Source: an uncultured Candidatus Saccharibacteria bacterium (GTDB lineage: Bacteria > Patescibacteriota > Saccharimonadia > CAILAD01 > BJGX01). Taken from it: a stretch of 64,000 nucleotides of DNA. Each line of letters starts with the position of its first letter. Position 1 is the stretch's first letter. Shown here one piece after another: positions 1-64,000 of the stretch. Position numbers and translations under genes: made by a program. Location of the stretch: contig CAZSVP010000001.1 in NCBI GenBank assembly GCA_964610335.1, forward strand, positions 61,324-125,323, given 5' to 3'. Under the pieces are notes generated by a model. It was not told the origin of the DNA and ran no database searches. It saw only the letters and a list, made by a program, of their open reading frames with translations.

Positions 1-554
1 TGTAATCCTTTTAGGGCTAGACGAATACGATCTTGAGTATCTAGCTTGGCATCAACATCCTTGAGCGCCTTACGGGCATCGTCGGTAGTAAATCCAAGTT
101 GTTTTAGTGCCAGTACAGCAGGATCGTCGTTGGCACTGACAGGTGCTTCTGCTTCCACAATCTTACCCTTCAACTCCAGAATAATTCTCTGTGCAGTTTT
201 TTTACCAATGCCCGATACATTGCTAAACAGTGTGATGTCTCCCGTGATAGTGGCAGTTTGGACTTCGTCTACCGTATGTTTGCCAAGAATTGCCATGGCA
301 GCCTTTGGCCCCACACCGTTGACCGAGGTGAGTTGATAGTAACAAACCCGCTGATCGAGTGTGGCAAAGCCATATAGAGTGTACTCGTCTTCCTTGATAT
401 TCTCCGCAATGTAAAACGATGCTGGCTGACCAATAGTAAGCTCGCTAAGCTCACTTGCCGAAGGCACAACTTCGTAGCCCACGCCACTGGTAATCTCCAC
501 TATGGCGCTATGAGGCATGAGTTCTATAACTGTTCCGGTTATTTTCGCAATCAC
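1..554 (-). CDS. ruvA: Holliday junction DNA helicase RuvA. The C-terminal few residues run off the window start. GTG start at 552-554.
   Basis: Reverse-strand translation VIAKITGTVIELMPH...LTSVNGVGPKAAMAIL...GIGKKTAQRIILELKG matches the RuvA OB-fold plus tandem helix-hairpin-helix motifs. An in-frame TGA lies just upstream of the GTG. ruvC is immediately upstream. Confidence 0.85.
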   Translation of the reverse strand, partial: MIAKITGTVIELMPHSAIVEITSGVGYEVVPSASELSELTIGQPASFYIAENIKEDEYTLYGFATLDQRVCYYQLTSVNGVGPKAAMAILGKHTVDEVQTATITGDITLFSNVSGIGKKTAQRIILELKGKIVEAEAPVSANDDPAVLALKQLGFTTDDARKALKDVDAKLDTQDRIRLALKGL

Positions 555-578
555 AGATGCATTATAGCATCAAATGCT

Positions 579-743
579 CTATCGGCGACGTCTGAATAGT
601 TTGGCAACCCAATGAAAAATAGCCCCCAGAATTGAGAATATACAAACTATTACTACTATCACTGCCAGCCACACAAGCAACTGAATGATGTCACAGTTCT
701 GTGTGCATGCAAACTGGTAGTTGAAGAGAGGCACTTGAATCAT
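579..743 (-). CDS. Small hydrophobic protein of 54 aa with one TM helix, lying between ruvC and ruvA. Hypothetical.
   Basis: ORF MIQVPLFNYQFACTQNCDIIQLLVWLAVIVVIVCIFSILGAIFHWVAKLFRRRR starts 8 nt after the ruvC stop. AGGAG sits 12 nt upstream. It has a TM segment plus a basic C-terminus. The longer ORF in the track (to 803) overlaps the ruvC 3' end. Confidence 0.25.
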   Translation of the reverse strand: MIQVPLFNYQFACTQNCDIIQLLVWLAVIVVIVCIFSILGAIFHWVAKLFRRRR

Positions 744-750
744 AAGCTTA

Positions 751-1221
751 TTATACTCCTTTATTACTTCCTGCGATTGCAATTGCCAGTGCATCCGCCG
801 CATCGTCCGGCTGAGGTAGCTGATCGAGCTTAAGTAACCGCATCACCATCTCTTGTACTTGTGGTTTCTTGGCTTGACCGTTGCCCGTGACAGCACTCTT
901 GATTTGTAGCGGTGTAAATTCGAGTGGCGTAAGTCCATGACTGGCTATTACATATAAAATCACACCCCGAGCCTGCGACACAGCCATGGCAGTAGTGACA
1001 TTGGTAGCAAAATAAAGCTTTTCAACTGCCACTATGTCTGGGTTGTGAGATTTGATAAGTTGATCTAAGTCATCGGCCAACATTACCAGCCGCTTACCCA
1101 TCTCTACTCCCACCGGCGTACTCACAATGCCATAATCGACCATACTAAGCTTGCCATTTTCCTTGTTAACCACCCCAAAGCCAGTGGTAGCTGTGCCAGG
1201 GTCAATGCCGAGAATGATCAT
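751..1221 (-). CDS. ruvC: Crossover junction endodeoxyribonuclease RuvC
   Basis: MIILGIDPGTATTGFGVV... shows the RNase H-like fold with the catalytic Asp in IDPG. The conserved C-terminal DAADALAIAI motif is present. Length is 156 aa. Confidence 0.9.
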   Translation of the reverse strand: MIILGIDPGTATTGFGVVNKENGKLSMVDYGIVSTPVGVEMGKRLVMLADDLDQLIKSHNPDIVAVEKLYFATNVTTAMAVSQARGVILYVIASHGLTPLEFTPLQIKSAVTGNGQAKKPQVQEMVMRLLKLDQLPQPDDAADALAIAIAGSNKGV

Positions 1222-1742
1222 TAGAATCTTACTCTTACTTTCTCAGCCATTTCTTTAGTGCAGACATATGGAAGTACATCGGAATTGGCAGTTTTTAGCT
1301 CTATCATGTCCCAGCCAGGCCGTTCGTAAATGCTCGCGTCTTCAATACTTCCACTTCGAACTGATTGCTTTAGCTTATTGTATTTCAACTCAGGCAGAAC
1401 GAAGTCTATGTCACCCACTTGTGGACTATCCCCACTAGGTTTACGAATATAAAGCCATTCGTAGGTAGCTGCCGGTACATCATTACTATCAGCTATTACA
1501 ATTGGGTCGATTAATTGAAAGTATTTTTGATTTGGATCATCCGATGGTTTAGTTTGCTCCTTTCGAAACTGTGTAAGTAGTTCATACTCGTCATCAAAGT
1601 GACAAAACACTCCAACGTCCCCGGCAACTGATAAGTACTCTCCAATTATTTGTTTACAAAGTTTGTGGCACTCTGTATGTAGATAGTTAATAGCCTGTTC
1701 TAGTTCTGACTTTGACTTGATTGGGCTAAAACGATAATCCAT
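1221..1742 (-). CDS. Hypothetical protein of 173 aa
   Basis: ORF with start/stop overlap to both neighbours (yebC and ruvC), which implies translational coupling. No recognisable motif. Confidence 0.5.
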   Translation of the reverse strand: MDYRFSPIKSKSELEQAINYLHTECHKLCKQIIGEYLSVAGDVGVFCHFDDEYELLTQFRKEQTKPSDDPNQKYFQLIDPIVIADSNDVPAATYEWLYIRKPSGDSPQVGDIDFVLPELKYNKLKQSVRSGSIEDASIYERPGWDMIELKTANSDVLPYVCTKEMAEKVRVRF

Positions 1743-2479
1743 TATTCCAGCGTACTCATAATTTCGTCGGGGATATCAAAGTTGCTAGTTACTTCTACTA
1801 CATCATCAAGGTCATCGAGTGCTTCCATGAGGTTGAGAATAGTCTTAGCTTTGCCGGCATCATCAACAACCACCGTTTGGTTGGCTTCGAGCTTCACCTC
1901 GGCACTTTCGACATTATCTTCGCCTAGCGCATCGCGGACTTTCTCCAAATCGTTTGGCGATGTGTACACCACGAGTTGGTCGCCACTGTCATCGATGTCT
2001 GTAGCGCCAGCCTCAATCGCAATTAGACTAAGTTCGTCTTTGTCGATGCCCTCTTTGCACACAACAATGCCTTTTTGCTCAAAAAGATAACTCACACTCC
2101 CGGGTGCTCCTAAGTTACCACCATGTTTACTAAACGCAGCCTTAACAGCTGGCGCTGTGCGGTTACGGTTGTCGGTGAGAGCTTTGACAAGCACAGCCAC
2201 TCCGGCTGGTCCATATCCCTCATATGCCAACTCCTCGAGCCTAGCACCGTCCCCGTTGCCAGCACCACGAGCAATGGCACGCTCTATGTTGTTGGCTGGT
2301 ACATTGGCTGCTTTGGCTTTTTGGATAGCAAGGCGTAGTTTGAAGTTCATAGTAGGATCAGCACCACCTTGTGCTGCTACAGCAATTTCTGCAGCCATCT
2401 TGGTAAATACCTTGCCACGCTTAGCGTCAGTAATACCTTTTTTATGTTTTATACTGTGCCACTTTGAATGCCCACTCAT
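1742..2479 (-). CDS. yebC: YebC/PmpR family DNA-binding transcriptional regulator
   Basis: N-terminus MSGHSKWHSIKHKKGITDAKRGKVFTKM is the hallmark of the YebC/TACO1 family. Length is 245 aa. Confidence 0.9.
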   Translation of the reverse strand: MSGHSKWHSIKHKKGITDAKRGKVFTKMAAEIAVAAQGGADPTMNFKLRLAIQKAKAANVPANNIERAIARGAGNGDGARLEELAYEGYGPAGVAVLVKALTDNRNRTAPAVKAAFSKHGGNLGAPGSVSYLFEQKGIVVCKEGIDKDELSLIAIEAGATDIDDSGDQLVVYTSPNDLEKVRDALGEDNVESAEVKLEANQTVVVDDAGKAKTILNLMEALDDLDDVVEVTSNFDIPDEIMSTLE

Positions 2480-2512
2480 GTCGAACTCCTGTCGAGCCTC
2501 TACTTTTGCGAA

Positions 2513-4057
2513 TTACTTAGTTGATTGGCTGCGCTGCGACTTCAGCGTACGAAGTTTGTACGTCTCAGCCGACAGCTTGCCATCGCCTTGAACTTCATCA
2601 AAACTAGCAGGCTCTTTACTGTTAGCTATTGGTGAAATTATAGCATTTTTCAGATCATTTTGGAACAGCTTGAGCCGAGGGTTGCGAGTTGTAAGACCTA
2701 TCCATATAAGTAGTACTGAGTAGTAAGTAGTAATTTGCCAAAGGCTCGGCTGGATGATATTGATTTGAGATATTCGCCAACTGCTGATATAGCGCAACAA
2801 GTCAAACAGCACATTTGTACCATATGCCAACCACGTCCCCATAACAATCGAAGCACCAGGCACCAGCAAGTGTAATACTACCAAGGCCATGCCTACCATC
2901 ATAAGTGGTGGGATGATTGGCATGACTATTAGATTGGCCAATGGCGCTATCAGACTTATTTGCCCAAACTTGTAAGCTACTAATCCTAATGTAGCTATTT
3001 GAGCTGCCAGTGTAACTGCCAGTAACTCCATAAGGAGTTTTGGCCTAGATGGTAGTAGCAATTGCAATCTTGGGGTTAGTACAACTATTCCCACAAGTGA
3101 TAAAAATGACAATTGCCAACTCAAATCACTTAGTAAGTACGATGGGCTAATAGTAACCATAATGGCTGCACAAATACCAAGTGCGGGCAAAACTGCTCGA
3201 TCCTTGCCGTAATATCTAAGTACCAAGAATATTGAGGTCATGATCCCGGCACGCATGATTGAGGCGCCGGCACCTGTGAGTAGCACAAACCCCCATACCA
3301 GCCACAATGAGATCGCCAATCCACCCCAGCGCCAACGGCCGTTGAGCAGTCGATCGAGCATACCAGCTAGGATTGAAAGATTGTAGCCCGACACCGCAAT
3401 CACATGAGACAGACCTAACACTGTTAGCATATCCTGCAAATCCTTCGGTAACGATGATCGCTCGCCAATCAATATCCCGACCATGAAGTCACTGCTGGGC
3501 TTGGGCAAAGTAGCACCGACCTCGTTGATCAACCAATCCTTGGCTCGGATCTCAATCGGCTGGTTGGCGCTAATAACATCTACTTTGGCATAGCGTACAC
3601 CTGCCTCTGTACGCCCGAGGGTTGGCCAGAGCTTACCACTCACCTGGACACGATTACCTTGTTTAGCTATTCCAGTAAGCGATTTAACTCTGATGTTATG
3701 ATCAAACTGTTTGCCATTGATCGAAACACTGCCAATCTCAAATACATATTCTCCTTGTTGATCCCAGCTTGGCCGAGTTGCTACAGTACCAACTGCCACA
3801 ATCTTTTGGCCAAGAAAGTTTGTATATGAATATTGCTGTGCTTGTGAAAAGTAGAGATCCCCTCTCCAAATGCCAAGGCTTAAGCCAATCACCGCAAGTA
3901 GCACATAGGCATATTTAGAGTGGACAGTCGCCAAAGCTAACACACAATAAGCTGTTAACAGCAAGATCAAATTTGGCTGTATCAAAAAATGAGCGCTATA
4001 AACAATACCAACCAGAAAGCCTAATGCGAGTATAATTATTTGGACAGTTCGACGCAT
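2513..4057 (-). CDS. comEC: ComEC/Rec2 family DNA internalisation competence channel. Membrane domain only, no metallo-beta-lactamase domain.
   Basis: 514-aa polytopic membrane protein. An N-terminal OB-like soluble insert (DUF4131-like) is followed by the competence-domain helices (...LGLSHVIAVSGYNLSILAG...). Confidence 0.7.
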   Translation of the reverse strand: MRRTVQIIILALGFLVGIVYSAHFLIQPNLILLLTAYCVLALATVHSKYAYVLLAVIGLSLGIWRGDLYFSQAQQYSYTNFLGQKIVAVGTVATRPSWDQQGEYVFEIGSVSINGKQFDHNIRVKSLTGIAKQGNRVQVSGKLWPTLGRTEAGVRYAKVDVISANQPIEIRAKDWLINEVGATLPKPSSDFMVGILIGERSSLPKDLQDMLTVLGLSHVIAVSGYNLSILAGMLDRLLNGRWRWGGLAISLWLVWGFVLLTGAGASIMRAGIMTSIFLVLRYYGKDRAVLPALGICAAIMVTISPSYLLSDLSWQLSFLSLVGIVVLTPRLQLLLPSRPKLLMELLAVTLAAQIATLGLVAYKFGQISLIAPLANLIVMPIIPPLMMVGMALVVLHLLVPGASIVMGTWLAYGTNVLFDLLRYISSWRISQINIIQPSLWQITTYYSVLLIWIGLTTRNPRLKLFQNDLKNAIISPIANSKEPASFDEVQGDGKLSAETYKLRTLKSQRSQSTK

Positions 4058-4102
4058 ACATCATAGATTAGTACTATGAGCATTTTATAGACAAGCATAA
4101 TA

Positions 4103-4127
4103 AATAAAAAATCCGCACACGGCGGAA
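4103..4127 (-). terminator. Rho-independent terminator following tRNA-Lys
   Basis: Minus-strand read tccgccgtgtgcgga followed by ttttttattt. Confidence 0.5.
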
Positions 4128-4133
4128 ATCTCA

Positions 4134-4210
4134 TGGAGGGCCCGGTGGGACTCGAACCCACGACACCCTGCTTAAAAGGCAGGTGCTCTAACCAACTGAG
4201 CTACGGGCCC
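4134..4210 (-). tRNA. tRNA-Lys (anticodon TTT)
   Basis: Reverse complement gggcccgtagctcagttggttagagcacctgccTTTTAAgcagg...ggttcgagtcccaccgggccctcca. Cloverleaf with a 7-nt anticodon loop cTTTTaa and an encoded CCA. Confidence 0.9.
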
Positions 4211-4283
4211 TTACGGTTTAGTACATGTAAGAGCAATTAATCTACTTTTAACCTGATTATTCTACTGCTTTTGAAGACAAAAA

Positions 4284-5447
4284 TCAATGCTCACGATCTT
4301 GTATGTGAGATTTGTACCGAGCATTGGCATCGCGAGCTGCGTCGCCCATAAGTTCAGCAATGCTACGCCTGTGAACATCGGCTAGTTCTTCGGCACCGTG
4401 TTGTCTGGCAAGAGAGTACTTTGGAGGTACCGGGAACCACATGTTTAGCTCCATAACTCTCCAACGCTGGCCATCCCACGCAGCGTCTACTGCCCCATGC
4501 AAATGGTTTACTTCTGCCCTGGTTAGTATGTCATTGGCTATTGTGGTTGCCATACTTTCCAATTCAGGTGGCAAGTGTTGCTGAATATCAAGCAAAAGCC
4601 AATCGTCGTCTTCAGTATCTCTAGTGCGTACTGTTTGGTCACCCTTGGGCTTAAATAGCCTCGCATAAGGTATGATCAACTTCTTATCACCCCAGTACAG
4701 CATCAGTCGAACTTCCTTGGGGTCATGTTTGTGTGCCTCATAATCTTGCTTGCAGCTTGATATTACTGCATTGGCTATTTCACTAGGGAAGGGTTGTTTT
4801 GTATCAATCAACTCTTGCAACAAGTAGCCGTGTTCGCGATTGAGATTCAAATCAATCTGGCCATCGGCACTCAACAAATGTGTTGTCCCGTCTTGTTGTA
4901 CCTCTACCTTGTACTTGTTGTCGTCCAGCAAATCTTGTTTGGGTACTATAAGCCGACCTCGGCTATCCTCAGACTTAACAGGTTTTAATACCACTGAGTC
5001 AGTACCAATATCTTGCAACTGCTTTTTTAACTTGTCAGGCTCGACGACCAAAGTAAGTGGCTGTAAATCACCTATAAACTCATAAGCCTTGTCTTTCTCG
5101 TCAAGTTCTCTTACCTTAGCTGCATTTACAACACTTGGCCCAAACTGCTCAACCTCTGGTGCAATGTCACGTCCGTAGGTACGAATCGAAGTTGCCCCTA
5201 CCGGCATCTCTTGATCCGCCGGGCTGGTTTTGACATGCAAGCTATCACCATCTCTTTCAATATTGACGGCATACGGCACTACCATCCCTGACTCCATATC
5301 AAACTGTTCGTTGCCACGTACTACAAAGACTTCTACCCCTTGGCCATGAAGTTCCTCAATAACTCTACGATAGCCCTCACCACTCAAAGTCTTGTCGCTA
5401 CCATAACCTTCACGAAAGTACATCAAGGATTTATCATTGGTTTCCAT
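4284..5447 (-). CDS. Divergent ATP-grasp family protein of 387 aa with a roughly 150-aa N-terminal extension
   Basis: ATP-grasp-like motifs: VVLKPVKSEDSRGRLIV (phosphate-binding loop), YLLQELID (hinge), and AVDAAWDGQRWRVMELNMWFP (the Mg-binding E-x-N motif). It is the last gene of the RimK-like operon. Confidence 0.5.
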   Translation of the reverse strand: METNDKSLMYFREGYGSDKTLSGEGYRRVIEELHGQGVEVFVVRGNEQFDMESGMVVPYAVNIERDGDSLHVKTSPADQEMPVGATSIRTYGRDIAPEVEQFGPSVVNAAKVRELDEKDKAYEFIGDLQPLTLVVEPDKLKKQLQDIGTDSVVLKPVKSEDSRGRLIVPKQDLLDDNKYKVEVQQDGTTHLLSADGQIDLNLNREHGYLLQELIDTKQPFPSEIANAVISSCKQDYEAHKHDPKEVRLMLYWGDKKLIIPYARLFKPKGDQTVRTRDTEDDDWLLLDIQQHLPPELESMATTIANDILTRAEVNHLHGAVDAAWDGQRWRVMELNMWFPVPPKYSLARQHGAEELADVHRRSIAELMGDAARDANARYKSHIQDREH

Positions 5448-5490
5448 ACCAACAATTGTAACTTAAATGGCTATAAATTAGTAATGCTTA

Positions 5491-6396
5491 CTAGGCGCCG
5501 ATACGATCTTTACGGCGTTTGCCAAGAGCCTTGTCAACGACATAGTCAATGATCTCACCAGCTATGTCTTCACCCGTTTGCTGTTCAATGCCTTGCAGGC
5601 CAGGGCTGGAGTTTACCTCTAGCACCAGTGGTCCTTTTTGTGAGCGAATAATGTCAACTCCTGCTATGTTAAGCCCTAGCGTTCGAGCTGCCTTGATCGC
5701 CACATTGGCTTCTTTCTTGGTAAGTTCTGCTGGTTGGGCCTTACCACCGCGATGTAGGTTGCTACGAAAATCACCTTCAGCTCCCTTGCGAAGCATAGCA
5801 CCTACAACTCGATCCCCCACAACTATTACTCTCAAATCTGCTCCGTTGGCTTCCTCAATAAATTCTTGGATTAATATGTTGGCACCTAGCCCATAAAATG
5901 CATCGATTACTGACTTGGCAGCTTTCTTTGTTTCGGCCAGAACCACACCAATACCATGAGTACCTTCTAATAGTTTAATAATCACAGGTGTGCCACCAAC
6001 CATATCAAGTAGCTCCTCGGTGTATTCACCTTCACGAGCAAAGACTGTCTTGGGAATATTTACTCCAGAACGAGCAAGTATCTGCATGCTACGTAGCTTG
6101 TCGCGACTGCGTACCAAGGCCAGTGAGCTAACAGAACAATACTTACGCATCATCTCAAACTGCCTGATAACCGCACTACCATAAGAAGTGATGGATTGAC
6201 CAATTCGAGGAATTACTATGTCTACATCGGCTAGTGACTCGCCTTCAAATACGATGTTAGGTTTGTTGGACTCAATGTCCATATAGCATTTTGCATGATT
6301 CACTACCAACGCCTCATGGCCTCGTTTTTCACAAGCTTCTACAAGTCGCATAGTAGTATAGTTTTTGGGGCCTCTTGAGAGGATAGCAATTTTCAT
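5491..6396 (-). CDS. rimK: RimK-family alpha-L-glutamate ligase (ATP-grasp)
   Basis: 301 aa. [21 protein letters not shown]..., [35 protein letters not shown], and [21 protein letters not shown] are canonical RimK/ATP-grasp motifs. Confidence 0.85.
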
Positions 6397-6400
6397 AGTC

Positions 6401-8665
6401 TTATTTTACCAGTAATTTAGCAGTATCTACTAGGAATCGCCCAGCCAAAGCTCGACGACCTAACAAAGCCGGGAATATCATATTTGATCGATTACTCAAT
6501 GTAAAGGGCGTTACGAAGGTCTTGCCATTTACAGCAACCTCCAAATATACGACGTACCTGGTTTCTAACACCCCACTGGTGTTACGCACTCGGACCGTTT
6601 CATAGTCGTAGGATGTTGCTGGCTTTTCGGTTGATGCTGAAGGATGTTTTTCAACCAATGGCCAATACTTGATATAGTTCTTACCTTGCTGATCAACCTC
6701 TTCGACAACATCCTGACAATGTAGTGCACTGTAGTCTGCCCCAGAGTCAACTCGTGCTTCCACACCACTAAGGCCTAGCTGCTGAAAATCAAGCATTGCT
6801 TTGCGACCAATAATGTCAGTTTGGTCAAGTTGCTTGGATGATTTGCGAGTTTTGGGACGTGCTGCAAATGAAGTACTTGCCATCAAAAACAACACATTGC
6901 GGTGTTCGGACTTAAAAATATTGTCTTTAGAGTAGGCATAATGCTCACTTGTCATAGGATCGATTAGATAATTTCCAATGCGCGAGAAGTAACTGCTAGA
7001 ATCCTGCAATATTGGGTCGAACAATCTAGAGTTGTATCCACAAAGTGATGCTGCAACCAAGAACTCGTATTTATTATCAAGGCTAACACTCGCCCAAGAT
7101 TTATATATTGTCCTTTCGGCGACTTTTAGTAGCGCGCTACAGCGTAGGTCATTAACTCCCACATTATAAAACTCAGACAACCCAATAATAATATGTGTTA
7201 CAAAGTATAGCTGCAGTTGATCAGCAGTAGCTTGATCGATGCCTAGCCTACTTTTATTGGCTGCATAGCTATCGGCAATCTCTGTTAGTGCTGGCAATGG
7301 ATCCGGCAGCTGTTTTGATAGCTTCATGTTATGTTTGCTATAGAACCTGGCAAGATACAAGAAGTTTATGGCGTGGGTTGAAAGTATCATGAGTGCGTCT
7401 TTGTCTTCAAGCAAAACATTGTATAACTCGACCATGTACTTTTCATCTACGAACTTCTTGGCTTGTTCTCGCAGATCTTGTTGGTATATAGTCTCACAAA
7501 ACAGAACTTTAAATAGTATTCCGGTATAAGCTGTCAGTTGTGGATATTTAGCAAAGTACGGCGCTCTAGCCTCGGCATTCTTTGTCTTCTTACCACGAGT
7601 CTTTGAGTTTGTTTCAAAGATCTTCTGTAATTTACCAGCTGATTCCTTTGCTGAGAGACCTATGTATTCTTCTCTTAGTTCTAGCAAACGATGATGATAC
7701 TGTATATCCCTACCCCAGAGATACATACGCGAGTAATAATGGAACGCTTTGTTTTGGTTTGTTTTAAACGCCTGATCAAATGTGTCTTTGACAGCAAGGT
7801 AGGTTTCTTTGTGCCGAGTTTGAGAATTTTTTAGGTAGCTACAGATATTGGCAGCAACATCAATGCCAGTAACGTTTTGGAATTCTTGCCAATCAGCGGT
7901 AGTGCCAATTTCCAAAATGTAATACTGCTTAGTACGCTCATCTTGAATAATATCAATACTTGCAAACTCCAGCCCAAAGACTGCAGTTGCTCGTAGCGAC
8001 GTAGCTTTGAGCTGTTCTAATATGGCAGTATTTGACTCTTCTGCAGCCATACCACCTTGGCTAATATTGTTCACGATACTACCTGGTTTTGCACTACGAT
8101 GCATTACTCCAAGTACAGATCCGTTCAACACTAAAACACGCCAGTCACCTTTGTTTGGTATGTAGGTTTGGAATATATAATCCTTGTACTTCTTATCAAA
8201 CTTAGGCAAGTCAGTATTACTTTTAAGCAATACAATATTCTTGCCTTTTGTACCATAATTTGGCTTAGCAATAATAGGGAAGTATACTACACCCTGCTTG
8301 ATAGCATCTTCTAAGTCACTTAAGTTCCTTGGCCGAACTGTCGGGATAGCATACTCAGGCATATTCTCAGCTATCACGCTTTGCTGATAATATTTGTAGC
8401 TTGTATATGGGTTGTTAAGCGATATTCTATTGAGTAAGTGGTTGTCTTGTTCAATCAGCCTAGCAGCTGCGGCTTTTTCGGAACGGATATCCAACGATGA
8501 ACTACGCCATACCACTGCGGAATTATTGAACTTAAGCTGGCTATTTAGGTCCTTTCGAGGATTCAAGTTTACTATCTTAGTACTAAACCCATGTTTTTTG
8601 GCTGACGCTTGTAACTTTTGTACATGATAGTCTTTTGAATCTCGGGAGATTATTACTAGTTTCAT
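6401..8665 (-). CDS. Three-domain fusion: N-terminal RimK-like ATP-grasp ligase (about 290 aa), an unknown alpha-helical middle domain (about 310 aa), and a C-terminal DUF785/retropepsin-like domain (the putative ATP-dependent zinc protease, RimB-like).
   Basis: N-terminus: [49 protein letters not shown]-terminus: [20 protein letters not shown]...[46 protein letters not shown], typical of Zn_protease/DUF785. Confidence 0.7.
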
Positions 8666-8670
8666 ACAAA

Positions 8671-9528
8671 CTATCCAAATCTTTTCTTAAGCTCTACCAC
8701 TACTTCTTCAGCAACATTTACTCCTGTCATAGCTTGGAAACCATTGTCTCCGTCCCACTCTGGTGCAGAGTTAATCTCTAAGAAAAAGAATGCACCTGTC
8801 GACTTGTCTTGTATCACATCAACTCCACACAATTTGTACCCAATATTGTTAGCCATTCGCACCGCTATATTACTAACCTCTCGTACAACCTCAGGGTCTG
8901 TCTCATGCTCTGAACTTCCTCCTTGAGAAATGTTGTTTAGATAGTGTCCTTTGCGAGCAATGCGCTTCATCACACCCAAAGCCCGCCCCTCAAACACAAT
9001 AATGCGCCAATCACCGTCGTTAGGGATAAAGTTTTGGAATACCATGTCTGAAATGATTGGCTTTATTTCCTTTAGTTGAATGGCTGATTTTACTAGCACA
9101 ATACCCTTGCCCTGCGCACCATAATTTGGTTTGGCTATAAACGGATAATGCAGCATATTGGCTTCAATTGCTGCCTTTAATTCTTTAAGTAGATGGAACC
9201 GATAAGTAGCTATATGTGGAACATGTTTGTCGTGTTCTGCCACCATTTGCTGTACAAATTTGTACGCCACAAATGGTCGCTGCAATACTGCGTCATTGAT
9301 AACATACTTGTCTTTGAGAATCTCACCAACCACAGCTCGCTCCGATCTAATATCCAATTTGGATGCACGCCAAAGCACAACATCACCAAATTGCTCAACA
9401 TCCGCTACAATTGTATTTGGATTATGCAGGTGATGCACTTGAGCCTCAACATTGTGTTTCTTACAAGCATCAATTAGCTGTTGAACATGCCAATTACTTA
9501 TTGATTTTGAAACAATAGAAAACTTCAC
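8671..9528 (-). CDS. RimK-like ATP-grasp ligase of 285 aa with a GTG start
   Basis: HYPFIAKPNYGAQGKGIVLVKS, DWRIIVFEGRALGVMKR, and GAFFFLEINSAPEW are ATP-grasp motifs. GGAGG sits 7 nt upstream of the GTG. Confidence 0.8.
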   Translation of the reverse strand: MKFSIVSKSISNWHVQQLIDACKKHNVEAQVHHLHNPNTIVADVEQFGDVVLWRASKLDIRSERAVVGEILKDKYVINDAVLQRPFVAYKFVQQMVAEHDKHVPHIATYRFHLLKELKAAIEANMLHYPFIAKPNYGAQGKGIVLVKSAIQLKEIKPIISDMVFQNFIPNDGDWRIIVFEGRALGVMKRIARKGHYLNNISQGGSSEHETDPEVVREVSNIAVRMANNIGYKLCGVDVIQDKSTGAFFFLEINSAPEWDGDNGFQAMTGVNVAEEVVVELKKRFG

Positions 9529-9563
9529 GGCAATCCTCCGCTTTGGTTAGTAAATTTGCACTT

Positions 9564-9592
9564 ATTATACCACAAACAGATGAGTTTGCCAA
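9564..9592 (-). promoter_or_regulatory. Sigma70-type promoter of the ATP-grasp operon (TTGGCA-N17-TGgTATAAT)
   Basis: Read on the minus strand: ttggca, then aactcatctgtttgtgg, then tataat with a TG extension. It lies in the 68-bp gap upstream of the first RimK-like gene. Confidence 0.5.
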
Positions 9593-9595
9593 TTG

Positions 9596-10099
9596 TTATT
9601 TCTTCTTTCTCCTATGCTTCTTCTCTTCTTTGTTCTTGATAGGAAGCGCTGTAAACACAATCAATATTCCTAACTCAAACAGAATAATATACGCTCTAAG
9701 GTCATAGACCATGGCAGCAAGATTGTAGTTGGTGACAAGTTCCTGACGAGTGCCTACAGGTAAAAGAACCAAAGAGATTGACACACCAAACAGTGCAGTA
9801 GCTATGGCGAAGAAAATCGTTCTTAAACTGCGTTGAGCGTGTCGCTGGCCTATAAACGATGCACATATGAATATTATTGCCACAATCCAGATGATTGCTA
9901 CCTTGCGATCAGCTTTAACGATTGTTTCTGGCAAAATATTGAGTAATGACTCTGGTAGTACTTGAGCTACTACAAACCCGGCGGTCAAACCAAACGCCAT
10001 AGCTCTCACTCGAATCTCACCTAGTAACATACCGAGTGCTATACTGCTTCCGACAACAGTAGCTAATAACAGATTAAATGATGAAACAATTTGTTGCAT
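9596..10099 (-). CDS. Hypothetical polytopic membrane protein of 167 aa with a Lys/Arg-rich C-terminus
   Basis: About four TM helices. C-terminus KNKEEKKHRRKKK. Confidence 0.5.
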   Translation of the reverse strand: MQQIVSSFNLLLATVVGSSIALGMLLGEIRVRAMAFGLTAGFVVAQVLPESLLNILPETIVKADRKVAIIWIVAIIFICASFIGQRHAQRSLRTIFFAIATALFGVSISLVLLPVGTRQELVTNYNLAAMVYDLRAYIILFELGILIVFTALPIKNKEEKKHRRKKK

Positions 10100-10162
10100 G
10101 CTATGCCCAGTATAAGCCTAAGCATAATGCCATAACAAGCCAATCAATAGCTCAAATACAAT

Positions 10163-11083
10163 CTAACCAAAGAATCGACGCTTACCTGATTTTTGGAACT
10201 CTCTTAGTAGTTCTTTTTGCTTGGCACTAAGCTTAGTAGGTATCTCCACTGCTATCTGCACCAAATGGTCACCATGTCGTTCACTTCCTACTACCGGCAT
10301 ACCTTTGCCACTTAGTTTGAGAATCTTACCATTCTGGGTACCCTCAGGTACTTTGATAGTCACATCACCGCTTATAGTCTCCACCTCAAGTTCTCCACCA
10401 ATTGCTGCAGTCACCATGTCTATTGTCGCTTCAGTAATAATATCCGACCCTTGTCTGTGCCACCTACGATCAGGCCGAATTTGAACTCGTACATAAAGAT
10501 CTCCCCGACTACCGTCTTGACCGACTTCACCCTTGTTAGACAACTTCACAGCCTGGCCGTCATCAATACCCGCTGGTATCTTGATCTTAACTTCTTCGTT
10601 CTTGCGCTCACCAGCCTTGTGATCAGCCACACGAAGACTCAGCTCTTTGGTTGTACCATGTATAGCTTCATCAAAATCGATTGTGATGGATATTTCAACA
10701 TCACGGGCTCGCCCACGCCCGCCACTATTGAAAAACATCTCAAATATGTCATTGATACCACCCCCACCAAAATCGAACTGCACACCATCAAATCCTTGGG
10801 CACCACCAAAACCAGCACCGAATGGATTGCCACCCATGCCAGCCCCTTGATCGTTGAAACCAGCATTACCAGCTCCCGCAGCATGCCCAAACTGATCGTA
10901 AGCTTGACGCTTCTTCTCATCGCTGAGCACTTCATAGGCCTCGTTGACTTCTTTGAAGGCCGTTTCATCCCCACCCTTGTCAGGGTGATGTTCTACTGCT
11001 TTGCGGCGAAAAGCTTTTTTTATTTCGTCCTGGGTAGATGATTTTTCAACACCAAGAACTTCGTAGTAATCACGTTGGCTCAT
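10163..11083 (-). CDS. dnaJ: DnaJ-class co-chaperone, type II/CbpA-like: J-domain plus G/F-rich region, with no zinc-finger CxxCxGxG repeats
   Basis: DYYEVLGV...HPDK J-domain. A Gly/Phe-rich linker. A C-terminal substrate-binding domain. No Cys repeats. Location is downstream of dnaK. Confidence 0.8.
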
Positions 11084-11085
11084 GG

Positions 11086-11718
11086 CTACTTATTGGACCT
11101 TTTAAAACTTTCTACAATGTCAGATTTACTAAAAGTGATAGTACTATTTACGTGGGCGACAATGGCTTTGTTCAAATTCTTGTCATATCCCACATAAGTT
11201 ATCTTGTGCCCACGCTCTTTTACAATACGCAGTGCTGGGATTACATCCGAGTCGGAACTTACAATAACAAAATGCAAGTTCTTGTTCTCATAAGCAGCTT
11301 GTACCATGTCAACCGCTATGGTTACATCCACTCCCTTTTCTTGAAAAATCACATTTTCACCACGCTTGCGCGCCTTGAGGTTACCAGCCGTTATAAACTC
11401 AATCTTTTGTTTGGCTAGCCACGATCCCCAAGCACGCTTTTGTTCTACCATCTTAAGAGTCGCCTCGTGAGTTTCTTCGCCCATATCCTCAATAATATGA
11501 AGCTTGGTACCATAGTATCGTACGTTGATCGGCTTGATGTTATCCTTAACTGCATCGATAAAGAGTGAGATCATATCGATCTTGAGTAGTTCGGCACGCT
11601 CGCTTATCAACTTCTCCTTGACCAGCACGTCCACCAACTGATAGAACAAGTTTTCTCCGTCTATATAGATGTTGGCAGGCGTTTTGGTGCCTGGATTGTT
11701 ATCATTCATAGTACTCAT
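11086..11718 (-). CDS. NYN-domain (LabA-like, PIN-fold) protein inserted between dnaK and dnaJ
   Basis: [28 protein letters not shown], and [29 protein letters not shown] match the NYN/DUF88 catalytic Asp constellation. Confidence 0.7.
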
Positions 11719-11752
11719 TATAAACCACCATTAGTAATGTTGGTTTATAACA

Positions 11753-13684
<1,932 letters not shown>

Positions 13685-14209
13685 TTATTCTCCTTTTATT
13701 ACTTTACTAGTATTTTTGGCTTGTCCACTACTTACCTTGACTCGTGCTGGACGCACTACTCGCTCGCCGATTTTGTAGCCTGGAGTAATTACCTCTACCA
13801 CGATGTTCTCTGGTTTGTTCGAGTCTATGTACTCAATCGCTTCATGTTGGTTATGATCAAACTTCTGACCGACTGGATTAAGTTTGGTTATGTTCATCTC
13901 AGTAAGTTGATCGTTGAGCTGTTGGCCTATATAACTTATGCCTTTTGCCCAAGCATTGTCTGTTAGATCGTCTGGCAAATGGTTGGCCGCTAAATTCAGG
14001 TTATCTAGTGCTGGTAAAAGCTCACCCAACACGGCCTCCTTAGCATGGTCCATTAACTCACCACGTTCTGAAGCAACACGTTTTTTGTAGTTTTCAAACT
14101 CAGCTTGAAGCCTTTGCAAATGCACAGTCAACTCTCCAATCTGCTGCTCATACTCAGCCGCAGATTTAGGTTTTGACTTCTTGATAGCTGGCTTCTTTTC
14201 TGGTTTCAT
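13685..14209 (-). CDS. grpE: Nucleotide exchange factor GrpE
   Basis: Coiled-coil N-terminus. ENYKKRVASERGE... matches GrpE. It sits between hrcA and dnaK. Confidence 0.88.
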   Translation of the reverse strand: MKPEKKPAIKKSKPKSAAEYEQQIGELTVHLQRLQAEFENYKKRVASERGELMDHAKEAVLGELLPALDNLNLAANHLPDDLTDNAWAKGISYIGQQLNDQLTEMNITKLNPVGQKFDHNQHEAIEYIDSNKPENIVVEVITPGYKIGERVVRPARVKVSSGQAKNTSKVIKGE

Positions 14210-14214
14210 ACTAT

Positions 14215-14919
14215 TTATACTTCGCTAAATACTTCTTCGAGTGCTTGTGATGTGGTCTCGACTAGGTTCATAACCTTGCCATAGCTTTGTCGGGTGGGAC
14301 CGACTATACCTATATAGCTATGCTGACTATATGGCGATGTGAACCGATTCACGATCATGGTAAGGCCACTGGTTTCTACCACCGGGTTCTCGCGCCCTAT
14401 ATAGACCTGTAAGTTATCAAGTTTGCTTTCAAACAACCAAGCCTGCATAGCATCTAGAAATCGAGCTGCTTGGCTGGCTTCAATCTGAGCAGCAAACTCT
14501 GGTTGGCTAAACAACTGGTTCAGGCCATGAAAGTAAACTGTGTCACTGAGCGTGGCAAAAGCCATATTGCCGGTCAGATCGCTCAAGGTTTCGGCAGCAA
14601 TTTTTATAGCACTGTCAGTCCGATCCTTGAGCGAATCTACCCGCTTGGTTATCGTCTGGAGACTTCGTCCAGACGGGGAAGCTTGTTGTTCGGTTACGTT
14701 ATTTACATAATAGCGATATCCTTTGTCGGTTGGTACGCGTCCAGCTGAAATATGTGGCTGGTGTATGTAGCCGGCTTCTTCTAAATGCGCCATCTCCGCC
14801 CGTATAGTGGCTGAAGAAAGACCAAAGGTTCGGGAAAGCTCCCGTGAGCTAACAGGCTCAGCCGAATCAGCGTAGAGCCGTACTACCTCCAAAAGAATGT
14901 CGCTTTGGCGATCTGTCAT
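14215..14919 (-). CDS. hrcA: Heat-inducible transcription repressor HrcA (short form). Start placed at MTDRQSDILLEVV.
   Basis: N-terminal wHTH MTDRQSDILLEVVRLYADSAEPVSSRELSR matches the HrcA N-terminus. The C-terminus has GPTRQSYGKVMNLV. CIRCE operators lie upstream. The longer ORF-track start at 14961 would overlap the operator and the -10 element. Confidence 0.82.
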   Translation of the reverse strand: MTDRQSDILLEVVRLYADSAEPVSSRELSRTFGLSSATIRAEMAHLEEAGYIHQPHISAGRVPTDKGYRYYVNNVTEQQASPSGRSLQTITKRVDSLKDRTDSAIKIAAETLSDLTGNMAFATLSDTVYFHGLNQLFSQPEFAAQIEASQAARFLDAMQAWLFESKLDNLQVYIGRENPVVETSGLTMIVNRFTSPYSQHSYIGIVGPTRQSYGKVMNLVETTSQALEEVFSEV

Positions 14920-14947
14920 GACAGTATCTATCATATTACTCGAGTGT

Positions 14948-14974
14948 TTAGCAGTCAACACCCATGAGTGCTGA
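14948..14974. promoter_or_regulatory. CIRCE operator 1 (TcAGCACTC-N9-GAcTGCTAA), overlapping a TTGACT-N17-TATGAT promoter at 14930-14958
   Basis: An inverted repeat matching the CIRCE consensus TTAGCACTC-N9-GAGTGCTAA, with one mismatch per arm. It lies immediately upstream of hrcA. Confidence 0.7.
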
Positions 14975-14996
14975 CTACAATACTAGTGTAACTAAA

Positions 14997-15023
14997 TTGG
15001 CACTCTCATGTCAAGAGTGCCAA
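14997..15023. promoter_or_regulatory. CIRCE operator 2 (TTgGCACTC-N9-GAGTGCcAA), overlapping an upstream TTGACA -35 at 15009-15014
   Basis: A perfect 9-9 inverted repeat with a 9-nt spacer. It is one mismatch per arm from the consensus. Confidence 0.7.
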
Positions 15024-15046
15024 TAATAGTTTTATGTAACTTTTTT

Positions 15047-15673
15047 CTATTGTGTTGGGCAGGTTATCTTACTAACCTTCCAGACATTGCCTTCCTTGGT
15101 ATTGTTCAGGCTAATAACCAGGGTAGAAGGTGGTGGCCCAGCGTACACGCCTGAGACTTTCATAGTTCCGGTGGTACCACTAACCGTTGGAGTACTGTAC
15201 TGATAATCGGTGGATTTAGTAAGTGTACTCTGGCTACAAGAGATTAGGTCTACGCTCTTGTTGGCATTGTACTGATCAACTACTGCTTGAGTAATGTAGC
15301 CATTCTTGTATAGGTAGTTGATGTCTTTTTCTTTATTGTCTATCCAGTACTTATACATAGCCTGCACTTGGGCTGAAATGGCTTGCTGGTCAGTAGTAGC
15401 ACTCGTTGATTGAGGTGCAGTCTTGGTAGCATCTAGCTCAGACTGCATTGTAGCAACTTTCTGATTAAGTTCGTTGATAGCGGCAGTATCCTTCTGTTTC
15501 TGCTGATTAATCTGTCGATTCATGTACCACCAGGTGCCTGCTCCTGCTAGTACTGCAACGAGTATGATTATCAGAATAGGCACTAATAGTCCACCACCTC
15601 GTTTTGGTGGCGCATCCATGCTGGCTACTAGTGGGTCAACTGCTGGCGGTTGGTTAACTGGTGTTTGATCCAT
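15047..15673 (-). CDS. Hypothetical type II membrane protein of 208 aa: Pro-rich cytoplasmic N-terminus, one TM, a coiled coil, and a C-terminal domain with two Cys
   Basis: Paralogue of the next gene. Shared motifs: WWYMNRQ/VWYYMNN, a Q-rich coiled coil, and YKYWIDNKEKD/YDLWINGTANNTDKN. Confidence 0.5.
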   Translation of the reverse strand: MDQTPVNQPPAVDPLVASMDAPPKRGGGLLVPILIIILVAVLAGAGTWWYMNRQINQQKQKDTAAINELNQKVATMQSELDATKTAPQSTSATTDQQAISAQVQAMYKYWIDNKEKDINYLYKNGYITQAVVDQYNANKSVDLISCSQSTLTKSTDYQYSTPTVSGTTGTMKVSGVYAGPPPSTLVISLNNTKEGNVWKVSKITCPTQ

Positions 15674-15687
15674 ATATTCTCCTTAGG

Positions 15688-16302
15688 TTACTGTAGTACT
15701 AAACACGAAATATTATTGGCTTTCCAAACATTCTCGGCATTTATTACGTCGACATTGGCGCCTTGCTTATTTGTACCACTAATTACAATGCCTGATACTA
15801 CTTTCTTGTCTGTAGCAGAAGTTATTGTGTATACATAACTTTGTGGCTTGGTAACTGAACAAAGTACATTGGTCTTTCCTGATTTGAGAGCTGCCTCAAG
15901 CTCTGCGGTAACTAAACCTTTGTTAACTGATTCAGTGATAAGAGTATTCTTGTCTGTGTTGTTGGCAGTACCATTTATCCAAAGGTCATAAAGTGATTTG
16001 ATAGTTTTGCCAGCCGCTACACTTGGGTTTTGGTTGGCCTCGTCAAGCTGTTTTTGTAAGTCTGCTATTTGTGCGTTTAATTGATCTATTTGAGCCTGAG
16101 TTTGAGATTTCTCCTGCTTGGCCTTATTGTTCATATAGTACCAAACACCACCGACAGATGCTGTTACCAACACCACTGCTAAAACGACTAACAAGGCAAT
16201 TTTACCCCCGTTACGTTTTGGCAGCTGCATGGTATTAGTTGAGCTTACATCGATCGGCTCTGGTGCGCCACTCGGATTAATTGGTTGTATTGGATCTGGC
16301 AT
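15688..16302 (-). CDS. Hypothetical type II membrane protein of 204 aa, a tandem paralogue of 15047-15673
   Basis: Same architecture and clear sequence similarity to the neighbouring gene. Confidence 0.5.
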   Translation of the reverse strand: MPDPIQPINPSGAPEPIDVSSTNTMQLPKRNGGKIALLVVLAVVLVTASVGGVWYYMNNKAKQEKSQTQAQIDQLNAQIADLQKQLDEANQNPSVAAGKTIKSLYDLWINGTANNTDKNTLITESVNKGLVTAELEAALKSGKTNVLCSVTKPQSYVYTITSATDKKVVSGIVISGTNKQGANVDVINAENVWKANNISCLVLQ

Positions 16303-16319
16303 GTACCCTCCTAGTTTAT

Positions 16320-16568
16320 TTATTGATAATCACTAAAAATATCATCTACATTGGTGTCTTCATACTGCTGCAAACGGCTAACCGCAGCGTCACGACTCTG
16401 TTGCAACTTCTGTACATCCGACTGATAAGCAGCTGCTCGCACAAAGTACAACGACCAGCCGATAATAGCCAGAGCAGCAAGGACGAAGACCAATACCCAC
16501 ATATATCCAAGGTGCTGTTTAGATTGATCGTCTTGTTTTGGTTTGGGCTTGTTTGACTTACTCGGCAT
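16320..16568 (-). CDS. Small membrane coiled-coil protein of 82 aa, FtsL/DivIC-like in architecture
   Basis: Basic N-terminus, one TM (YMWVLVFVLAALAIIGWSLYFV) and a short coiled coil. Directly downstream of lepA. Confidence 0.4.
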   Translation of the reverse strand: MPSKSNKPKPKQDDQSKQHLGYMWVLVFVLAALAIIGWSLYFVRAAAYQSDVQKLQQSRDAAVSRLQQYEDTNVDDIFSDYQ

Positions 16569-16589
16569 TAAGCATATTATACCATTTTG

Positions 16590-18377
16590 CTAGTCATTTT
16601 TCTGCAGTAGTACCATGAACGCTTCGGATGGTATCTCCACCTTACCAATCATCTTCATTTTCTTCTTACCCGCCTTCTGTTTAGCCCAAAGTTTCTTCTT
16701 GCGGCTGATATCGCCACCATAGAGCTTGGCAGTAACATTCTTGCCTAAAGCCTTGATGTCTTCACGAGCAATGAATTTACCACCAATAGCAGCTTGCAAA
16801 CTTACCTCAAACAACTGTCGGGGGATAACTCCAGATAACTTCTCTACTACCTGCCTACCTATCCGAACTGATTCACTCCGATGCACTATCATACTTAAAC
16901 TGTCTACTTTTTCACCAGCAACCAAGAAGTCAACTTTTACGAGATCTTCCTCTTTATACTCCCAAAAATCATAGTTAAAACTGCCATATCCAGAAGTAGC
17001 ACTTTTTAGTTGATCGTAAAAGTCCACCAGCATATTGGCTAGTGGAGCTACAAATTCTATCAACGCCACTTTTTCATCAATATAGCTAAGATTGCGCTGT
17101 TCGCCACGTAATGAATTAACTAGTTGCATAAGTGAGCCTAGATACTGGGTCGGCGTAATAAGCTCACCTTTGATCCAAGGTTCCTTGATAATTTGAATTT
17201 GTGTTGGATCTGGTAGCTCAGCGGCAGACTGAATGTGCACTTCTTCGCCAGCATGATCGACTACTATATAGTCAACACTTGGATTGGTCACAACCAAATC
17301 TAAGTCGTGCTCGCGCTCCAAACGTTCTTTGACAATCTCCATATGAAGCAACCCCAAGAATCCAACTCTAAATCCAAAACCCAACACTGTGGAATTCTCT
17401 TGAGTGTAGTCGAGCGCGGCATCATTGAGACTTAGCTTAGCCAAAGCTTCCTTGAGGCCTGGATAATCAGTGGCACTAACAGGGTATATACCAGCATAGA
17501 CAAATGGTTTGACTCGTTTATAACCAGGCAATGGTTCAATTGCTGTCTGACCTTGGAGAGTAACCGTATCGCCCACACGAGCATCAGCAGTTGTCTTGAG
17601 ATTACTTACAATAAAGCCAATTTGGCCACAGCTAAGCACATCATCTGAGCTCATACTCGGATTGAAGTGCCCAACATCTATCGCAATCGATTGTTTTCCT
17701 GAAGCCATAAAGTGAAGTTGATCATTCTTGTGAAGTGTCCCATCAATGACGCGTACGTAGAGGATTACGCCACGATATTCATCGTAAATTGAATCAAATA
17801 TGAGCGCCCGCGTACTACCCTGTGGATTGCCTTGTGGCGCTGGCACTTCAGCCACAATCCGATCGAGCAGTTCAGATACACCCTGACCTTCCTTGGCAGA
17901 GATTCGCAGTACTTCATCGGCGTCACATCCGATTAGCTTGGCTACTTCAGCAGCAACTCTGTCTGGTTCTGCAGCTGGCAAGTCAATCTTATTAATAACT
18001 GGAATAATATGTAGATTTGCCTCCATTGCAAGATAAACATTGGCAAGCGTTTGGGCCTGAATCCCCTGGCTAGCATCTACCACCAAGACAGCCCCCTCAC
18101 AGGCTTGCAAACTACGGCTTACTTCGTAGCTAAAGTCGACATGGCCGGGGGTGTCGATTAGATTCAGAATATTGTCTTGCCAAGACATGCGCACTGGCTG
18201 AAGTTTGATAGTAATGCCACGCTCACGCTCTATGTCCATTTGATCTAGCAGTTGAGCTTTCATGTCGCGCATCTGTACAGTACCGGTGATCTCCAACATA
18301 CGATCAGCCAAGGTGCTCTTACCATGGTCGATGTGAGCAATGATACAAAAATTTCGAATGTGGGATTGATCGTTCAT
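16590..18377 (-). CDS. lepA: Translation elongation factor 4 (LepA)
   Basis: IRNFCIIAHIDHGKSTLADR, DTPGHVDF, and NKID GTPase motifs. The LepA-specific C-terminal domain is present. Confidence 0.95.
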   Translation of the reverse strand: MNDQSHIRNFCIIAHIDHGKSTLADRMLEITGTVQMRDMKAQLLDQMDIERERGITIKLQPVRMSWQDNILNLIDTPGHVDFSYEVSRSLQACEGAVLVVDASQGIQAQTLANVYLAMEANLHIIPVINKIDLPAAEPDRVAAEVAKLIGCDADEVLRISAKEGQGVSELLDRIVAEVPAPQGNPQGSTRALIFDSIYDEYRGVILYVRVIDGTLHKNDQLHFMASGKQSIAIDVGHFNPSMSSDDVLSCGQIGFIVSNLKTTADARVGDTVTLQGQTAIEPLPGYKRVKPFVYAGIYPVSATDYPGLKEALAKLSLNDAALDYTQENSTVLGFGFRVGFLGLLHMEIVKERLEREHDLDLVVTNPSVDYIVVDHAGEEVHIQSAAELPDPTQIQIIKEPWIKGELITPTQYLGSLMQLVNSLRGEQRNLSYIDEKVALIEFVAPLANMLVDFYDQLKSATSGYGSFNYDFWEYKEEDLVKVDFLVAGEKVDSLSMIVHRSESVRIGRQVVEKLSGVIPRQLFEVSLQAAIGGKFIAREDIKALGKNVTAKLYGGDISRKKKLWAKQKAGKKKMKMIGKVEIPSEAFMVLLQKND

Positions 18378-20020
18378 GTGTTCTTACCGGAATATATGTC
18401 CTTGATTTGACGTAGCGGATGCAGTGCCCTACGTAGAACAATATGTGCTTCGTCGACATGCATAAGAAGTGTTAAACCAAAGAAGATCGCAACACCTGCA
18501 CCACTGATAACTATAAAACTTGGTGCCAACGAAAGAAATCCAGTTGTAGTCTTATATAGCGGAAACACACGACTAATAAGTAAATACATTGCAACAGAAG
18601 ACGCTGCTGTTGCGAGAGTGATTTTGGTGGTCTTGATGAGTAATGCTTTGCCGCCATAATTACCAATCTTATTTCGTAACAAGTACATAAGTAGTAGTGC
18701 TTCGTAGAGTGTAGAGACAGACAGCGCCATTGCCATACCTTCAACTCCAAATCGGGCCGAAAGCGCAAAGCTCAAGCCAATGTTTATAATAATTGAACTC
18801 AAGCTAGTGTAGAGTGGGGTCTTGGTGTCTTCGATGGCATAAAACGCTCGTGCCACCATATAAAAAACACTTTGGGCGACGATTGTACCAGCCAGCCACC
18901 CAAGCGTGTTGGCAGTAGTTTGATCACCAAACCCAAACAGTAGTCGCACTATATAGCCACGCATTACAAACGCAATTGCGGCTGATGGTATCACCAAGAA
19001 AAGTATGATACCCAAATCATGAACAAATAGTTTACCCATACGAGCTTTATTGTTGCCTTTGACAGCTCGAATCAAGCTTGGGAATGCCGCCGTTGAGATT
19101 GCCGCGCCAAACAAAGCCACGGGGACATTCTTGAGATTATTCGCGTAGTAGTAAGAGGCTAGACTACCTACGCTAAGCCGAGATGCAATCGCTGTTTGGA
19201 TGATCCAATTGAGTTGATCGATAGTAAGATCAATTGAGCGCGGAATCATAAGCTTGATAACCTTCCAAACCCCTGGCAAACGAAAACTTAGTATGAAACC
19301 ATAACGAAAGCCTAGGCCACTGACTCCTAGTATCTGCACGACTGCTTGCAAGAATGTGCCTAACACGACACCCCATGCGACACCGTATATAGGATCACTC
19401 GGGAAGAACTTGGCAAAGAATACTATACCTACAATGATTCCAACATTGTAAAATATGCTAGCGAAGGCAAATAGAAAAAAACGATTAAAGGCTTGTTGAA
19501 TAGCCCCAAACACACTGGCAAGTGCGAAAAAGAACGGCGTAACCAGCATAATACGTGTAAGGTTGACGGTCAGGTTGAAGCGTTCTTGGTCAAACCCAGG
19601 TGCAAGAAGCTTGACTAGCGGACCTGCAAACACAAAGGCAATCACTCCAAAGATCATCGTACCAACGCATAAGATGTTGAGTAATGAGTTTGCCAGCTGC
19701 CAAGCAGTGTCTTTCTTATCCTTTTCAAAATATCCTATAAAAACAGGTATAAATGCTACTGCAAACGCACCCGAAACAAGTAGTGTAAACAGTAGATCTG
19801 GGATGCGAAAAGCGGCTGTATAGGCATCAGTACTAGCACTAACACCAAAATTACTAGCCAGTAAGCGATCACGTACCAATCCAAGCACGCGTGACAACAA
19901 GTAACTCAGTGAGATGATGAAAGCCGCGATCGATAGCGAACGCGACTTATTGAGACGAGACAATAAGTTCTTCATTGGTAGCTTATTATAGCAGCTTCGT
20001 AATCTGTTGTGTAGCACCAA
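18374..20020 (-). CDS. murJ: Lipid II flippase MurJ (MviN)
   Basis: 548 aa with about 14 TM. N-terminus LSRVLGLVRDRLLASNFGVSASTDAYTAAFRIPDLLF is typical of MurJ. Confidence 0.85.
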   Translation of the reverse strand: MVLHNRLRSCYNKLPMKNLLSRLNKSRSLSIAAFIISLSYLLSRVLGLVRDRLLASNFGVSASTDAYTAAFRIPDLLFTLLVSGAFAVAFIPVFIGYFEKDKKDTAWQLANSLLNILCVGTMIFGVIAFVFAGPLVKLLAPGFDQERFNLTVNLTRIMLVTPFFFALASVFGAIQQAFNRFFLFAFASIFYNVGIIVGIVFFAKFFPSDPIYGVAWGVVLGTFLQAVVQILGVSGLGFRYGFILSFRLPGVWKVIKLMIPRSIDLTIDQLNWIIQTAIASRLSVGSLASYYYANNLKNVPVALFGAAISTAAFPSLIRAVKGNNKARMGKLFVHDLGIILFLVIPSAAIAFVMRGYIVRLLFGFGDQTTANTLGWLAGTIVAQSVFYMVARAFYAIEDTKTPLYTSLSSIIINIGLSFALSARFGVEGMAMALSVSTLYEALLLMYLLRNKIGNYGGKALLIKTTKITLATAASSVAMYLLISRVFPLYKTTTGFLSLAPSFIVISGAGVAIFFGLTLLMHVDEAHIVLRRALHPLRQIKDIYSGKNT

Positions 20021-20044
20021 ACCAGCTGAAGCTAGCTATCCAAA

Positions 20045-23000
20045 TTATGGCTGAGTCGTGATAGTTTGGCTACTTGTAGTTGGCTCAGGCACTTGTGGTG
20101 ACTGTTGTTTTTTGAGTAGCTCTATTTCGGCTTCAAGCTTTTTAAGTCGATCTTCGTGATCTTCTACAATTCCACTAAGCTTCTTGAGCTCGGTAGAAAT
20201 AGACTCAAGCTGTAATCCTTGGTCTGCTAACAGCTTGTTAACATCGTCAATCTTACCGCCTTGTTCTTGCACGGCCTTGGTAATAAGAGCTGTAACCATA
20301 TCATAGTTAAAGCCCTCAATCTTGCCGTCGCGATAGAATACTAGCCGGTCATCAACCTTTGCTGCTTCTTCCGCCACAAAACCAATTGCTGCCCTATCAT
20401 CTGTATTATAGTTAAAGCTAACCGCTCGGAGCTTCATAAGATCATCCAACCCAAGGCTAAGATCCTCTATGTTATGTTTGTAGCGCTCCGATGAAACATT
20501 ACAAACACCGGCTTGCTTCACTAGTAACCCGCTGGCATCAACACATACGTACTGGCTCGATGCACCACCATTGGTAACATTATTAATATCGACCGTACCA
20601 CCAGCTATGGCCAACGTGTTGTTATTGGTGACAGTATACGGACCTCCTGTACCAAGTCCGATACCAACTGAGCCATCACCATCAACTGTCATGTTTTGGC
20701 CAAAAGCCGTTGATACTGATCCATTTGCAGCATTGGTATATCCAAATGATGTTGAGTCTAAACCCGTTGCAGATGTCGACTGGCCAAAAGCGGTGCCATA
20801 GTTGTCTGCCACTGTCTGGTACCCAAAGGCTGTGGCATAGAGTCCAGCATCTGTTTGAAATCCAAAAGCGGTGCCATAATCTCCACTAGCTGTTGTTTCA
20901 GCCCCAAATGCGGTAGACCCACCACCAAGCGCATTTGTCGTGAGCCCAAAAGCAGTAGAATTGTCGCCCGAGGCAATCGAACCTAACCCAAAAGCTGTAG
21001 AATACTCACCGCTGGCAGTTGTACTTGCTCCAAAGGCTGTAGCGCCTGTGTCTAATGCATTAGTATCAAACCCAAATGCGGTTGAGACTGCACCTGATGC
21101 CACTGAGGAGAACCCAAATGCGGTTGAGTACCCACCACTAGCCAAAGTACCAGATCCAAAGGCAGTGTCAGCCAAGCTTGAGGCAGTTGTAGCATTCCCA
21201 AAAGCTGTAGAAAGCGTACCACTTGCAACCGTGCCAGCACCAAAGGCAGTTGATTGACCACCACTAGCAGTACTGGTGTTACCAAAGGCTGTTGAGTAAA
21301 GACCGCTGGCAGTAGTAATGGTTCCAAAAGCTGTAGCACCCTGGCCAGTGATAGTATTGGTAAACCCAAACACAGTACCATAGACTGCGCCTGCACCAAT
21401 TGTATGCTGATGTCCAAATGCAACTGCACCGGTAGCACCAAGTGGAATCACGTTATTGTCACCAAAGGCAGTAGAACCGATAGCGTTGGCTTGATTGCCT
21501 TGACCAAATGCGATACTTCCTTCTTCACTTGCAGTGTTTAGCGTCCCAAAAGCAACAGCATAAAGGCCAGATGCGGTATTATTGGTGCCAAAGGCAGTCG
21601 AGTAGTTACCGCTTGCAACTGTAGTAGCACCAAATGCCGTAGACCCAAAACCACTTGCCAATGTGTCATCACCAAAAGCGGTTGAGCGGATTCCGCTTGC
21701 CTCAGTATTAATACCAAATGCTGTAGAATCAAAATTAGAAGCAAGCGTATCGTGGCCGAAGGCTGTGGTGTTTGAGCTTGTGGCATCACTACCATTGCCA
21801 AATGCAGTTGAGCCAGTTCCCGATGCAATAGTATTTATACCAAACGCAACAGCACCGTCATTAGTGGCCTGTGTGGTAGCGCCAAATGCCACTGACCCAA
21901 ATCCTGATGCCAGCGTTCCAACCCCAAAAGCGGTTGATTGATTGCCACTAGCGACCGTGCCCAACCCAAAGGCTGTAGCTGTATTACCCGAAGCATCAGT
22001 GCAAGCACCAAAAGCGGTTGCGCTAAATCCTGATGCAGTTGGATTGGGCAATAATGCACTTGCACAGTCTGTAGCTGGCACTAGATAGTAACTACTACCA
22101 AATGATGTAGCAAAGTCACCACTAGCAGTTGTAGTGGCACCAAATGCAGTGCTCTCAAAGCCGCTGGCGATTGTCCCTTGACCAAAGGCAGTTGAGCCAA
22201 AGCCGCTGGCGAGAGATGCAAAACCGAATGCAGTTGATGCTTGACCATCTGCGTGCGCGATAATTCCGAAAGCAGTTGAGTTGCTCCCACTAGCTATGGA
22301 ACCGCTACCAAAAGCAGTACTTTCAAATCCACTCGCTATGGTATTGTCTCCAAAAGCGATTGAATAATCGCCTATTGCCTGTGTGGTTAAACCAAATGCT
22401 GTTGAAAATTCTCCACTAGCTAATGACCCGGATCCAAACGCAGTCGAGCCTGTTCCACTTGCTTCTGTATTGTCGCCAAGAGTTGTAGATAGTAACCCAC
22501 TTGCAATTGTACTAGATCCAAGAGCGGTTGAGTTTGAACCACTAGCAATATTATTACTACCAAGAGCCATAGCATTGTCGCTCGTTGCCTGATTATGAAA
22601 GCCAAGTGCCACAGTGTAGTGATCACTGGCTACATTGGTGTCGCCCATTGCTAATGAGCTAAAACCGCTTGAAGTATTGAAGATCCCAAATGCCATTGCG
22701 TAGGAATTGTTAACAATATTGCCTGCGCCAATCGCAGTGGCAACCACACCAGACACGTTATTGTTGGAGCCGAAAGCAACTGATCCTAAGTTTGAAGTAA
22801 TATTGTCTATTCCGCCTGCAATGCTAGATGTACCGCTGGCAATATTGTCTTGCCCCACTGCTATTGAGTAGTATCCAACATTGGCGTCATCCCACTGAGT
22901 CCCTGTGACAGTACCGGCTCTCAATGCTGCCTTACCTGGGTTCCAAAACATTAGAGACTTACCTGCCCCTGGAGCAGGTAGAATAGGTGCAGCCGTACCG

Positions 23001-23566
23001 AGAGTTCCGGTAGCAATTAGACTACCACCGGCCGTTGCGTCAAATGTCAGATCAAAACCATTTTGCGGCAAGGTAGTATTGTGAAGCAGCGGATTAGTAC
23101 CAAACTCTAGTGTTGCACCACTTAGATATGTACCGTTTTGAGCTGTGGTAACTCCTGGCCCGCCTGCTGGACCGGTTGCACCAGTCGCACCTTGCAAACC
23201 AGTTGCGCCCACAGGGCCGGCCGGACCGGGTATTGGCGAGGTTGTGATTTGTTGAAGAGTTTGCTGAGTATTAGTCACAAACTGTTGCAGTTGAGAAGAT
23301 AGGTTGTTGAAAGTAACTGTTTCACCAGCAATTTTTAATCCAGTCACACTGCCGTCAGCTAAGTCCGTCTTACCAACTAAGCTACTATCAGGCGAGGGAC
23401 ACCAGCGGTCATTGAGCCCAAGCATACGGATATACCATACATCAGTACAGAGGCCACGAAGTATAATCACTATCACTAAAAACAATGCAGCTAAGCCGAC
23501 TAGTAGCCAGATGAGCCAGTGACTATTTGATTGATTCTTATCTTCTGTTGACTGACTTGTCGCCAT
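20045..23566 (-). CDS. Giant membrane-anchored surface fibre protein of 1,173 aa. Order of parts: N-terminal TM anchor, collagen-like G-X-Y triplets, about 50 degenerate 13-14-aa (A/S)SGxxSTAFG repeats (YadA-head/Hep_Hag-like), then a C-terminal peptidase S74 intramolecular chaperone (tail-spike autoprocessing) domain.
   Basis: TM LIWLLVGLAALFLVIVIIL. PGPAGPVGATGLQGATGATGPAGGPG. Repeats such as NTIASGTGSTAFG and DTLASGFGSTAFG. C-terminus SSERYKHNIEDLSLGLDDLMKLRAVSFNYNTDDRAAIGFVAEEAAKV...YDMVTALITKAVQEQ matches the S74 CIMCD, followed by a coiled coil. Confidence 0.8.
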   Translation of the reverse strand: MATSQSTEDKNQSNSHWLIWLLVGLAALFLVIVIILRGLCTDVWYIRMLGLNDRWCPSPDSSLVGKTDLADGSVTGLKIAGETVTFNNLSSQLQQFVTNTQQTLQQITTSPIPGPAGPVGATGLQGATGATGPAGGPGVTTAQNGTYLSGATLEFGTNPLLHNTTLPQNGFDLTFDATAGGSLIATGTLGTAAPILPAPGAGKSLMFWNPGKAALRAGTVTGTQWDDANVGYYSIAVGQDNIASGTSSIAGGIDNITSNLGSVAFGSNNNVSGVVATAIGAGNIVNNSYAMAFGIFNTSSGFSSLAMGDTNVASDHYTVALGFHNQATSDNAMALGSNNIASGSNSTALGSSTIASGLLSTTLGDNTEASGTGSTAFGSGSLASGEFSTAFGLTTQAIGDYSIAFGDNTIASGFESTAFGSGSIASGSNSTAFGIIAHADGQASTAFGFASLASGFGSTAFGQGTIASGFESTAFGATTTASGDFATSFGSSYYLVPATDCASALLPNPTASGFSATAFGACTDASGNTATAFGLGTVASGNQSTAFGVGTLASGFGSVAFGATTQATNDGAVAFGINTIASGTGSTAFGNGSDATSSNTTAFGHDTLASNFDSTAFGINTEASGIRSTAFGDDTLASGFGSTAFGATTVASGNYSTAFGTNNTASGLYAVAFGTLNTASEEGSIAFGQGNQANAIGSTAFGDNNVIPLGATGAVAFGHQHTIGAGAVYGTVFGFTNTITGQGATAFGTITTASGLYSTAFGNTSTASGGQSTAFGAGTVASGTLSTAFGNATTASSLADTAFGSGTLASGGYSTAFGFSSVASGAVSTAFGFDTNALDTGATAFGASTTASGEYSTAFGLGSIASGDNSTAFGLTTNALGGGSTAFGAETTASGDYGTAFGFQTDAGLYATAFGYQTVADNYGTAFGQSTSATGLDSTSFGYTNAANGSVSTAFGQNMTVDGDGSVGIGLGTGGPYTVTNNNTLAIAGGTVDINNVTNGGASSQYVCVDASGLLVKQAGVCNVSSERYKHNIEDLSLGLDDLMKLRAVSFNYNTDDRAAIGFVAEEAAKVDDRLVFYRDGKIEGFNYDMVTALITKAVQEQGGKIDDVNKLLADQGLQLESISTELKKLSGIVEDHEDRLKKLEAEIELLKKQQSPQVPEPTTSSQTITTQP

Positions 23567-23629
23567 AAATTACTCACCACAAAAACCTTATGGTAAAAGT
23601 ATAGCATAAAAATATGGTTATGAAGCCAG

Positions 23630-25477
23630 TTATTTTGCTGGCTTGGCCTTGCGCTCGGCTGTGACTTGTTTGTCTATTGGAGCAAATAGTTTTTCGAACT
23701 CAGGTCCTTCAAGAGTTTCTTTTTCAATCAAGGTGTTGGCAATTAAGTCGAGTTGTTTGCGGTTTTTGACAATCACTTCTTGAGCTTTTTTACTTGCTTC
23801 ATCTATCAGCTTTGCTACTTCGTCATCTATCTTGGCAGCCATCTCTTCAGAGTAACTACGGCCCTCGCCCATACTACGGCCCAAGAATATTGAGCTCTCA
23901 CTATCACCAAAGTAGCGATTATTAAGCTGGGCGCTCATACCGTATTCAGTTACCATACGTCGAGCTAGCCCATTGGCGTGCTTAAGATCACTCTCGGCAC
24001 CAGTAGTAATGCTATCATCTCCAAACACTACTTTTTCAGCCGTGCGTCCACCAAGACTCATAGCTAGGTCATCACGAAAATCAGCAATAGAATGCAGATG
24101 TTTGTCTTCTTCCGGCAAACTCCAAGTTACTCCACCCGCCATGCCACGGCTCACAATCGATACCTTATGAACAGGGTGGCAATGTGGCAACAAGTGGCTT
24201 AGCAAGGCATGTCCAGCCTCATGAAAAGCCGTGATCTTCTTTTCTTCGTCGTTTAGAATATGACTTTTGCGCTCTGGGCCGAGGGCAATTTTTTCAACTG
24301 CCTCATGGAAGTCAGACTGCTGTACCTTCTTGCGGCCCGAACGAGCAGCAAAAATCGCCGCTTCGTTGGCAATGTTGGCTAGGTCAGCACCAGATACACC
24401 AGGTGTTTTGCGAGCAACTTCTTTGAGATTTACTCCTGATTCAAGTGGCTTATTCTTGGTGTGAACTTCGAGTATTTCCTCACGAGCTTTCAGATCTGGT
24501 GCATCAAGAGTGATACGACGATCAAAACGACCTGGCCGCAACAATGCAGGGTCCAGCACATCAGGGCGATTGGTTGCCGCCATCACAATCACGTTGGTAC
24601 CTTGCTCAAACCCATCCATCTCCACCAGTATTTGATTGAGAGTCTGCTCGCGCTCATCATGGCCACCACCCAAACCAGTACCACGTTGGCGACCTACTGC
24701 ATCGATCTCATCAACAAATATAATACATGGCGCGTTCTTCTTGGCCTTGGCAAATAAGTCACGCACCCGGCTTGCACCAACACCAACAAACATTTCTACA
24801 AACTCTGAGCCTGAGATACTAAAGAATGGTACATCGGCTTCACCAGCGACTGCACGTGCCAACAAAGTTTTACCAGTGCCTGGACTACCAAACAACAGTA
24901 CACCTTTTGGAGTTTTAGCGCCCAAAGCCTCAAACTTAGCTGGGTATTTGAGAAATTCTACAATCTCTTCAAGCTCAGTCTTGGCTTCGATGTTGCCAGC
25001 AACATCGGTAAATCTAACCTTTTCTTTTTCCAGCCCAGATACTCGCGCCTTGCTACGGCCAAAGTTCATTGCTTGATTGTTGCTGCCCTGTGCCTGGCGC
25101 ATAATAAAGTAGAAGAATCCTATAATAAGAGCAATTGGCAAGAAGGCTAGTATGATATCAATCCAGCGACCTGAGCCGTCATCTGGGTTCTTTGGTTCTA
25201 CCTTGACCTTGCTATAGTCTATTCCGTAGTCTTTGAGGCTAGTTGCATTTTCCTTATACGATTCTTCCTTGCCACCGTCTTTGAGGGTGACTGTGAGTTT
25301 GTTACCAACTAGCTCAATCTTCTCAACCTGTCCTTGATTGGCTTGTTCCAGCACTTTACTGAGCGATACTTGAGCTGGCTTGGGCTCGTTGTTCATGAAT
25401 ATCAAGTACAACAATACTAGCGCTATAGCAACGCCTGATATATAAAACACGTTTTTGGGAATATTTTTTAGATTCAT
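23630..25477 (-). CDS. ftsH: ATP-dependent zinc metalloprotease FtsH
   Basis: Two N-terminal TMs, AAA module [18 protein letters not shown], and the HEAGHAL zinc motif. Confidence 0.95.
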
Positions 25478-26805
25478 ACTAATTCACAAACTAGTTGAGC
25501 AGTGGCTTGGTCAGCTTGATTGGTAGTGTAGCGACGGTCATTTGCCAGTGTTGGCACCCAAACTACTTGATTGTCGGCGGTTACCACAATCGGCCAGCGA
25601 CGGCGAAGATTGCGTGGGACCTTCTGATCTACAAACACATCTTGCAGCTTCTTACTACCAGTCATGCCATAAGGCTTTACACGATCACCCGGCTGCCAAT
25701 AGCGCACATACAGATCTGACGTGTTGGTGTACGTTTGTGGTGCCATGGTAACTACTGGTTTTATCCGGTGTTTAAGCCGGAACATACCAGACTGATAAAT
25801 TTGACCAGAACGCAACGGCACAATCGTGTCGGAGCCGACCACCTTATCTCTCGGAGCTGTCAACGTGATTATCACACTAGCATAGTCACGTATCAGATGC
25901 AACCCTGTTGACAGATGGGTGGAGACACCCACTTTAGATACATCAAAAAAATGCACGGCTTGTTCAATGTTACTTTGTGACAGTTCTACGCCAGGGCGTA
26001 ATAGTTTAAATATGTATTCCAAAACATATGGCTTGATGGTCTTACTTAGTTGCTGCCATTTTTCTAAGTCAACCTCATATGTGGTGATACCTTGTTTTGT
26101 GCATAGTATATCTACCAACTGATCCAGCTGGGAATTGATACGCGCATTGAGACTATCAAGTGTATCAAGGCTGGTCGCATACTTACTCCTGAAGTTACGG
26201 TAATTCAAGCTGCCTTGTGGCATTAACTCATGACGCACAAAATTGCGTGAAAATCTTAAGTCTGAGTTAGTGCTGTCTTCGCGATAAGGTAAGTTACGTA
26301 GCCCTGCGTAAGTGATGATGCCTGCCTTATCAAATGGCAAAAGTGGGCGCAATACCTTGCCTCTTGCAGGTTGCAAAGCCGTAAGACCTAGCCGGTCAGC
26401 ACCACGAATGGCGTTGAAAATACTCGTCTCGAGCCGATCGTCGGCATGGTGGGCAGTTACGATATAGTCATAATTGCCACCATCACGGATGCTTTCCAAG
26501 AAATTGTAGCGAGCCTTGCGTAGTGCAGCCTCACGGGTTTCGCTGCCACTCAATTGACCTAGATAGAATTTGTATCCTCGCTCATCTGCAAGCTGAGCAA
26601 CCAGACTAGCATCTTCAGTGCTATCACTACGAACCTTATGGTCAAGATGTGCCACGGCGATCTGCCAGTTGTAGTAGTCATTGAGTTGATCTAGCAAATC
26701 AAGTAGTACTACAGAGTCCACTCCACCAGATACAGCCAGAAGTAGTCGGCTGCGTGGTGGCAACAAACTTGTGTTTTGCAAATGATAATGCAGATCTTGA
26801 AGCAT
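25474..26805 (-). CDS. tilS: tRNA(Ile)-lysidine synthetase TilS
   Basis: PP-loop LLLAVSGGVDSVVLLDLL. 443 aa. A 4-nt overlap with the ftsH start gives the conserved tilS-ftsH linkage. Confidence 0.85.
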   Translation of the reverse strand: MLQDLHYHLQNTSLLPPRSRLLLAVSGGVDSVVLLDLLDQLNDYYNWQIAVAHLDHKVRSDSTEDASLVAQLADERGYKFYLGQLSGSETREAALRKARYNFLESIRDGGNYDYIVTAHHADDRLETSIFNAIRGADRLGLTALQPARGKVLRPLLPFDKAGIITYAGLRNLPYREDSTNSDLRFSRNFVRHELMPQGSLNYRNFRSKYATSLDTLDSLNARINSQLDQLVDILCTKQGITTYEVDLEKWQQLSKTIKPYVLEYIFKLLRPGVELSQSNIEQAVHFFDVSKVGVSTHLSTGLHLIRDYASVIITLTAPRDKVVGSDTIVPLRSGQIYQSGMFRLKHRIKPVVTMAPQTYTNTSDLYVRYWQPGDRVKPYGMTGSKKLQDVFVDQKVPRNLRRRWPIVVTADNQVVWVPTLANDRRYTTNQADQATAQLVCELV

Positions 26806-26912
26806 ACCCCTTATTGTACCGTAATATGTACAAGTTGACAGCTAGGCTTATGGTTGTATCAACAAATAAAAAGCACCACAAAAAGAGGCACTTTCAATTA
26901 CTTGTTTTATGT

Positions 26913-27071
26913 CTAACCAATTACGCTTGTATAAGTAGCAGCACTAGCGTAGACAACAAATGCAATTCCAGCTAGAGCGACCAAGACCACCATGATCAAG
27001 AATGAACTATCAAAAAAGTTCTTGTTCTTGCTACTTAAGGGGGTTTTTTTGTTCGATTTCTTGGCAGGCAT
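26913..27071 (-). CDS. Small membrane peptide of 52 aa. Hypothetical.
   Basis: MPAKKSNKKTPLSSKNKNFFDSSFLIMVVLVALAGIAFVVYASAATYTSVIG has a basic N-terminus and one TM. It is below the ORF-track length cutoff. Confidence 0.25.
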   Translation of the reverse strand: MPAKKSNKKTPLSSKNKNFFDSSFLIMVVLVALAGIAFVVYASAATYTSVIG

Positions 27072-27189
27072 GAAAGCTCCTTATTTATTGTTCAAAATAG
27101 TTATTCTTATGGTAGCGGTTATGCTAAGTTTTTGCAAGAGATAGTATTAATACAAAAAGCACCCTTGCGATGGGTGCTTTTAATAATTC

Positions 27190-27264
27190 TGGTAGCGGGG
27201 GTAGGATTCGAACCTACGACCTCCAGGTTATGAGCCTGACGAGCTGCCACTGCTCTACCCCGCG
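27190..27264 (-). tRNA. tRNA-Met (anticodon CAT), initiator-like
   Basis: Reverse complement cgcggggtagagcagtggcagctcgtcaggctCATaacctggaggtcgtaggttcgaatcctacccccgctacca. The 5' CGCGGGG and an unpaired 1:72 position are initiator-like. The anticodon stem has only two G-C pairs. Confidence 0.8.
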
Positions 27265-27304
27265 TTGTGTCGTATATAGTACCAAAAACCAGCTGTTTTT
27301 TCAA

Positions 27305-27381
27305 TGGTGGCTGCGGAAGGGATCGAACCTTCGACCTCAGGCTTATGAGTCCTGCGCTCTAACCGACTGAGCTACGCAGCC
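27305..27381 (-). tRNA. tRNA-Met (anticodon CAT), elongator-like
   Basis: Reverse complement ggctgcgtagctcagtcggttagagcgcaggactCATaagcctgaggtcgaaggttcgatcccttccgcagccacca. A 77-nt cloverleaf with encoded CCA. Confidence 0.8.
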
Positions 27382-27534
27382 GCGTCGAAAGATTACTCAA
27401 GTTTTTATAGAAGAAGTACTTCTACTCCAACTTCCTAAATCTTTCTCCTTTCAGTTTAGCAAACAGCGGCTTGGTTTACTAAACTGGCAAAAACAGAAAG
27501 CTATTTTAACAGATATGGGACAATCCGTAAACGG

Positions 27535-27933
27535 CTATGTACCACGTAAGAAATCCAGCCACTGTTGCCAGTTGGGCTTGTCGCTATCATCTTCCAATTG
27601 ATTCGAGTTAGACTCAGTTGGCAATGGATAAGCTGTAGTTTGTTTGGTTTGTCCATCGCTTGAAATAATAACAACAGTTTCACCTGGTGCTTGTACGCCA
27701 AGTTTCTCGCGCGCTAAACGATCTTGATAACTATCAGTCTTGTAGTAACTTATACGATACCCGAGCTGATTGATCTGGGTTTTTAACTGATCAATCTCAG
27801 TTTGTAGCTCATCAGCCTTGTTGCGCAAACGATAATTTTGACCTGTTTCGGTAGCAACTATCACAAACATATAGAGCACTAACACTAGGCCGACCCAGAA
27901 TATTACTCGGCTATAATGAAAAAACTTTTTCAT
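27535..27933 (-). CDS. ftsB: Septum formation initiator FtsB/DivIC-like protein
   Basis: N-terminal TM, coiled coil (ELQTEIDQLKTQINQL), and DSYQDRLAREKLGVQAPGETVV, which matches the Septum_form/DivIC signature. Confidence 0.6.
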   Translation of the reverse strand: MKKFFHYSRVIFWVGLVLVLYMFVIVATETGQNYRLRNKADELQTEIDQLKTQINQLGYRISYYKTDSYQDRLAREKLGVQAPGETVVIISSDGQTKQTTAYPLPTESNSNQLEDDSDKPNWQQWLDFLRGT

Positions 27934-27966
27934 ACTATCTATTGTATGCGCCTTGGGCTACAAAAA

Positions 27967-29109
27967 TCAAAATACTTGTGTTTCTGTGTCAGATTGCTGC
28001 TTTGGTTTACGCCACAAAAAAAGCTTTTCTAGACGATGCTGATCTATTATCGGCCTGCGAGTTTGCTCGTACCGAACTTCTATGGTCTTGCTCAAATTTA
28101 GCCACAAACAGCTGTTCTGTGAATAATGATTGAATAGTGTTATGCCAAGCCAAGACGCAGCCCTAAGTTGTACAGGATCATTGCAACCAGAATTGGCATA
28201 CCAGCCCGACTTTGTCTTGAGAATCATACCCCTGTGGGTATGTCCTATCACAAGCGCGTTATAGTGTGATTTTGACAGATACTTATCAATTTGCGCTTCA
28301 TCTATATCGCCACCGGATCCAAATAATATCTTTGTTAGCCATGGCGCCAGTACAACCAACAGCCACAGTAGCATCCAACTCACTACAATTATGGCAAGTC
28401 CCCAGTAAACCACATAAATACTCTGTAGCAAGAATGATTCGACTACCATGGCCGCCAAGAAAACTGGCACTATTAGTGGTAAATATATACGGTATGCGAA
28501 TCTCGACAGCCCAAATACTGGCAAGTTTCGTCGATCTACAACATCACTTATGCCATCTGCCAAGTTTGGAAAATGCTTCTTTAGCTTGGGCATAGTAGTT
28601 TGAACTATTCGTTGGCCACGAGTTATATCCCCTGGTTTCATAGGATTTTCAAGTCTATTATATGGGTCAAACTGGTGGCCGTGCTCAACATGGATAACTT
28701 GACCATTTAGCTCAATATCTAAGTTCAAGCATACTTGAGCGCCCCACTTGTTATAGATCACCTCTTGATCTGTGTCGGTATATCCAACGGTGTCATCATG
28801 ATTGCCAACCACAAAATACGTGTTATGCCCAGCTGCTTTGTTGAACTCCACAATAGCCTTAGTCAGTAGTTGGTACTTAGAGATAATCTGTTCTACGCCA
28901 TGTGGACGTGCCCAAAGTTCAAATATATCGCCATTTAGTACCAAGCAGGCGTTCGAACTAGCACTCAACTGCTCAATCTTGCTCGCCAAGTACTCTTCGG
29001 TGCTACTCTGCTTGTTGCCTTCGAGTGACAGATGAACATCACTAAATACAAGACAGGTTGTATCTGGCTTGGGATTATAAACAATTGTTTCCTTGGCTCG
29101 CGAATGCAA
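27967..29109 (-). CDS. Calcineurin-like metallophosphoesterase with three TM helices inserted before the final GHTH motif
   Basis: DVHL, NGDIFELW, GNHDD, and HGH...GHTHR metal-binding motifs. A hydrophobic block at about residues 205-265. Confidence 0.7.
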   Translation of the reverse strand: MHSRAKETIVYNPKPDTTCLVFSDVHLSLEGNKQSSTEEYLASKIEQLSASSNACLVLNGDIFELWARPHGVEQIISKYQLLTKAIVEFNKAAGHNTYFVVGNHDDTVGYTDTDQEVIYNKWGAQVCLNLDIELNGQVIHVEHGHQFDPYNRLENPMKPGDITRGQRIVQTTMPKLKKHFPNLADGISDVVDRRNLPVFGLSRFAYRIYLPLIVPVFLAAMVVESFLLQSIYVVYWGLAIIVVSWMLLWLLVVLAPWLTKILFGSGGDIDEAQIDKYLSKSHYNALVIGHTHRGMILKTKSGWYANSGCNDPVQLRAASWLGITLFNHYSQNSCLWLNLSKTIEVRYEQTRRPIIDQHRLEKLFLWRKPKQQSDTETQVF

Positions 29110-29114
29110 CTAAA

Positions 29115-30245
29115 CTATTCCCATTTAAAGACTCGAATGGCTATGATAAACACCACCACACCCCAAATTATCAGACCTAGTATATCGCCGCGTACCTGCC
29201 AAAGATCTGCACCTTGTGTGGAAACTTGGCGCATAGCGTCGGCCAAATACGTGAGCGGCAAGAACCCAGTAACTTTTTGTAGCCACTCTGGTAGTGTATC
29301 GCGAGGTATGAAAGTGCCTGACAAAAAAAGCATTGGAAAACTAATTAGATTTGCAACGGGGGCCGCTTGATTTTCATCTTTGGCCCATCCTGCAATTGCA
29401 AAGCCAAATGCCAAGAACACTAGAACGCCTAAAAATGCCAGTATGAAAATGTTCAGCATACTGCCAACAATTTGCACTTTGAAAATAACTACACTAAGCC
29501 CGATCAATAGCCCGACCTGTAATACTCCTATTATCATTCGGGCTACAGACTGGCCAAAGATAAATGCTACCGGATGAGTTGGTGTGACAAACAGCCGGCG
29601 AAGAGCACCGGAGCTTTTGAAACTAACGAACGCAAAGGCGATACTGAATATCCCAAGCTGCATAATACTGAGTGCCACTATGCCTGGTACTAGATAGTCT
29701 AAGTAGCTTAGTCCGTTGGTACTAACCCCCTCAGCATTTACCTTAAACAACACTGGGGTTTTAGTAACTTGATTGTTAAAACCACTTATAATTTGACCAG
29801 CTACTAGGCTAGCAGCTTGGCCAGCTTGGGGTTGCCCTTTGTTATAGTAGGTCTGGATTTGTGTGACCTTGAAAGTGTTTGTGGAAGTATCAAGTTGGCC
29901 AAATTCTGCAGGTATCACCAACACTAGATCGGTTTTACCTTTCTCCAACCTATCCTTGGCTACTCCCAGATCAGTTTGTTGGGTACTATTGAATACGTCC
30001 TTATTCTCACCAAGACTTTTGCTGAAGCTGTTACCAAGTTCAGTATTGCTTAGGTTTACAATGTCGAGTTTAAAGCTGCTTTGTTTAGTAGAGTTAAAAG
30101 CTCCAAATATTAATATAAACATCACCGGGATAAACAAAGTAAAAAAGACCGCCGTACGATTGCGAAAATACATCTTGATACTTGCTACTGTCAAAGTCTT
30201 GTAAGCAAGCCACCATTTCTTCTTGTGAGTAGGTTCTTTCATCAC
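29115..30245 (-). CDS. ABC-2 type transporter permease
   Basis: 376 aa. An N-terminal TM, a large extracytoplasmic loop, then five C-terminal TMs. Translationally coupled to the ATPase, with ATGA overlap. Confidence 0.8.
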   Translation of the reverse strand: MMKEPTHKKKWWLAYKTLTVASIKMYFRNRTAVFFTLFIPVMFILIFGAFNSTKQSSFKLDIVNLSNTELGNSFSKSLGENKDVFNSTQQTDLGVAKDRLEKGKTDLVLVIPAEFGQLDTSTNTFKVTQIQTYYNKGQPQAGQAASLVAGQIISGFNNQVTKTPVLFKVNAEGVSTNGLSYLDYLVPGIVALSIMQLGIFSIAFAFVSFKSSGALRRLFVTPTHPVAFIFGQSVARMIIGVLQVGLLIGLSVVIFKVQIVGSMLNIFILAFLGVLVFLAFGFAIAGWAKDENQAAPVANLISFPMLFLSGTFIPRDTLPEWLQKVTGFLPLTYLADAMRQVSTQGADLWQVRGDILGLIIWGVVVFIIAIRVFKWE

Positions 30246-30997
30246 TAGTCCCTGATGTGCTTTCCTGTTAGATCGATGAATACGTCTTCTAAGTTGGCCT
30301 TCTGTACCGGTGCGGCTTTCTTAAACCCACGTTTGAGTAGTTGATCAATCAGGTTCTTGGGTGTATCAAGTGCTATTATTTTGCCAGCATCCATAATCGC
30401 TACGCGATCACAAAGCAACTCGGCTTCATCCATATAGTGAGTTGTAAGAATAATAGTTTTGTCGCGCTTTTTGATCTCTTGTACTAGCTCCCAAACATTT
30501 CGTCGCGCCTGAGGATCTAGCCCAGTGGTGGGCTCGTCGAGGAATAGTACTACTGGATTATTGACTAGCGCTGCCGCAATACTAAATCGTTGTTTTTGAC
30601 CGCCTGATAGATCTTTGACCTTGGACTTAGCCTTGGCAGTAAGATCCACCTCACGCAACAACTCGTGTGGATCACGCCGGGTAGCATACAAGTCGCGAAA
30701 TACGTGCAGTAGCTCTATCAAACTCAGATTGTCAAAAAAAGCTGAGCTTTGGAGTTGTACACCTATTATTTCTTTCACAGCTTGCGGATCGTTTTTCACA
30801 TCTATGCCGTCCACCACAATTGATCCGCTATCAATAGTACGCAATCCTTCCATCATCTCGAGTGTAGTAGTCTTGCCGGCACCATTAGGCCCAAGAATTC
30901 CAAATACTTCACCCTCTTCTATTTCAAAATCAATACCTTTGACGGCGGCAAACTTCTCGTATGATTTCTTTAGTGCTTTGACAGATATGAGAGACAT
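30245..30997 (-). CDS. ABC transporter ATP-binding protein
   Basis: Walker A GPNGAGKTT, signature LSGGQKQR, and Walker B VLFLDEPTTGLD. Confidence 0.92.
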   Translation of the reverse strand: MSLISVKALKKSYEKFAAVKGIDFEIEEGEVFGILGPNGAGKTTTLEMMEGLRTIDSGSIVVDGIDVKNDPQAVKEIIGVQLQSSAFFDNLSLIELLHVFRDLYATRRDPHELLREVDLTAKAKSKVKDLSGGQKQRFSIAAALVNNPVVLFLDEPTTGLDPQARRNVWELVQEIKKRDKTIILTTHYMDEAELLCDRVAIMDAGKIIALDTPKNLIDQLLKRGFKKAAPVQKANLEDVFIDLTGKHIRD

Positions 30998-31041
30998 GGT
31001 ATGGTAAAGTCATTATAGCTGAAAATTTGGTAATAACTAGC

Positions 31042-31299
31042 ATGACCACTACCCAAGACTCCAACAACAACATTATCCGTCGCTTTGTCGACCACTATGG
31101 CGACGAGCCAGCCACCATGCCACTTATCGAAGAAGAAGTAGTTACTCAGCAAGGCACTCACCTCGACCCCTTGAGTCAACCCACTGAACCAAGCGTTATA
31201 TCCAATCAGCCACCTCGTTCTGATCCAAGCCCCGCTATGCTACGGACGTTTAAGCTGCAAGAAGAGATCAATCGCCGACGTAAGAAGCAGGGCAAATAG
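31042..31299 (+). CDS. Hypothetical small protein of about 85 aa, rich in acidic, Thr and Pro residues
   Basis: ORF only, convergent with the next gene. No motif recognised. Confidence 0.3.
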   Translation: MTTTQDSNNNIIRRFVDHYGDEPATMPLIEEEVVTQQGTHLDPLSQPTEPSVISNQPPRSDPSPAMLRTFKLQEEINRRRKKQGK

Positions 31300-32121
31300 T
31301 TACAGCTTGCTGAGTTTGGCGATCAATTGTCGATCCAGCTTCGAACCACACTTGGCCGCCCACTGCCTCTCAACACCCAGTTCAAACGCATACGCAAGAT
31401 ACTTATGATAGTGATCCTGAATGACCTTCAGCTCACTACTGCTTAGGTACTTTTTGAATGCAACAATTTGTGCCAAATCCTGTATACCTTCAGAGCTCAA
31501 GCGATTACTATTGACCAACCACCAGCCCGCGGCAAGACCAGCAATAGCCAACAGTATAATGGCTGAGCCTGGAAACAGATAGTTTAGCCCATAGACCACT
31601 GCCACCACTACACAGATTATTACAAATCCTAGCAGAATAGGCCCTGTTCGTTTTATCCGTGGAGGTTGGTCGTAAATACTCTCATCAATCAACTCGTCAC
31701 GGATAGCATTCTGCAAACTTACAAGTAAATGTTTATATGTATCTTTGCCAATGTTGCTTAGTACTCGTTGCTTAAGCGTTCTTGTAAAGATCTTGGACAG
31801 TAACAGCGATTCAAAATCTCTGATATCTTTGTGATCTGATTGATTGAGAAATGCCGTAAGCCCTGTCTGTGCTAGTTCTAGGTGAATTATGTGTCTAGAT
31901 TGTAAATCAAGTAATGTTGCCACTAGCTCATGCATAGTTAGCTTGCTATTTTGTAACATACCTATCTCAGCTGGAGCCAATCCATTTGGTGGGTGGCTTA
32001 CAACACCGACATTCTGCCTGGTGACTGCATACTTTTGGATTATTAGAACTGCCCAGCGCCAGCACAATCCAAACAGCGCACCAGCCAGTCCAACCATCAA
32101 TCCAATTGTGCGCCAATTCAT
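31300..32121 (-). CDS. Hypothetical membrane protein of 273 aa
   Basis: Two N-terminal TM helices, a soluble middle, and two C-terminal TMs. Confidence 0.5.
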   Translation of the reverse strand: MNWRTIGLMVGLAGALFGLCWRWAVLIIQKYAVTRQNVGVVSHPPNGLAPAEIGMLQNSKLTMHELVATLLDLQSRHIIHLELAQTGLTAFLNQSDHKDIRDFESLLLSKIFTRTLKQRVLSNIGKDTYKHLLVSLQNAIRDELIDESIYDQPPRIKRTGPILLGFVIICVVVAVVYGLNYLFPGSAIILLAIAGLAAGWWLVNSNRLSSEGIQDLAQIVAFKKYLSSSELKVIQDHYHKYLAYAFELGVERQWAAKCGSKLDRQLIAKLSKL

Positions 32122-32162
32122 AGTTCAATCATAACAAAAAAGATCCTCATAAGGATCAAATA

Positions 32163-32238
32163 TGGTGGGCCCGGTTGGATTTGAACCAACGACCAAGCGA
32201 TTATGAGTCGCCTGCTCTGACCACTGAGCTACGGGCCC
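32163..32238 (-). tRNA. tRNA-Ile2 (anticodon CAT, the predicted lysidine LAU tRNA)
   Basis: Reverse complement gggcccgtagctcagtggtcagagcaggcgactCATaatcgcttggtcgttggttcaaatccaaccgggcccacca. The anticodon arm and surrounding region (GAGCAGGCGACTCATAATCGCTTGGTCG) are identical to E. coli tRNA-Ile2 as recalled. Confidence 0.8.
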
Positions 32239-32290
32239 TTATAGTACTTACCACACTATTATAAACGAAAAGTATACCTTATATCACCAC

Positions 32291-32324
32291 ATAAACAAAG
32301 AAGCACCCATCGGGTGCTTCTTTG
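32291..32324 (-). terminator. Rho-independent terminator, hairpin gaagcaccc-atcg-ggtgcttc
   Basis: A 9-bp GC-rich stem followed by a T-run on the minus strand. It is downstream of the small acidic protein gene. Confidence 0.5.
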
Positions 32325-32338
32325 CCATCAATCGGCTA

Positions 32339-32500
32339 TTACATGCCGGCTTGATCGTCAGCTGGCTTAGACATAGCGTCATCGCCACCTTCAGCAGGCA
32401 TAGCTGCTTGGTCACCACCATCTGGAGCAGGTGCTGCGGGAGCAGCAGCTGGATCGTCGGCTGGAGCAGCTGGAGCTGGGTTCATGTTGTCGTCTTGCAT
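32339..32500 (-). CDS. Small acidic Pro/Ala-rich protein of 53 aa
   Basis: MQDDNMNPAPAAPADDPAAAPAAPAPDGGDQAAMPAEGGDDAMSKPADDQAGM. A strong SD, GGAGGG, lies 8 nt upstream. A terminator follows immediately. Not in the ORF track because it is under 60 aa. Confidence 0.45.
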   Translation of the reverse strand: MQDDNMNPAPAAPADDPAAAPAAPAPDGGDQAAMPAEGGDDAMSKPADDQAGM

Positions 32501-32581
32501 AAGTGTACCCTCCGTTATTTTTATGTTGCATCAATAATTATAACTCTTACGCTTAATAATTGAAAAACAACAGGTTAGCTA

Positions 32582-33217
32582 CTACTTCTTGTTGGTATTC
32601 TTGTAGTCTTTGATAGCTTGAGTAACTTTGCCGTCAGGCTTGAGGTTTTCCCAGAACAAGATCTCGCTCTTGTTGATATACATAGTGTCTTCAGGGCCGT
32701 GTAGCTCACCACCTAGCTTGGTCAAACTAAGTTGTGGCTGAGCCGCAGTAGTTTGCTGGGTCTGCCCAGTAGCTGTTTGGCCTTGCTGGTTTTGGACTTG
32801 TAGGTAGTAAATGTCACTAATCTTCACATAATCACCATCTACCTGGCTCAGGTGACCAAAGTAAACCATGTTGTTACTAAGAAACACTGCCTGATAGTTG
32901 TTGGTACCAGACTTCACATTGAACTCGTTGTATCGGCCAGTCATGACCTTCCAAACAAACATCACTACAGCTGCGGCAACTAACAGGGCTACAACAATTG
33001 CAATCCACTTACCTATGCCACGACGTGGCTTGGGAGGTTGAGGTTGTGGTGAAGTGTGCTGCGGCCTTGCTGGTGGCAGCGGCGGAGGAGGTGTGGTGCT
33101 TTGGTGATGCGGGCGAGGCGCATGAGAATTGGGTCGTGGTGCATGCTGAGGGCTAGGTGCTGGTCGGCGCATCGATGGCGGTATGCCCGCTGGTCTTGAT
33201 GATCGGTTTTGGTCCAT
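32582..33217 (-). CDS. Hypothetical type II membrane protein with a Pro-rich cytoplasmic N-terminus
   Basis: About 70 aa of P/Q/H-rich low complexity, one TM (IAIVVALLVAAAVVMFVW), then a roughly 115-aa extracytoplasmic domain. Confidence 0.5.
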   Translation of the reverse strand: MDQNRSSRPAGIPPSMRRPAPSPQHAPRPNSHAPRPHHQSTTPPPPLPPARPQHTSPQPQPPKPRRGIGKWIAIVVALLVAAAVVMFVWKVMTGRYNEFNVKSGTNNYQAVFLSNNMVYFGHLSQVDGDYVKISDIYYLQVQNQQGQTATGQTQQTTAAQPQLSLTKLGGELHGPEDTMYINKSEILFWENLKPDGKVTQAIKDYKNTNKK

Positions 33218-33393
33218 TTAAGTCTCTCCTATTAGCTCTATGCATAGTATTGTAACGGTTGTGCTTGCTATCTGTAAATGGGTATCAGCAGAAAATCTGT
33301 CAGATAAAAACTTCGGCGAACCTATTGACAGTGATAGCCAGGTTGCGTAATCTTAAGTTCATAAGCATAAATTAATTGTGAGGAGGAAATGCA

Positions 33394-33600
33394 ATGGCAT
33401 TTACACACGTCAATTCAAAAGGACAAACTTATTACCTACACCGCCGCGAGGTTACACTCAAGGGTGGTCGTTTACAAACTATCTACTTCTTCGCCCGTGA
33501 AGAAAAAGATGGTGTTATCGATGAAATGCCAGAAGGTATGGAAGTTGTAGAAAACACCAAGACCGGTCTACCAATCTTGAAGAAATCCAACAAAGAATAA
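33394..33600 (+). CDS. Hypothetical small protein of 68 aa
   Basis: GAGGAGG SD sits 7 nt upstream of the ATG. A TTGACA-N17-TAATCT promoter-like element is at about 33324-33352. A terminator follows. Confidence 0.5.
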   Translation: MAFTHVNSKGQTYYLHRREVTLKGGRLQTIYFFAREEKDGVIDEMPEGMEVVENTKTGLPILKKSNKE

Positions 33601-33620
33601 TACTAAAACAGTATTCACAA

Positions 33621-33651
33621 AAAATACCCCTTAAAAACAGGGGTATTTTTT
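33621..33651. terminator. Bidirectional rho-independent terminator (atacccc-ttaaaaac-aggggtat, flanked by A- and T-runs)
   Basis: A perfect hairpin with T-runs on both strands. It lies between convergent genes. Confidence 0.55.
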
Positions 33652-33665
33652 AGTTAAATGGTTAT

Positions 33666-34823
33666 CTAAGCTTTAGCAGGAAGCTGTTTGGCACGAATAG
33701 CCGCTATTCGCTCTCGACTACGCCCCACAATGGCCCCTATGCCCGCTATGGCAGCTACAAACCCTACTAAGCTGCCCAGAAACGGTATTAGGCCTACCGC
33801 TGCTAGCAAACCAGCCCCCAACAACAACTCTAGAGTCAGTGTACCGAAGCTGTAGGTTTTGCGCTTGAGTAGCCATTTGCCGATACAGTATGCTGTCATA
33901 AGCCCGCCCAACATCAGTACTGCCACATAGATAAGTAGACCAAAGATAGCCAGCTCAAACCCCACCATGGTAATTGCTACAAGGATAAGCGCCATAGGTG
34001 TTAAGAAGGCAAAGCCTACACCGTATAGAATTGATTTACCCAAGTATGATTGTTCCCAAGTTGCTGTAGCTCGAGCGCTACCAGGCAATACGCTAAATGT
34101 CACCAAACCTAATGCCAGTGAAGCCACCAGTAAGAACAAGGCACCAAGAACCATCGCAACTACTGATGTACCTGCAGTTGGCTTAGGGGTATCCACTATC
34201 TTGGTAATTGAGCCGGTGATGTTTTTGTCATTGGATATATTCACCTTGGCATCACTGACGTAAGCTAAGTTTCCGTCGATCTGAGCATTCTTACCAAGTG
34301 TAATCTCACTAGCATAGATCTTGGTATTGCTGCCAATGGTACCATCAACAGTTACTTGTGACCCAAAAAGGTATGCTTGTGTTCCTACATTGCCCTGCTG
34401 GTTGTAAATAGAGCCAAATGCCACCATGGAGCCAGCGACTTTAGCATCTTTTCCTACGGTGATATCACTACCAGCTAGGTAGCTACTACCCCCTACTCGG
34501 CCTTCAATAGTCACCTTGCTACCAGCAGCCATTACATTACCCCTTACGGTGCCTTTGACAGTCACTTCGCTTGCTGCAGCATAGAGAGAGCCTTCGATGT
34601 CGCCATTGATCACTACTGTACTACCAGCCAGCCAAGCATCACCAGTGACCTTGCCATCAATCGTTACACTTTCACCAGACTTAGCAAGCAAACCATTGTG
34701 TATATCTGAAGCAGACAATACCACACTGGCCGGCTGATCGTTATTTGACGCCATAGCTACGCCTGCCACACTAGTGAGCGCAAACAATGCAAGCATCACT
34801 ATTATCACTATTTTCTTTATCAT
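33666..34823 (-). CDS. Membrane protein with an N-terminal signal peptide, bactofilin-like (DUF583) beta-helical repeats, and a C-terminal polytopic TM domain
   Basis: Repeats VTIDGKVTGDAWLAGSTVVINGDIEGSLYAAASEVTVKGTVRGNVMAAGSKVTIEGRVGGSSYLAGSDITVG, followed by about six TMs. Confidence 0.5.
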   Translation of the reverse strand: MIKKIVIIVMLALFALTSVAGVAMASNNDQPASVVLSASDIHNGLLAKSGESVTIDGKVTGDAWLAGSTVVINGDIEGSLYAAASEVTVKGTVRGNVMAAGSKVTIEGRVGGSSYLAGSDITVGKDAKVAGSMVAFGSIYNQQGNVGTQAYLFGSQVTVDGTIGSNTKIYASEITLGKNAQIDGNLAYVSDAKVNISNDKNITGSITKIVDTPKPTAGTSVVAMVLGALFLLVASLALGLVTFSVLPGSARATATWEQSYLGKSILYGVGFAFLTPMALILVAITMVGFELAIFGLLIYVAVLMLGGLMTAYCIGKWLLKRKTYSFGTLTLELLLGAGLLAAVGLIPFLGSLVGFVAAIAGIGAIVGRSRERIAAIRAKQLPAKA

Positions 34824-34892
34824 AGAGTATCTCCTTATGTAATTCTTAACATCAGTGTAATACGTTTATCAAAACTTATGCAATAAAATCAC

Positions 34893-34922
34893 TTGACTCG
34901 TTCGTAGTATGTTCGTTATACT
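34893..34922 (+). promoter_or_regulatory. lexA promoter (TTGACT-N18-TATACT) with an embedded GTTC-N7-GTTC direct-repeat putative LexA operator at 34900-34914
   Basis: acTTGACTcGTTCgtagtatGTTCgtTATACT. The operator sits in the spacer between -35 and -10. The GTTC-N7-GTTC form is the SOS box described for Alphaproteobacteria. Confidence 0.5.
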
Positions 34923-34956
34923 ATTATTCAATAGCATAAGTAATTATTGGAGGGAT

Positions 34957-35586
34957 ATGGCTACTAAACAACCACTTACTAAAAAGCAACGTAAGACGCT
35001 CGACTTTGTTACTACGTTTATTGAACAACGTGGTTACTCACCTAGTTACCGCGAGATTGCGGCTGGGCTAAATCTGCATTCAGTTGCCACAGTAGCTCAA
35101 CATGTTGATACTTTGGTCAAGAAGGGGCTACTCATCAAGGGCAACAACTCCGCTCGATCCCTGATACCTGTAGAAGATATTGAAGAACAGGTCAACTCTA
35201 TGGGTGTGCAGCTACCTATTATGGGTATGATTGCTGCTGGTCAGCCAATTGAAACTCTCGAAGGCCATACTGAGACCCTCGAAGTTCCACCATTTATGGT
35301 CGGCACCAAGAAGTCTTATGTGCTGCAGGTGAAGGGTCAAAGTATGATCGAAGATGGTATCAACGATGGCGACTTTGTAGTTATTCAGGAAAAAGAAGTT
35401 CCTAGCAAGGGAGACGTGGTGGTAGCTCTAGTAAACAACTCCGAGGCAACACTCAAGCGTTACTACAAGGAAGGCAATCGTGTGCGTCTGCAGCCCGCCA
35501 ACTCCACTATGGAGCCTATATACGTCGAGGCTGGTACCCCACTTCAGATCCAAGGTGTTGTGATTGGCTTAATTCGCAAATACTAA
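34957..35586 (+). CDS. lexA: LexA repressor (wHTH plus S24 peptidase)
   Basis: GGAGGG SD. N-terminal HTH YREIAAGLNLHSVATVAQHVDTLVKKGLL. Cleavage-site region AAG. Ser/Lys dyad region VKGQSMIEDGI...ALVNNSEATLKRY. Confidence 0.85.
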   Translation: MATKQPLTKKQRKTLDFVTTFIEQRGYSPSYREIAAGLNLHSVATVAQHVDTLVKKGLLIKGNNSARSLIPVEDIEEQVNSMGVQLPIMGMIAAGQPIETLEGHTETLEVPPFMVGTKKSYVLQVKGQSMIEDGINDGDFVVIQEKEVPSKGDVVVALVNNSEATLKRYYKEGNRVRLQPANSTMEPIYVEAGTPLQIQGVVIGLIRKY

Positions 35587-35587
35587 A

Positions 35588-36010
35588 TTGATTGAGAAAA
35601 ATCAAAAACTATTTGACGAGCTAAGATCTCTCAACTTACCTATTGGCGAATACGCAGTTACAGCTAGTGGGCCGCTAGGAATAAGAGGTATTCGCGAGAT
35701 TAGCGATATAGATTTGGTGGTAAGCAATAAGCTATGGCAACAGCTCAAAGAAGAGTATCCAGTTGATAAGTCTGGTATCAAAAAGATTATTATTAGTGAC
35801 AAGATTGAAGCTTTTTGTGAACAATCGTTTGCCCATATACGTGAGCCAAACGATCCCGATGTAACTACACAAATCAAAACTGCCGAAATTATCGAAGGAC
35901 TTCCTTTTGTTTCGCTCGATGTCACTAAACACTACAAGAAAAAGATGTCCCGTCCAAAGGATTTAAAAGATATTGAGCTGATAGATACTTGGATTCTAGA
36001 AAACAGCTAG
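35588..36010 (+). CDS. Nucleotidyltransferase-fold (minimal NTase) domain protein of 140 aa, probably co-transcribed with lexA
   Basis: GPLGIRGIREISDIDLVV shows the G-x(n)-[DS]-h-[DE]-h NTase signature. There is a 1-nt gap after the lexA stop. Confidence 0.5.
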   Translation: MIEKNQKLFDELRSLNLPIGEYAVTASGPLGIRGIREISDIDLVVSNKLWQQLKEEYPVDKSGIKKIIISDKIEAFCEQSFAHIREPNDPDVTTQIKTAEIIEGLPFVSLDVTKHYKKKMSRPKDLKDIELIDTWILENS

Positions 36011-36598
36011 CTATTCGAGCACCCAGATCCAGTCGATGCAGACTTTGAATAGGTAGAGATTCACAAACGATCCTACCAAAGCGATTACAAGTTTTAGAAG
36101 AGCATCGAGTGGCTGTGAGCCTATGGTAAGCACAAATTGTCCAAAGCTTTCTAACCAATACGGATATGTTATGTTGAGCGACACTATTCCTAGTAATACT
36201 ACGGCAGCTACCAATCCTACTTGCATCAACACAGGTCGCAAGCGCTCTTGCTTGGTACCACGATTAACATATTCTCCTTCTAGCACTACCTCACTGCGTG
36301 CCTCTGAATAGAAGGAGTAAATAGAGTAGATCACTACATAAGCCACTATTCCCACTCCTGTCCAGAAGATTACCAGTGAGGCAAGATTGAGATACTGTCC
36401 CTTGCCAAATTGTTGAATTTGCTCAGCAAAACTGGCTTGCACGGCTGGCTCAGCTAGCACAGTACCGTTGGTAAGACGAAGCAATATTAGGTTGAAATTG
36501 AGTAGTATTGGTATACCAATTGTTAGTATCACCAATATATACCACTCCCTCACAGAAGGTATTAATATGCGCTCAAGCTGTTCGCGAGTTGGTTTCAA
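36011..36598 (-). CDS. Hypothetical polytopic membrane protein of 195 aa
   Basis: Four or five TM helices. No motif. Confidence 0.45.
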   Translation of the reverse strand: MKPTREQLERILIPSVREWYILVILTIGIPILLNFNLILLRLTNGTVLAEPAVQASFAEQIQQFGKGQYLNLASLVIFWTGVGIVAYVVIYSIYSFYSEARSEVVLEGEYVNRGTKQERLRPVLMQVGLVAAVVLLGIVSLNITYPYWLESFGQFVLTIGSQPLDALLKLVIALVGSFVNLYLFKVCIDWIWVLE

Positions 36599-36607
36599 CT
36601 ACAATTC

Positions 36608-37357
36608 CTACTGTTCTTGAGTAGCAACAGTCAGACTTACCATAGTTTTCTCATCGCTACTATATTGGGTCTTGTCACCATAAATCACGTATACAAGTTG
36701 TTGGTTACCTTTTGTAAATGATTGGGTCTTGCCGACGCCTAAGTCGATGCTGCTGCTATTCGCACTACTCCAACCTTGCTTACTAAGTTCACTTTCGTAC
36801 CATTGGTTAATAGACTCAGGGCTATCCTTGCTGGTAAATGTCACATTGTAAGCATTATCTTTGGATTTTACAGCCAGGCGGATTGTGGATGGTTTGTATA
36901 TAGGTACGTCACTTGGAAATCCACTTGGCAAGCTTACACTATTACCAAAACTTCCGGTATTGCCTTCTTTGTCAGTCACTGAGACAGTACCCTTACCAGC
37001 GTCGTAGTTTACACCGCTTTGCTTGGCCAAGTTACCAACTGCAAGAAACGATATAAACACTGCTAACACCGTCATCACCATCATGACTATCGAGATTATT
37101 ATTGAAGCTATAGCCAGGCCCTTGCCTCCCTCATTGCTCTTCTTGATTTGAGTGAGAGCCACTATACCAAGAATCAAACCTACAATAGGTATCAAAAAGG
37201 CCAATATGATAGCCGCAATCGCCAGACCATTGGTTTTTGGTTTGCCACTCGTGGTTGCAGTGGTAGCTGTAGTGGTCGTGGTAGCTTCTGGAGTTGTTTT
37301 GGTTTGTTTGACAGTCTCGGTTACTTTGGTGGGTTCGGTTGGTTTGTCGTCGGGCAT
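36608..37357 (-). CDS. Hypothetical membrane-anchored protein: Thr-rich N-terminus, two TMs, and an extracytoplasmic domain
   Basis: N-terminus TTTTTATTATTSGKPKTNG, TMs, and a C-terminal roughly 140-aa soluble domain. Confidence 0.5.
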   Translation of the reverse strand: MPDDKPTEPTKVTETVKQTKTTPEATTTTTATTATTSGKPKTNGLAIAAIILAFLIPIVGLILGIVALTQIKKSNEGGKGLAIASIIISIVMMVMTVLAVFISFLAVGNLAKQSGVNYDAGKGTVSVTDKEGNTGSFGNSVSLPSGFPSDVPIYKPSTIRLAVKSKDNAYNVTFTSKDSPESINQWYESELSKQGWSSANSSSIDLGVGKTQSFTKGNQQLVYVIYGDKTQYSSDEKTMVSLTVATQEQ

Positions 37358-37361
37358 GATT

Positions 37362-38273
37362 TTATTCCTTGTTATTAATATCTCTTAAGTTTATTGTAGG
37401 CTGGTTCGGATCTGTGGGCAAGAGTGGCTGCTCACTTACGAAGTTAGCAAATATCTGAGCACCATGCTTGGCAGAATCAATAGCTATTACATTATCTGCT
37501 GGATTGGTACCTGGAGTACGGAAGTTGTGCTCCACATTAGGATATGACAGAGACGCAATATCTGCCTTACTTCTAGCTTTGATATTCATAACTTGGTTAT
37601 ATCTGTCTTGAATAGGCTGGCTAATTGGTCTGTCATACTGCACCCAAGATAGCAACACGCGTCCAGAATAATTCTGTAGTGATTCAAATGATTTTGAGCT
37701 GTTCGCAGAAAAGTTCCGAGCCGCCTGCCCCCAAGTTGGACCAAAATGAGCTTGTTCAGTTTGTTTGGAGTAGGCTGCTGGCGAAACCAATACCAAATTC
37801 TTGATATCTACACCATCGCCCTTCAGTCGTTCGGCTACTTGCAGCGCTATGTGTCCGCCCATACTGTTTCCCAGCAATGTTATGTTTTGGGGGTCAAAAC
37901 GATCATCTTGGGCAAGTGATTTAACGGCGTTATACCAAGCATCTATTCGGTCGGCAATACTGGTGTCAAATGTGTCCCCTTCTGACCTGCCCATTCCGAC
38001 CGGGGCCATTACAAAACTAGCCTCACCGCTTGCCGCAAAAGCCTTGGCGTATTCGGAAAACACAGGAGTGAGCGGATCGTAGAGAGAGCTGTTCTCGGCA
38101 TTGCGAGGTATACCTCCGATCATGCATACCAACGGCAGCTTTTGCGCAGGCAAGCGCTTCTCTGGTAATACTAGTTTGGTCTCTAGACTCAATCCATCCC
38201 ACTCAAATGTACCTTGTTCTACCTCGTAATTCTGCTGTAGTTCGGGAGTTGATGACTGTTCTGGTGTACCCAT
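37362..38273 (-). CDS. Alpha/beta hydrolase (esterase/lipase-like)
   Basis: Nucleophile elbow GNSMGGHIAL (G-x-S-x-G). 303 aa. Confidence 0.65.
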   Translation of the reverse strand: MGTPEQSSTPELQQNYEVEQGTFEWDGLSLETKLVLPEKRLPAQKLPLVCMIGGIPRNAENSSLYDPLTPVFSEYAKAFAASGEASFVMAPVGMGRSEGDTFDTSIADRIDAWYNAVKSLAQDDRFDPQNITLLGNSMGGHIALQVAERLKGDGVDIKNLVLVSPAAYSKQTEQAHFGPTWGQAARNFSANSSKSFESLQNYSGRVLLSWVQYDRPISQPIQDRYNQVMNIKARSKADIASLSYPNVEHNFRTPGTNPADNVIAIDSAKHGAQIFANFVSEQPLLPTDPNQPTINLRDINNKE

Positions 38274-38278
38274 TATTC

Positions 38279-39424
38279 TTAGTCCTCAAATACGGCTGCT
38301 ATCGCGTCTACTACTTTCTTATCAAACACAGATGGGATGATGTGCTCTGCATTGGGTTGTTGAACAACTGCTGCCAAGGCTTGTGCGGCGCTAAGCTTGT
38401 GCTCAATAGTTACTTCTCGTACATTGTTGGCGATGGCCCCTCTAAACATTCCTGGAAACACCAACACATTGTTGATTTGATTGGGAAAATCACTACGGCC
38501 AGTTGCAACAACCGATGCACCCGCAGAGTGAGCCTCGTCCGGCATTATTTCGGGTGTGGGATTGGCTAGTGCAAATACAATTGGGTCGCTGTTCATAGAT
38601 TGAACCATTTGAGTGTTCACTAACCCGGCCGACGATAGCCCAATTAGTACATCTATACCTTTTAGTGCTTCTGTAAGGTCGCCATCTATGTTATTTCTGT
38701 TGGTGATATTGGCTAGCTCTAATTTGTCCTTATCTAAATAGGTTCGATTAGGAGAGATAATACCTTTGCTATCTACAACTATTACGTCAGCAACACCCCA
38801 TGCCACAAGTAGCTTACATACTGCGTTGCCGGCCGCACCAGCACCAATGACTGTTACTTTCAGCTTTTGTTGACTCTTGCCGGTTACTTTAATTGCATTG
38901 ATCAACCCTGCAAGTACCACAATGGCTGTAGCGTGTTGGTCATCGTGAATTACTGGTATATCTAAGTCCTGTTGCAATCGTCTCTCAATATCGAAGCATT
39001 TGGGCGCTGCAATATCTTCAAGATTGATACCACCGAATACAGGCGCGATGTGCTTGATGGTGGCAACTATCTCATCGGGGTCTTGAGTATCGAGCACAAT
39101 TGGCCAAGCGTTAAGACCAGCCAGCTGTGAGAACAGCATGGCCTTGCCTTCCATCACTGGCAAGGCGCCACCAGCGCCAATATTGCCAAGCCCCAGCACA
39201 GCCGAGCCGTCCGAAATTACTGCCACACTATTACCTGCAACAGTAACGTCACGCAACACTACACTGCCGTCAGCGACAGCTTGCGATACAGCACCAACAC
39301 CTGGGGTATACACTTCAGCTAGCACTTGATCATCTTGAACCGCAACTGCCGGCACTACCTGTATCTTGCCTCGTAGTTTCTTATGTAACTCCAGAGATTT
39401 TTGTTTTATATTTTCATCAGCCAT
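38279..39424 (-). CDS. maeB: NAD(P)-dependent malic enzyme, short form
   Basis: VYTPGVG, GLGNIGAGGALPVMEGKAMLF, and the Rossmann motif VIGAGAAGNAVCKLL. Confidence 0.9.
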   Translation of the reverse strand: MADENIKQKSLELHKKLRGKIQVVPAVAVQDDQVLAEVYTPGVGAVSQAVADGSVVLRDVTVAGNSVAVISDGSAVLGLGNIGAGGALPVMEGKAMLFSQLAGLNAWPIVLDTQDPDEIVATIKHIAPVFGGINLEDIAAPKCFDIERRLQQDLDIPVIHDDQHATAIVVLAGLINAIKVTGKSQQKLKVTVIGAGAAGNAVCKLLVAWGVADVIVVDSKGIISPNRTYLDKDKLELANITNRNNIDGDLTEALKGIDVLIGLSSAGLVNTQMVQSMNSDPIVFALANPTPEIMPDEAHSAGASVVATGRSDFPNQINNVLVFPGMFRGAIANNVREVTIEHKLSAAQALAAVVQQPNAEHIIPSVFDKKVVDAIAAVFED

Positions 39425-39431
39425 TTGTGCT

Positions 39432-39755
39432 CTATGTGGTTTCTAACTCTATTTGTACGCCACCAACGCGCTTAGCAACCACGTTGTAAATAGCTGCAGT
39501 TATAAGCCCTGCCAAGAATCCAATTCCTGCATACATAAGCACAATCAACGCGCCAATAAGAATACCGCCAAACAACCCACCTATCAAGCCCAAAGCAAGA
39601 TTGTTGGAAGCCGCACCGGCTGCAGCACCAATTATCACAATAATAAATAGATAGATTACAGCAATAATCAAAGCAATTACACCATATATTACTGCCAATA
39701 CTTTACCCAAGCTCATTGGGTCGACGCGTTTTACTGTCGATTTACTTAATGCCAT
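39432..39755 (-). CDS. Hypothetical small membrane protein of 107 aa
   Basis: Three TM helices rich in Gly/Ala/Ile. Confidence 0.45.
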   Translation of the reverse strand: MALSKSTVKRVDPMSLGKVLAVIYGVIALIIAVIYLFIIVIIGAAAGAASNNLALGLIGGLFGGILIGALIVLMYAGIGFLAGLITAAIYNVVAKRVGGVQIELETT

Positions 39756-39815
39756 TATATAACTCCTTGTTAGTATGTATTTATCATACTACAGCAGAGC
39801 TGATCTGTAACTATT

Positions 39816-42800
39816 CTAGTAGGCTTGCCAGTTGAACTCGACGTCGCTAGATTGAGCTTTGTTGAGCTCAATAGTAAAGCTGTCTTTGTCGATGGCTGTG
39901 GTACGATACGGCCCATCTACAAAATCTTGGGGGCTAACTACTACGTTTGGAACTGAAACGAAGCTCGACGCAAAAGGAACCTTGAGTTTGGTATCACCAG
40001 CGACTACCTTGGCTTTGCCTTTGTTGTCAGAGCTAAATTCTACTCGACCATTCACTACCAGGTTTCCATTTATTGTAATTGCTTTGGCCTTGGCAAGTTC
40101 TGTCAATACGTCAACCGAAACAGTAGTTTGGGAATCAAGTTGAGACTTCAGATCGTTGATCTGCGACTGTTGTTGTTTGATAGCTTGTACAAGATATGGC
40201 GTAAGCCCGGCGTAACTAACTGACTTCATACCATTTTTGTCTGTAAGTACTAAGTCTGGCATGATCGCTTCCAGCTCCTGAGCCAAGAAACCAACATGAA
40301 CAGGGTCGTCGTCTTTCTCGGCTGTGAGGTTGTAGCTATACACTTTGATAGCACCAATCTTCTCAAGCGAGTCGGTAATCTCACTGATGTTTTTCTTAAC
40401 TCTAATGTCTGAGGTACAAGTAACTGCTCCAACTACGTTTGGCGTAACATCACAAGTACCACCGGCGTTTTCAAAGCGTGCCACCGTAGTGCCACTAACA
40501 AGGCTTCCGTCGCCAACATGTAGGTTAAATCCTGGTGCAGAATTGTGTACACCTACATATCCAGCTGTCTGATTAAGGAGTATATTCCCATCTGTAGTAC
40601 CCGTACCAGATGCAATCACCACATCACCGCCTGCAGCACCATTACCATTGGCTCCTAGGATAGACAATGCGGCGCCAGCCGTAGCAGCAGATGTTGAATC
40701 ATTGATCTTTATAGTATGAGCTAACTCTTGATCAAAAAATACATCACCACCTAGTTGCGTGTTGGCAGCAAAGTTTACATCATCTAGCGCACTAACGCTT
40801 CCTCGAAATGACGAGTTACCATAAACTTGAAGTGCACCAATTATATTGGTGTTACCGGCAGTAAGCGTGGTAGCCCCACCACCATCTGTTAATGAGGTTG
40901 AAGATTCTGAATTGAAAGTAAGATCGAGTGCACCAGATACGCCTACTCTACGTGTGCTGCTCATCTGTACAGTGTCTACTGTGTTTGAGCCATCGGTAGA
41001 ACCGCCAATCAAGAACACGTAGCCGTTCGTGACAACAGCTGCTTGCTGTTCAATACCAGTTGCCATATCACTCTCATGCTCCTTCCAGGTTCCTAAATCA
41101 CCATCAGGCTGCAATGGGGCAGTCGAGGTAATAACTTGTGGCACTCCGACAAGATCACCACCAACCCTATAGAGATTGCCGCTATTTACAAACGCCGTAT
41201 GATTGAATGTGCCATAAACAGGACCATTGCTAGCTGTACTCCAGGCGTTGTTTGAACCATCGGGATTCAATGAAGCATATTTTACGGAATCACCTCCTAA
41301 ATCTAAGTAGTACAAGAACCCGTTGGCCACTACCGCATCTGCTGCCTTCCAAGAGCTTGGCAGCGGCGTGGCGCTAGTTGTCCAACTAGCGATAGTTCCA
41401 TCTGAATTTGGCTTGGCATAGTAGACCGAACTGAAGTTACTGAAGTTGTCAGTACCAGCTACTACGTACATATAACCATTGTTTTGAGCCCCACCATAGA
41501 AGGCCCTTAAACCAGGTAAGCTAGTAGTGCTGCGCCAAGTACCAACACTGCCGTCGGCATTGATTCGAGCATAGTATACTGTCGAGACTGCAAATGGGCC
41601 GACTCCGTCTTCACCACCTACTACGTATATGTAACCGTTTTGGATGAATGTCTTATGCCCAGAACGAGGTACTGGTAATGGAGTGGTAGAAGACCAACTC
41701 AATGTTCCTTCAGCTCCAACCTTGGAGTAATAGACACTAGTGGTCGCCGAGCTTACGCCATCATCACCACCCGTCAGATATATATACCCATTAGCATAAC
41801 CATACCCCATATTCTTGAGTGGTGTTGGAAGAGTATTGGCCGGACTACTCACCCAGCGTCCGGTTGGATTATACGGCGAGGCAATATTTGCTGTAAGGGC
41901 AGCACTATTCTCACTATTTAAGAATGTAGAACTACTGAGTGCATTGGCCGCTGCACCAGTAGTTAAAATATTGAATGCTGTGGTTGGGTATGGTCCAGAC
42001 AGGGTATTGGTACCGGCCTGATCAATTATGGCAATTCCGGCCACGTTGGCAACAATTCCCCCACCATTGTTTACTGGACTTAAAACTTGAACACCTGATA
42101 GATTGGTAATTGTGCCAGTACCAGTATTACCGTATCCTACAAACAGCCCACCACCATTGGTGATGGTACCATCGGAAGTATTGAACATATATGAGCCAAG
42201 TCCGTATCCAGTAGTTATGGTGCCCGACCCCACATTGACCAATGTACCATTGACTCCCGCGCCAGCCGTGACTGTACCAGAGCCTTGATTGTAAAACGCG
42301 CCGAACTCGCCTGCACCGAGAGTAATATTCCCTGTTCCACTATGAACCGCAAGTGAAGAAGCCCCACTTAAACCAGTGTAATCAAAACCATTTTCAACCT
42401 CAACTTGGGCAGATGAGTAACTACCTGTGAAACCAGATGCTCCAGCATCAGTATCGCCTTTGATATAAATTTCACTACCTGTACCAGAGTAAACAGTCGG
42501 TGTTACTGCAAATGGTAAGCCGCTAAATTCTTCTTGAACAGCCAAAACCCTAGTAGTAGGAATGGGTGTCATGGGTATTACAGGTATATTCATCGGCCCT
42601 AAAGCAATTGGCCCTATGATGCTGCCTGTACCAAAAGTAGAATCTGCACCGATTGCAGCATGATTGTGGATCCAGCCATTGCCGTACACATCAAGTGACT
42701 GTTGTGGTGATGCTGTATTTATACCCAGACTACCCGCGGCATTGAATGTTGACATCACACTGCCTGAGCTGTTCTCCAAGGCAAACATATCTGCCAACTG

Positions 42801-43292
42801 GCCACTGGCACCACGAATTATACCTCCTGCAAAGTAGGGATTAGCTGACTGAATAGCAAAGTTCTTACTTGGCTCCACTGCATAGGAATTACATATTACA
42901 CTCTGAACACAGCCGACAGTCGGATTGTTTGTCACAAACAGTGATGTATTGTTTGAACTGTTCGCGTTTGTGACTGACAGGTTTTGTTGGTTTTGGTTAA
43001 TAGCTGACTGTAAGTACGCAGCAATACCCGGTGTAAGTTGGTCAAACCCAATCGATCCATCGGCTATTTCAGCGCTCGCGGCCGGTAATCGTCCACCACT
43101 GCCTTGTTGACTATTGCGAACATTACCCAAATCCCACCATAACAGAAGTATTAGTATTAACAACAGTATCACAGCCACAATTATCACATCGGACAATATA
43201 CGTAACCATTGTACGCGCTTGGCTGTTACTTCACTTTCATGTACTAGATCGATTTGGTCGACTTGACCAGTTTGATCGTAAGGCTCTTCCAC
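39816..43292 (-). CDS. Giant membrane-anchored surface protein of 1,158 aa. Order of parts: N-terminal TM, a beta-rich Gly/Thr/Ser region, Kelch-type beta-propeller repeats, a peptidase S74 intramolecular chaperone domain, then a roughly 100-aa C-terminal tail.
   Basis: TM VIIVAVILLLILILLLWW. Kelch-like repeats (NGYIYVVGGEDG..., NGYMYVVAGTDN..., NGFLYYLDLGGD..., NGYVFLIGGSTDG). S74 motif TSDIRVKKNISEITDSLEKIGAIKVYSYNL...VHVGFLAQELEAIMPDLV...SYAGLTPYLVQAIKQQQSQINDLKSQL. Confidence 0.8.
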   Translation of the reverse strand: MEEPYDQTGQVDQIDLVHESEVTAKRVQWLRILSDVIIVAVILLLILILLLWWDLGNVRNSQQGSGGRLPAASAEIADGSIGFDQLTPGIAAYLQSAINQNQQNLSVTNANSSNNTSLFVTNNPTVGCVQSVICNSYAVEPSKNFAIQSANPYFAGGIIRGASGQLADMFALENSSGSVMSTFNAAGSLGINTASPQQSLDVYGNGWIHNHAAIGADSTFGTGSIIGPIALGPMNIPVIPMTPIPTTRVLAVQEEFSGLPFAVTPTVYSGTGSEIYIKGDTDAGASGFTGSYSSAQVEVENGFDYTGLSGASSLAVHSGTGNITLGAGEFGAFYNQGSGTVTAGAGVNGTLVNVGSGTITTGYGLGSYMFNTSDGTITNGGGLFVGYGNTGTGTITNLSGVQVLSPVNNGGGIVANVAGIAIIDQAGTNTLSGPYPTTAFNILTTGAAANALSSSTFLNSENSAALTANIASPYNPTGRWVSSPANTLPTPLKNMGYGYANGYIYLTGGDDGVSSATTSVYYSKVGAEGTLSWSSTTPLPVPRSGHKTFIQNGYIYVVGGEDGVGPFAVSTVYYARINADGSVGTWRSTTSLPGLRAFYGGAQNNGYMYVVAGTDNFSNFSSVYYAKPNSDGTIASWTTSATPLPSSWKAADAVVANGFLYYLDLGGDSVKYASLNPDGSNNAWSTASNGPVYGTFNHTAFVNSGNLYRVGGDLVGVPQVITSTAPLQPDGDLGTWKEHESDMATGIEQQAAVVTNGYVFLIGGSTDGSNTVDTVQMSSTRRVGVSGALDLTFNSESSTSLTDGGGATTLTAGNTNIIGALQVYGNSSFRGSVSALDDVNFAANTQLGGDVFFDQELAHTIKINDSTSAATAGAALSILGANGNGAAGGDVVIASGTGTTDGNILLNQTAGYVGVHNSAPGFNLHVGDGSLVSGTTVARFENAGGTCDVTPNVVGAVTCTSDIRVKKNISEITDSLEKIGAIKVYSYNLTAEKDDDPVHVGFLAQELEAIMPDLVLTDKNGMKSVSYAGLTPYLVQAIKQQQSQINDLKSQLDSQTTVSVDVLTELAKAKAITINGNLVVNGRVEFSSDNKGKAKVVAGDTKLKVPFASSFVSVPNVVVSPQDFVDGPYRTTAIDKDSFTIELNKAQSSDVEFNWQAY

Positions 43293-43349
43293 AAGCTCTC
43301 CAACTGTTACGCTTATGATTATACGTAAGCATTACCTATTTGGTCAACT

Positions 43350-43377
43350 AAAAAAGGCCCAAGAGTGGGCCTTTTTT
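43350..43377. terminator. Bidirectional rho-independent terminator (aaaaaaggccc-aagagt-gggcctttttt)
   Basis: Perfect GC hairpin with an A-run and a T-run. Downstream of the 43396-43839 gene. Confidence 0.55.
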
Positions 43378-43395
43378 AGTCTTAAGATTAACTAA

Positions 43396-43839
43396 TTAAG
43401 ATTTCTTCAAAGCTGCTGGACCAACGTATTTGGCATCGCCGAAGCCTAGGATCAAGTAACCAACAATAGAGAACAGCCATAGTGCGATTATCCCGAAGGC
43501 AGGACTCTTACCAAACGATTTGGCAAGATCAAGCGCAATCACAATGTAAACTACCATAAACGCAATTGGACCTACAAAAGGAACAATTGGTAGCAGCAAT
43601 AGCACTAGCCACCAAGAAGGGCGACCAATCACTTGTAGCAAAACGTAGAAGTTATAGATTGGAATGATTGCAGCCCAACCAGGTTGACCTGCTTTTACAA
43701 ATGTTTTCCAAAGTCCAATTATCCCCACAATTGCTACTGCCAACAATACGAACATATAGATCGCAAAGAAAGCACCAAAAAAACCACCTAAGGCAGCACC
43801 GTCGCCTGTGGTAGTGTACGAGTAACTATAATCTGTCAT
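43396..43839 (-). CDS. Hypothetical membrane protein of 147 aa
   Basis: Four TM helices. No motif. Confidence 0.5.
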   Translation of the reverse strand: MTDYSYSYTTTGDGAALGGFFGAFFAIYMFVLLAVAIVGIIGLWKTFVKAGQPGWAAIIPIYNFYVLLQVIGRPSWWLVLLLLPIVPFVGPIAFMVVYIVIALDLAKSFGKSPAFGIIALWLFSIVGYLILGFGDAKYVGPAALKKS

Positions 43840-43914
43840 GTAACTATCTCCTTATTTACTAATTTTTTTAATTCTTAACAATATCTTGCACTATCAAGAA
43901 ATATTTTGCAAGCC

Positions 43915-44334
43915 TTAAGCGCTATAATCTGTGGCCTTAAATCCTTCGACAATCACCTCTTTTAATGCCTTCAAATCCACGTCCTCTAGCTTCTTAAACC
44001 TAATACAGCTCCGTCCAATGCTGGCCTTAGAGAATTTGTCTCGGTATTGTTCAGCTATATAACCATGGGTATTTACCGCACACACATACACAGAAATATA
44101 GTTTTTTTGGCTAGCCAAACCAATTTTCATCCAATCGCCCTCTCTACCGCTTTTTGATTTATAGTGATAGCTGTCATAGCCGATAATACTTCCCCAAAGC
44201 TTGCGCTCACTACCCTTGGGCGCAAGTGAGCTTATAAGCTTATCAAGCTCTGTTATGTCAGAGCGCCTTGGCTCATCTATAGCATCAATATACTCCTCGA
44301 CTGTCTTAGCGCTGGTTGGTTTGAACATATTCAT
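43915..44334 (-). CDS. DUF1801 (YdhG-like) domain protein
   Basis: EEYIDAIDEPRRSDITELDKLI...KIGLASQKNYISVYV...RFKKLEDVDLKALKEVI matches the DUF1801 pattern. Confidence 0.6.
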   Translation of the reverse strand: MNMFKPTSAKTVEEYIDAIDEPRRSDITELDKLISSLAPKGSERKLWGSIIGYDSYHYKSKSGREGDWMKIGLASQKNYISVYVCAVNTHGYIAEQYRDKFSKASIGRSCIRFKKLEDVDLKALKEVIVEGFKATDYSA

Positions 44335-44352
44335 AGTTTTGCTTCGTTAACT

Positions 44353-46023
44353 CTAATGCCTAGCTGTTGGTGTTTTCTTAGGCTTCGAGAAGAACTCGAG
44401 CCCTTTGGCACTAGCCAACACTTGCTTTAGGGCTTTTTGATGAGTCAGCATATAGAACATACTGCTCAATCGTCTTGGCAAGGATGCGCCCTTGCGTTGC
44501 AGAATATTCTGTAGCTTCGTGTTCTCACCAAATCCGGCCAACTTATACATATTGTCAGTAGTGTCTGCATACTGTACCGCTTCGGCAAACCCACGACCTA
44601 TGTCATTGCCATCTCTATCATGTAGGTAAACGGCACCTTCGTTGTACTGGCTAGCATTGGCAAAGAAGTTGGTTTGAGCCTCTGGCACGATTTGAGTCAT
44701 AGTAAACTCGCGAATATCTTTGGGCATTGTGTCGTCAAAACTAAAATGCCAACGGTTAGGATGCCAAGTGTGTGTCGCCGGATATAACTCAGGATTTGGC
44801 GTGCCATTGCTACGAATCCACTCATCGATTACAAGCGTCCCCCAGGTATTATGCAGCTGTTTGTTCTCATCCATATACTTACCAGCCACGTCGATCTTCA
44901 TAACATCGGGCTTTTGCTCACCAGTTTGGAAGTAGTACTTCTGGTACGCCTTGCCATGCGGAGCAAACATAGTGATTTGACGATCACCTACAAACTGCGC
45001 CATGTACCAATCCCAGCCAGCTGGGCCAGGGATGCTAATATTGTTGGCTGCTCGCAATACATCTGAGCTGGGGTTGCCGCTCAAGAATCCCCACTGGTGG
45101 TCAAACCAGAAGGTGCCTTTCTTGAGTTTGATCTGTTTGCCACCATAGTTGATCGTGCTGCCAGACTTAAGCACTACATTGGGAATAGAGTAATATAGCG
45201 TCCCCATGCCGGCTACGCAGGGCATACAACCATCGTCACCTTGAAAGAGTGTTTCTTTGCCCTCTGTAAACTCGAGCTCAATCCCTAGCTCAAATGGTTT
45301 GTCGCCACCACGATCAACACCATGTCCGCTCAACTGCAACGGCAAGAACTTGTCCTTTGTCAACGATTTGATTTGGTTTTTGCCCACCTTATAGACATAA
45401 GGTTTTGATTGAAAATCAATTAACCCAGTTGTGCCAGCTATTAGTACAGGATCGGCCTGGTGATGTTCTTCTCCAGCCTTGCTTATACCTAACTGTAGCT
45501 CCACTGATTGATTTTCAATGTCACTCAAGCCTAGTCGTGCAGCTAACTCAGGGGGCAATAGTGGTACGCGGAAGAACATCATCTCTATGCCCCACTCTTG
45601 GCCTGATTCATCCCAAGCGCTACCTACAAAGAAATGCCAGCCAACCTGCGAACGAAGTTTGGGCTCGTGATCGCGCGGGAACTCTAAGTTTGCCGAATCA
45701 GGCATTATGTCAAAGCCCAATACTGCATTATTACCCAAGAATTTAGTGACTATTACATAGGCTTGGTGTGGTGAGAGTTCTGTGATTGCCTCGCGCAGTG
45801 CGCTATAACGCTCGTTATAGTCAGGGTTATGTGATTGCTGGTTTTGTTCTAGCCATAGCAGATATTGGCGCATGCGTTCACCGAAGCTGTGATTGGAATT
45901 CATGTCGTCTCGTAACTTATCAGTAGTGGACTTTGGTATTTTGGTAGCATCATATCGCTCTAGCCATAAGGCATCGGCAATGTGCTGCATAGTGTTTTCG
46001 TCTAGTGTGGTTGAATCATTCAT
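44353..46023 (-). CDS. AttH/CrtC-like (lipocalin-type hydroxyneurosporene synthase family) domain protein of 556 aa
   Basis: The WFDHQWG motif and surrounding beta-rich region resemble the AttH/CrtC family. The N-terminal 120 aa is helical. Confidence 0.45.
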   Translation of the reverse strand: MNDSTTLDENTMQHIADALWLERYDATKIPKSTTDKLRDDMNSNHSFGERMRQYLLWLEQNQQSHNPDYNERYSALREAITELSPHQAYVIVTKFLGNNAVLGFDIMPDSANLEFPRDHEPKLRSQVGWHFFVGSAWDESGQEWGIEMMFFRVPLLPPELAARLGLSDIENQSVELQLGISKAGEEHHQADPVLIAGTTGLIDFQSKPYVYKVGKNQIKSLTKDKFLPLQLSGHGVDRGGDKPFELGIELEFTEGKETLFQGDDGCMPCVAGMGTLYYSIPNVVLKSGSTINYGGKQIKLKKGTFWFDHQWGFLSGNPSSDVLRAANNISIPGPAGWDWYMAQFVGDRQITMFAPHGKAYQKYYFQTGEQKPDVMKIDVAGKYMDENKQLHNTWGTLVIDEWIRSNGTPNPELYPATHTWHPNRWHFSFDDTMPKDIREFTMTQIVPEAQTNFFANASQYNEGAVYLHDRDGNDIGRGFAEAVQYADTTDNMYKLAGFGENTKLQNILQRKGASLPRRLSSMFYMLTHQKALKQVLASAKGLEFFSKPKKTPTARH

Positions 46024-46129
46024 AAGTATTATTGTACACCCATCTAGCCCGTGGATTAACTCTACAAATACGGCAAACGCGCCTCAAGCAGTAGCTTGGG
46101 GCGCGATATGCCAATCGTTACTTCTTCAC

Positions 46130-47317
46130 TCAGTTGCGCACTCGACGCTTGACACGGTTGCATGCTCTGTTGAACAATGCACCATCGTCAGCTACCAGCG
46201 CCGATTGCATGTCGGCTACGTCTTGCTGCAGACCCACCACCAGATCGAGATAGAAATCGTCTTGCACTCTTGGCAGCCCTGCCACTGCCTCGGCCAACAA
46301 CCAGACTGTGTCTGGACCACGAAGAGCCGGATTGTTCTGAAGCAGTGAACGAGCGTCGTCGATCTGCCACACTACACGCTCGATCTGGCAGATGTCGGCC
46401 ATCTCGACCATGTTGGGTTCGCCATGATTCTTGTAGTAGTACTGTCGTACCCAAAAACCAGGCTTGATCAACAGATCTTCAAGGATTGGATCACCAATCT
46501 TCTTGGCCAGCCGAGGTCGGCCAGATCGGTACAAACACTCCAGCTGCCACAGATCATCGAGTAGCTTCTCGGCCAGCACATTGCCGACCAACCTGTGACC
46601 ACTCATGGACCCAATCGTGTTGATGTCCCACTCAGCTTGGCCTGCGAGAAATGGCTTGGCACGAGTCAGCTTGGCTGCAGTTGCTCCGGGATTGTAGCGA
46701 CCGAGCGAATCAGTCACATCGAGCGCGCTTAGCAAGCTCGCGAAAGCCTCCACTCGCCGACGTGTCTCGGCACGCTCCAGGCCGGCTGCCTCGGCGCTCA
46801 ACACCACACAGACATAGCGCAGGCGCATCGGATCGTCGCGCAATTCCCTGCCATGATGCGCTAGCTCGGGCACAATCTCCTCGAGCTTGGACACACTGTC
46901 GAGCAACTTGATGCGGCGCATCAGAGCGTTCTCCAAACCAAGATTGCCCGTTCGCACCAGCGACGGCACAGTCCAGAATGGAAACGTGGTGCGGCGCGCA
47001 TCCTCGGTGCGAGATACAGCGATGATCTCCCCCTCACGACGAGGGTCGCTTGGGTTTTCCAGCACCAAGTGATACTTGGGTGAAGCTCCTGACACCATGA
47101 TCTGTCGCACCTGTGCAGTCCGTCGTACTTTCTTGCGCTTCACCCACTTGAAATATGGGTAGTCGATCAGGGGGCCAAGTTCGTAGGTAGGCTTCATGAG
47201 GCCCTCCATTTCATAGTCGATCTGTCGAAGAACTTTTGGCGGCAGTATTGTACCACCTAAGCACCTTGACTTCAACAGATATAAATGGGTATAATCGGCG
47301 GGTACTGCAGCACACAT
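46130..47317 (-). CDS. Hypothetical protein of 395 aa encoded in a high-GC (about 60%) island
   Basis: Long ORF with GC far above the window background. No recognisable motif. Divergent from tRNA-Asn. Confidence 0.55.
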   Translation of the reverse strand: MCAAVPADYTHLYLLKSRCLGGTILPPKVLRQIDYEMEGLMKPTYELGPLIDYPYFKWVKRKKVRRTAQVRQIMVSGASPKYHLVLENPSDPRREGEIIAVSRTEDARRTTFPFWTVPSLVRTGNLGLENALMRRIKLLDSVSKLEEIVPELAHHGRELRDDPMRLRYVCVVLSAEAAGLERAETRRRVEAFASLLSALDVTDSLGRYNPGATAAKLTRAKPFLAGQAEWDINTIGSMSGHRLVGNVLAEKLLDDLWQLECLYRSGRPRLAKKIGDPILEDLLIKPGFWVRQYYYKNHGEPNMVEMADICQIERVVWQIDDARSLLQNNPALRGPDTVWLLAEAVAGLPRVQDDFYLDLVVGLQQDVADMQSALVADDGALFNRACNRVKRRVRN

Positions 47318-47363
47318 ATTCCGGATCTCACTCTAGTGGACTCGGAGTAAATGCAAAACACCT

Positions 47364-47438
47364 TCCGGAGTAGCTCAGCGGTAGAGCAATTCGCTGTTAA
47401 CGAAAAGGTCGCCGGTTCGAATCCGGCCTCCGGAGCCA
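47364..47438 (+). tRNA. tRNA-Asn (anticodon GTT)
   Basis: tccggagtagctcagcggtagagcaattcgctGTTaacgaaaaggtcgccggttcgaatccggcctccggagcca. Cloverleaf with encoded CCA. Confidence 0.9.
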
Positions 47439-47452
47439 TAGTACTTATGCTT

Positions 47453-47476
47453 AAAAGACCCATTGGGGTCTTTTTT
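47453..47476 (+). terminator. Rho-independent terminator (agaccc-attg-gggtct plus T6)
   Basis: Hairpin followed by tttttt immediately after tRNA-Asn. Confidence 0.55.
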
Positions 47477-47490
47477 GATACAATCTAAAT

Positions 47491-47751
47491 ATGAGATTTG
47501 AAAAGAAGATATTTCCCGAATATTTTGAATTAGTAAGAACAGGCAAGAAAACATACGATTTTCGCTTGGCTGATTTTGCAATCAACCCTGGCGATACTTT
47601 AGTTCTTAAAGAATGGGACAAGCAGAAAAAAGAGTTTACTGGTCGTGAATTGGAAAAAGAGGTTACATATGTGGGGAAAACTAAGGGTGACACTACCTGG
47701 TCACAAGAGGAAATTGATAAATTTGGCTATCAAATAATCTCGTTTAAGTAG
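47491..47751 (+). CDS. DUF3850/ASCH-like domain protein of 86 aa
   Basis: KIFPEYFELVRTGKKTYDFRLADFAINPGDTLVLKEWD matches DUF3850 (ASCH-fold). Confidence 0.55.
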   Translation: MRFEKKIFPEYFELVRTGKKTYDFRLADFAINPGDTLVLKEWDKQKKEFTGRELEKEVTYVGKTKGDTTWSQEEIDKFGYQIISFK

Positions 47752-47766
47752 TGACTAAGATATTTC

Positions 47767-47792
47767 TAACTTCCATCACTACCCGGAGCCAG
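47767..47792 (+). repeat. Copy A of a 26-nt direct repeat, TAACTTCCATCACTACCCGGAGCCAG
   Basis: 24/26 identical to copy B at 49345-49370. Its 3' part CCGGAGCCA equals the 3' acceptor end of tRNA-Asn (47430-47438). Confidence 0.6.
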
Positions 47793-47841
47793 CAATAATT
47801 TCAGATAGAACACCAACTACCCCAAAGTGGACGTTCGAACT

Positions 47842-47865
47842 AAAGAGGCCCGAAAGGGTCTCTTT
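47842..47865. terminator. Terminator hairpin (agaggccc-gaaa-gggtctct)
   Basis: Same GACCC/GGGTC stem family as the terminators at 47453 and 49384. Lies between convergent genes. Confidence 0.45.
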
Positions 47866-47874
47866 AGTTATTTA

Positions 47875-48717
47875 CTAGATGGATTCAATTATCACTTTTG
47901 AATAGCCAGAGCTTTGAAGCTTTTTCCTTAACCCAGCCGAGGTTTCCTGTATTTGATCAAATGATGAGCCCTTTGGAACTATTGCGCAGCAAAGAATATA
48001 TTCACTGCTTGAAACCGCCCAAACATACAGATTCTTGACTTCTTTAACTCCAGGATCAGAGTAAATTGTATTTCGGACTTTCTCTAGGTCTACATCTGAT
48101 GGCACTCCTTCGAGGAAAATATTAGTAGCTTGTCGCAATATCCCAACGGCCGCGTACAGTAGCCCAAAGCCAACACCTATACTTATTACTGGGTCTATCC
48201 AGCTCTCGCCAGTAAACAATATAAGAATACCTGCAAACATACTCGCAATTGAAAAAATCATATCAAAAGCCATGTTTGTGTACGCGGCCTTTACGTTGAT
48301 GTCTGACTTATACTTCCTAAATAATAATGCCACTGTACCATTGGCAAAAATACCAATTAATGCCACCACTGCAATTATGCCACCCCTCACCTCTACCGGG
48401 TGAATTAATCGTTGGTAGGCTTCATAGAAGATAAATAATGATATAGCAACAAGGATAGTACTGTTTACAAATGCAGTTAGTACTTCAACACGGCCATGCC
48501 CAAGTGTGTGACTGGCATCGGCAGGCTTCTTACCAATTCGATTCCCCAACCACGAGATTACTAATGTTATCGAATCAGTTAAGTTATGTGTGGCATCGGC
48601 CAATAATACTAAGCTACCTGTAAGTAACCCAATCGTAAACTCAAATAGCATAAATGCAGTGTTAATAAAGAAGCCAAGTTTGAATCGATTGTTGATTGAC
48701 AGATCTTTTGCATGCAT
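47875..48717 (-). CDS. Cation diffusion facilitator (CDF) family metal efflux transporter
   Basis: Six TMs with HxxxD-type motifs (ADATHNLTDS, HTLGHGRVEVL) and a C-terminal cytoplasmic domain. Confidence 0.85.
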   Translation of the reverse strand: MHAKDLSINNRFKLGFFINTAFMLFEFTIGLLTGSLVLLADATHNLTDSITLVISWLGNRIGKKPADASHTLGHGRVEVLTAFVNSTILVAISLFIFYEAYQRLIHPVEVRGGIIAVVALIGIFANGTVALLFRKYKSDINVKAAYTNMAFDMIFSIASMFAGILILFTGESWIDPVISIGVGFGLLYAAVGILRQATNIFLEGVPSDVDLEKVRNTIYSDPGVKEVKNLYVWAVSSSEYILCCAIVPKGSSFDQIQETSAGLRKKLQSSGYSKVIIESI

Positions 48718-48873
48718 ACATATAGGATATCAGAGATTTAACATACGAACACTTACGCGACTGTTATTGTCTAAAGAGGACATCTCAAAGGTATGCCAGC
48801 AAAAGCAGGTACGTCTCGACTAAAATAATTCTCTCACAAGACCAGTTGAGCAATTCTTGATACTATTAAGACT

Positions 48874-49347
48874 ATGACTAAACTACTAATACTAGGTACA
48901 CAACTTGCAGGTAAAACTACCTTAGTTAAATATTTGAAGCAAAATACAGACTTGCCAGTAACCGAAATTGATAAAGAGATATTAATTCGGAATAACAATA
49001 CTTGGCCAAAAGACCGACATTATATAGAAAGCGTATTGTTTCCAGAGATAATCAGTCAGTTACTACAAAAAGAAGATATTATTGTTTTCGCGAGTTACTT
49101 GTCAAAAGACTATATTCACTTGTTGCGACAAAATGATTTTAAGTTATTCATACTCGAGATTAGTCGCGACGAAATTGCAAAAAGGAATCTAAAACGTGTC
49201 CAGGAAATAGAAAAAGATAATACATCCCAGTGGATAGTCGGCGAAATTGAATTACAGCAAGACATAGAGCGAGAAGGTATAGTCGATGGCTATCTAGATG
49301 CAGAGCAACCTACAATAACTATTGCTGAGAAAATATTAAAGTTATAA
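48874..49347 (+). CDS. P-loop NTPase, small kinase-like, 157 aa
   Basis: Walker A LILGTQLAGKTTL. Confidence 0.5.
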   Translation: MTKLLILGTQLAGKTTLVKYLKQNTDLPVTEIDKEILIRNNNTWPKDRHYIESVLFPEIISQLLQKEDIIVFASYLSKDYIHLLRQNDFKLFILEISRDEIAKRNLKRVQEIEKDNTSQWIVGEIELQQDIEREGIVDGYLDAEQPTITIAEKILKL

Positions 49348-49370
49348 CTTCCATTACCACCCGGAGCCAG
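49345..49370 (+). repeat. Copy B of the 26-nt direct repeat, TAACTTCCATTACCACCCGGAGCCAG. It overlaps the TAA stop of the P-loop gene.
   Basis: See copy A. It is followed 13 nt later by a terminator of the agaccc/gggtct family. Confidence 0.6.
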
Positions 49371-49383
49371 GGTAGTTATAATT

Positions 49384-49406
49384 AAAAGACCCAAAGGGGT
49401 CTTTTT
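49384..49406 (+). terminator. Rho-independent terminator (agaccc-aaag-gggtct plus T5)
   Basis: Hairpin plus T-run. Its T-run runs into the TGgTATAAT -10 box of the next gene. Confidence 0.55.
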
Positions 49407-49420
49407 GGTATAATACGCCT

Positions 49421-49630
49421 ATGCAAAGAACAGCTACAAAAGTATTTATCATTGCCTCGATTGCATTTGGTATTATTGGCATTTTAGTGGTTCTGACAGG
49501 ATCTGGTCCGGATAAACCGGATTCTATCTTGAGCGGAATACTTATAAAATTATTACTTGCAACCGTCTTTGTAATTCTGCCATCATTTGCCCTAAGTGTT
49601 GCGGGTAAATACCTGAACGGTAAAAAGTAG
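49421..49630 (+). CDS. Small membrane protein of 69 aa, probably expressed from a leaderless or near-leaderless mRNA
   Basis: Two TM helices. The TGGTATAAT extended -10 at 49406-49414 ends 6 nt before the ATG. Confidence 0.4.
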   Translation: MQRTATKVFIIASIAFGIIGILVVLTGSGPDKPDSILSGILIKLLLATVFVILPSFALSVAGKYLNGKK

Positions 49631-49685
49631 TTATTGTTTGCGTTAATTAGAAGAAAAAATACCTTACTAGTTTAATAAGGTAAGA

Positions 49686-50003
49686 TTATCGTGGTTTGGA
49701 CTGCCCACTTAGTATCCCTTGTATTGATGGGCTGATTGCTTTGTCGGTACGGTGGATGCAGCCTATCCAGCAGCAAGGTCGGCGTTTCCCCTCTTTCAGC
49801 TCAGCAACTGTACGCTTGATGTGGTCTTTTCTTGTAGCGTCTTGTTTAACGGAAATATTCCAGCAAATCCACTCGTTGCGTGCGAGCGGGGTAAGCCCTT
49901 GCCACTTCCCTAAAGCTGCTTTGTCAGACACCAAGGCTTTGCGTAGATCGGCAGGCATCTCATGCACAGTGCCGCCAAGTATTTCTTCGTTAGTCATAAA
50001 CAT
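49686..50003 (-). CDS. YdeI/OmpD-associated family protein
   Basis: LTPLARNEWICWNISVKQDATRKDHIKRTV matches the YdeI family. The start is placed at an internal Met to avoid overlapping the divergent gene. Confidence 0.5.
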   Translation of the reverse strand: MFMTNEEILGGTVHEMPADLRKALVSDKAALGKWQGLTPLARNEWICWNISVKQDATRKDHIKRTVAELKEGKRRPCCWIGCIHRTDKAISPSIQGILSGQSKPR

Positions 50004-50066
50004 ATCATATCCTAATTGGTACCAATTGGGAATTTGGTATGATGTAGTAAAGAAAGGATACAAATA

Positions 50067-50525
50067 ATGCAAAAAATCATCCCTAATCTATGGTTTAACC
50101 ACAATGCCCAAGAGGCAGTAGACTACTATCTATCAGTTTTTCCAGATGGCAAGGCACTATCTACAGAGTACTATCCAAAAAGTGAGGCAGAGGGCTTGGC
50201 TGACTTTCAAAAAGACCTGGCAGGACAGCCACTAGCAATTGAGTTTGAGCTCCACGGTATGCATTTTATTGCTATAAACGCTGGTCCAGAGTTTAAGTTC
50301 ACTGAAGCTGTTTCGTTTGCTGTCTACTGCAAGGATCAAGAAGAGATTGATTACTATTGGGGTAAGCTCTCGGCAGATCCTAAGTTTGAACAATGCGGTT
50401 GGTGCAAAGACAAGTTTGGTCTTAGCTGGCAGATAGTTCCCGACAATATAGAAGAGCTAATGAAAAAGCCTGGAGCTTACGCCAATATGATGCAAATGCA
50501 TAAGCTCGAAATAGATAAGTTCTAG
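50067..50525 (+). CDS. VOC-family (PhnB-like, glyoxalase-fold) protein
   Basis: IIPNLWFNHNAQEAVDYYLSVFPDG...FELHGMHFIAINAGPEFKFTEAVSF...KDKFGLSWQIV matches PhnB-like 3-demethylubiquinone-methyltransferase-like family members. Confidence 0.7.
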   Translation: MQKIIPNLWFNHNAQEAVDYYLSVFPDGKALSTEYYPKSEAEGLADFQKDLAGQPLAIEFELHGMHFIAINAGPEFKFTEAVSFAVYCKDQEEIDYYWGKLSADPKFEQCGWCKDKFGLSWQIVPDNIEELMKKPGAYANMMQMHKLEIDKF

Positions 50526-50544
50526 AGCTATTACTTATAGTAAT

Positions 50545-50934
50545 TTACTTCAGTCGAACCAATTCACCGCGACGCTTGACGATGTTCTGATAATCCCACT
50601 GGATTTGTCTAGACTTTTCAAGCCAGCGCTGAAGATCCGCTACGTTTACTTCATCGACACTTGTATAGCGTGCCTCGGCGGCCTTAAAACTACCCTCTGG
50701 TTTCAAGACATCTTCATCAAACGATTGACCACTCCAAAACAGCAACCTAACACAATCTTTGAGTACGTCATATCCAACTATTGGGTTGCCAGCCAAAAAC
50801 CAGACCGGCGCACCATGCCAGATCTTACTCTCCGCTCCATCTAAACCTTTGCTAATTTCACGAGCCAGCAATTCACATATTTCCTGCTCGTTTACTGTCT
50901 TACTGTCATTGTATGTTTGGATGTCTTTGTTCAT
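50545..50934 (-). CDS. DUF1801 domain protein (second copy)
   Basis: KIWHGAPVWFLAGNPIVGYDVLKDCVRLLFWSGQSF...VDEVNVADLQRWLEKSRQIQWDY matches the DUF1801 pattern. Confidence 0.55.
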   Translation of the reverse strand: MNKDIQTYNDSKTVNEQEICELLAREISKGLDGAESKIWHGAPVWFLAGNPIVGYDVLKDCVRLLFWSGQSFDEDVLKPEGSFKAAEARYTSVDEVNVADLQRWLEKSRQIQWDYQNIVKRRGELVRLK

Positions 50935-50966
50935 ATTGTTGGATATTATACTAAATATCACCAAGT

Positions 50967-51593
50967 TCATGTTGTTATAACAATCACTTCTCCATCGCTA
51001 ACAGCTTTGTACTTGATATTATGTTCGACGCAGTACTCTATACCTTTATCAATAGCATCAGACTCTGGATGGTTCGACTTATAGTGTGGCATAAAAGCAA
51101 AATCAACCAAGCCCAAACCCTCCCATATAACTTCATCCAACTCTGCATAAGGAGTTTTGGTAGCGTCACCTACAACTTGATAAGGCTTGAGTGATGGCGC
51201 AAGCACACAACCGGCCGCGCTATATCCCGAGTACAAAAAGTTGGCACGTGACTCATGCAAGTCCACAAGGATGTCATCTAGCCCACTAAGCTTCATTGCT
51301 TGTCGCAACACGAATACGTTTCCTCCCATCACAAAAACCGCGCCATATTCTAGTATCCTTGACTTAAGTAGTTCTTGGTTGCCAAAGTACTGTTTCAAAT
51401 CCAAGTTTTCCGCGTTCAAACCTATTTCTTTCAATCTCATCTTTTTATTTTCTATACTTTTTACAGTCATTTCATCATTGTCGACCCTAAAATCTAAAGC
51501 ATTTGGAATTATCCAAATATTATCAGTCGGGGCCATTTGTTTGATTTGAGCTTTCTTGTCACCAAACTTGAACGAGGATAAGTAAAACTTCAT
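50967..51593 (-). CDS. Peptidase S51 family protein (dipeptidase E/cyanophycinase-like, class I glutamine amidotransferase fold)
   Basis: VFVMGGNVFVLRQAMKLSGLDDIL and HESRANFLYSGYSAAGCV match the S51 catalytic-region pattern. Confidence 0.6.
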   Translation of the reverse strand: MKFYLSSFKFGDKKAQIKQMAPTDNIWIIPNALDFRVDNDEMTVKSIENKKMRLKEIGLNAENLDLKQYFGNQELLKSRILEYGAVFVMGGNVFVLRQAMKLSGLDDILVDLHESRANFLYSGYSAAGCVLAPSLKPYQVVGDATKTPYAELDEVIWEGLGLVDFAFMPHYKSNHPESDAIDKGIEYCVEHNIKYKAVSDGEVIVITT

Positions 51594-51661
51594 ATAGTTA
51601 TTCTAAACTGTAATCTTATTAACGGCATACATAGTTAGTAACATTTTGGTATGATACAGAT

Positions 51662-52012
51662 ATGTTAGACATAAGTTCGTACTATTCTAACTTGAATAGC
51701 CCCCAACAAGCCGAACTTGAACGAATCCGTAAGATTGCTACAAGCTTGGTTCCAGATACTGAAGAAGTAGTTAGCTACGGCATACCCACACTCAAGTACC
51801 TAGGCAAACCACTCATATACTATGCTGCGTTCAAGGACCATGTCAGTATCTTCCCGGCTTCTGACCCCATGGTAGAGGCTATCGGTGATAAACTCGGTAA
51901 GTATCGTACATCCAAGGGAACTTTTCAGTTTCCCTACGATCAGCCTATCTCAGAGGATTTATTGAAAGCAATTGTTAACTATCGCAAAAACGAGATCGAT
52001 TCTAAAAAATAG
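51662..52012 (+). CDS. DUF1801 domain protein (third copy)
   Basis: VSYGIPTLKYLGKPLIYYAAFKDHVSIFPAS matches the DUF1801/YdhG core. Confidence 0.6.
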   Translation: MLDISSYYSNLNSPQQAELERIRKIATSLVPDTEEVVSYGIPTLKYLGKPLIYYAAFKDHVSIFPASDPMVEAIGDKLGKYRTSKGTFQFPYDQPISEDLLKAIVNYRKNEIDSKK

Positions 52013-52058
52013 CTAACAAAACTATCATTTTCCGCCCAACAGTAGTAATGTGTAAGCA

Positions 52059-52490
52059 ATGACTCTTCACAAACTAGTACTCTCCAAATCAATAGGTTGC
52101 CTCAATACTTGCGACAACAATTGCAATCCTTCTGGTGCCTCGGTGTTCTACGCCACACACCATGACAAGCTTTATATACTAACCCACGAGGACAGTCTAA
52201 AGGTAAAACATATTAAGTCAAACCCCAATGTGTGCATGGTGATTGTAGATGACACTTACTACAAGCAGATGCAGTTATACGCTACAGCTAAGATAGCCAA
52301 CGACACAGGGAAGTACTTGCCACTAATCAAACAAGTAATGGCCGAGCACTCCGAGAAGTCTGACTCCGCTATCCCCTACACTGAGATTACCACTGAAGGA
52401 ACAGCACCCGTAATAATAGAGCTCACGCCCAAGCACGGCAAATATTTCGAGTCTGGTCAAGGTATAGTAGAAGAATCTTACACCAACTAA
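52059..52490 (+). CDS. Pyridoxamine 5'-phosphate oxidase-like (FMN-binding split barrel) family protein
   Basis: The architecture and the VFYATHHDKLYILTHEDSLKVKHIKSNPNVCMVIVDD segment fit the PNPOx-like/general stress protein 26 family. Confidence 0.45.
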   Translation: MTLHKLVLSKSIGCLNTCDNNCNPSGASVFYATHHDKLYILTHEDSLKVKHIKSNPNVCMVIVDDTYYKQMQLYATAKIANDTGKYLPLIKQVMAEHSEKSDSAIPYTEITTEGTAPVIIELTPKHGKYFESGQGIVEESYTN

Positions 52491-52494
52491 AACT

Positions 52495-52653
52495 ATGGCA
52501 ATTCAACCGATTTGTGATAAATGCCACCAAAAGCTCCAGGAGTTTGGAGCCTTGTTATTCAGCCCACCTGACGACAGTAGCAACGTCAAGAAGTTCCATC
52601 TCTGCAAAAATTGCTATCAAGAATTACATTCTGAAATTGATTCCGATAAATAG
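52495..52653 (+). CDS. Small zinc-ribbon protein of 52 aa (CxxC...CxxC)
   Basis: MAIQPICDKCHQKLQEFGALLFSPPDDSSNVKKFHLCKNCYQELHSEIDSDK. Two Cys pairs spaced 26 aa apart. Below the ORF-track cutoff. Confidence 0.3.
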   Translation: MAIQPICDKCHQKLQEFGALLFSPPDDSSNVKKFHLCKNCYQELHSEIDSDK

Positions 52654-52701
52654 TTTTTGACACTGGTCCCAAACTGAAACTGATTCTGATATAATCCAGA
52701 T

Positions 52702-53169
52702 ATGAAGAAACCAGTTATTATTACTTTTGCGGTTATAGTGATTGCTCTAATAGTCGCTGTCATTTGGTTTTTTGCGCCTAAGACGAGCCAGTACTCTCCA
52801 CAGAGCAGTACATCTGAATCTACCACAACATCACAGGCAACCTCTACTTCATCAAGCACACAGCCAGGTAAATATGTTGATTACACAGAAGACATTATTG
52901 CCTCTACAAAAGGCACCAAGATTCTGTTCTTTCATGCTCCGTGGTGCCCACAGTGTAAGGCCCTCGACTCAAGCATCAGGTCTGGCAATATTCCAGATGG
53001 TGTTACTATCATCAAAGTCGACTATGACAGCAGCCAAAAGCTTAAGCAAAAGTACGGCGTAACTGTTCAAACCACATTGGTTAGTGTAGATGACGCCGGC
53101 AATCTTATAAAGAAATATGTTGCTTATTCAACCCCTAGTCTGGAAGCTCTAATCAAGAATATTCTCTAG
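52702..53169 (+). CDS. Membrane-anchored thioredoxin-like protein (thiol-disulfide oxidoreductase)
   Basis: N-terminal TM. Active-site motif FHAPWCPQCKAL. 155 aa. Confidence 0.75.
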   Translation: MKKPVIITFAVIVIALIVAVIWFFAPKTSQYSPQSSTSESTTTSQATSTSSSTQPGKYVDYTEDIIASTKGTKILFFHAPWCPQCKALDSSIRSGNIPDGVTIIKVDYDSSQKLKQKYGVTVQTTLVSVDDAGNLIKKYVAYSTPSLEALIKNIL

Positions 53170-53172
53170 TCA

Positions 53173-53892
53173 ATGCCACTAATACTAATAGCATTTCTGG
53201 CAGGCATACTCACAGCTCTTGCGCCATGCGTATTACCCATAATTCCTGCAGTAGTGGGTGGATCTGTGGGCGGCAAGCAGGATCGCAAAAAACCATATAT
53301 CGTAGTGATCTCCCTGTTTATTTCGATTGTACTATTCACGCTTCTACTGAAGGGTAGTACTTTGCTAATCCGGATACCCGATAGTTTTTGGGTGTATCTA
53401 TCTGGATTAATAATAGTCTTCTTTGGTCTCACGCTTGTATTCCCTCAACTTTGGGACAAACTAACTGCTCGATTCAATATATACGGGCGTTCGCAAAAGG
53501 CGCTAGGAAGCGCTTACCAGCACAAGGGTTTCTGGGGAGCTGTCCTAATAGGTGCAGCCCTTGGGCCTGTGTTCTCTAGTTGTAGCCCTGTTTACTTATT
53601 TATACTCTCTACTGTACTTCCGGGAAATTTCATATCTGGGCTAATACACATCATGGCCTATGCACTTGGTCTATGTTTGGTGCTACTACTAGTAGGTATA
53701 TTTGGCCAGAAGTTAATTAACAAGTTCAAGTGGGCGAGCAACCCATACGGATGGTTTAAGCGCAGTCTAGGTATATTACTAGTTATCGCGGGACTACTAA
53801 TAATTACAAGGCTTGATCGGCAAATTCAACAATTTGTGATAGATAGAGGCATACTCGACATCACCCAAGTCGAACAAAAACTTCTCAAATAA
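53173..53892 (+). CDS. ccdA: Cytochrome c biogenesis CcdA/DsbD-type transmembrane electron transporter
   Basis: Six TMs, with the conserved Cys in TM1 LAPCVLPIIPAVVG and in TM4 FSSCSPV. Confidence 0.8.
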   Translation: MPLILIAFLAGILTALAPCVLPIIPAVVGGSVGGKQDRKKPYIVVISLFISIVLFTLLLKGSTLLIRIPDSFWVYLSGLIIVFFGLTLVFPQLWDKLTARFNIYGRSQKALGSAYQHKGFWGAVLIGAALGPVFSSCSPVYLFILSTVLPGNFISGLIHIMAYALGLCLVLLLVGIFGQKLINKFKWASNPYGWFKRSLGILLVIAGLLIITRLDRQIQQFVIDRGILDITQVEQKLLK

Positions 53893-53932
53893 GTTACAAT
53901 ATTGGTCAAAAGTTGCTATAGTACTACCAATT

Positions 53933-54886
53933 ATGCATCATGTAGTGTCAGTCAAACAGTTCCTCAACACCAATTTGCTAGATGATCTATTTGCCAGTGC
54001 CGATCGGTTTCGCGATATCAAAGACGACCAATATCCAGATATTCTCCGTAATAAGATTATTGCTCATCTGTTCTACGAGCCCTCCACCAGGACTCGTTTT
54101 TCGTTTGAAGCAGCTACATTGCGACTGGGTGGCAAAGTGATCTCGACCGAGAATGGCTCGGAGTTTAGTAGTGCTAGCAAGGGAGAAACGCTCGAAGATA
54201 CCATCCGCACCGTTAACTGCTACGCCGATGGCATAGTCATGCGGCATCCTCAGGTTGGATCTGCCAAAGCTGCAGCCCTGGTGTCTGATGTGCCGGTTAT
54301 CAATGCCGGTGATGGTGGTGGCGAGCACCCCACCCAAGCGCTACTCGACATGTATACTATCAGCAGAGCCAAGAAATCGCTCGACGGTTTAAACATTGGT
54401 CTAGTCGGTGACTTACGTTACGGGCGCACTGTGCATTCATTGATATATCTACTGGCAGAGTATGGAGCGTCTATTACATTTATTGCACCAGAAGATTTGC
54501 AAGTACCTGTCGCCTACACCAAATACCTCGATACCAAAGACGTTAAGTATCAACTCGTGAGCAACTGGGATAAGTCGATTGGCGATCTCGATGTAATATA
54601 TATGACTCGCATCCAAAAAGAGCGCTTTGAGCATGCTGCCGAGTATGAAAGACTCAAACATAGCTTTGAGCTCAATAAGAGCGTTATGGGGAGAGTTAAG
54701 AAAGATGCTGTCGTAATGCATCCTCTGCCTCGCGTCACGGAGATAGCACCAGAGATCGATGATGACCCTCGCGCTATCTACTTCCAACAAGCCAAAAACG
54801 GTCTATTTGTACGCATGGCTTTGCTCGAGATGCTGCTCACTCCTGCGATCGATAAGCTGCCACTTGGTGATTTGCAGGCAGTGTAG
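53933..54886 (+). CDS. pyrB: Aspartate carbamoyltransferase catalytic subunit
   Basis: STRTRFSFEAA carbamoyl-phosphate binding motif and HPTQALLD. 317 aa. Confidence 0.9.
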   Translation: MHHVVSVKQFLNTNLLDDLFASADRFRDIKDDQYPDILRNKIIAHLFYEPSTRTRFSFEAATLRLGGKVISTENGSEFSSASKGETLEDTIRTVNCYADGIVMRHPQVGSAKAAALVSDVPVINAGDGGGEHPTQALLDMYTISRAKKSLDGLNIGLVGDLRYGRTVHSLIYLLAEYGASITFIAPEDLQVPVAYTKYLDTKDVKYQLVSNWDKSIGDLDVIYMTRIQKERFEHAAEYERLKHSFELNKSVMGRVKKDAVVMHPLPRVTEIAPEIDDDPRAIYFQQAKNGLFVRMALLEMLLTPAIDKLPLGDLQAV

Positions 54887-54887
54887 A

Positions 54888-56339
54888 CTACTTGGCTTGG
54901 TTGGCTGCTAAGAAGTTTTTAACTGAGTCACACATCGCTTGATCGATCATCCCCTCACGAAGCAAGGTGTCTAGCACGACATCAAATGTCAGCACGGCGT
55001 GTAGCTTATACCCTTTCTTGGAAAGAATCTTACTAGCTCCTTGTTGTCGATCGAGTAGTACCACTACGTCCTTTACTTTTAGACCCTCTTTTTCAAATGG
55101 AGCGATTACCTCGAGTTTGCTGGCACCATTGGTGGTCATATCATCAACCACTACAATTGTTTCGCCTGAGCTATACTCTCCCTCAATCATCTTCTTGGTG
55201 CCATAGTCTTTGGCTTCTTTGCGAGTATAAATCCATGGTTGGTTGTTCTCTGATGACGTAGCCGCTACAAGCGGTAGCGCTGCGTATGGCACTGCCGCCA
55301 TGCGATCATAACTAACCGATCGTAGTAGACCGGAATAGGCTTTGGCAACCTGTTTCAACTCATCTGGATAGGATACCAATATGCGTAGGTCTAGATAAAT
55401 TGGCGATATGATGCCGCTTTTGAGTGTAAATTCGCCAAATTTAATGGCGCCAATTCTATGTAGAGCTAGCACCAACTCTGTATGACGGTATTTGTTGATC
55501 TCACCACGCAGCTTTTCAGTTTCAACTCGAGCAGCTTCGGCAAAGTCATCACCATCACTGGCAAAAATGATACTACGGCTGGAATTGATGATCATACCGT
55601 CACCGTAATTATTCACTCCAGCTCGTACAGTAGCTTCAATATCTCCACCCTGAGCGCCCACACCAGGAACAAGAAATGTCATGTCGTCGCCCACCATCTC
55701 ACGAATCTCCTTCATCTCTTTGGGATAAGTTGCCCCCACCACCAGTAGACAATTATTATTCACATTCCATTTATCGTGTACATTTTGAGCAACTGTTTGA
55801 TACAATCTCTGACCGTTGGCTTCAAGATCCTGAAACTCAGCAGCACCAGAATTGGAAGTACGACAAAGTACTATGATGCCTCGATCCTTATACTCTAAGA
55901 ACGGCTCGATTGCCTCACGGCCCAAATATGGATGGACTGTAACGGCATCGACATCGAGATACTCAAAGATAAATTTGGTATAGCCAGTGTTGGTATTACC
56001 TATATCAGCTCGCTTAGCATCTAATATCACTGGGATTCCAGGATACTTGTCGTGGATATAGGCTACAGTCTTCTGAAGCTGCTCGATGCCGCTTGGCCCC
56101 TCGGCTTCATAAAATGCCGAGTTGGCCTTGTAGGCACAGACTAAGTTTGCCGTGGCGTCGATGATTGCACAGTTAAACTCATACATTGGCTCTTTGGAGC
56201 TCTTAAACTTGCTTGGTAATTTCGATAGTTCACTATCCAAACCGACACAAACTAGCGAGTTATTCTGTGCTACACTGGTTGCAAGACGAGTTTTGAAATC
56301 CATACATTCAAGCATATAGATCGCATAACTAGGAGGCAA
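54888..56339 (-). CDS. pyrFE: Bifunctional orotidine 5'-phosphate decarboxylase (N-terminal, type 2) and orotate phosphoribosyltransferase (C-terminal): a PyrF-PyrE fusion
   Basis: N-terminus LVCVGLDSELSK...DAKRADIGNT is the type-2 OMPdecase. C-terminus GEFTLKSGIISPIYLDLR...VVVDDMTTNGASKL is the PRPP-binding site of OPRTase. 483 aa. Confidence 0.8.
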   Translation of the reverse strand: MPPSYAIYMLECMDFKTRLATSVAQNNSLVCVGLDSELSKLPSKFKSSKEPMYEFNCAIIDATANLVCAYKANSAFYEAEGPSGIEQLQKTVAYIHDKYPGIPVILDAKRADIGNTNTGYTKFIFEYLDVDAVTVHPYLGREAIEPFLEYKDRGIIVLCRTSNSGAAEFQDLEANGQRLYQTVAQNVHDKWNVNNNCLLVVGATYPKEMKEIREMVGDDMTFLVPGVGAQGGDIEATVRAGVNNYGDGMIINSSRSIIFASDGDDFAEAARVETEKLRGEINKYRHTELVLALHRIGAIKFGEFTLKSGIISPIYLDLRILVSYPDELKQVAKAYSGLLRSVSYDRMAAVPYAALPLVAATSSENNQPWIYTRKEAKDYGTKKMIEGEYSSGETIVVVDDMTTNGASKLEVIAPFEKEGLKVKDVVVLLDRQQGASKILSKKGYKLHAVLTFDVVLDTLLREGMIDQAMCDSVKNFLAANQAK

Positions 56340-56350
56340 GCATTAGCACA

Positions 56351-57436
56351 ATGAAAGTACAAAAATCATTCTACGACCCATCAATTGATTATGATAGCAA
56401 CTTCGACAATGGTCCAGTAAAAGTTTATGACGATACCAAACCATATGAGAATAAGGGTGAGCCGAAATATGAAGTACTTGGTAAGAAAGTCTACTCGCCT
56501 TTTGGTATTCCAGCCGGGCCACTTCTCAATAGTAGCTATATCAAGTATGCCTTTGAGCACGGCTTTGATGTACTGTGTTACAAAACTCAGCGCAGCATTG
56601 TTACCAAATCAAATCAGTTCCCACAAGTACTTTATGTAGACGTCGATGGGGACCTCACACTTGAGAAGGCTGCCGAACCATTGATTGGGCTGACTGAGAC
56701 TAGTAAATCCCCAACTGACCTCTCTATTACTAATTCGTTTGGTAACCCTAGCCGTGGCCCAGAATTCTGGGTGGAGGATCTCAAGAAGGCTAAGTCATAC
56801 CAAAGCGACGGCCAGCTACTCATTATGAGTGTAGTAGGTAGTATTCAGGAAGGATTTAGCGAAGTAGATTACTGGGATGACTTTGCTGCCACTGCCAAGC
56901 TTGCTGCCGACGCAGGAGTGGAAGCAATCGAGCTAAATCTAAGCTGCCCCAATGTAGCTACCGAGGGTGTACTTTGCTATACCCACGACGCCGTTGTAGA
57001 GATATGTAAGCGAGTCAAAGAGAAGATTGGTAATACCCCGGTAGTGGCTAAGTTTGGCTACTTTAGCACCGATCAACAAGAGCTTCTTGAAAAGATTGTG
57101 ACCGATGCCAGTCCATTCTTGAGTGCTATTTCGGCCATCAACACCATTTCTGCACCAGTGGTAGATGAAGCCGGCGAACAAGCTCTACCAGGACCCAATC
57201 GACTCAAAAGTGGGGTTTGTGGCGCAAGTATTAAGTGGGCTGGGCTCGACATGGTCGCACGGCTCAAAGCAATTCGTGAAAAGTTAAGCTTAGAATACGA
57301 AATCTTTGGTGTCGGTGGTGTTATGACGCCTAAAGACTTCCAGGCTTATCGCAAGGCCGGTGCCGACTGTGTGCAGTCCGCTACAGGTGCTATGTGGAAC
57401 CCCCACTTGGCTCAAGAAATCAAAGAAACCCTTTAA
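56351..57436 (+). CDS. pyrD: Dihydroorotate dehydrogenase
   Basis: IELNLSCPN motif, TIM-barrel FMN enzyme, and GVGGVMTPKDFQAYRKAGADCVQ. 361 aa. Confidence 0.8.
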   Translation: MKVQKSFYDPSIDYDSNFDNGPVKVYDDTKPYENKGEPKYEVLGKKVYSPFGIPAGPLLNSSYIKYAFEHGFDVLCYKTQRSIVTKSNQFPQVLYVDVDGDLTLEKAAEPLIGLTETSKSPTDLSITNSFGNPSRGPEFWVEDLKKAKSYQSDGQLLIMSVVGSIQEGFSEVDYWDDFAATAKLAADAGVEAIELNLSCPNVATEGVLCYTHDAVVEICKRVKEKIGNTPVVAKFGYFSTDQQELLEKIVTDASPFLSAISAINTISAPVVDEAGEQALPGPNRLKSGVCGASIKWAGLDMVARLKAIREKLSLEYEIFGVGGVMTPKDFQAYRKAGADCVQSATGAMWNPHLAQEIKETL

Positions 57437-57440
57437 CATT

Positions 57441-57821
57441 ATGGCTTACAAACGATCAAGTAACTATGCCTTTGATTTTGATGGTGTGATAGCTCAATAC
57501 AGTGGCTATAAGGGCAAAGATCATGCCGGCCCACCCGTTACAGAAGTTGTGGAAGCCATTCGTGAACTCAAAGCACGTGGTCACAAGATAATTGTTTACG
57601 GCAGCACGCGTGATAATGATTTTCTGAAGGAATATTGCGAGAAACACGATATCCCAATCGATTACTACAATGAAAACCCTGAAGTTGCACCAGGAAACGG
57701 ACGAAAGCCAGTCGCGCGCGTATATATAGATGATCGAGCTGTTACCTACAAGGGACAGAGTTCCAAACAACTTGTCGATGAGATCGAGAGCTTTGAACCG
57801 TATTGGAAGAAATCTAACTAA
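57441..57821 (+). CDS. HAD-superfamily phosphatase (NT5C-like nucleotidase candidate) of 127 aa
   Basis: HAD motif I DFDGVI. Start placed at the internal Met after the pyrD stop. The ORF-track start overlaps pyrD. Confidence 0.55.
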   Translation: MAYKRSSNYAFDFDGVIAQYSGYKGKDHAGPPVTEVVEAIRELKARGHKIIVYGSTRDNDFLKEYCEKHDIPIDYYNENPEVAPGNGRKPVARVYIDDRAVTYKGQSSKQLVDEIESFEPYWKKSN

Positions 57822-58866
57822 TAATCTTACCGCTGCCAGGCTTGGCTAAGACTTTGCCCTTGTCATAAACTACTTCGCCGCGCAGTGTTACCTTTTCAAC
57901 CTTGCCTGGCACTTTGCGGCCCGCAAATGGTGTCCAACCACACTTGGTCTTGAGATTTTCATTGCGTAGCTCAAACTCCCCCATTGCTACTTCAACCTTG
58001 GTATCTTCGCTGGTCTGAACATTAAATATCTTCTTGGGATTCTCATAAAGTTTTTGGTGAAGCTGATCCTTAGTAATCTTGCCCTCTTTTTCAGCTTGCA
58101 ACATGAGAGGTAGCGTTGTTTCCAACCCAGGCACCCCAAATGGTGGTGGATCACCATCTTTTTCTTCACGGGTATGGGGAGCGTGGTCGCTCTCAATCAC
58201 GTCTATGTAATCCATGTGGTCCCATAAATACTTCTTATCGGCCTCAGTCTTGAGACATGGCTTCATACAGCAATAAGCACCATGCTTGTGCTCATCTTCC
58301 ACACTGAGCAACAAATGATGTGGAGTAACGCCCGAATAGACCGGTAAGCCCTCGTCTTTCATTCGTACTACAAAGCTCAGCTCTGTCTCACTACTTACAT
58401 GGCACACATAGGTAGTCTTGCGGGTTTGGCGTACGGCGTCTTCTACCAGGTACAGCACATCGTCTTCGGCATGCAATAATATTGGCTTGTCGCTTGGCCA
58501 AGCTTTGTAAATCTCTATCAACTTATCTTTGTCGACTATGAAGTTACCTGTAGTAACATTCATATAGATCTTGAGGCCACAGACCTTGTCGATAACTTTG
58601 CGAAATTCGTCAAAGTTGTCTCCCAGAGTGCCAAAGTGAAAGCCCACATCACAGACAATCTGTTTACTAGCACTCTCCATTTTCTCTTCCAAACGCTCAA
58701 GCGTAGTAATCGGCTCAGCATTGTTGGGCATATCCATGATGGTGGTATAGCCACCCGCCAGAGCGGCACATGTACCTGTAAAAAAATCTTCTTTGTGGGT
58801 TTGGCCGGGATCACGCAAATGCACGTGTGGATCGATCAGGCCTGGTAAAATAATTGGTTTACTCAT
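57814..58866 (-). CDS. pyrC: Dihydroorotase
   Basis: LPGLIDPHVHLRDPG metal-binding motif. Amidohydrolase fold. 350 aa. Confidence 0.85.
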   Translation of the reverse strand: MSKPIILPGLIDPHVHLRDPGQTHKEDFFTGTCAALAGGYTTIMDMPNNAEPITTLERLEEKMESASKQIVCDVGFHFGTLGDNFDEFRKVIDKVCGLKIYMNVTTGNFIVDKDKLIEIYKAWPSDKPILLHAEDDVLYLVEDAVRQTRKTTYVCHVSSETELSFVVRMKDEGLPVYSGVTPHHLLLSVEDEHKHGAYCCMKPCLKTEADKKYLWDHMDYIDVIESDHAPHTREEKDGDPPPFGVPGLETTLPLMLQAEKEGKITKDQLHQKLYENPKKIFNVQTSEDTKVEVAMGEFELRNENLKTKCGWTPFAGRKVPGKVEKVTLRGEVVYDKGKVLAKPGSGKIIS

Positions 58867-58899
58867 CGGTAGTCTCCTTTGAAATACTATACCATACCA

Positions 58900-58929
58900 A
58901 AAAGCACCACATTACTGCGGTGCTTTTTT
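58900..58929. terminator. Bidirectional rho-independent terminator (gcaccac-attact-gcggtgc, flanked by A- and T-runs)
   Basis: Hairpin with a T-run on the plus strand and an A-run (a T-run on the minus strand). Downstream of the HdeD-like gene. Confidence 0.5.
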
Positions 58930-58943
58930 GATGAATTGTCTAT

Positions 58944-59510
58944 CTATGAGTTTTTGTAGCCAGACTTGAGCGCTGAGCTAGCTGCCATCATGACAATTCC
59001 TGTCATAATGAAGTTGATACCAAGTAGTAGACCAATCAACCAAAGGGCAGTTTCTGGGAATGCACTCCACAGTATGATTGCCAGGATTAGGTCAATCACA
59101 CCCTTTACTGCCAAGAACCCACGGTTTGGCATATTCTTGTTTGCCAACGACTCTACAACATCGAAGATACCAGCTACAAAGAAGTAAGCGATGATAAACA
59201 ATGTCGCAGTTGTTATGAACGCAAACGGATTACGTAGTACGAATGCACCAAGTGCAAAGAATATTAATCCCCCTATCAATCTTCCCCAGAACCCAGATTC
59301 ACGCCGCACGATGGCATTGAAAATTGATATTACACCCGCAAAGATAATCAACCAGCCAAATACAGCAGTCGACAAGTATGTGCTATAGACTGGGAAGAAC
59401 AACATACCTATACCTACTAATAATATTAAGCCACCAAACAAGGTAGTACTGCGCAGGCCCACCATGATTGGATCTTCATTCTTTTGTGTTTTTGCAACTG
59501 ACTTAGCCAT
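58944..59510 (-). CDS. HdeD/DUF308 family membrane protein
   Basis: Six short TM helices in a repeated pattern typical of DUF308. 188 aa. Confidence 0.55.
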   Translation of the reverse strand: MAKSVAKTQKNEDPIMVGLRSTTLFGGLILLVGIGMLFFPVYSTYLSTAVFGWLIIFAGVISIFNAIVRRESGFWGRLIGGLIFFALGAFVLRNPFAFITTATLFIIAYFFVAGIFDVVESLANKNMPNRGFLAVKGVIDLILAIILWSAFPETALWLIGLLLGINFIMTGIVMMAASSALKSGYKNS

Positions 59511-59560
59511 ATCTATTCTCCTGTTATTTATGTGTAATTAATGCTATTATACCAAACCAA

Positions 59561-60577
59561 GTGAAAAAGCAGAAAATTGTCATTATTATTGTTGCGGTAT
59601 TGGGGTTTGTATTGCTTAGCAACGCCTTATTACTACTACGTTTTCATAATATCACCTCCAAACAACCTGAAAAGATTGGCGTTAGTTTTAGCCAGGTACA
59701 AGCCGAGCGCTATGGTAGTGATTGGCGCCGAAACTACACTGCAATATTAGACGAGTTAGGTACAAAAAATGTTCGTGTGGCCACCTACTGGGATAGGATT
59801 GAGCACAATCCTGGAGGGTACGACTTTAGTGAACTTGACTGGATGATCGAACAAGCTAAACAGCACAATGCAAAACTAACTGTAGTAGTCGGTCAAAAAG
59901 TACTACGCGTACCAGAGTGTTACTACCCTGCTTGGCTCGATCGCAACGATACTACCAAAGTCGCCAACAGTACCAATAAGTTGATAGCCACCATCGCAGA
60001 ACGATACAAGGGGGAATCAACCATTGAAAAGTGGCAGCTTGAAAATGAGTTCTTGCTAAAGGACTTTGGTGACTGCCCCGCTGCTAATCTTACCAATGGT
60101 GCATTGTTTCGCGAGTTACAAACTCTACAGCAGCACGACAGCGACAAGCGTCCCATAGTACTTACTCAATCAGACCAAAAAGGCTTTCCTGTGGTTGGAC
60201 CATTTAGCTCGGATTATGGCTTTTCTATGTATCGCACGGTGTGGTGTGGAATATGTAAGAATTATTTTGTCTACCCACAAGGTGGCTGGTTCAATTGGTG
60301 GAAGGCAGCCATAATCAATTTCTACACTGGTTCACGTATCAAGATTCACGAGCTTCAAGCTGAGGCATGGGGTCCAGTCGGTAACGAGTACCTCAGCTGG
60401 GAAGAAGCTCAAAAAAGCATGAATCCATCGAAGCTAGCTGATAACATCACCTATGCCCGAGCCACTCACATCCGTGATTTCGATCTATGGGGTTCGGAAT
60501 GGTGGTATTGGCTTCGCGAACATGGCCATCCAGAGATGTGGCAAGCAGTTCAAGATATTATGAAGTCCAACAATTAG
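59561..60577 (+). CDS. Signal-anchored glycoside hydrolase-like TIM-barrel protein (clan GH-A-like)
   Basis: N-terminal TM. WQLENEF resembles the N-E-P/F acid-base motif of GH5/GH113-type enzymes. 338 aa. Confidence 0.4.
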   Translation: MKKQKIVIIIVAVLGFVLLSNALLLLRFHNITSKQPEKIGVSFSQVQAERYGSDWRRNYTAILDELGTKNVRVATYWDRIEHNPGGYDFSELDWMIEQAKQHNAKLTVVVGQKVLRVPECYYPAWLDRNDTTKVANSTNKLIATIAERYKGESTIEKWQLENEFLLKDFGDCPAANLTNGALFRELQTLQQHDSDKRPIVLTQSDQKGFPVVGPFSSDYGFSMYRTVWCGICKNYFVYPQGGWFNWWKAAIINFYTGSRIKIHELQAEAWGPVGNEYLSWEEAQKSMNPSKLADNITYARATHIRDFDLWGSEWWYWLREHGHPEMWQAVQDIMKSNN

Positions 60578-60584
60578 TTCAAGC

Positions 60585-61724
60585 TCAGCGTAAACCCAAG
60601 GCTTTCTTGTACACAGCCAAGGTTTGCTTGGCGGTTTTGGCCCAAGTATATTTCTTAACTTGAGTATAACCTTTCTTCGCCAAGGCCTTACGAATATCAT
60701 CATCTGATAGAACCTTGGCTATTACCTTGGCCATCTGATTCACATTGGTAGGGTCAAAATATTCAGCTGCGTCACCCAGTACTTCTGGCAAACACGAGGC
60801 ATTGGAACTCACTACGGGCACACCATGGCTCATGGCTTCAAGCGCGGGCAAGCCAAAGCCTTCAGACATGGATGGAAACACGTACAGTGCTGCCTTGTTA
60901 TAAAAGCCTGCTAACTCATTGTCGCTGACAAAATCCGTGAAGATAATGCGGTTTTGTAGCTTGGCCTCAGCAACATCTTTTTCTAACTCTTTGTGAAACG
61001 AGTCTTTCTTGCCTACTATTACAAGTTGGTAGTCGAGCATATATTCTGTCACCAGTTTGCCAAAAGCGATTATTAGCCGTTCGAGATTCTTGTGGGGGTA
61101 GGCATTGCCAGCATACATAAGATACGGCTTCAACACACCATAACTCTCTAAGTTTACACGTGGCGTAGCCAAGTCTTGACTGGCGGCTTGGTATGTAACA
61201 AATATCTTATTGCGACGCACCCCAAACTGCTTGGCTATGCCTTCTTTGACGTATTCGGTCGGCACTATTATCGCCTTGGATCGTTTGGCGCCAGTACGTA
61301 GAGTTACTCGCATGGCCATTTCTTTGACGGCATAAACGTAGCGATGTCCAAACTTCTTGCGAATATTGCGAAACTGCAAAAGCGTGAGATCGTGAATGGT
61401 CACTACAAACTTTCCCTTATAGCCAATAGGAAAATTGAAGTTAGTGAAGTGTACCAAGTCTGGCTTGAGCTCAGTGATCTTCTTGAGTAACAATGTTTGT
61501 TCTTTGGTGGTGTACCAACCAATATTGACTGGCACAATTGTAAGATTGTCTGCTTTGAGATCAATCTTGGGTATATCTTCATCACGCGTCAACATAAGGT
61601 ATTGATTGTGTTTGTCTAGTAACAGCAACTCTCGCACGGTGTTTTCGATATAGCGACCAATGCCGGTGGCCTTGATCCAACGACCATCAATAACTATTCG
61701 CTTACCTGGTTCGGTTTTGTTCAT
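60585..61724 (-). CDS. Glycosyltransferase family 4 (GT-B fold)
   Basis: C-terminal FPSMSEGFGLPALEAMSHGVPVVSS E-x7-E region. 379 aa. Confidence 0.85.
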   Translation of the reverse strand: MNKTEPGKRIVIDGRWIKATGIGRYIENTVRELLLLDKHNQYLMLTRDEDIPKIDLKADNLTIVPVNIGWYTTKEQTLLLKKITELKPDLVHFTNFNFPIGYKGKFVVTIHDLTLLQFRNIRKKFGHRYVYAVKEMAMRVTLRTGAKRSKAIIVPTEYVKEGIAKQFGVRRNKIFVTYQAASQDLATPRVNLESYGVLKPYLMYAGNAYPHKNLERLIIAFGKLVTEYMLDYQLVIVGKKDSFHKELEKDVAEAKLQNRIIFTDFVSDNELAGFYNKAALYVFPSMSEGFGLPALEAMSHGVPVVSSNASCLPEVLGDAAEYFDPTNVNQMAKVIAKVLSDDDIRKALAKKGYTQVKKYTWAKTAKQTLAVYKKALGLR

Positions 61725-61845
61725 AGGACATATTATACCCTACCTAGCAAGCTTCAAGCGTGTTGAATCTGCTCCATGCTTGCATCGCTATTTTGATTGC
61801 ATTAATTTCATTTGTAATACCTGTCCCACGAGCATACTAGGAGGA

Positions 61846-62952
61846 ATGATGGGTATCGCACGGAGGGTGTTGCGCCAATGGCGCGCACCCCTTTTTTGTT
61901 TGACAATGGTAGGTCTCGCAGCCTGCCAGCCGGTGCCTGGGCCGCTGCCAGTACCGGTACCCACCACCACAGCGCCAACCACTACTACCACAACAGCCGC
62001 ACCACTGAGCGTCGGCACGGGTAGCTCCGACCCAGCAGCCTTCGTTGATGCCTACAACCGCAAGGGCGGTGAGTACGCTGTTGGCAACCCCACCAATGCC
62101 GTTCACAGCTGGGGTTGGGGTTGCAGCCAAGACCTGAGTGGTGGTGTCTACCAGCGCTCAGCCTTGATGCAGCGCAACTGCGCAGGACCGGCTTATCCAG
62201 TTGTGGGAGCCCAGTGGGCCTACATCGAGAGTCACTTCGGTAGCAATGCGCCGGCTGTGATCGGCTATCCCTACAACGATCCACACCGATGGGGCAATGG
62301 TTGGGCGCAGGACTTCGATGGTGGCAGCCTTGGCTGGACCATCCTGGTGCGCGGCGACAGCGTCGGTGCTGTCTACAAGGTCCATACTGGCTTTCGCGGC
62401 GCCTGGATCAACTACCAAGGAGTCTATGGCTATCTCGGATTCCCCACCTCCGATGAGTACGGCTGGGGCACTGGTAGCAAACAAGACTTCCAGGGTGGTT
62501 CGCTGATCTGGGACGCCGTCAATGGTGTGCGTCAGTACAACGGTCAGCCACCACCTACCAACTCACGTGAGCAGAAAGCCGCCGACTGGGCACTGGCTGA
62601 GCTGAATTCGCCAGACCCCAGCTGGAGCGACGAGTTCAATCGAGCCTGGTCCGGCTACTGCGAGGGATTCGCGGAAGTGGCCTACGGCACACGGTCCAAG
62701 TTCGCCAGCTCCAACGATCACTACAGCTGGCAAGCAGCCAACGGCCGAATCCATACCGATGCAAGCCCACCGCGTGGTGCGGTGGTGTTCTACAGCGGCC
62801 ACATCGGCATCTCGATGGGAGACGGCACTACCATCTCCACTCAGGGCTACGACGGTCAGCGTCTCAAAGTATGGCGCCATGCCACCACTGGGTTCCTGTA
62901 CAACGCTTACTGGGGCTGGTCGTATGCCCCAGACAGCTGGCCAGGTCGCTAG
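61846..62952 (+). CDS. Lipoprotein with LGFP repeats and a C-terminal NlpC/P60-type (CHAP-like) cysteine peptidase domain, encoded in a high-GC (about 62%) island
   Basis: AGGAGG SD. Lipobox LAAC. A Pro/Thr linker. Three LGFP-type repeats (GYLGFPTSDEYGWG...QDFQGGS). A Cys in WSGYCEGFAEVAYG and a His in FYSGHIGISMG. Confidence 0.65.
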   Translation: MMGIARRVLRQWRAPLFCLTMVGLAACQPVPGPLPVPVPTTTAPTTTTTTAAPLSVGTGSSDPAAFVDAYNRKGGEYAVGNPTNAVHSWGWGCSQDLSGGVYQRSALMQRNCAGPAYPVVGAQWAYIESHFGSNAPAVIGYPYNDPHRWGNGWAQDFDGGSLGWTILVRGDSVGAVYKVHTGFRGAWINYQGVYGYLGFPTSDEYGWGTGSKQDFQGGSLIWDAVNGVRQYNGQPPPTNSREQKAADWALAELNSPDPSWSDEFNRAWSGYCEGFAEVAYGTRSKFASSNDHYSWQAANGRIHTDASPPRGAVVFYSGHIGISMGDGTTISTQGYDGQRLKVWRHATTGFLYNAYWGWSYAPDSWPGR

Positions 62953-63036
62953 TCGCGACGGGCTGCTTGGCATTGGGGCGACGGTTCAACACTGTCGCCC
63001 CGCCCAAGAAATTATAAAATCATTTACAATGAACTG

Positions 63037-64000
63037 ATGAACAAATCCGATAACCCTAGAATATGGCAGGACAAGTACCTTTGGATACTGGTGGGCACCA
63101 GCCTGGTAGTAATCCTTTTTCGACTTGGTGCGCACACACTGTATAGCTGGGACGAGGCCATCTATGGCCAAATCGCACGCGAGATGCTTACCAACCATCA
63201 CTGGCTAATACCACATTGGCAAAACGTGCCATGGTTTGAAAAGCCACCTCTGGCAATATGGTTTATGGTAGCGAGTTTTAAACTGTTTGGGATTGGTGAA
63301 TTTGCCGCACGTTTGCCTTCAGCACTAGCGGGTCTTGGTAGTATTGCTATAACCTACATACTATCTAGACGTTTTATACCAAAGTTAGCTAGTTTTGCAA
63401 TTGGCATAGTACTGCTTACAAGTTTTCTATTCCTACACTTGGCTCGCTTTGCCACTACAGACTCACTACTAGTCTTCTTTGCTTTGTTCGCTGTATTAGG
63501 ACTCGCTAAACTTTTTGAGACCAAGCAACCTATGTGGTGGCTTGGCGTAATACTACCGCTCAGTCTTGGTTTTATGGTCAAGAACGTCGCAATACTGCCG
63601 GCAGTTGTGGCTATTGTGGTAGTGTTGTTGGTTTTTTGGAAGCGGTCGTTGCCACTACTCCGCTCTAAATGGTTATTGATATCTATTGGCCTAGGCCTAT
63701 TGGTTGTTGTGCCATGGCACATAATCATGAACACCAACTTTGGTAGTGGGTTCTGGCAACAATACCTAGGCTATCACGTCCTGTCACGGACTACTGGTCT
63801 TGAGAACAACACCAGTAGTATATTGGCACCATTCTATGCCAAAGCATTGCTTGCGAAGTACTGGTACCCTTGGTCCTATTTGGCCGTACCAGCGACATTG
63901 CTATGGCTATTTGCAATTAAACGCTTTGCCAAACAACAGCCACTTGCTTTGCTATTACTTCTATTTACTGTTGCAACCGCCCTAACCTATCAGCTATCGA
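63037..64000 (+). CDS. ArnT/PMT-family (GT-C fold, GT39/GT83-like) membrane glycosyltransferase. The C-terminus runs off the window.
   Basis: YSWDEAIYGQIAREM (the DE motif in loop 1) and FEKPPLAIW, with multiple TMs. The open frame continues to position 64000. Confidence 0.7.
   Translation, partial: MNKSDNPRIWQDKYLWILVGTSLVVILFRLGAHTLYSWDEAIYGQIAREMLTNHHWLIPHWQNVPWFEKPPLAIWFMVASFKLFGIGEFAARLPSALAGLGSIAITYILSRRFIPKLASFAIGIVLLTSFLFLHLARFATTDSLLVFFALFAVLGLAKLFETKQPMWWLGVILPLSLGFMVKNVAILPAVVAIVVVLLVFWKRSLPLLRSKWLLISIGLGLLVVVPWHIIMNTNFGSGFWQQYLGYHVLSRTTGLENNTSSILAPFYAKALLAKYWYPWSYLAVPATLLWLFAIKRFAKQQPLALLLLLFTVATALTYQLS

Follow-up and report, generated by a model that had tools for sequence, protein, structure and literature searches.

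The 3′ end of a tRNA-Asn gene in a Saccharibacteria genome is followed by a stack of small, strain-variable gene units, separated by a 28-nt repeat that ends in a copy of the last bases of the tRNA. We consider it probable that this is an array of gene cassettes that exchange by site-specific recombination at an 8-bp core, through a recombinase encoded elsewhere. Saccharibacteria belong to the CPR and have reduced genomes (<1 Mb), and few mobile elements have been recognised in CPR. Given such tiny genomes and so few recognised elements, the question arises how accessory genes are gained.

A 28-nt repeat ends in the tRNA-Asn 3′ sequence

In the window (the whole 64-kb stretch of DNA analysed here), tRNA-Asn(GTT) lies at 47364..47438 on the plus strand (ARAGORN; Rfam RF00005, 70.9 bits). 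A first-pass annotation had reported a 26-nt repeat at 47767 and 49345, with a 3′ end equal to the last 9 nt of this tRNA. Both matches were confirmed: the 26-mer pattern was found at 47767-47792 and 49345-49370 only, and had no match in 100 dinucleotide-preserving shuffles. The conserved unit extends to 28-30 nt (TAG/TTMTAAC...) and overlaps the preceding ORF at its stop codon. As a 28-nt unit, TTMTAACTTCCATYACYAC followed by CCGGAGCCA, it has two copies, B (47764-47791) and C (49342-49369), and the last 9 nt of both are identical to the tRNA-Asn 3′ end (47430-47438). An nhmmer profile of the motif gave two copies in 64 kb, both at the tRNA-Asn locus, and no others. The 9-mer CCGGAGCCA occurs three times in the window (47430-47438, 47783-47791 and 49361-49369), compared with a mean of 0.19 in the shuffles, none of which (0/100) reached three.

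The terminator that had been noted after both repeats and after tRNA-Asn was also recovered. AGACCC-N4-GGGTCT (≤1 mismatch) is present at 47456-47471, 47846-47861 and 49387-49402 and nowhere else in the 64 kb, where 0.03 matches were expected. The hairpin starts 17, 54 and 17 nt past the core at the tRNA end, B and C, respectively. The tRNA end and copy C form a 46-nt repeat with 85% identity (47430-47475 versus 49361-49406), consisting of a core, a spacer and a terminator. Copy B is followed on its right by a distinct conserved module of ~80 nt, R2. The suggestion that the motif is a terminator or 3′-UTR module spread through the genome did not survive. A dispersed intergenic repeat would occupy many unrelated sites, whereas here there are two copies in 64 kb, one match to the exact 22-mer, hence one locus, in the 797-kb Saccharibacteria contig JAXLZU010000001.1, and, across ~14 Saccharibacteria assemblies, just one locus in each contig or assembly.

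Two complete cassettes and a distal unit

The window contains two complete cassettes, one carrying a DUF3850 gene and one carrying CDF and kinase-like genes, and a third, distal unit; features are on the plus strand unless stated. The proposed chromosomal recombination core (the attB/attI equivalent, located from the core matches) is the last 8-9 nt of tRNA-Asn (CCGGAGCCA, 47430/1-47438), comprising the acceptor-stem end, the discriminator base and CCA. Cassette 1 starts with module R1 (47439..47490; read from the sequence and a hairpin match), which has a 13-nt spacer, the hairpin AAAAGACCCATTGGGGTCTTTTTT (47453-47476) and a −10 box, TACAAT (47479-47484), with an ATG 6 nt further on. R1-type modules also follow cores in L004, L007, L013, L016, L022, L027 and L032. 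The cargo of cassette 1 is an 86-aa DUF3850/ASCH protein (47491..47751; Pfam PF12961, E=2e-16), the gene for which is missing from the 94%-identical strains L018-L025. The cassette closes with site B (47764..47791; nhmmer E=8e-11), that is, arm TTCTAACTTCCATCACTAC (47764-47782) and core CCGGAGCCA (47783-47791).

Cassette 2 starts with R2 (47792..47871), which has a conserved ~55-nt body, GCAATAATTTCAGATAGAACACCAACTACCCCAAAGTGGACGTTCGAAC, and a bidirectional terminator hairpin (47838-47869) supported by an inverted repeat and by folding. Counterparts of R2 with 82-93% identity are present in L003 (three of them), L008, L011 and L014, and in L014 the module lies directly 3′ of the true tRNA-Asn. 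Two genes follow: a 280-aa CDF cation-efflux protein is encoded on the minus strand, opposite to the array (47875..48717; Pfam PF01545, E=1e-42), and a 157-aa P-loop kinase-like protein on the plus strand (48874..49347; Pfam AAA_18). The Pfam matches agree with the cargo originally named for these segments. The stop codon of the kinase-like ORF is the TAA within the motif (TTATAAC). Homologues with 66-72% identity are found in the arrays of L027, L031 and L032; the L032 ORF also runs into the motif, which is degenerate in L027 and lost in L031. Site C (49342..49369; nhmmer E=3.7e-10) consists of arm TTATAACTTCCATTACCAC (49342-49360) and core CCGGAGCCA (49361-49369).

The distal unit (49370..49713) was delimited by the 46-nt repeat that it shares with the tRNA tail, by BLAST breakpoints against L020 and L022, and by sequence. 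It contains an R1 module (terminator 49384-49406; −10 box TATAAT, 49409-49414), a 69-aa membrane ORF (49421-49630) and a hairpin at ~49660-49683, with no recognisable closing arm or core. The unit ends where homology to related strains resumes, at 49714, within the 3′-terminal part of OmdA, a convergent gene. The GC content of the variable segment is 0.375 versus 0.448 for the window. At the junctions, the terminator is followed by a TATAAT-like box and, 6-9 nt further on, by the ATG; the box reads as a predicted promoter.

Related Saccharibacteria carry arrays at the same locus

In at least 8 of the ~14 assemblies, an array of mostly one-gene segments lies immediately 3′ of tRNA-Asn; arrays headed by the tRNA are those of the window, L003, L008, L014, L016, L022, L031 and L032. 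In L008, the junction element occupies at least 10 consecutive intergenic regions. Array units are 0.35-1.6 kb with one or two genes each, and the cargo is small accessory enzymes (NUDIX, GNAT, SDR, HAD, kinases, methyltransferase, CAAX protease and PLD). The 19-nt arm is conserved among species with differing tRNA-Asn acceptor stems (CCGGCCT, CCAGTCT and CCAGTCC) and is therefore not a decayed piece of tRNA. Matches in L002 (Gemmatimonadales) and L015, inside high-GC coding sequence, were rejected as chance, as was a plus-strand core at 2474 in L011.

Junctions switch at the core

Every junction is a mosaic of a left arm, the core and a right module (terminator, −10 box and ATG), with arms and modules re-assorted among junctions. 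We compared 26 junctions with an exact core. Where the left arm was the same and the right module different (71 pairs, a number inflated because the junction set was partly found by an arm-plus-core pattern), identity extended only 0-2 nt beyond the core. Where the right module was the same and the left arm different (13 pairs), identity extended only 0-1 nt ahead of it. Conservation of the site is on the left side only, the right modules being of three or more types.

L031 and L032 are an empty-site/occupied-site pair, one cassette apart. L031 1-61 matches L032 1630-1690 (98%) and L031 51-214 matches L032 2297-2459 (94%), so L032 carries a 607-nt insert (R1, a GNAT gene, an arm and ACGGAGCCA) between copies of CGGAGCCA. 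Since the insert is bounded by CGGAGCCA, both exchange points fall within the 8 bp. Similarly, L001 and L013 are 95% identical over 528 nt through the last core base, with no relatedness beyond.

The first-pass annotation had called the genes in these segments cargo-like, and comparison of the tRNA-Asn locus across strains shows the segments to be accessory and variable: the structure of the locus differs among relatives, with segments replaced. Strains with ~94% identical flanks retain the tRNA and R1, and 47481-49713 is swapped for a 257-aa ORF that terminates in TTCTAACTTCAGTTACTAC followed by ACGGAGCCA. Between L003 and L008, the ABM, SDR and 172-aa cassettes are common to both and differ in order. 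The SDR homology block starts at the left edge of the core, the SDR cassette keeps, in L003 as in L008, an arm variant of its own that bears a hairpin, and the 172-aa cassette is 95% identical versus 80% for the tRNA region.

Some breakpoints lie off the core, between the right module and the gene (the 184-aa cassette of L016/L008, and L007/L016). In the window, the distal boundary at 49714 likewise lies off the core, and ordinary homologous recombination thus acts on the locus as well. These breakpoints fit an explanation in which the junction is an intergenic expression module (terminator, promoter and stop context) shuffled by RecA after natural transformation, the repeats acting merely as portable homology and no dedicated enzyme being involved. 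Saccharibacteria are naturally transformable, the right modules are plainly terminator/−10 units, and junction elements of 90-130 nt with 80-95% identity could support homologous exchange. We nonetheless judge this explanation unlikely. A given right module is found behind unrelated left arms (true tRNA, 28-mer or pseudo-tRNA), and vice versa; the 8-9 nt common at the switch are insufficient for RecA-dependent recombination; and an expression module has no reason to contain a copy of the tRNA-Asn end or to be confined to one locus.

Searches for a recombinase and for mobile carriers

No integrase, resolvase or transposase was found among >60 array ORFs from the ~14 assemblies (Pfam scans or precomputed Pfam calls), and there was no Phage_integrase match in the scanned window or array ORFs. 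A regular expression for the tyrosine-recombinase box II motif returned nothing over the window, and Pfam searches of the unassigned window ORFs gave no integrase. The divergent neighbour of tRNA-Asn (395 aa) had no Pfam match and no PDB sequence match; structural matches to its AF2 model (pLDDT 90.4) were generic helical bundles only. A fast-evolving ~380-aa helical protein, divergent from tRNA-Asn in most arrays, is a candidate recombinase, though a very doubtful one. Viral contigs searched with the arm and with both junction types (R1 and R2) gave no match. When the complete array was compared by BLAST with phage and plasmid records, tRNA-Asn itself was the only match. No circular cassette was found in these searches. 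The full-text literature searched, of which coverage was incomplete, yielded no description of such an array.

These results bear on the reading first proposed for the repeats, att-site remnants of tRNA-targeting islands. There, integrase-bearing phages or islands integrated serially at the tRNA-Asn 3′ end, each displacing a copy of the tRNA end, and later deletions removed the integrases and most of the cargo to leave att scars. The tie between the junctions and the tRNA-Asn 3′ end stands, but the decayed islands find no support. Tandem accretion is a familiar process at tRNA genes, the tRNA 3′ end is indeed present as direct repeats, and the arms GATATCCGGCCT, GCTATCCAGTCC and CTATCTAAGTCT before the core resemble decayed or copied tRNA ends and match the resident tRNA. 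However, no integrase or recognisable remnant was found in ~14 independent arrays, the units are only one or two genes in size, the conservation of the 19-nt arm across species with different acceptor stems is unexpected of decaying scars, and the junction is absent from the viral contigs searched. Serial integration with subsequent integrase loss is accordingly improbable in our estimation.

An explanation at the RNA level would make the repeat a tag that mimics the tRNA 3′ end (…CCGGAGCCA) for mRNA 3′ processing or stability, with the variability of the array incidental. The repeat does sit at ORF ends on the transcribed strand and finishes, like a tRNA, in a discriminator base and CCA. There is, however, no 5′ partner for an acceptor-like helix and no Rfam match, and such a tag would leave the empty/occupied pair and the re-assortment of flanks at the core unexplained; we give it little credence. 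A transposon-style 9-bp target duplication was rejected because the right-module start and the arm end are not inverted repeats.

Comparison with known systems

The proposed cassette exchange at the core has features of three known systems. As with tRNA-targeting elements and tandem accretion (cis-mobilisable elements), exchange at the tRNA 3′ end regenerates the tRNA, direct tRNA-end repeats bound the segments, which are stacked in tandem, and presence or absence differs between strains. Here, by contrast, no integrase was found in the ~14 arrays, the units are of single-gene size, the tRNA identity is just 8-9 bp, and different species share a conserved arm on the element side. Xer-dependent IMEX at dif and the pdif modules of Acinetobacter plasmids are similarly small and recombinase-less, with a short 28-bp boundary site, and depend for their movement on an enzyme encoded outside the module, as we propose for the tRNA-Asn cassettes. 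The 28-mer differs in having no inverted 11-bp XerC/XerD arms on either side of a 6-bp spacer, and the target is a tRNA end rather than dif. By inspection, TTCTAACTTCC and the reverse complement of ACCCGGAGCCA agree at 2/11 positions, and a dif-like site was discarded.

The closest likeness in organisation is to chromosomal integrons (IntI/attI/attC; the Vibrio superintegron with its VCR). Both are arrays of small, mostly co-directional accessory genes, with a conserved site overlapping the stop codon of each gene, cassettes that vary and re-order between strains, and a single fixed chromosomal entry point beside a divergently transcribed conserved gene. The differences are that entry here is at a tRNA-gene 3′ end; that the cassette site is a 19-nt arm with an 8-bp tRNA-identical core rather than a folded attC with R″/L″/L′/R′ boxes; that neither IntI nor another tyrosine recombinase was found among the scanned ORFs at this locus; and that the cassettes appear to bring their own terminator and a predicted leaderless-type promoter instead of a Pc. 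A true integron or CALIN (an attC cluster without integrase), with the 28-mer and R2 as a divergent attC, would account for the small ORFs, the conserved ~100-nt repeats between them that overlap stop codons, and the inverted pair formed by the start of the arm (GTTCTAAC) and the end of R2 (GTTCGAAC; 13/15 bp by hand pairing), but is highly improbable given that IntI was not found in the scanned window and array ORFs, that the pair exists only at 28-mer/R2 junctions and is absent from R1 and R3 junctions, and that the switch is at a tRNA-like core rather than a GTTRRRY site, in cassettes with their own predicted promoters. Folding of both DNA strands at junctions B, C and L011 gave the terminator hairpin as the sole shared stable structure, and an attC-like hairpin, for which a folded imperfect palindrome with RYYYAAC and GTTRRRY boxes would be expected, was rejected.

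A model for cassette exchange

In the model that we favour, the 28-nt repeat would mark the 3′ boundary of mobile gene cassettes stacked right behind tRNA-Asn in one Saccharibacteria clade. Each cassette would consist of a right module, acting as terminator for the upstream unit and supplying a predicted −10 promoter 6-9 nt ahead of the cassette's own ATG; a cargo of one or two accessory genes; and the 19-nt arm TTCTAACTTCCATCACCAC, overlapping the stop codon and followed by the core, (C)CGGAGCCA. Cassettes would enter, exit and be re-ordered through conservative recombination inside the 8-bp core, so that the tRNA is left intact and the core is duplicated at every boundary. Catalysis is presumably by a site-specific recombinase whose gene lies at another locus of the genome, with a circular cassette as the likely intermediate. 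Tyrosine and serine recombinases usually bind inverted half-sites flanking the crossover, which makes the one-sided conservation here unusual; the array points to a recombinase tolerant of an asymmetric site.

More tentatively, the array could be a dedicated capture system analogous to the integron, in which the tRNA-Asn 3′ end plays the part of attI, one-gene cassettes provide for their own expression and bear a 28-nt end site, and the recombinase is of an unrecognised type or reads one conserved half-site. A structured non-coding element of ~170 nt, the 3′ end of which varies together with the resident tRNA, might have a part in targeting. If true, such a system would mean that the integron principle had been invented independently, with a tRNA end as the landing site.

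The array also has practical consequences. It predicts break points of Saccharibacteria MAG assemblies, its motif is usable for harvesting cassettes from metagenomes, and the tRNA-Asn site suggests a natural neutral insertion site for Saccharibacteria genetics. For the organisms themselves, we infer that the array is a platform by which a reduced genome captures genes; if so, a single tRNA-Asn hot spot of one-gene cassettes would explain much of the strain-level variation in gene content in this clade.

The repeat and its distribution

The first-pass annotation had described a 26-nt direct repeat that ends like tRNA-Asn, and both parts of that description were confirmed. The repeat is genuine and not random: its 26-mer pattern matched the 64-kb window only at 47767-47792 and 49345-49370, and none of 100 shuffles contained it. 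CCGGAGCCA occurred exactly three times in the 64 kb, once where tRNA-Asn(GTT) ends (47430-47438; the whole gene, called by ARAGORN and Rfam, is 47364-47438) and once at the end of each repeat. The conserved unit, 28-30 nt long, overlaps the upstream ORF at its stop codon. The AGACCC-N4-GGGTCT hairpin was found in the window only at 47456, 47846 and 49387, and the GACCC/GGGTC terminators that had been noted earlier are part of a junction module. A 46-nt repeat (85% identity), common to the tRNA tail and to copy C (49342-49369), spans core, spacer and terminator. To the right of copy B (47764-47791) lies a different conserved module, R2.

When one genome per species was scanned for exact matches, the 22-mer was present in five Saccharibacteria records, with one chance match; a metagenome scan added nine further true loci and one chance match. 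The motif occupies a single locus of a 797-kb Saccharibacteria contig, and a profile derived from 17 different copies found only the two known copies in the window. These results exclude a dispersed repeat of 3' UTRs or terminators, and with it the earlier alternative of a module propagated in the genome.

Junction anatomy in related arrays

Arrays of short segments directly follow tRNA-Asn in matching loci from other genomes or metagenomes (L003, L008, L014, L016, L022, L031 and L032; L003 is the same region as L010, and L008 the same as L009). The segments mostly hold one gene each, mostly on the tRNA strand. At every junction the order is left arm, core, right module. The commonest left arm is (TAG)TTCTAACTTCCATCACCAC, the alternatives being a true tRNA or look-alikes of a tRNA 3' end. 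Right modules are of three recurrent types: R1 is ~13 nt, then TTAAAAGACCC-loop-GGGTCTTTTTTGATATAAT, then ATG; R2 is a body of ~55 nt, then an R1-type terminator and promoter; and R3 is AGAAAAAACACCAG…CTGGTGTTTTTTCT, often with a ~170-nt non-coding element next.

Cassette genes and some neighbours have a T-run and then a GATAYAAT -10 box with the start 6-9 nt on, and lack a Shine-Dalgarno sequence (window 47477-47493, 49407-49423 and 51644-51664), an arrangement which implies that they would be expressed from leaderless mRNAs. In some cassettes the 28-mer holds a 14-16-nt palindromic insert (TTCCAT-TCGCTGGCCAGCGGA-CCACC; L008 4385-4429 and 3852-3895; L003 440-505), which recurs in tRNA 5'-half look-alikes beside a GIY-YIG ORF and could represent either a very small mobile hairpin or a site bound by a protein.

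The ~170-nt 'cassette' comprises the R3 terminator, two hairpins and a pseudo-tRNA 3' end (L016 8494-8675, 10050-10232; L004 3962-4131; L001 625-800; L008 9245-9415; L031 59-213; L032 2305-2458, 3035-3190; L003 4543-4706). Its first hairpin has an invariant GAACC…GGTTCG and sometimes an extra stem with compensatory changes; compensatory changes also occur in the second. The pseudo-tRNA 3' end changes in step with the resident tRNA-Asn (CCGGCCT, CCAGTCT or CCAGTCC). The element, which has no Rfam match and does not occur in the window, might be an accessory site for recombination or else an ncRNA.

The core as probable exchange point

We compared 26 junctions with an exact core. In 71 pairs with the same left arm and different right modules, which were partly ascertained by the search pattern, identity ended 0-2 nt past the core; in 13 pairs with the same right module and different left arms, which were not so ascertained, identity started 0-1 nt before it. 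R2 is preceded by the true tRNA (L014), by the 28-mer (window, L011) and by two other arms (L003, L008). L001 and L013 match at 95% identity over the 528 nt that end with the final core base, and are unrelated after it.

The clearest example comes from L031 vs L032, where the tRNA flanks are 98% identical and the R3 and non-coding flanks 94%. Relative to L031, L032 carries a 607-nt insert made up of R1, a GNAT gene, an arm and ACGGAGCCA, with CGGAGCCA at both edges. Since the partners differ at the base before the core (C vs A) and at the base after (A vs G), both exchange points lie inside the 8-bp CGGAGCCA. The data fit conservative site-specific recombination within this sequence, and our confidence in recombination at the core is moderately high. 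The reading has two weak points: the site is asymmetric, with only the left arm conserved, and some breakpoints fall outside the core, so homologous exchange contributes too.

Cassette variation between strains and genomes

Strain contigs from at least five samples, reached through a protein that matches the 395-aa neighbour at 97% identity, have flanks ~94% identical to the window, and tRNA plus R1 (47364-47480) 97% identical. In those strains 47481-49713 (DUF3850, CDF, kinase, 69-aa ORF) is swapped for one 257-aa ORF that ends in TTCTAACTTCAGTTACTAC followed by ACGGAGCCA. The GC content of the window's variable segment is 0.375, against 0.448 overall.

L003 and L008 have three cassettes in common, in different order. 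The homology block of the SDR cassette begins at a core's left edge; in both genomes this cassette retains the same hairpin-bearing arm variant. Recent transfer is suggested for one cassette, whose identity between the two genomes is 95%, against just 80% for their tRNA regions. Kinase homologues in other arrays are partnered by a NUDIX gene, not CDF. The kinase ORF of L032, like that of the window, runs into the motif, whose TAA is the stop codon; after the kinase the motif is degenerate in L027 and lost in L031.

Surroundings of tRNA-Asn

Divergent from tRNA-Asn is the conserved gene for the 395-aa protein (46130-47317, minus strand; GC 0.557, window average 0.448), syntenic with tRNA-Asn in most arrays. 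The protein comes from a Saccharibacteria family that evolves fast and is small, with 31 representatives in a set of 1.8 billion proteins. Its confidently predicted model (pLDDT 90.4) has an N-terminal beta-hairpin domain and then long helical bundles. No relative was found in Pfam, among PDB sequences or by fold, and as the model matches generic helical bundles only, the protein was not identified as a recombinase.

Between this gene and tRNA-Asn, relatives carry a GIY-YIG ORF of 82-87 aa (L022 3410-3790; also L018-L025; L008 9500-9914; L017; L033 216-464), which is missing at the equivalent window position (47318-47363). It is flanked by two look-alikes of the tRNA-Asn 5' half, in which a palindromic hairpin takes the place of the D-loop (…GTAGCTC-TTCGCTGTACAGCGAAG-GTAGAGC…), and has the appearance of an inserted free-standing homing-endonuclease gene; both sides of tRNA-Asn are thus hot spots. 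In L016 (7885-8493), a group I intron (8213-8445; Rfam RF00028, 100.6 bits) splits tRNA-Asn at the anticodon loop, because of which ARAGORN did not call the tRNA, and a 104-aa HNH-like ORF ends inside the tRNA-Asn 5' end. The R2 start (window 47793-47809; CAATAAT-T-TCAGATAG) resembles this intron (8369-8387) at 16/18 positions, a marginal likeness that was equalled in 1/500 shuffles and may be chance.

Window 49714-53900 holds small accessory-type genes (OmdA/YdeI, PhnB-like 3-dmu-9_3-mt, two DUF1801, peptidase S51, others) and could be an earlier stretch of array that is now fixed; the first genes of the block (OmdA/YdeI, PhnB-like and DUF1801) recur on the far side of arrays in several species (L001, L004, L007, L011, L022, L027, L031). 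Before the array of L004, three consecutive ORFs (5-3813; 434, 342 and 482 aa) end in a diverged arm and core (TAGTTCCGTGACCTGTATGGGGAGCCA) and may be an unusually large cassette; they have no significant Pfam match, the 482-aa ORF having sub-threshold zinc-ribbon and HypA matches. In L027 (5100-5290) the array stands behind a truncated tRNA-Asn, itself preceded by tRNA-Glu(CTC); of this tRNA-Asn only GGTTCGAATCCAGTCC and the adjoining CCGTAGCCA are left, and every core reads GCGGAGCCA; the array therefore persists without a functional tRNA-Asn copy there.

Recombinase search and relation to known systems

Pfam scans and precomputed Pfam annotations of >60 array ORFs returned small accessory enzymes and no integrase, resolvase or transposase domain; the same domains were absent from the window ORFs that could not be assigned by eye. 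No attP-bearing phage or plasmid came to light, and no circular cassette intermediate either, which is a third weak point of the recombination reading.

By function the closest known system is the chromosomal integron, but its defining tests failed here: the scanned ORFs gave no IntI, the junctions showed no attC fold, and every cassette carries a predicted promoter of its own. tRNA-targeting islands resemble the array in their direct repeats and in targeting a tRNA 3' end, whereas their integrase and size are absent from the array. Xer-dependent modules likewise lack a recombinase of their own, but the array's site is not dif-like. We found no description of a tRNA-Asn cassette array in the searchable literature, whose coverage is incomplete.

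The first-pass reading of att-site remnants was right in essence as to the att site, while its decayed islands give way to a cassette array. Any statement about the enzyme, presumably encoded elsewhere, carries low confidence. In the array that we propose, self-expressing cassettes would be inserted behind tRNA-Asn, leaving the tRNA intact, and would also be lost and re-ordered.
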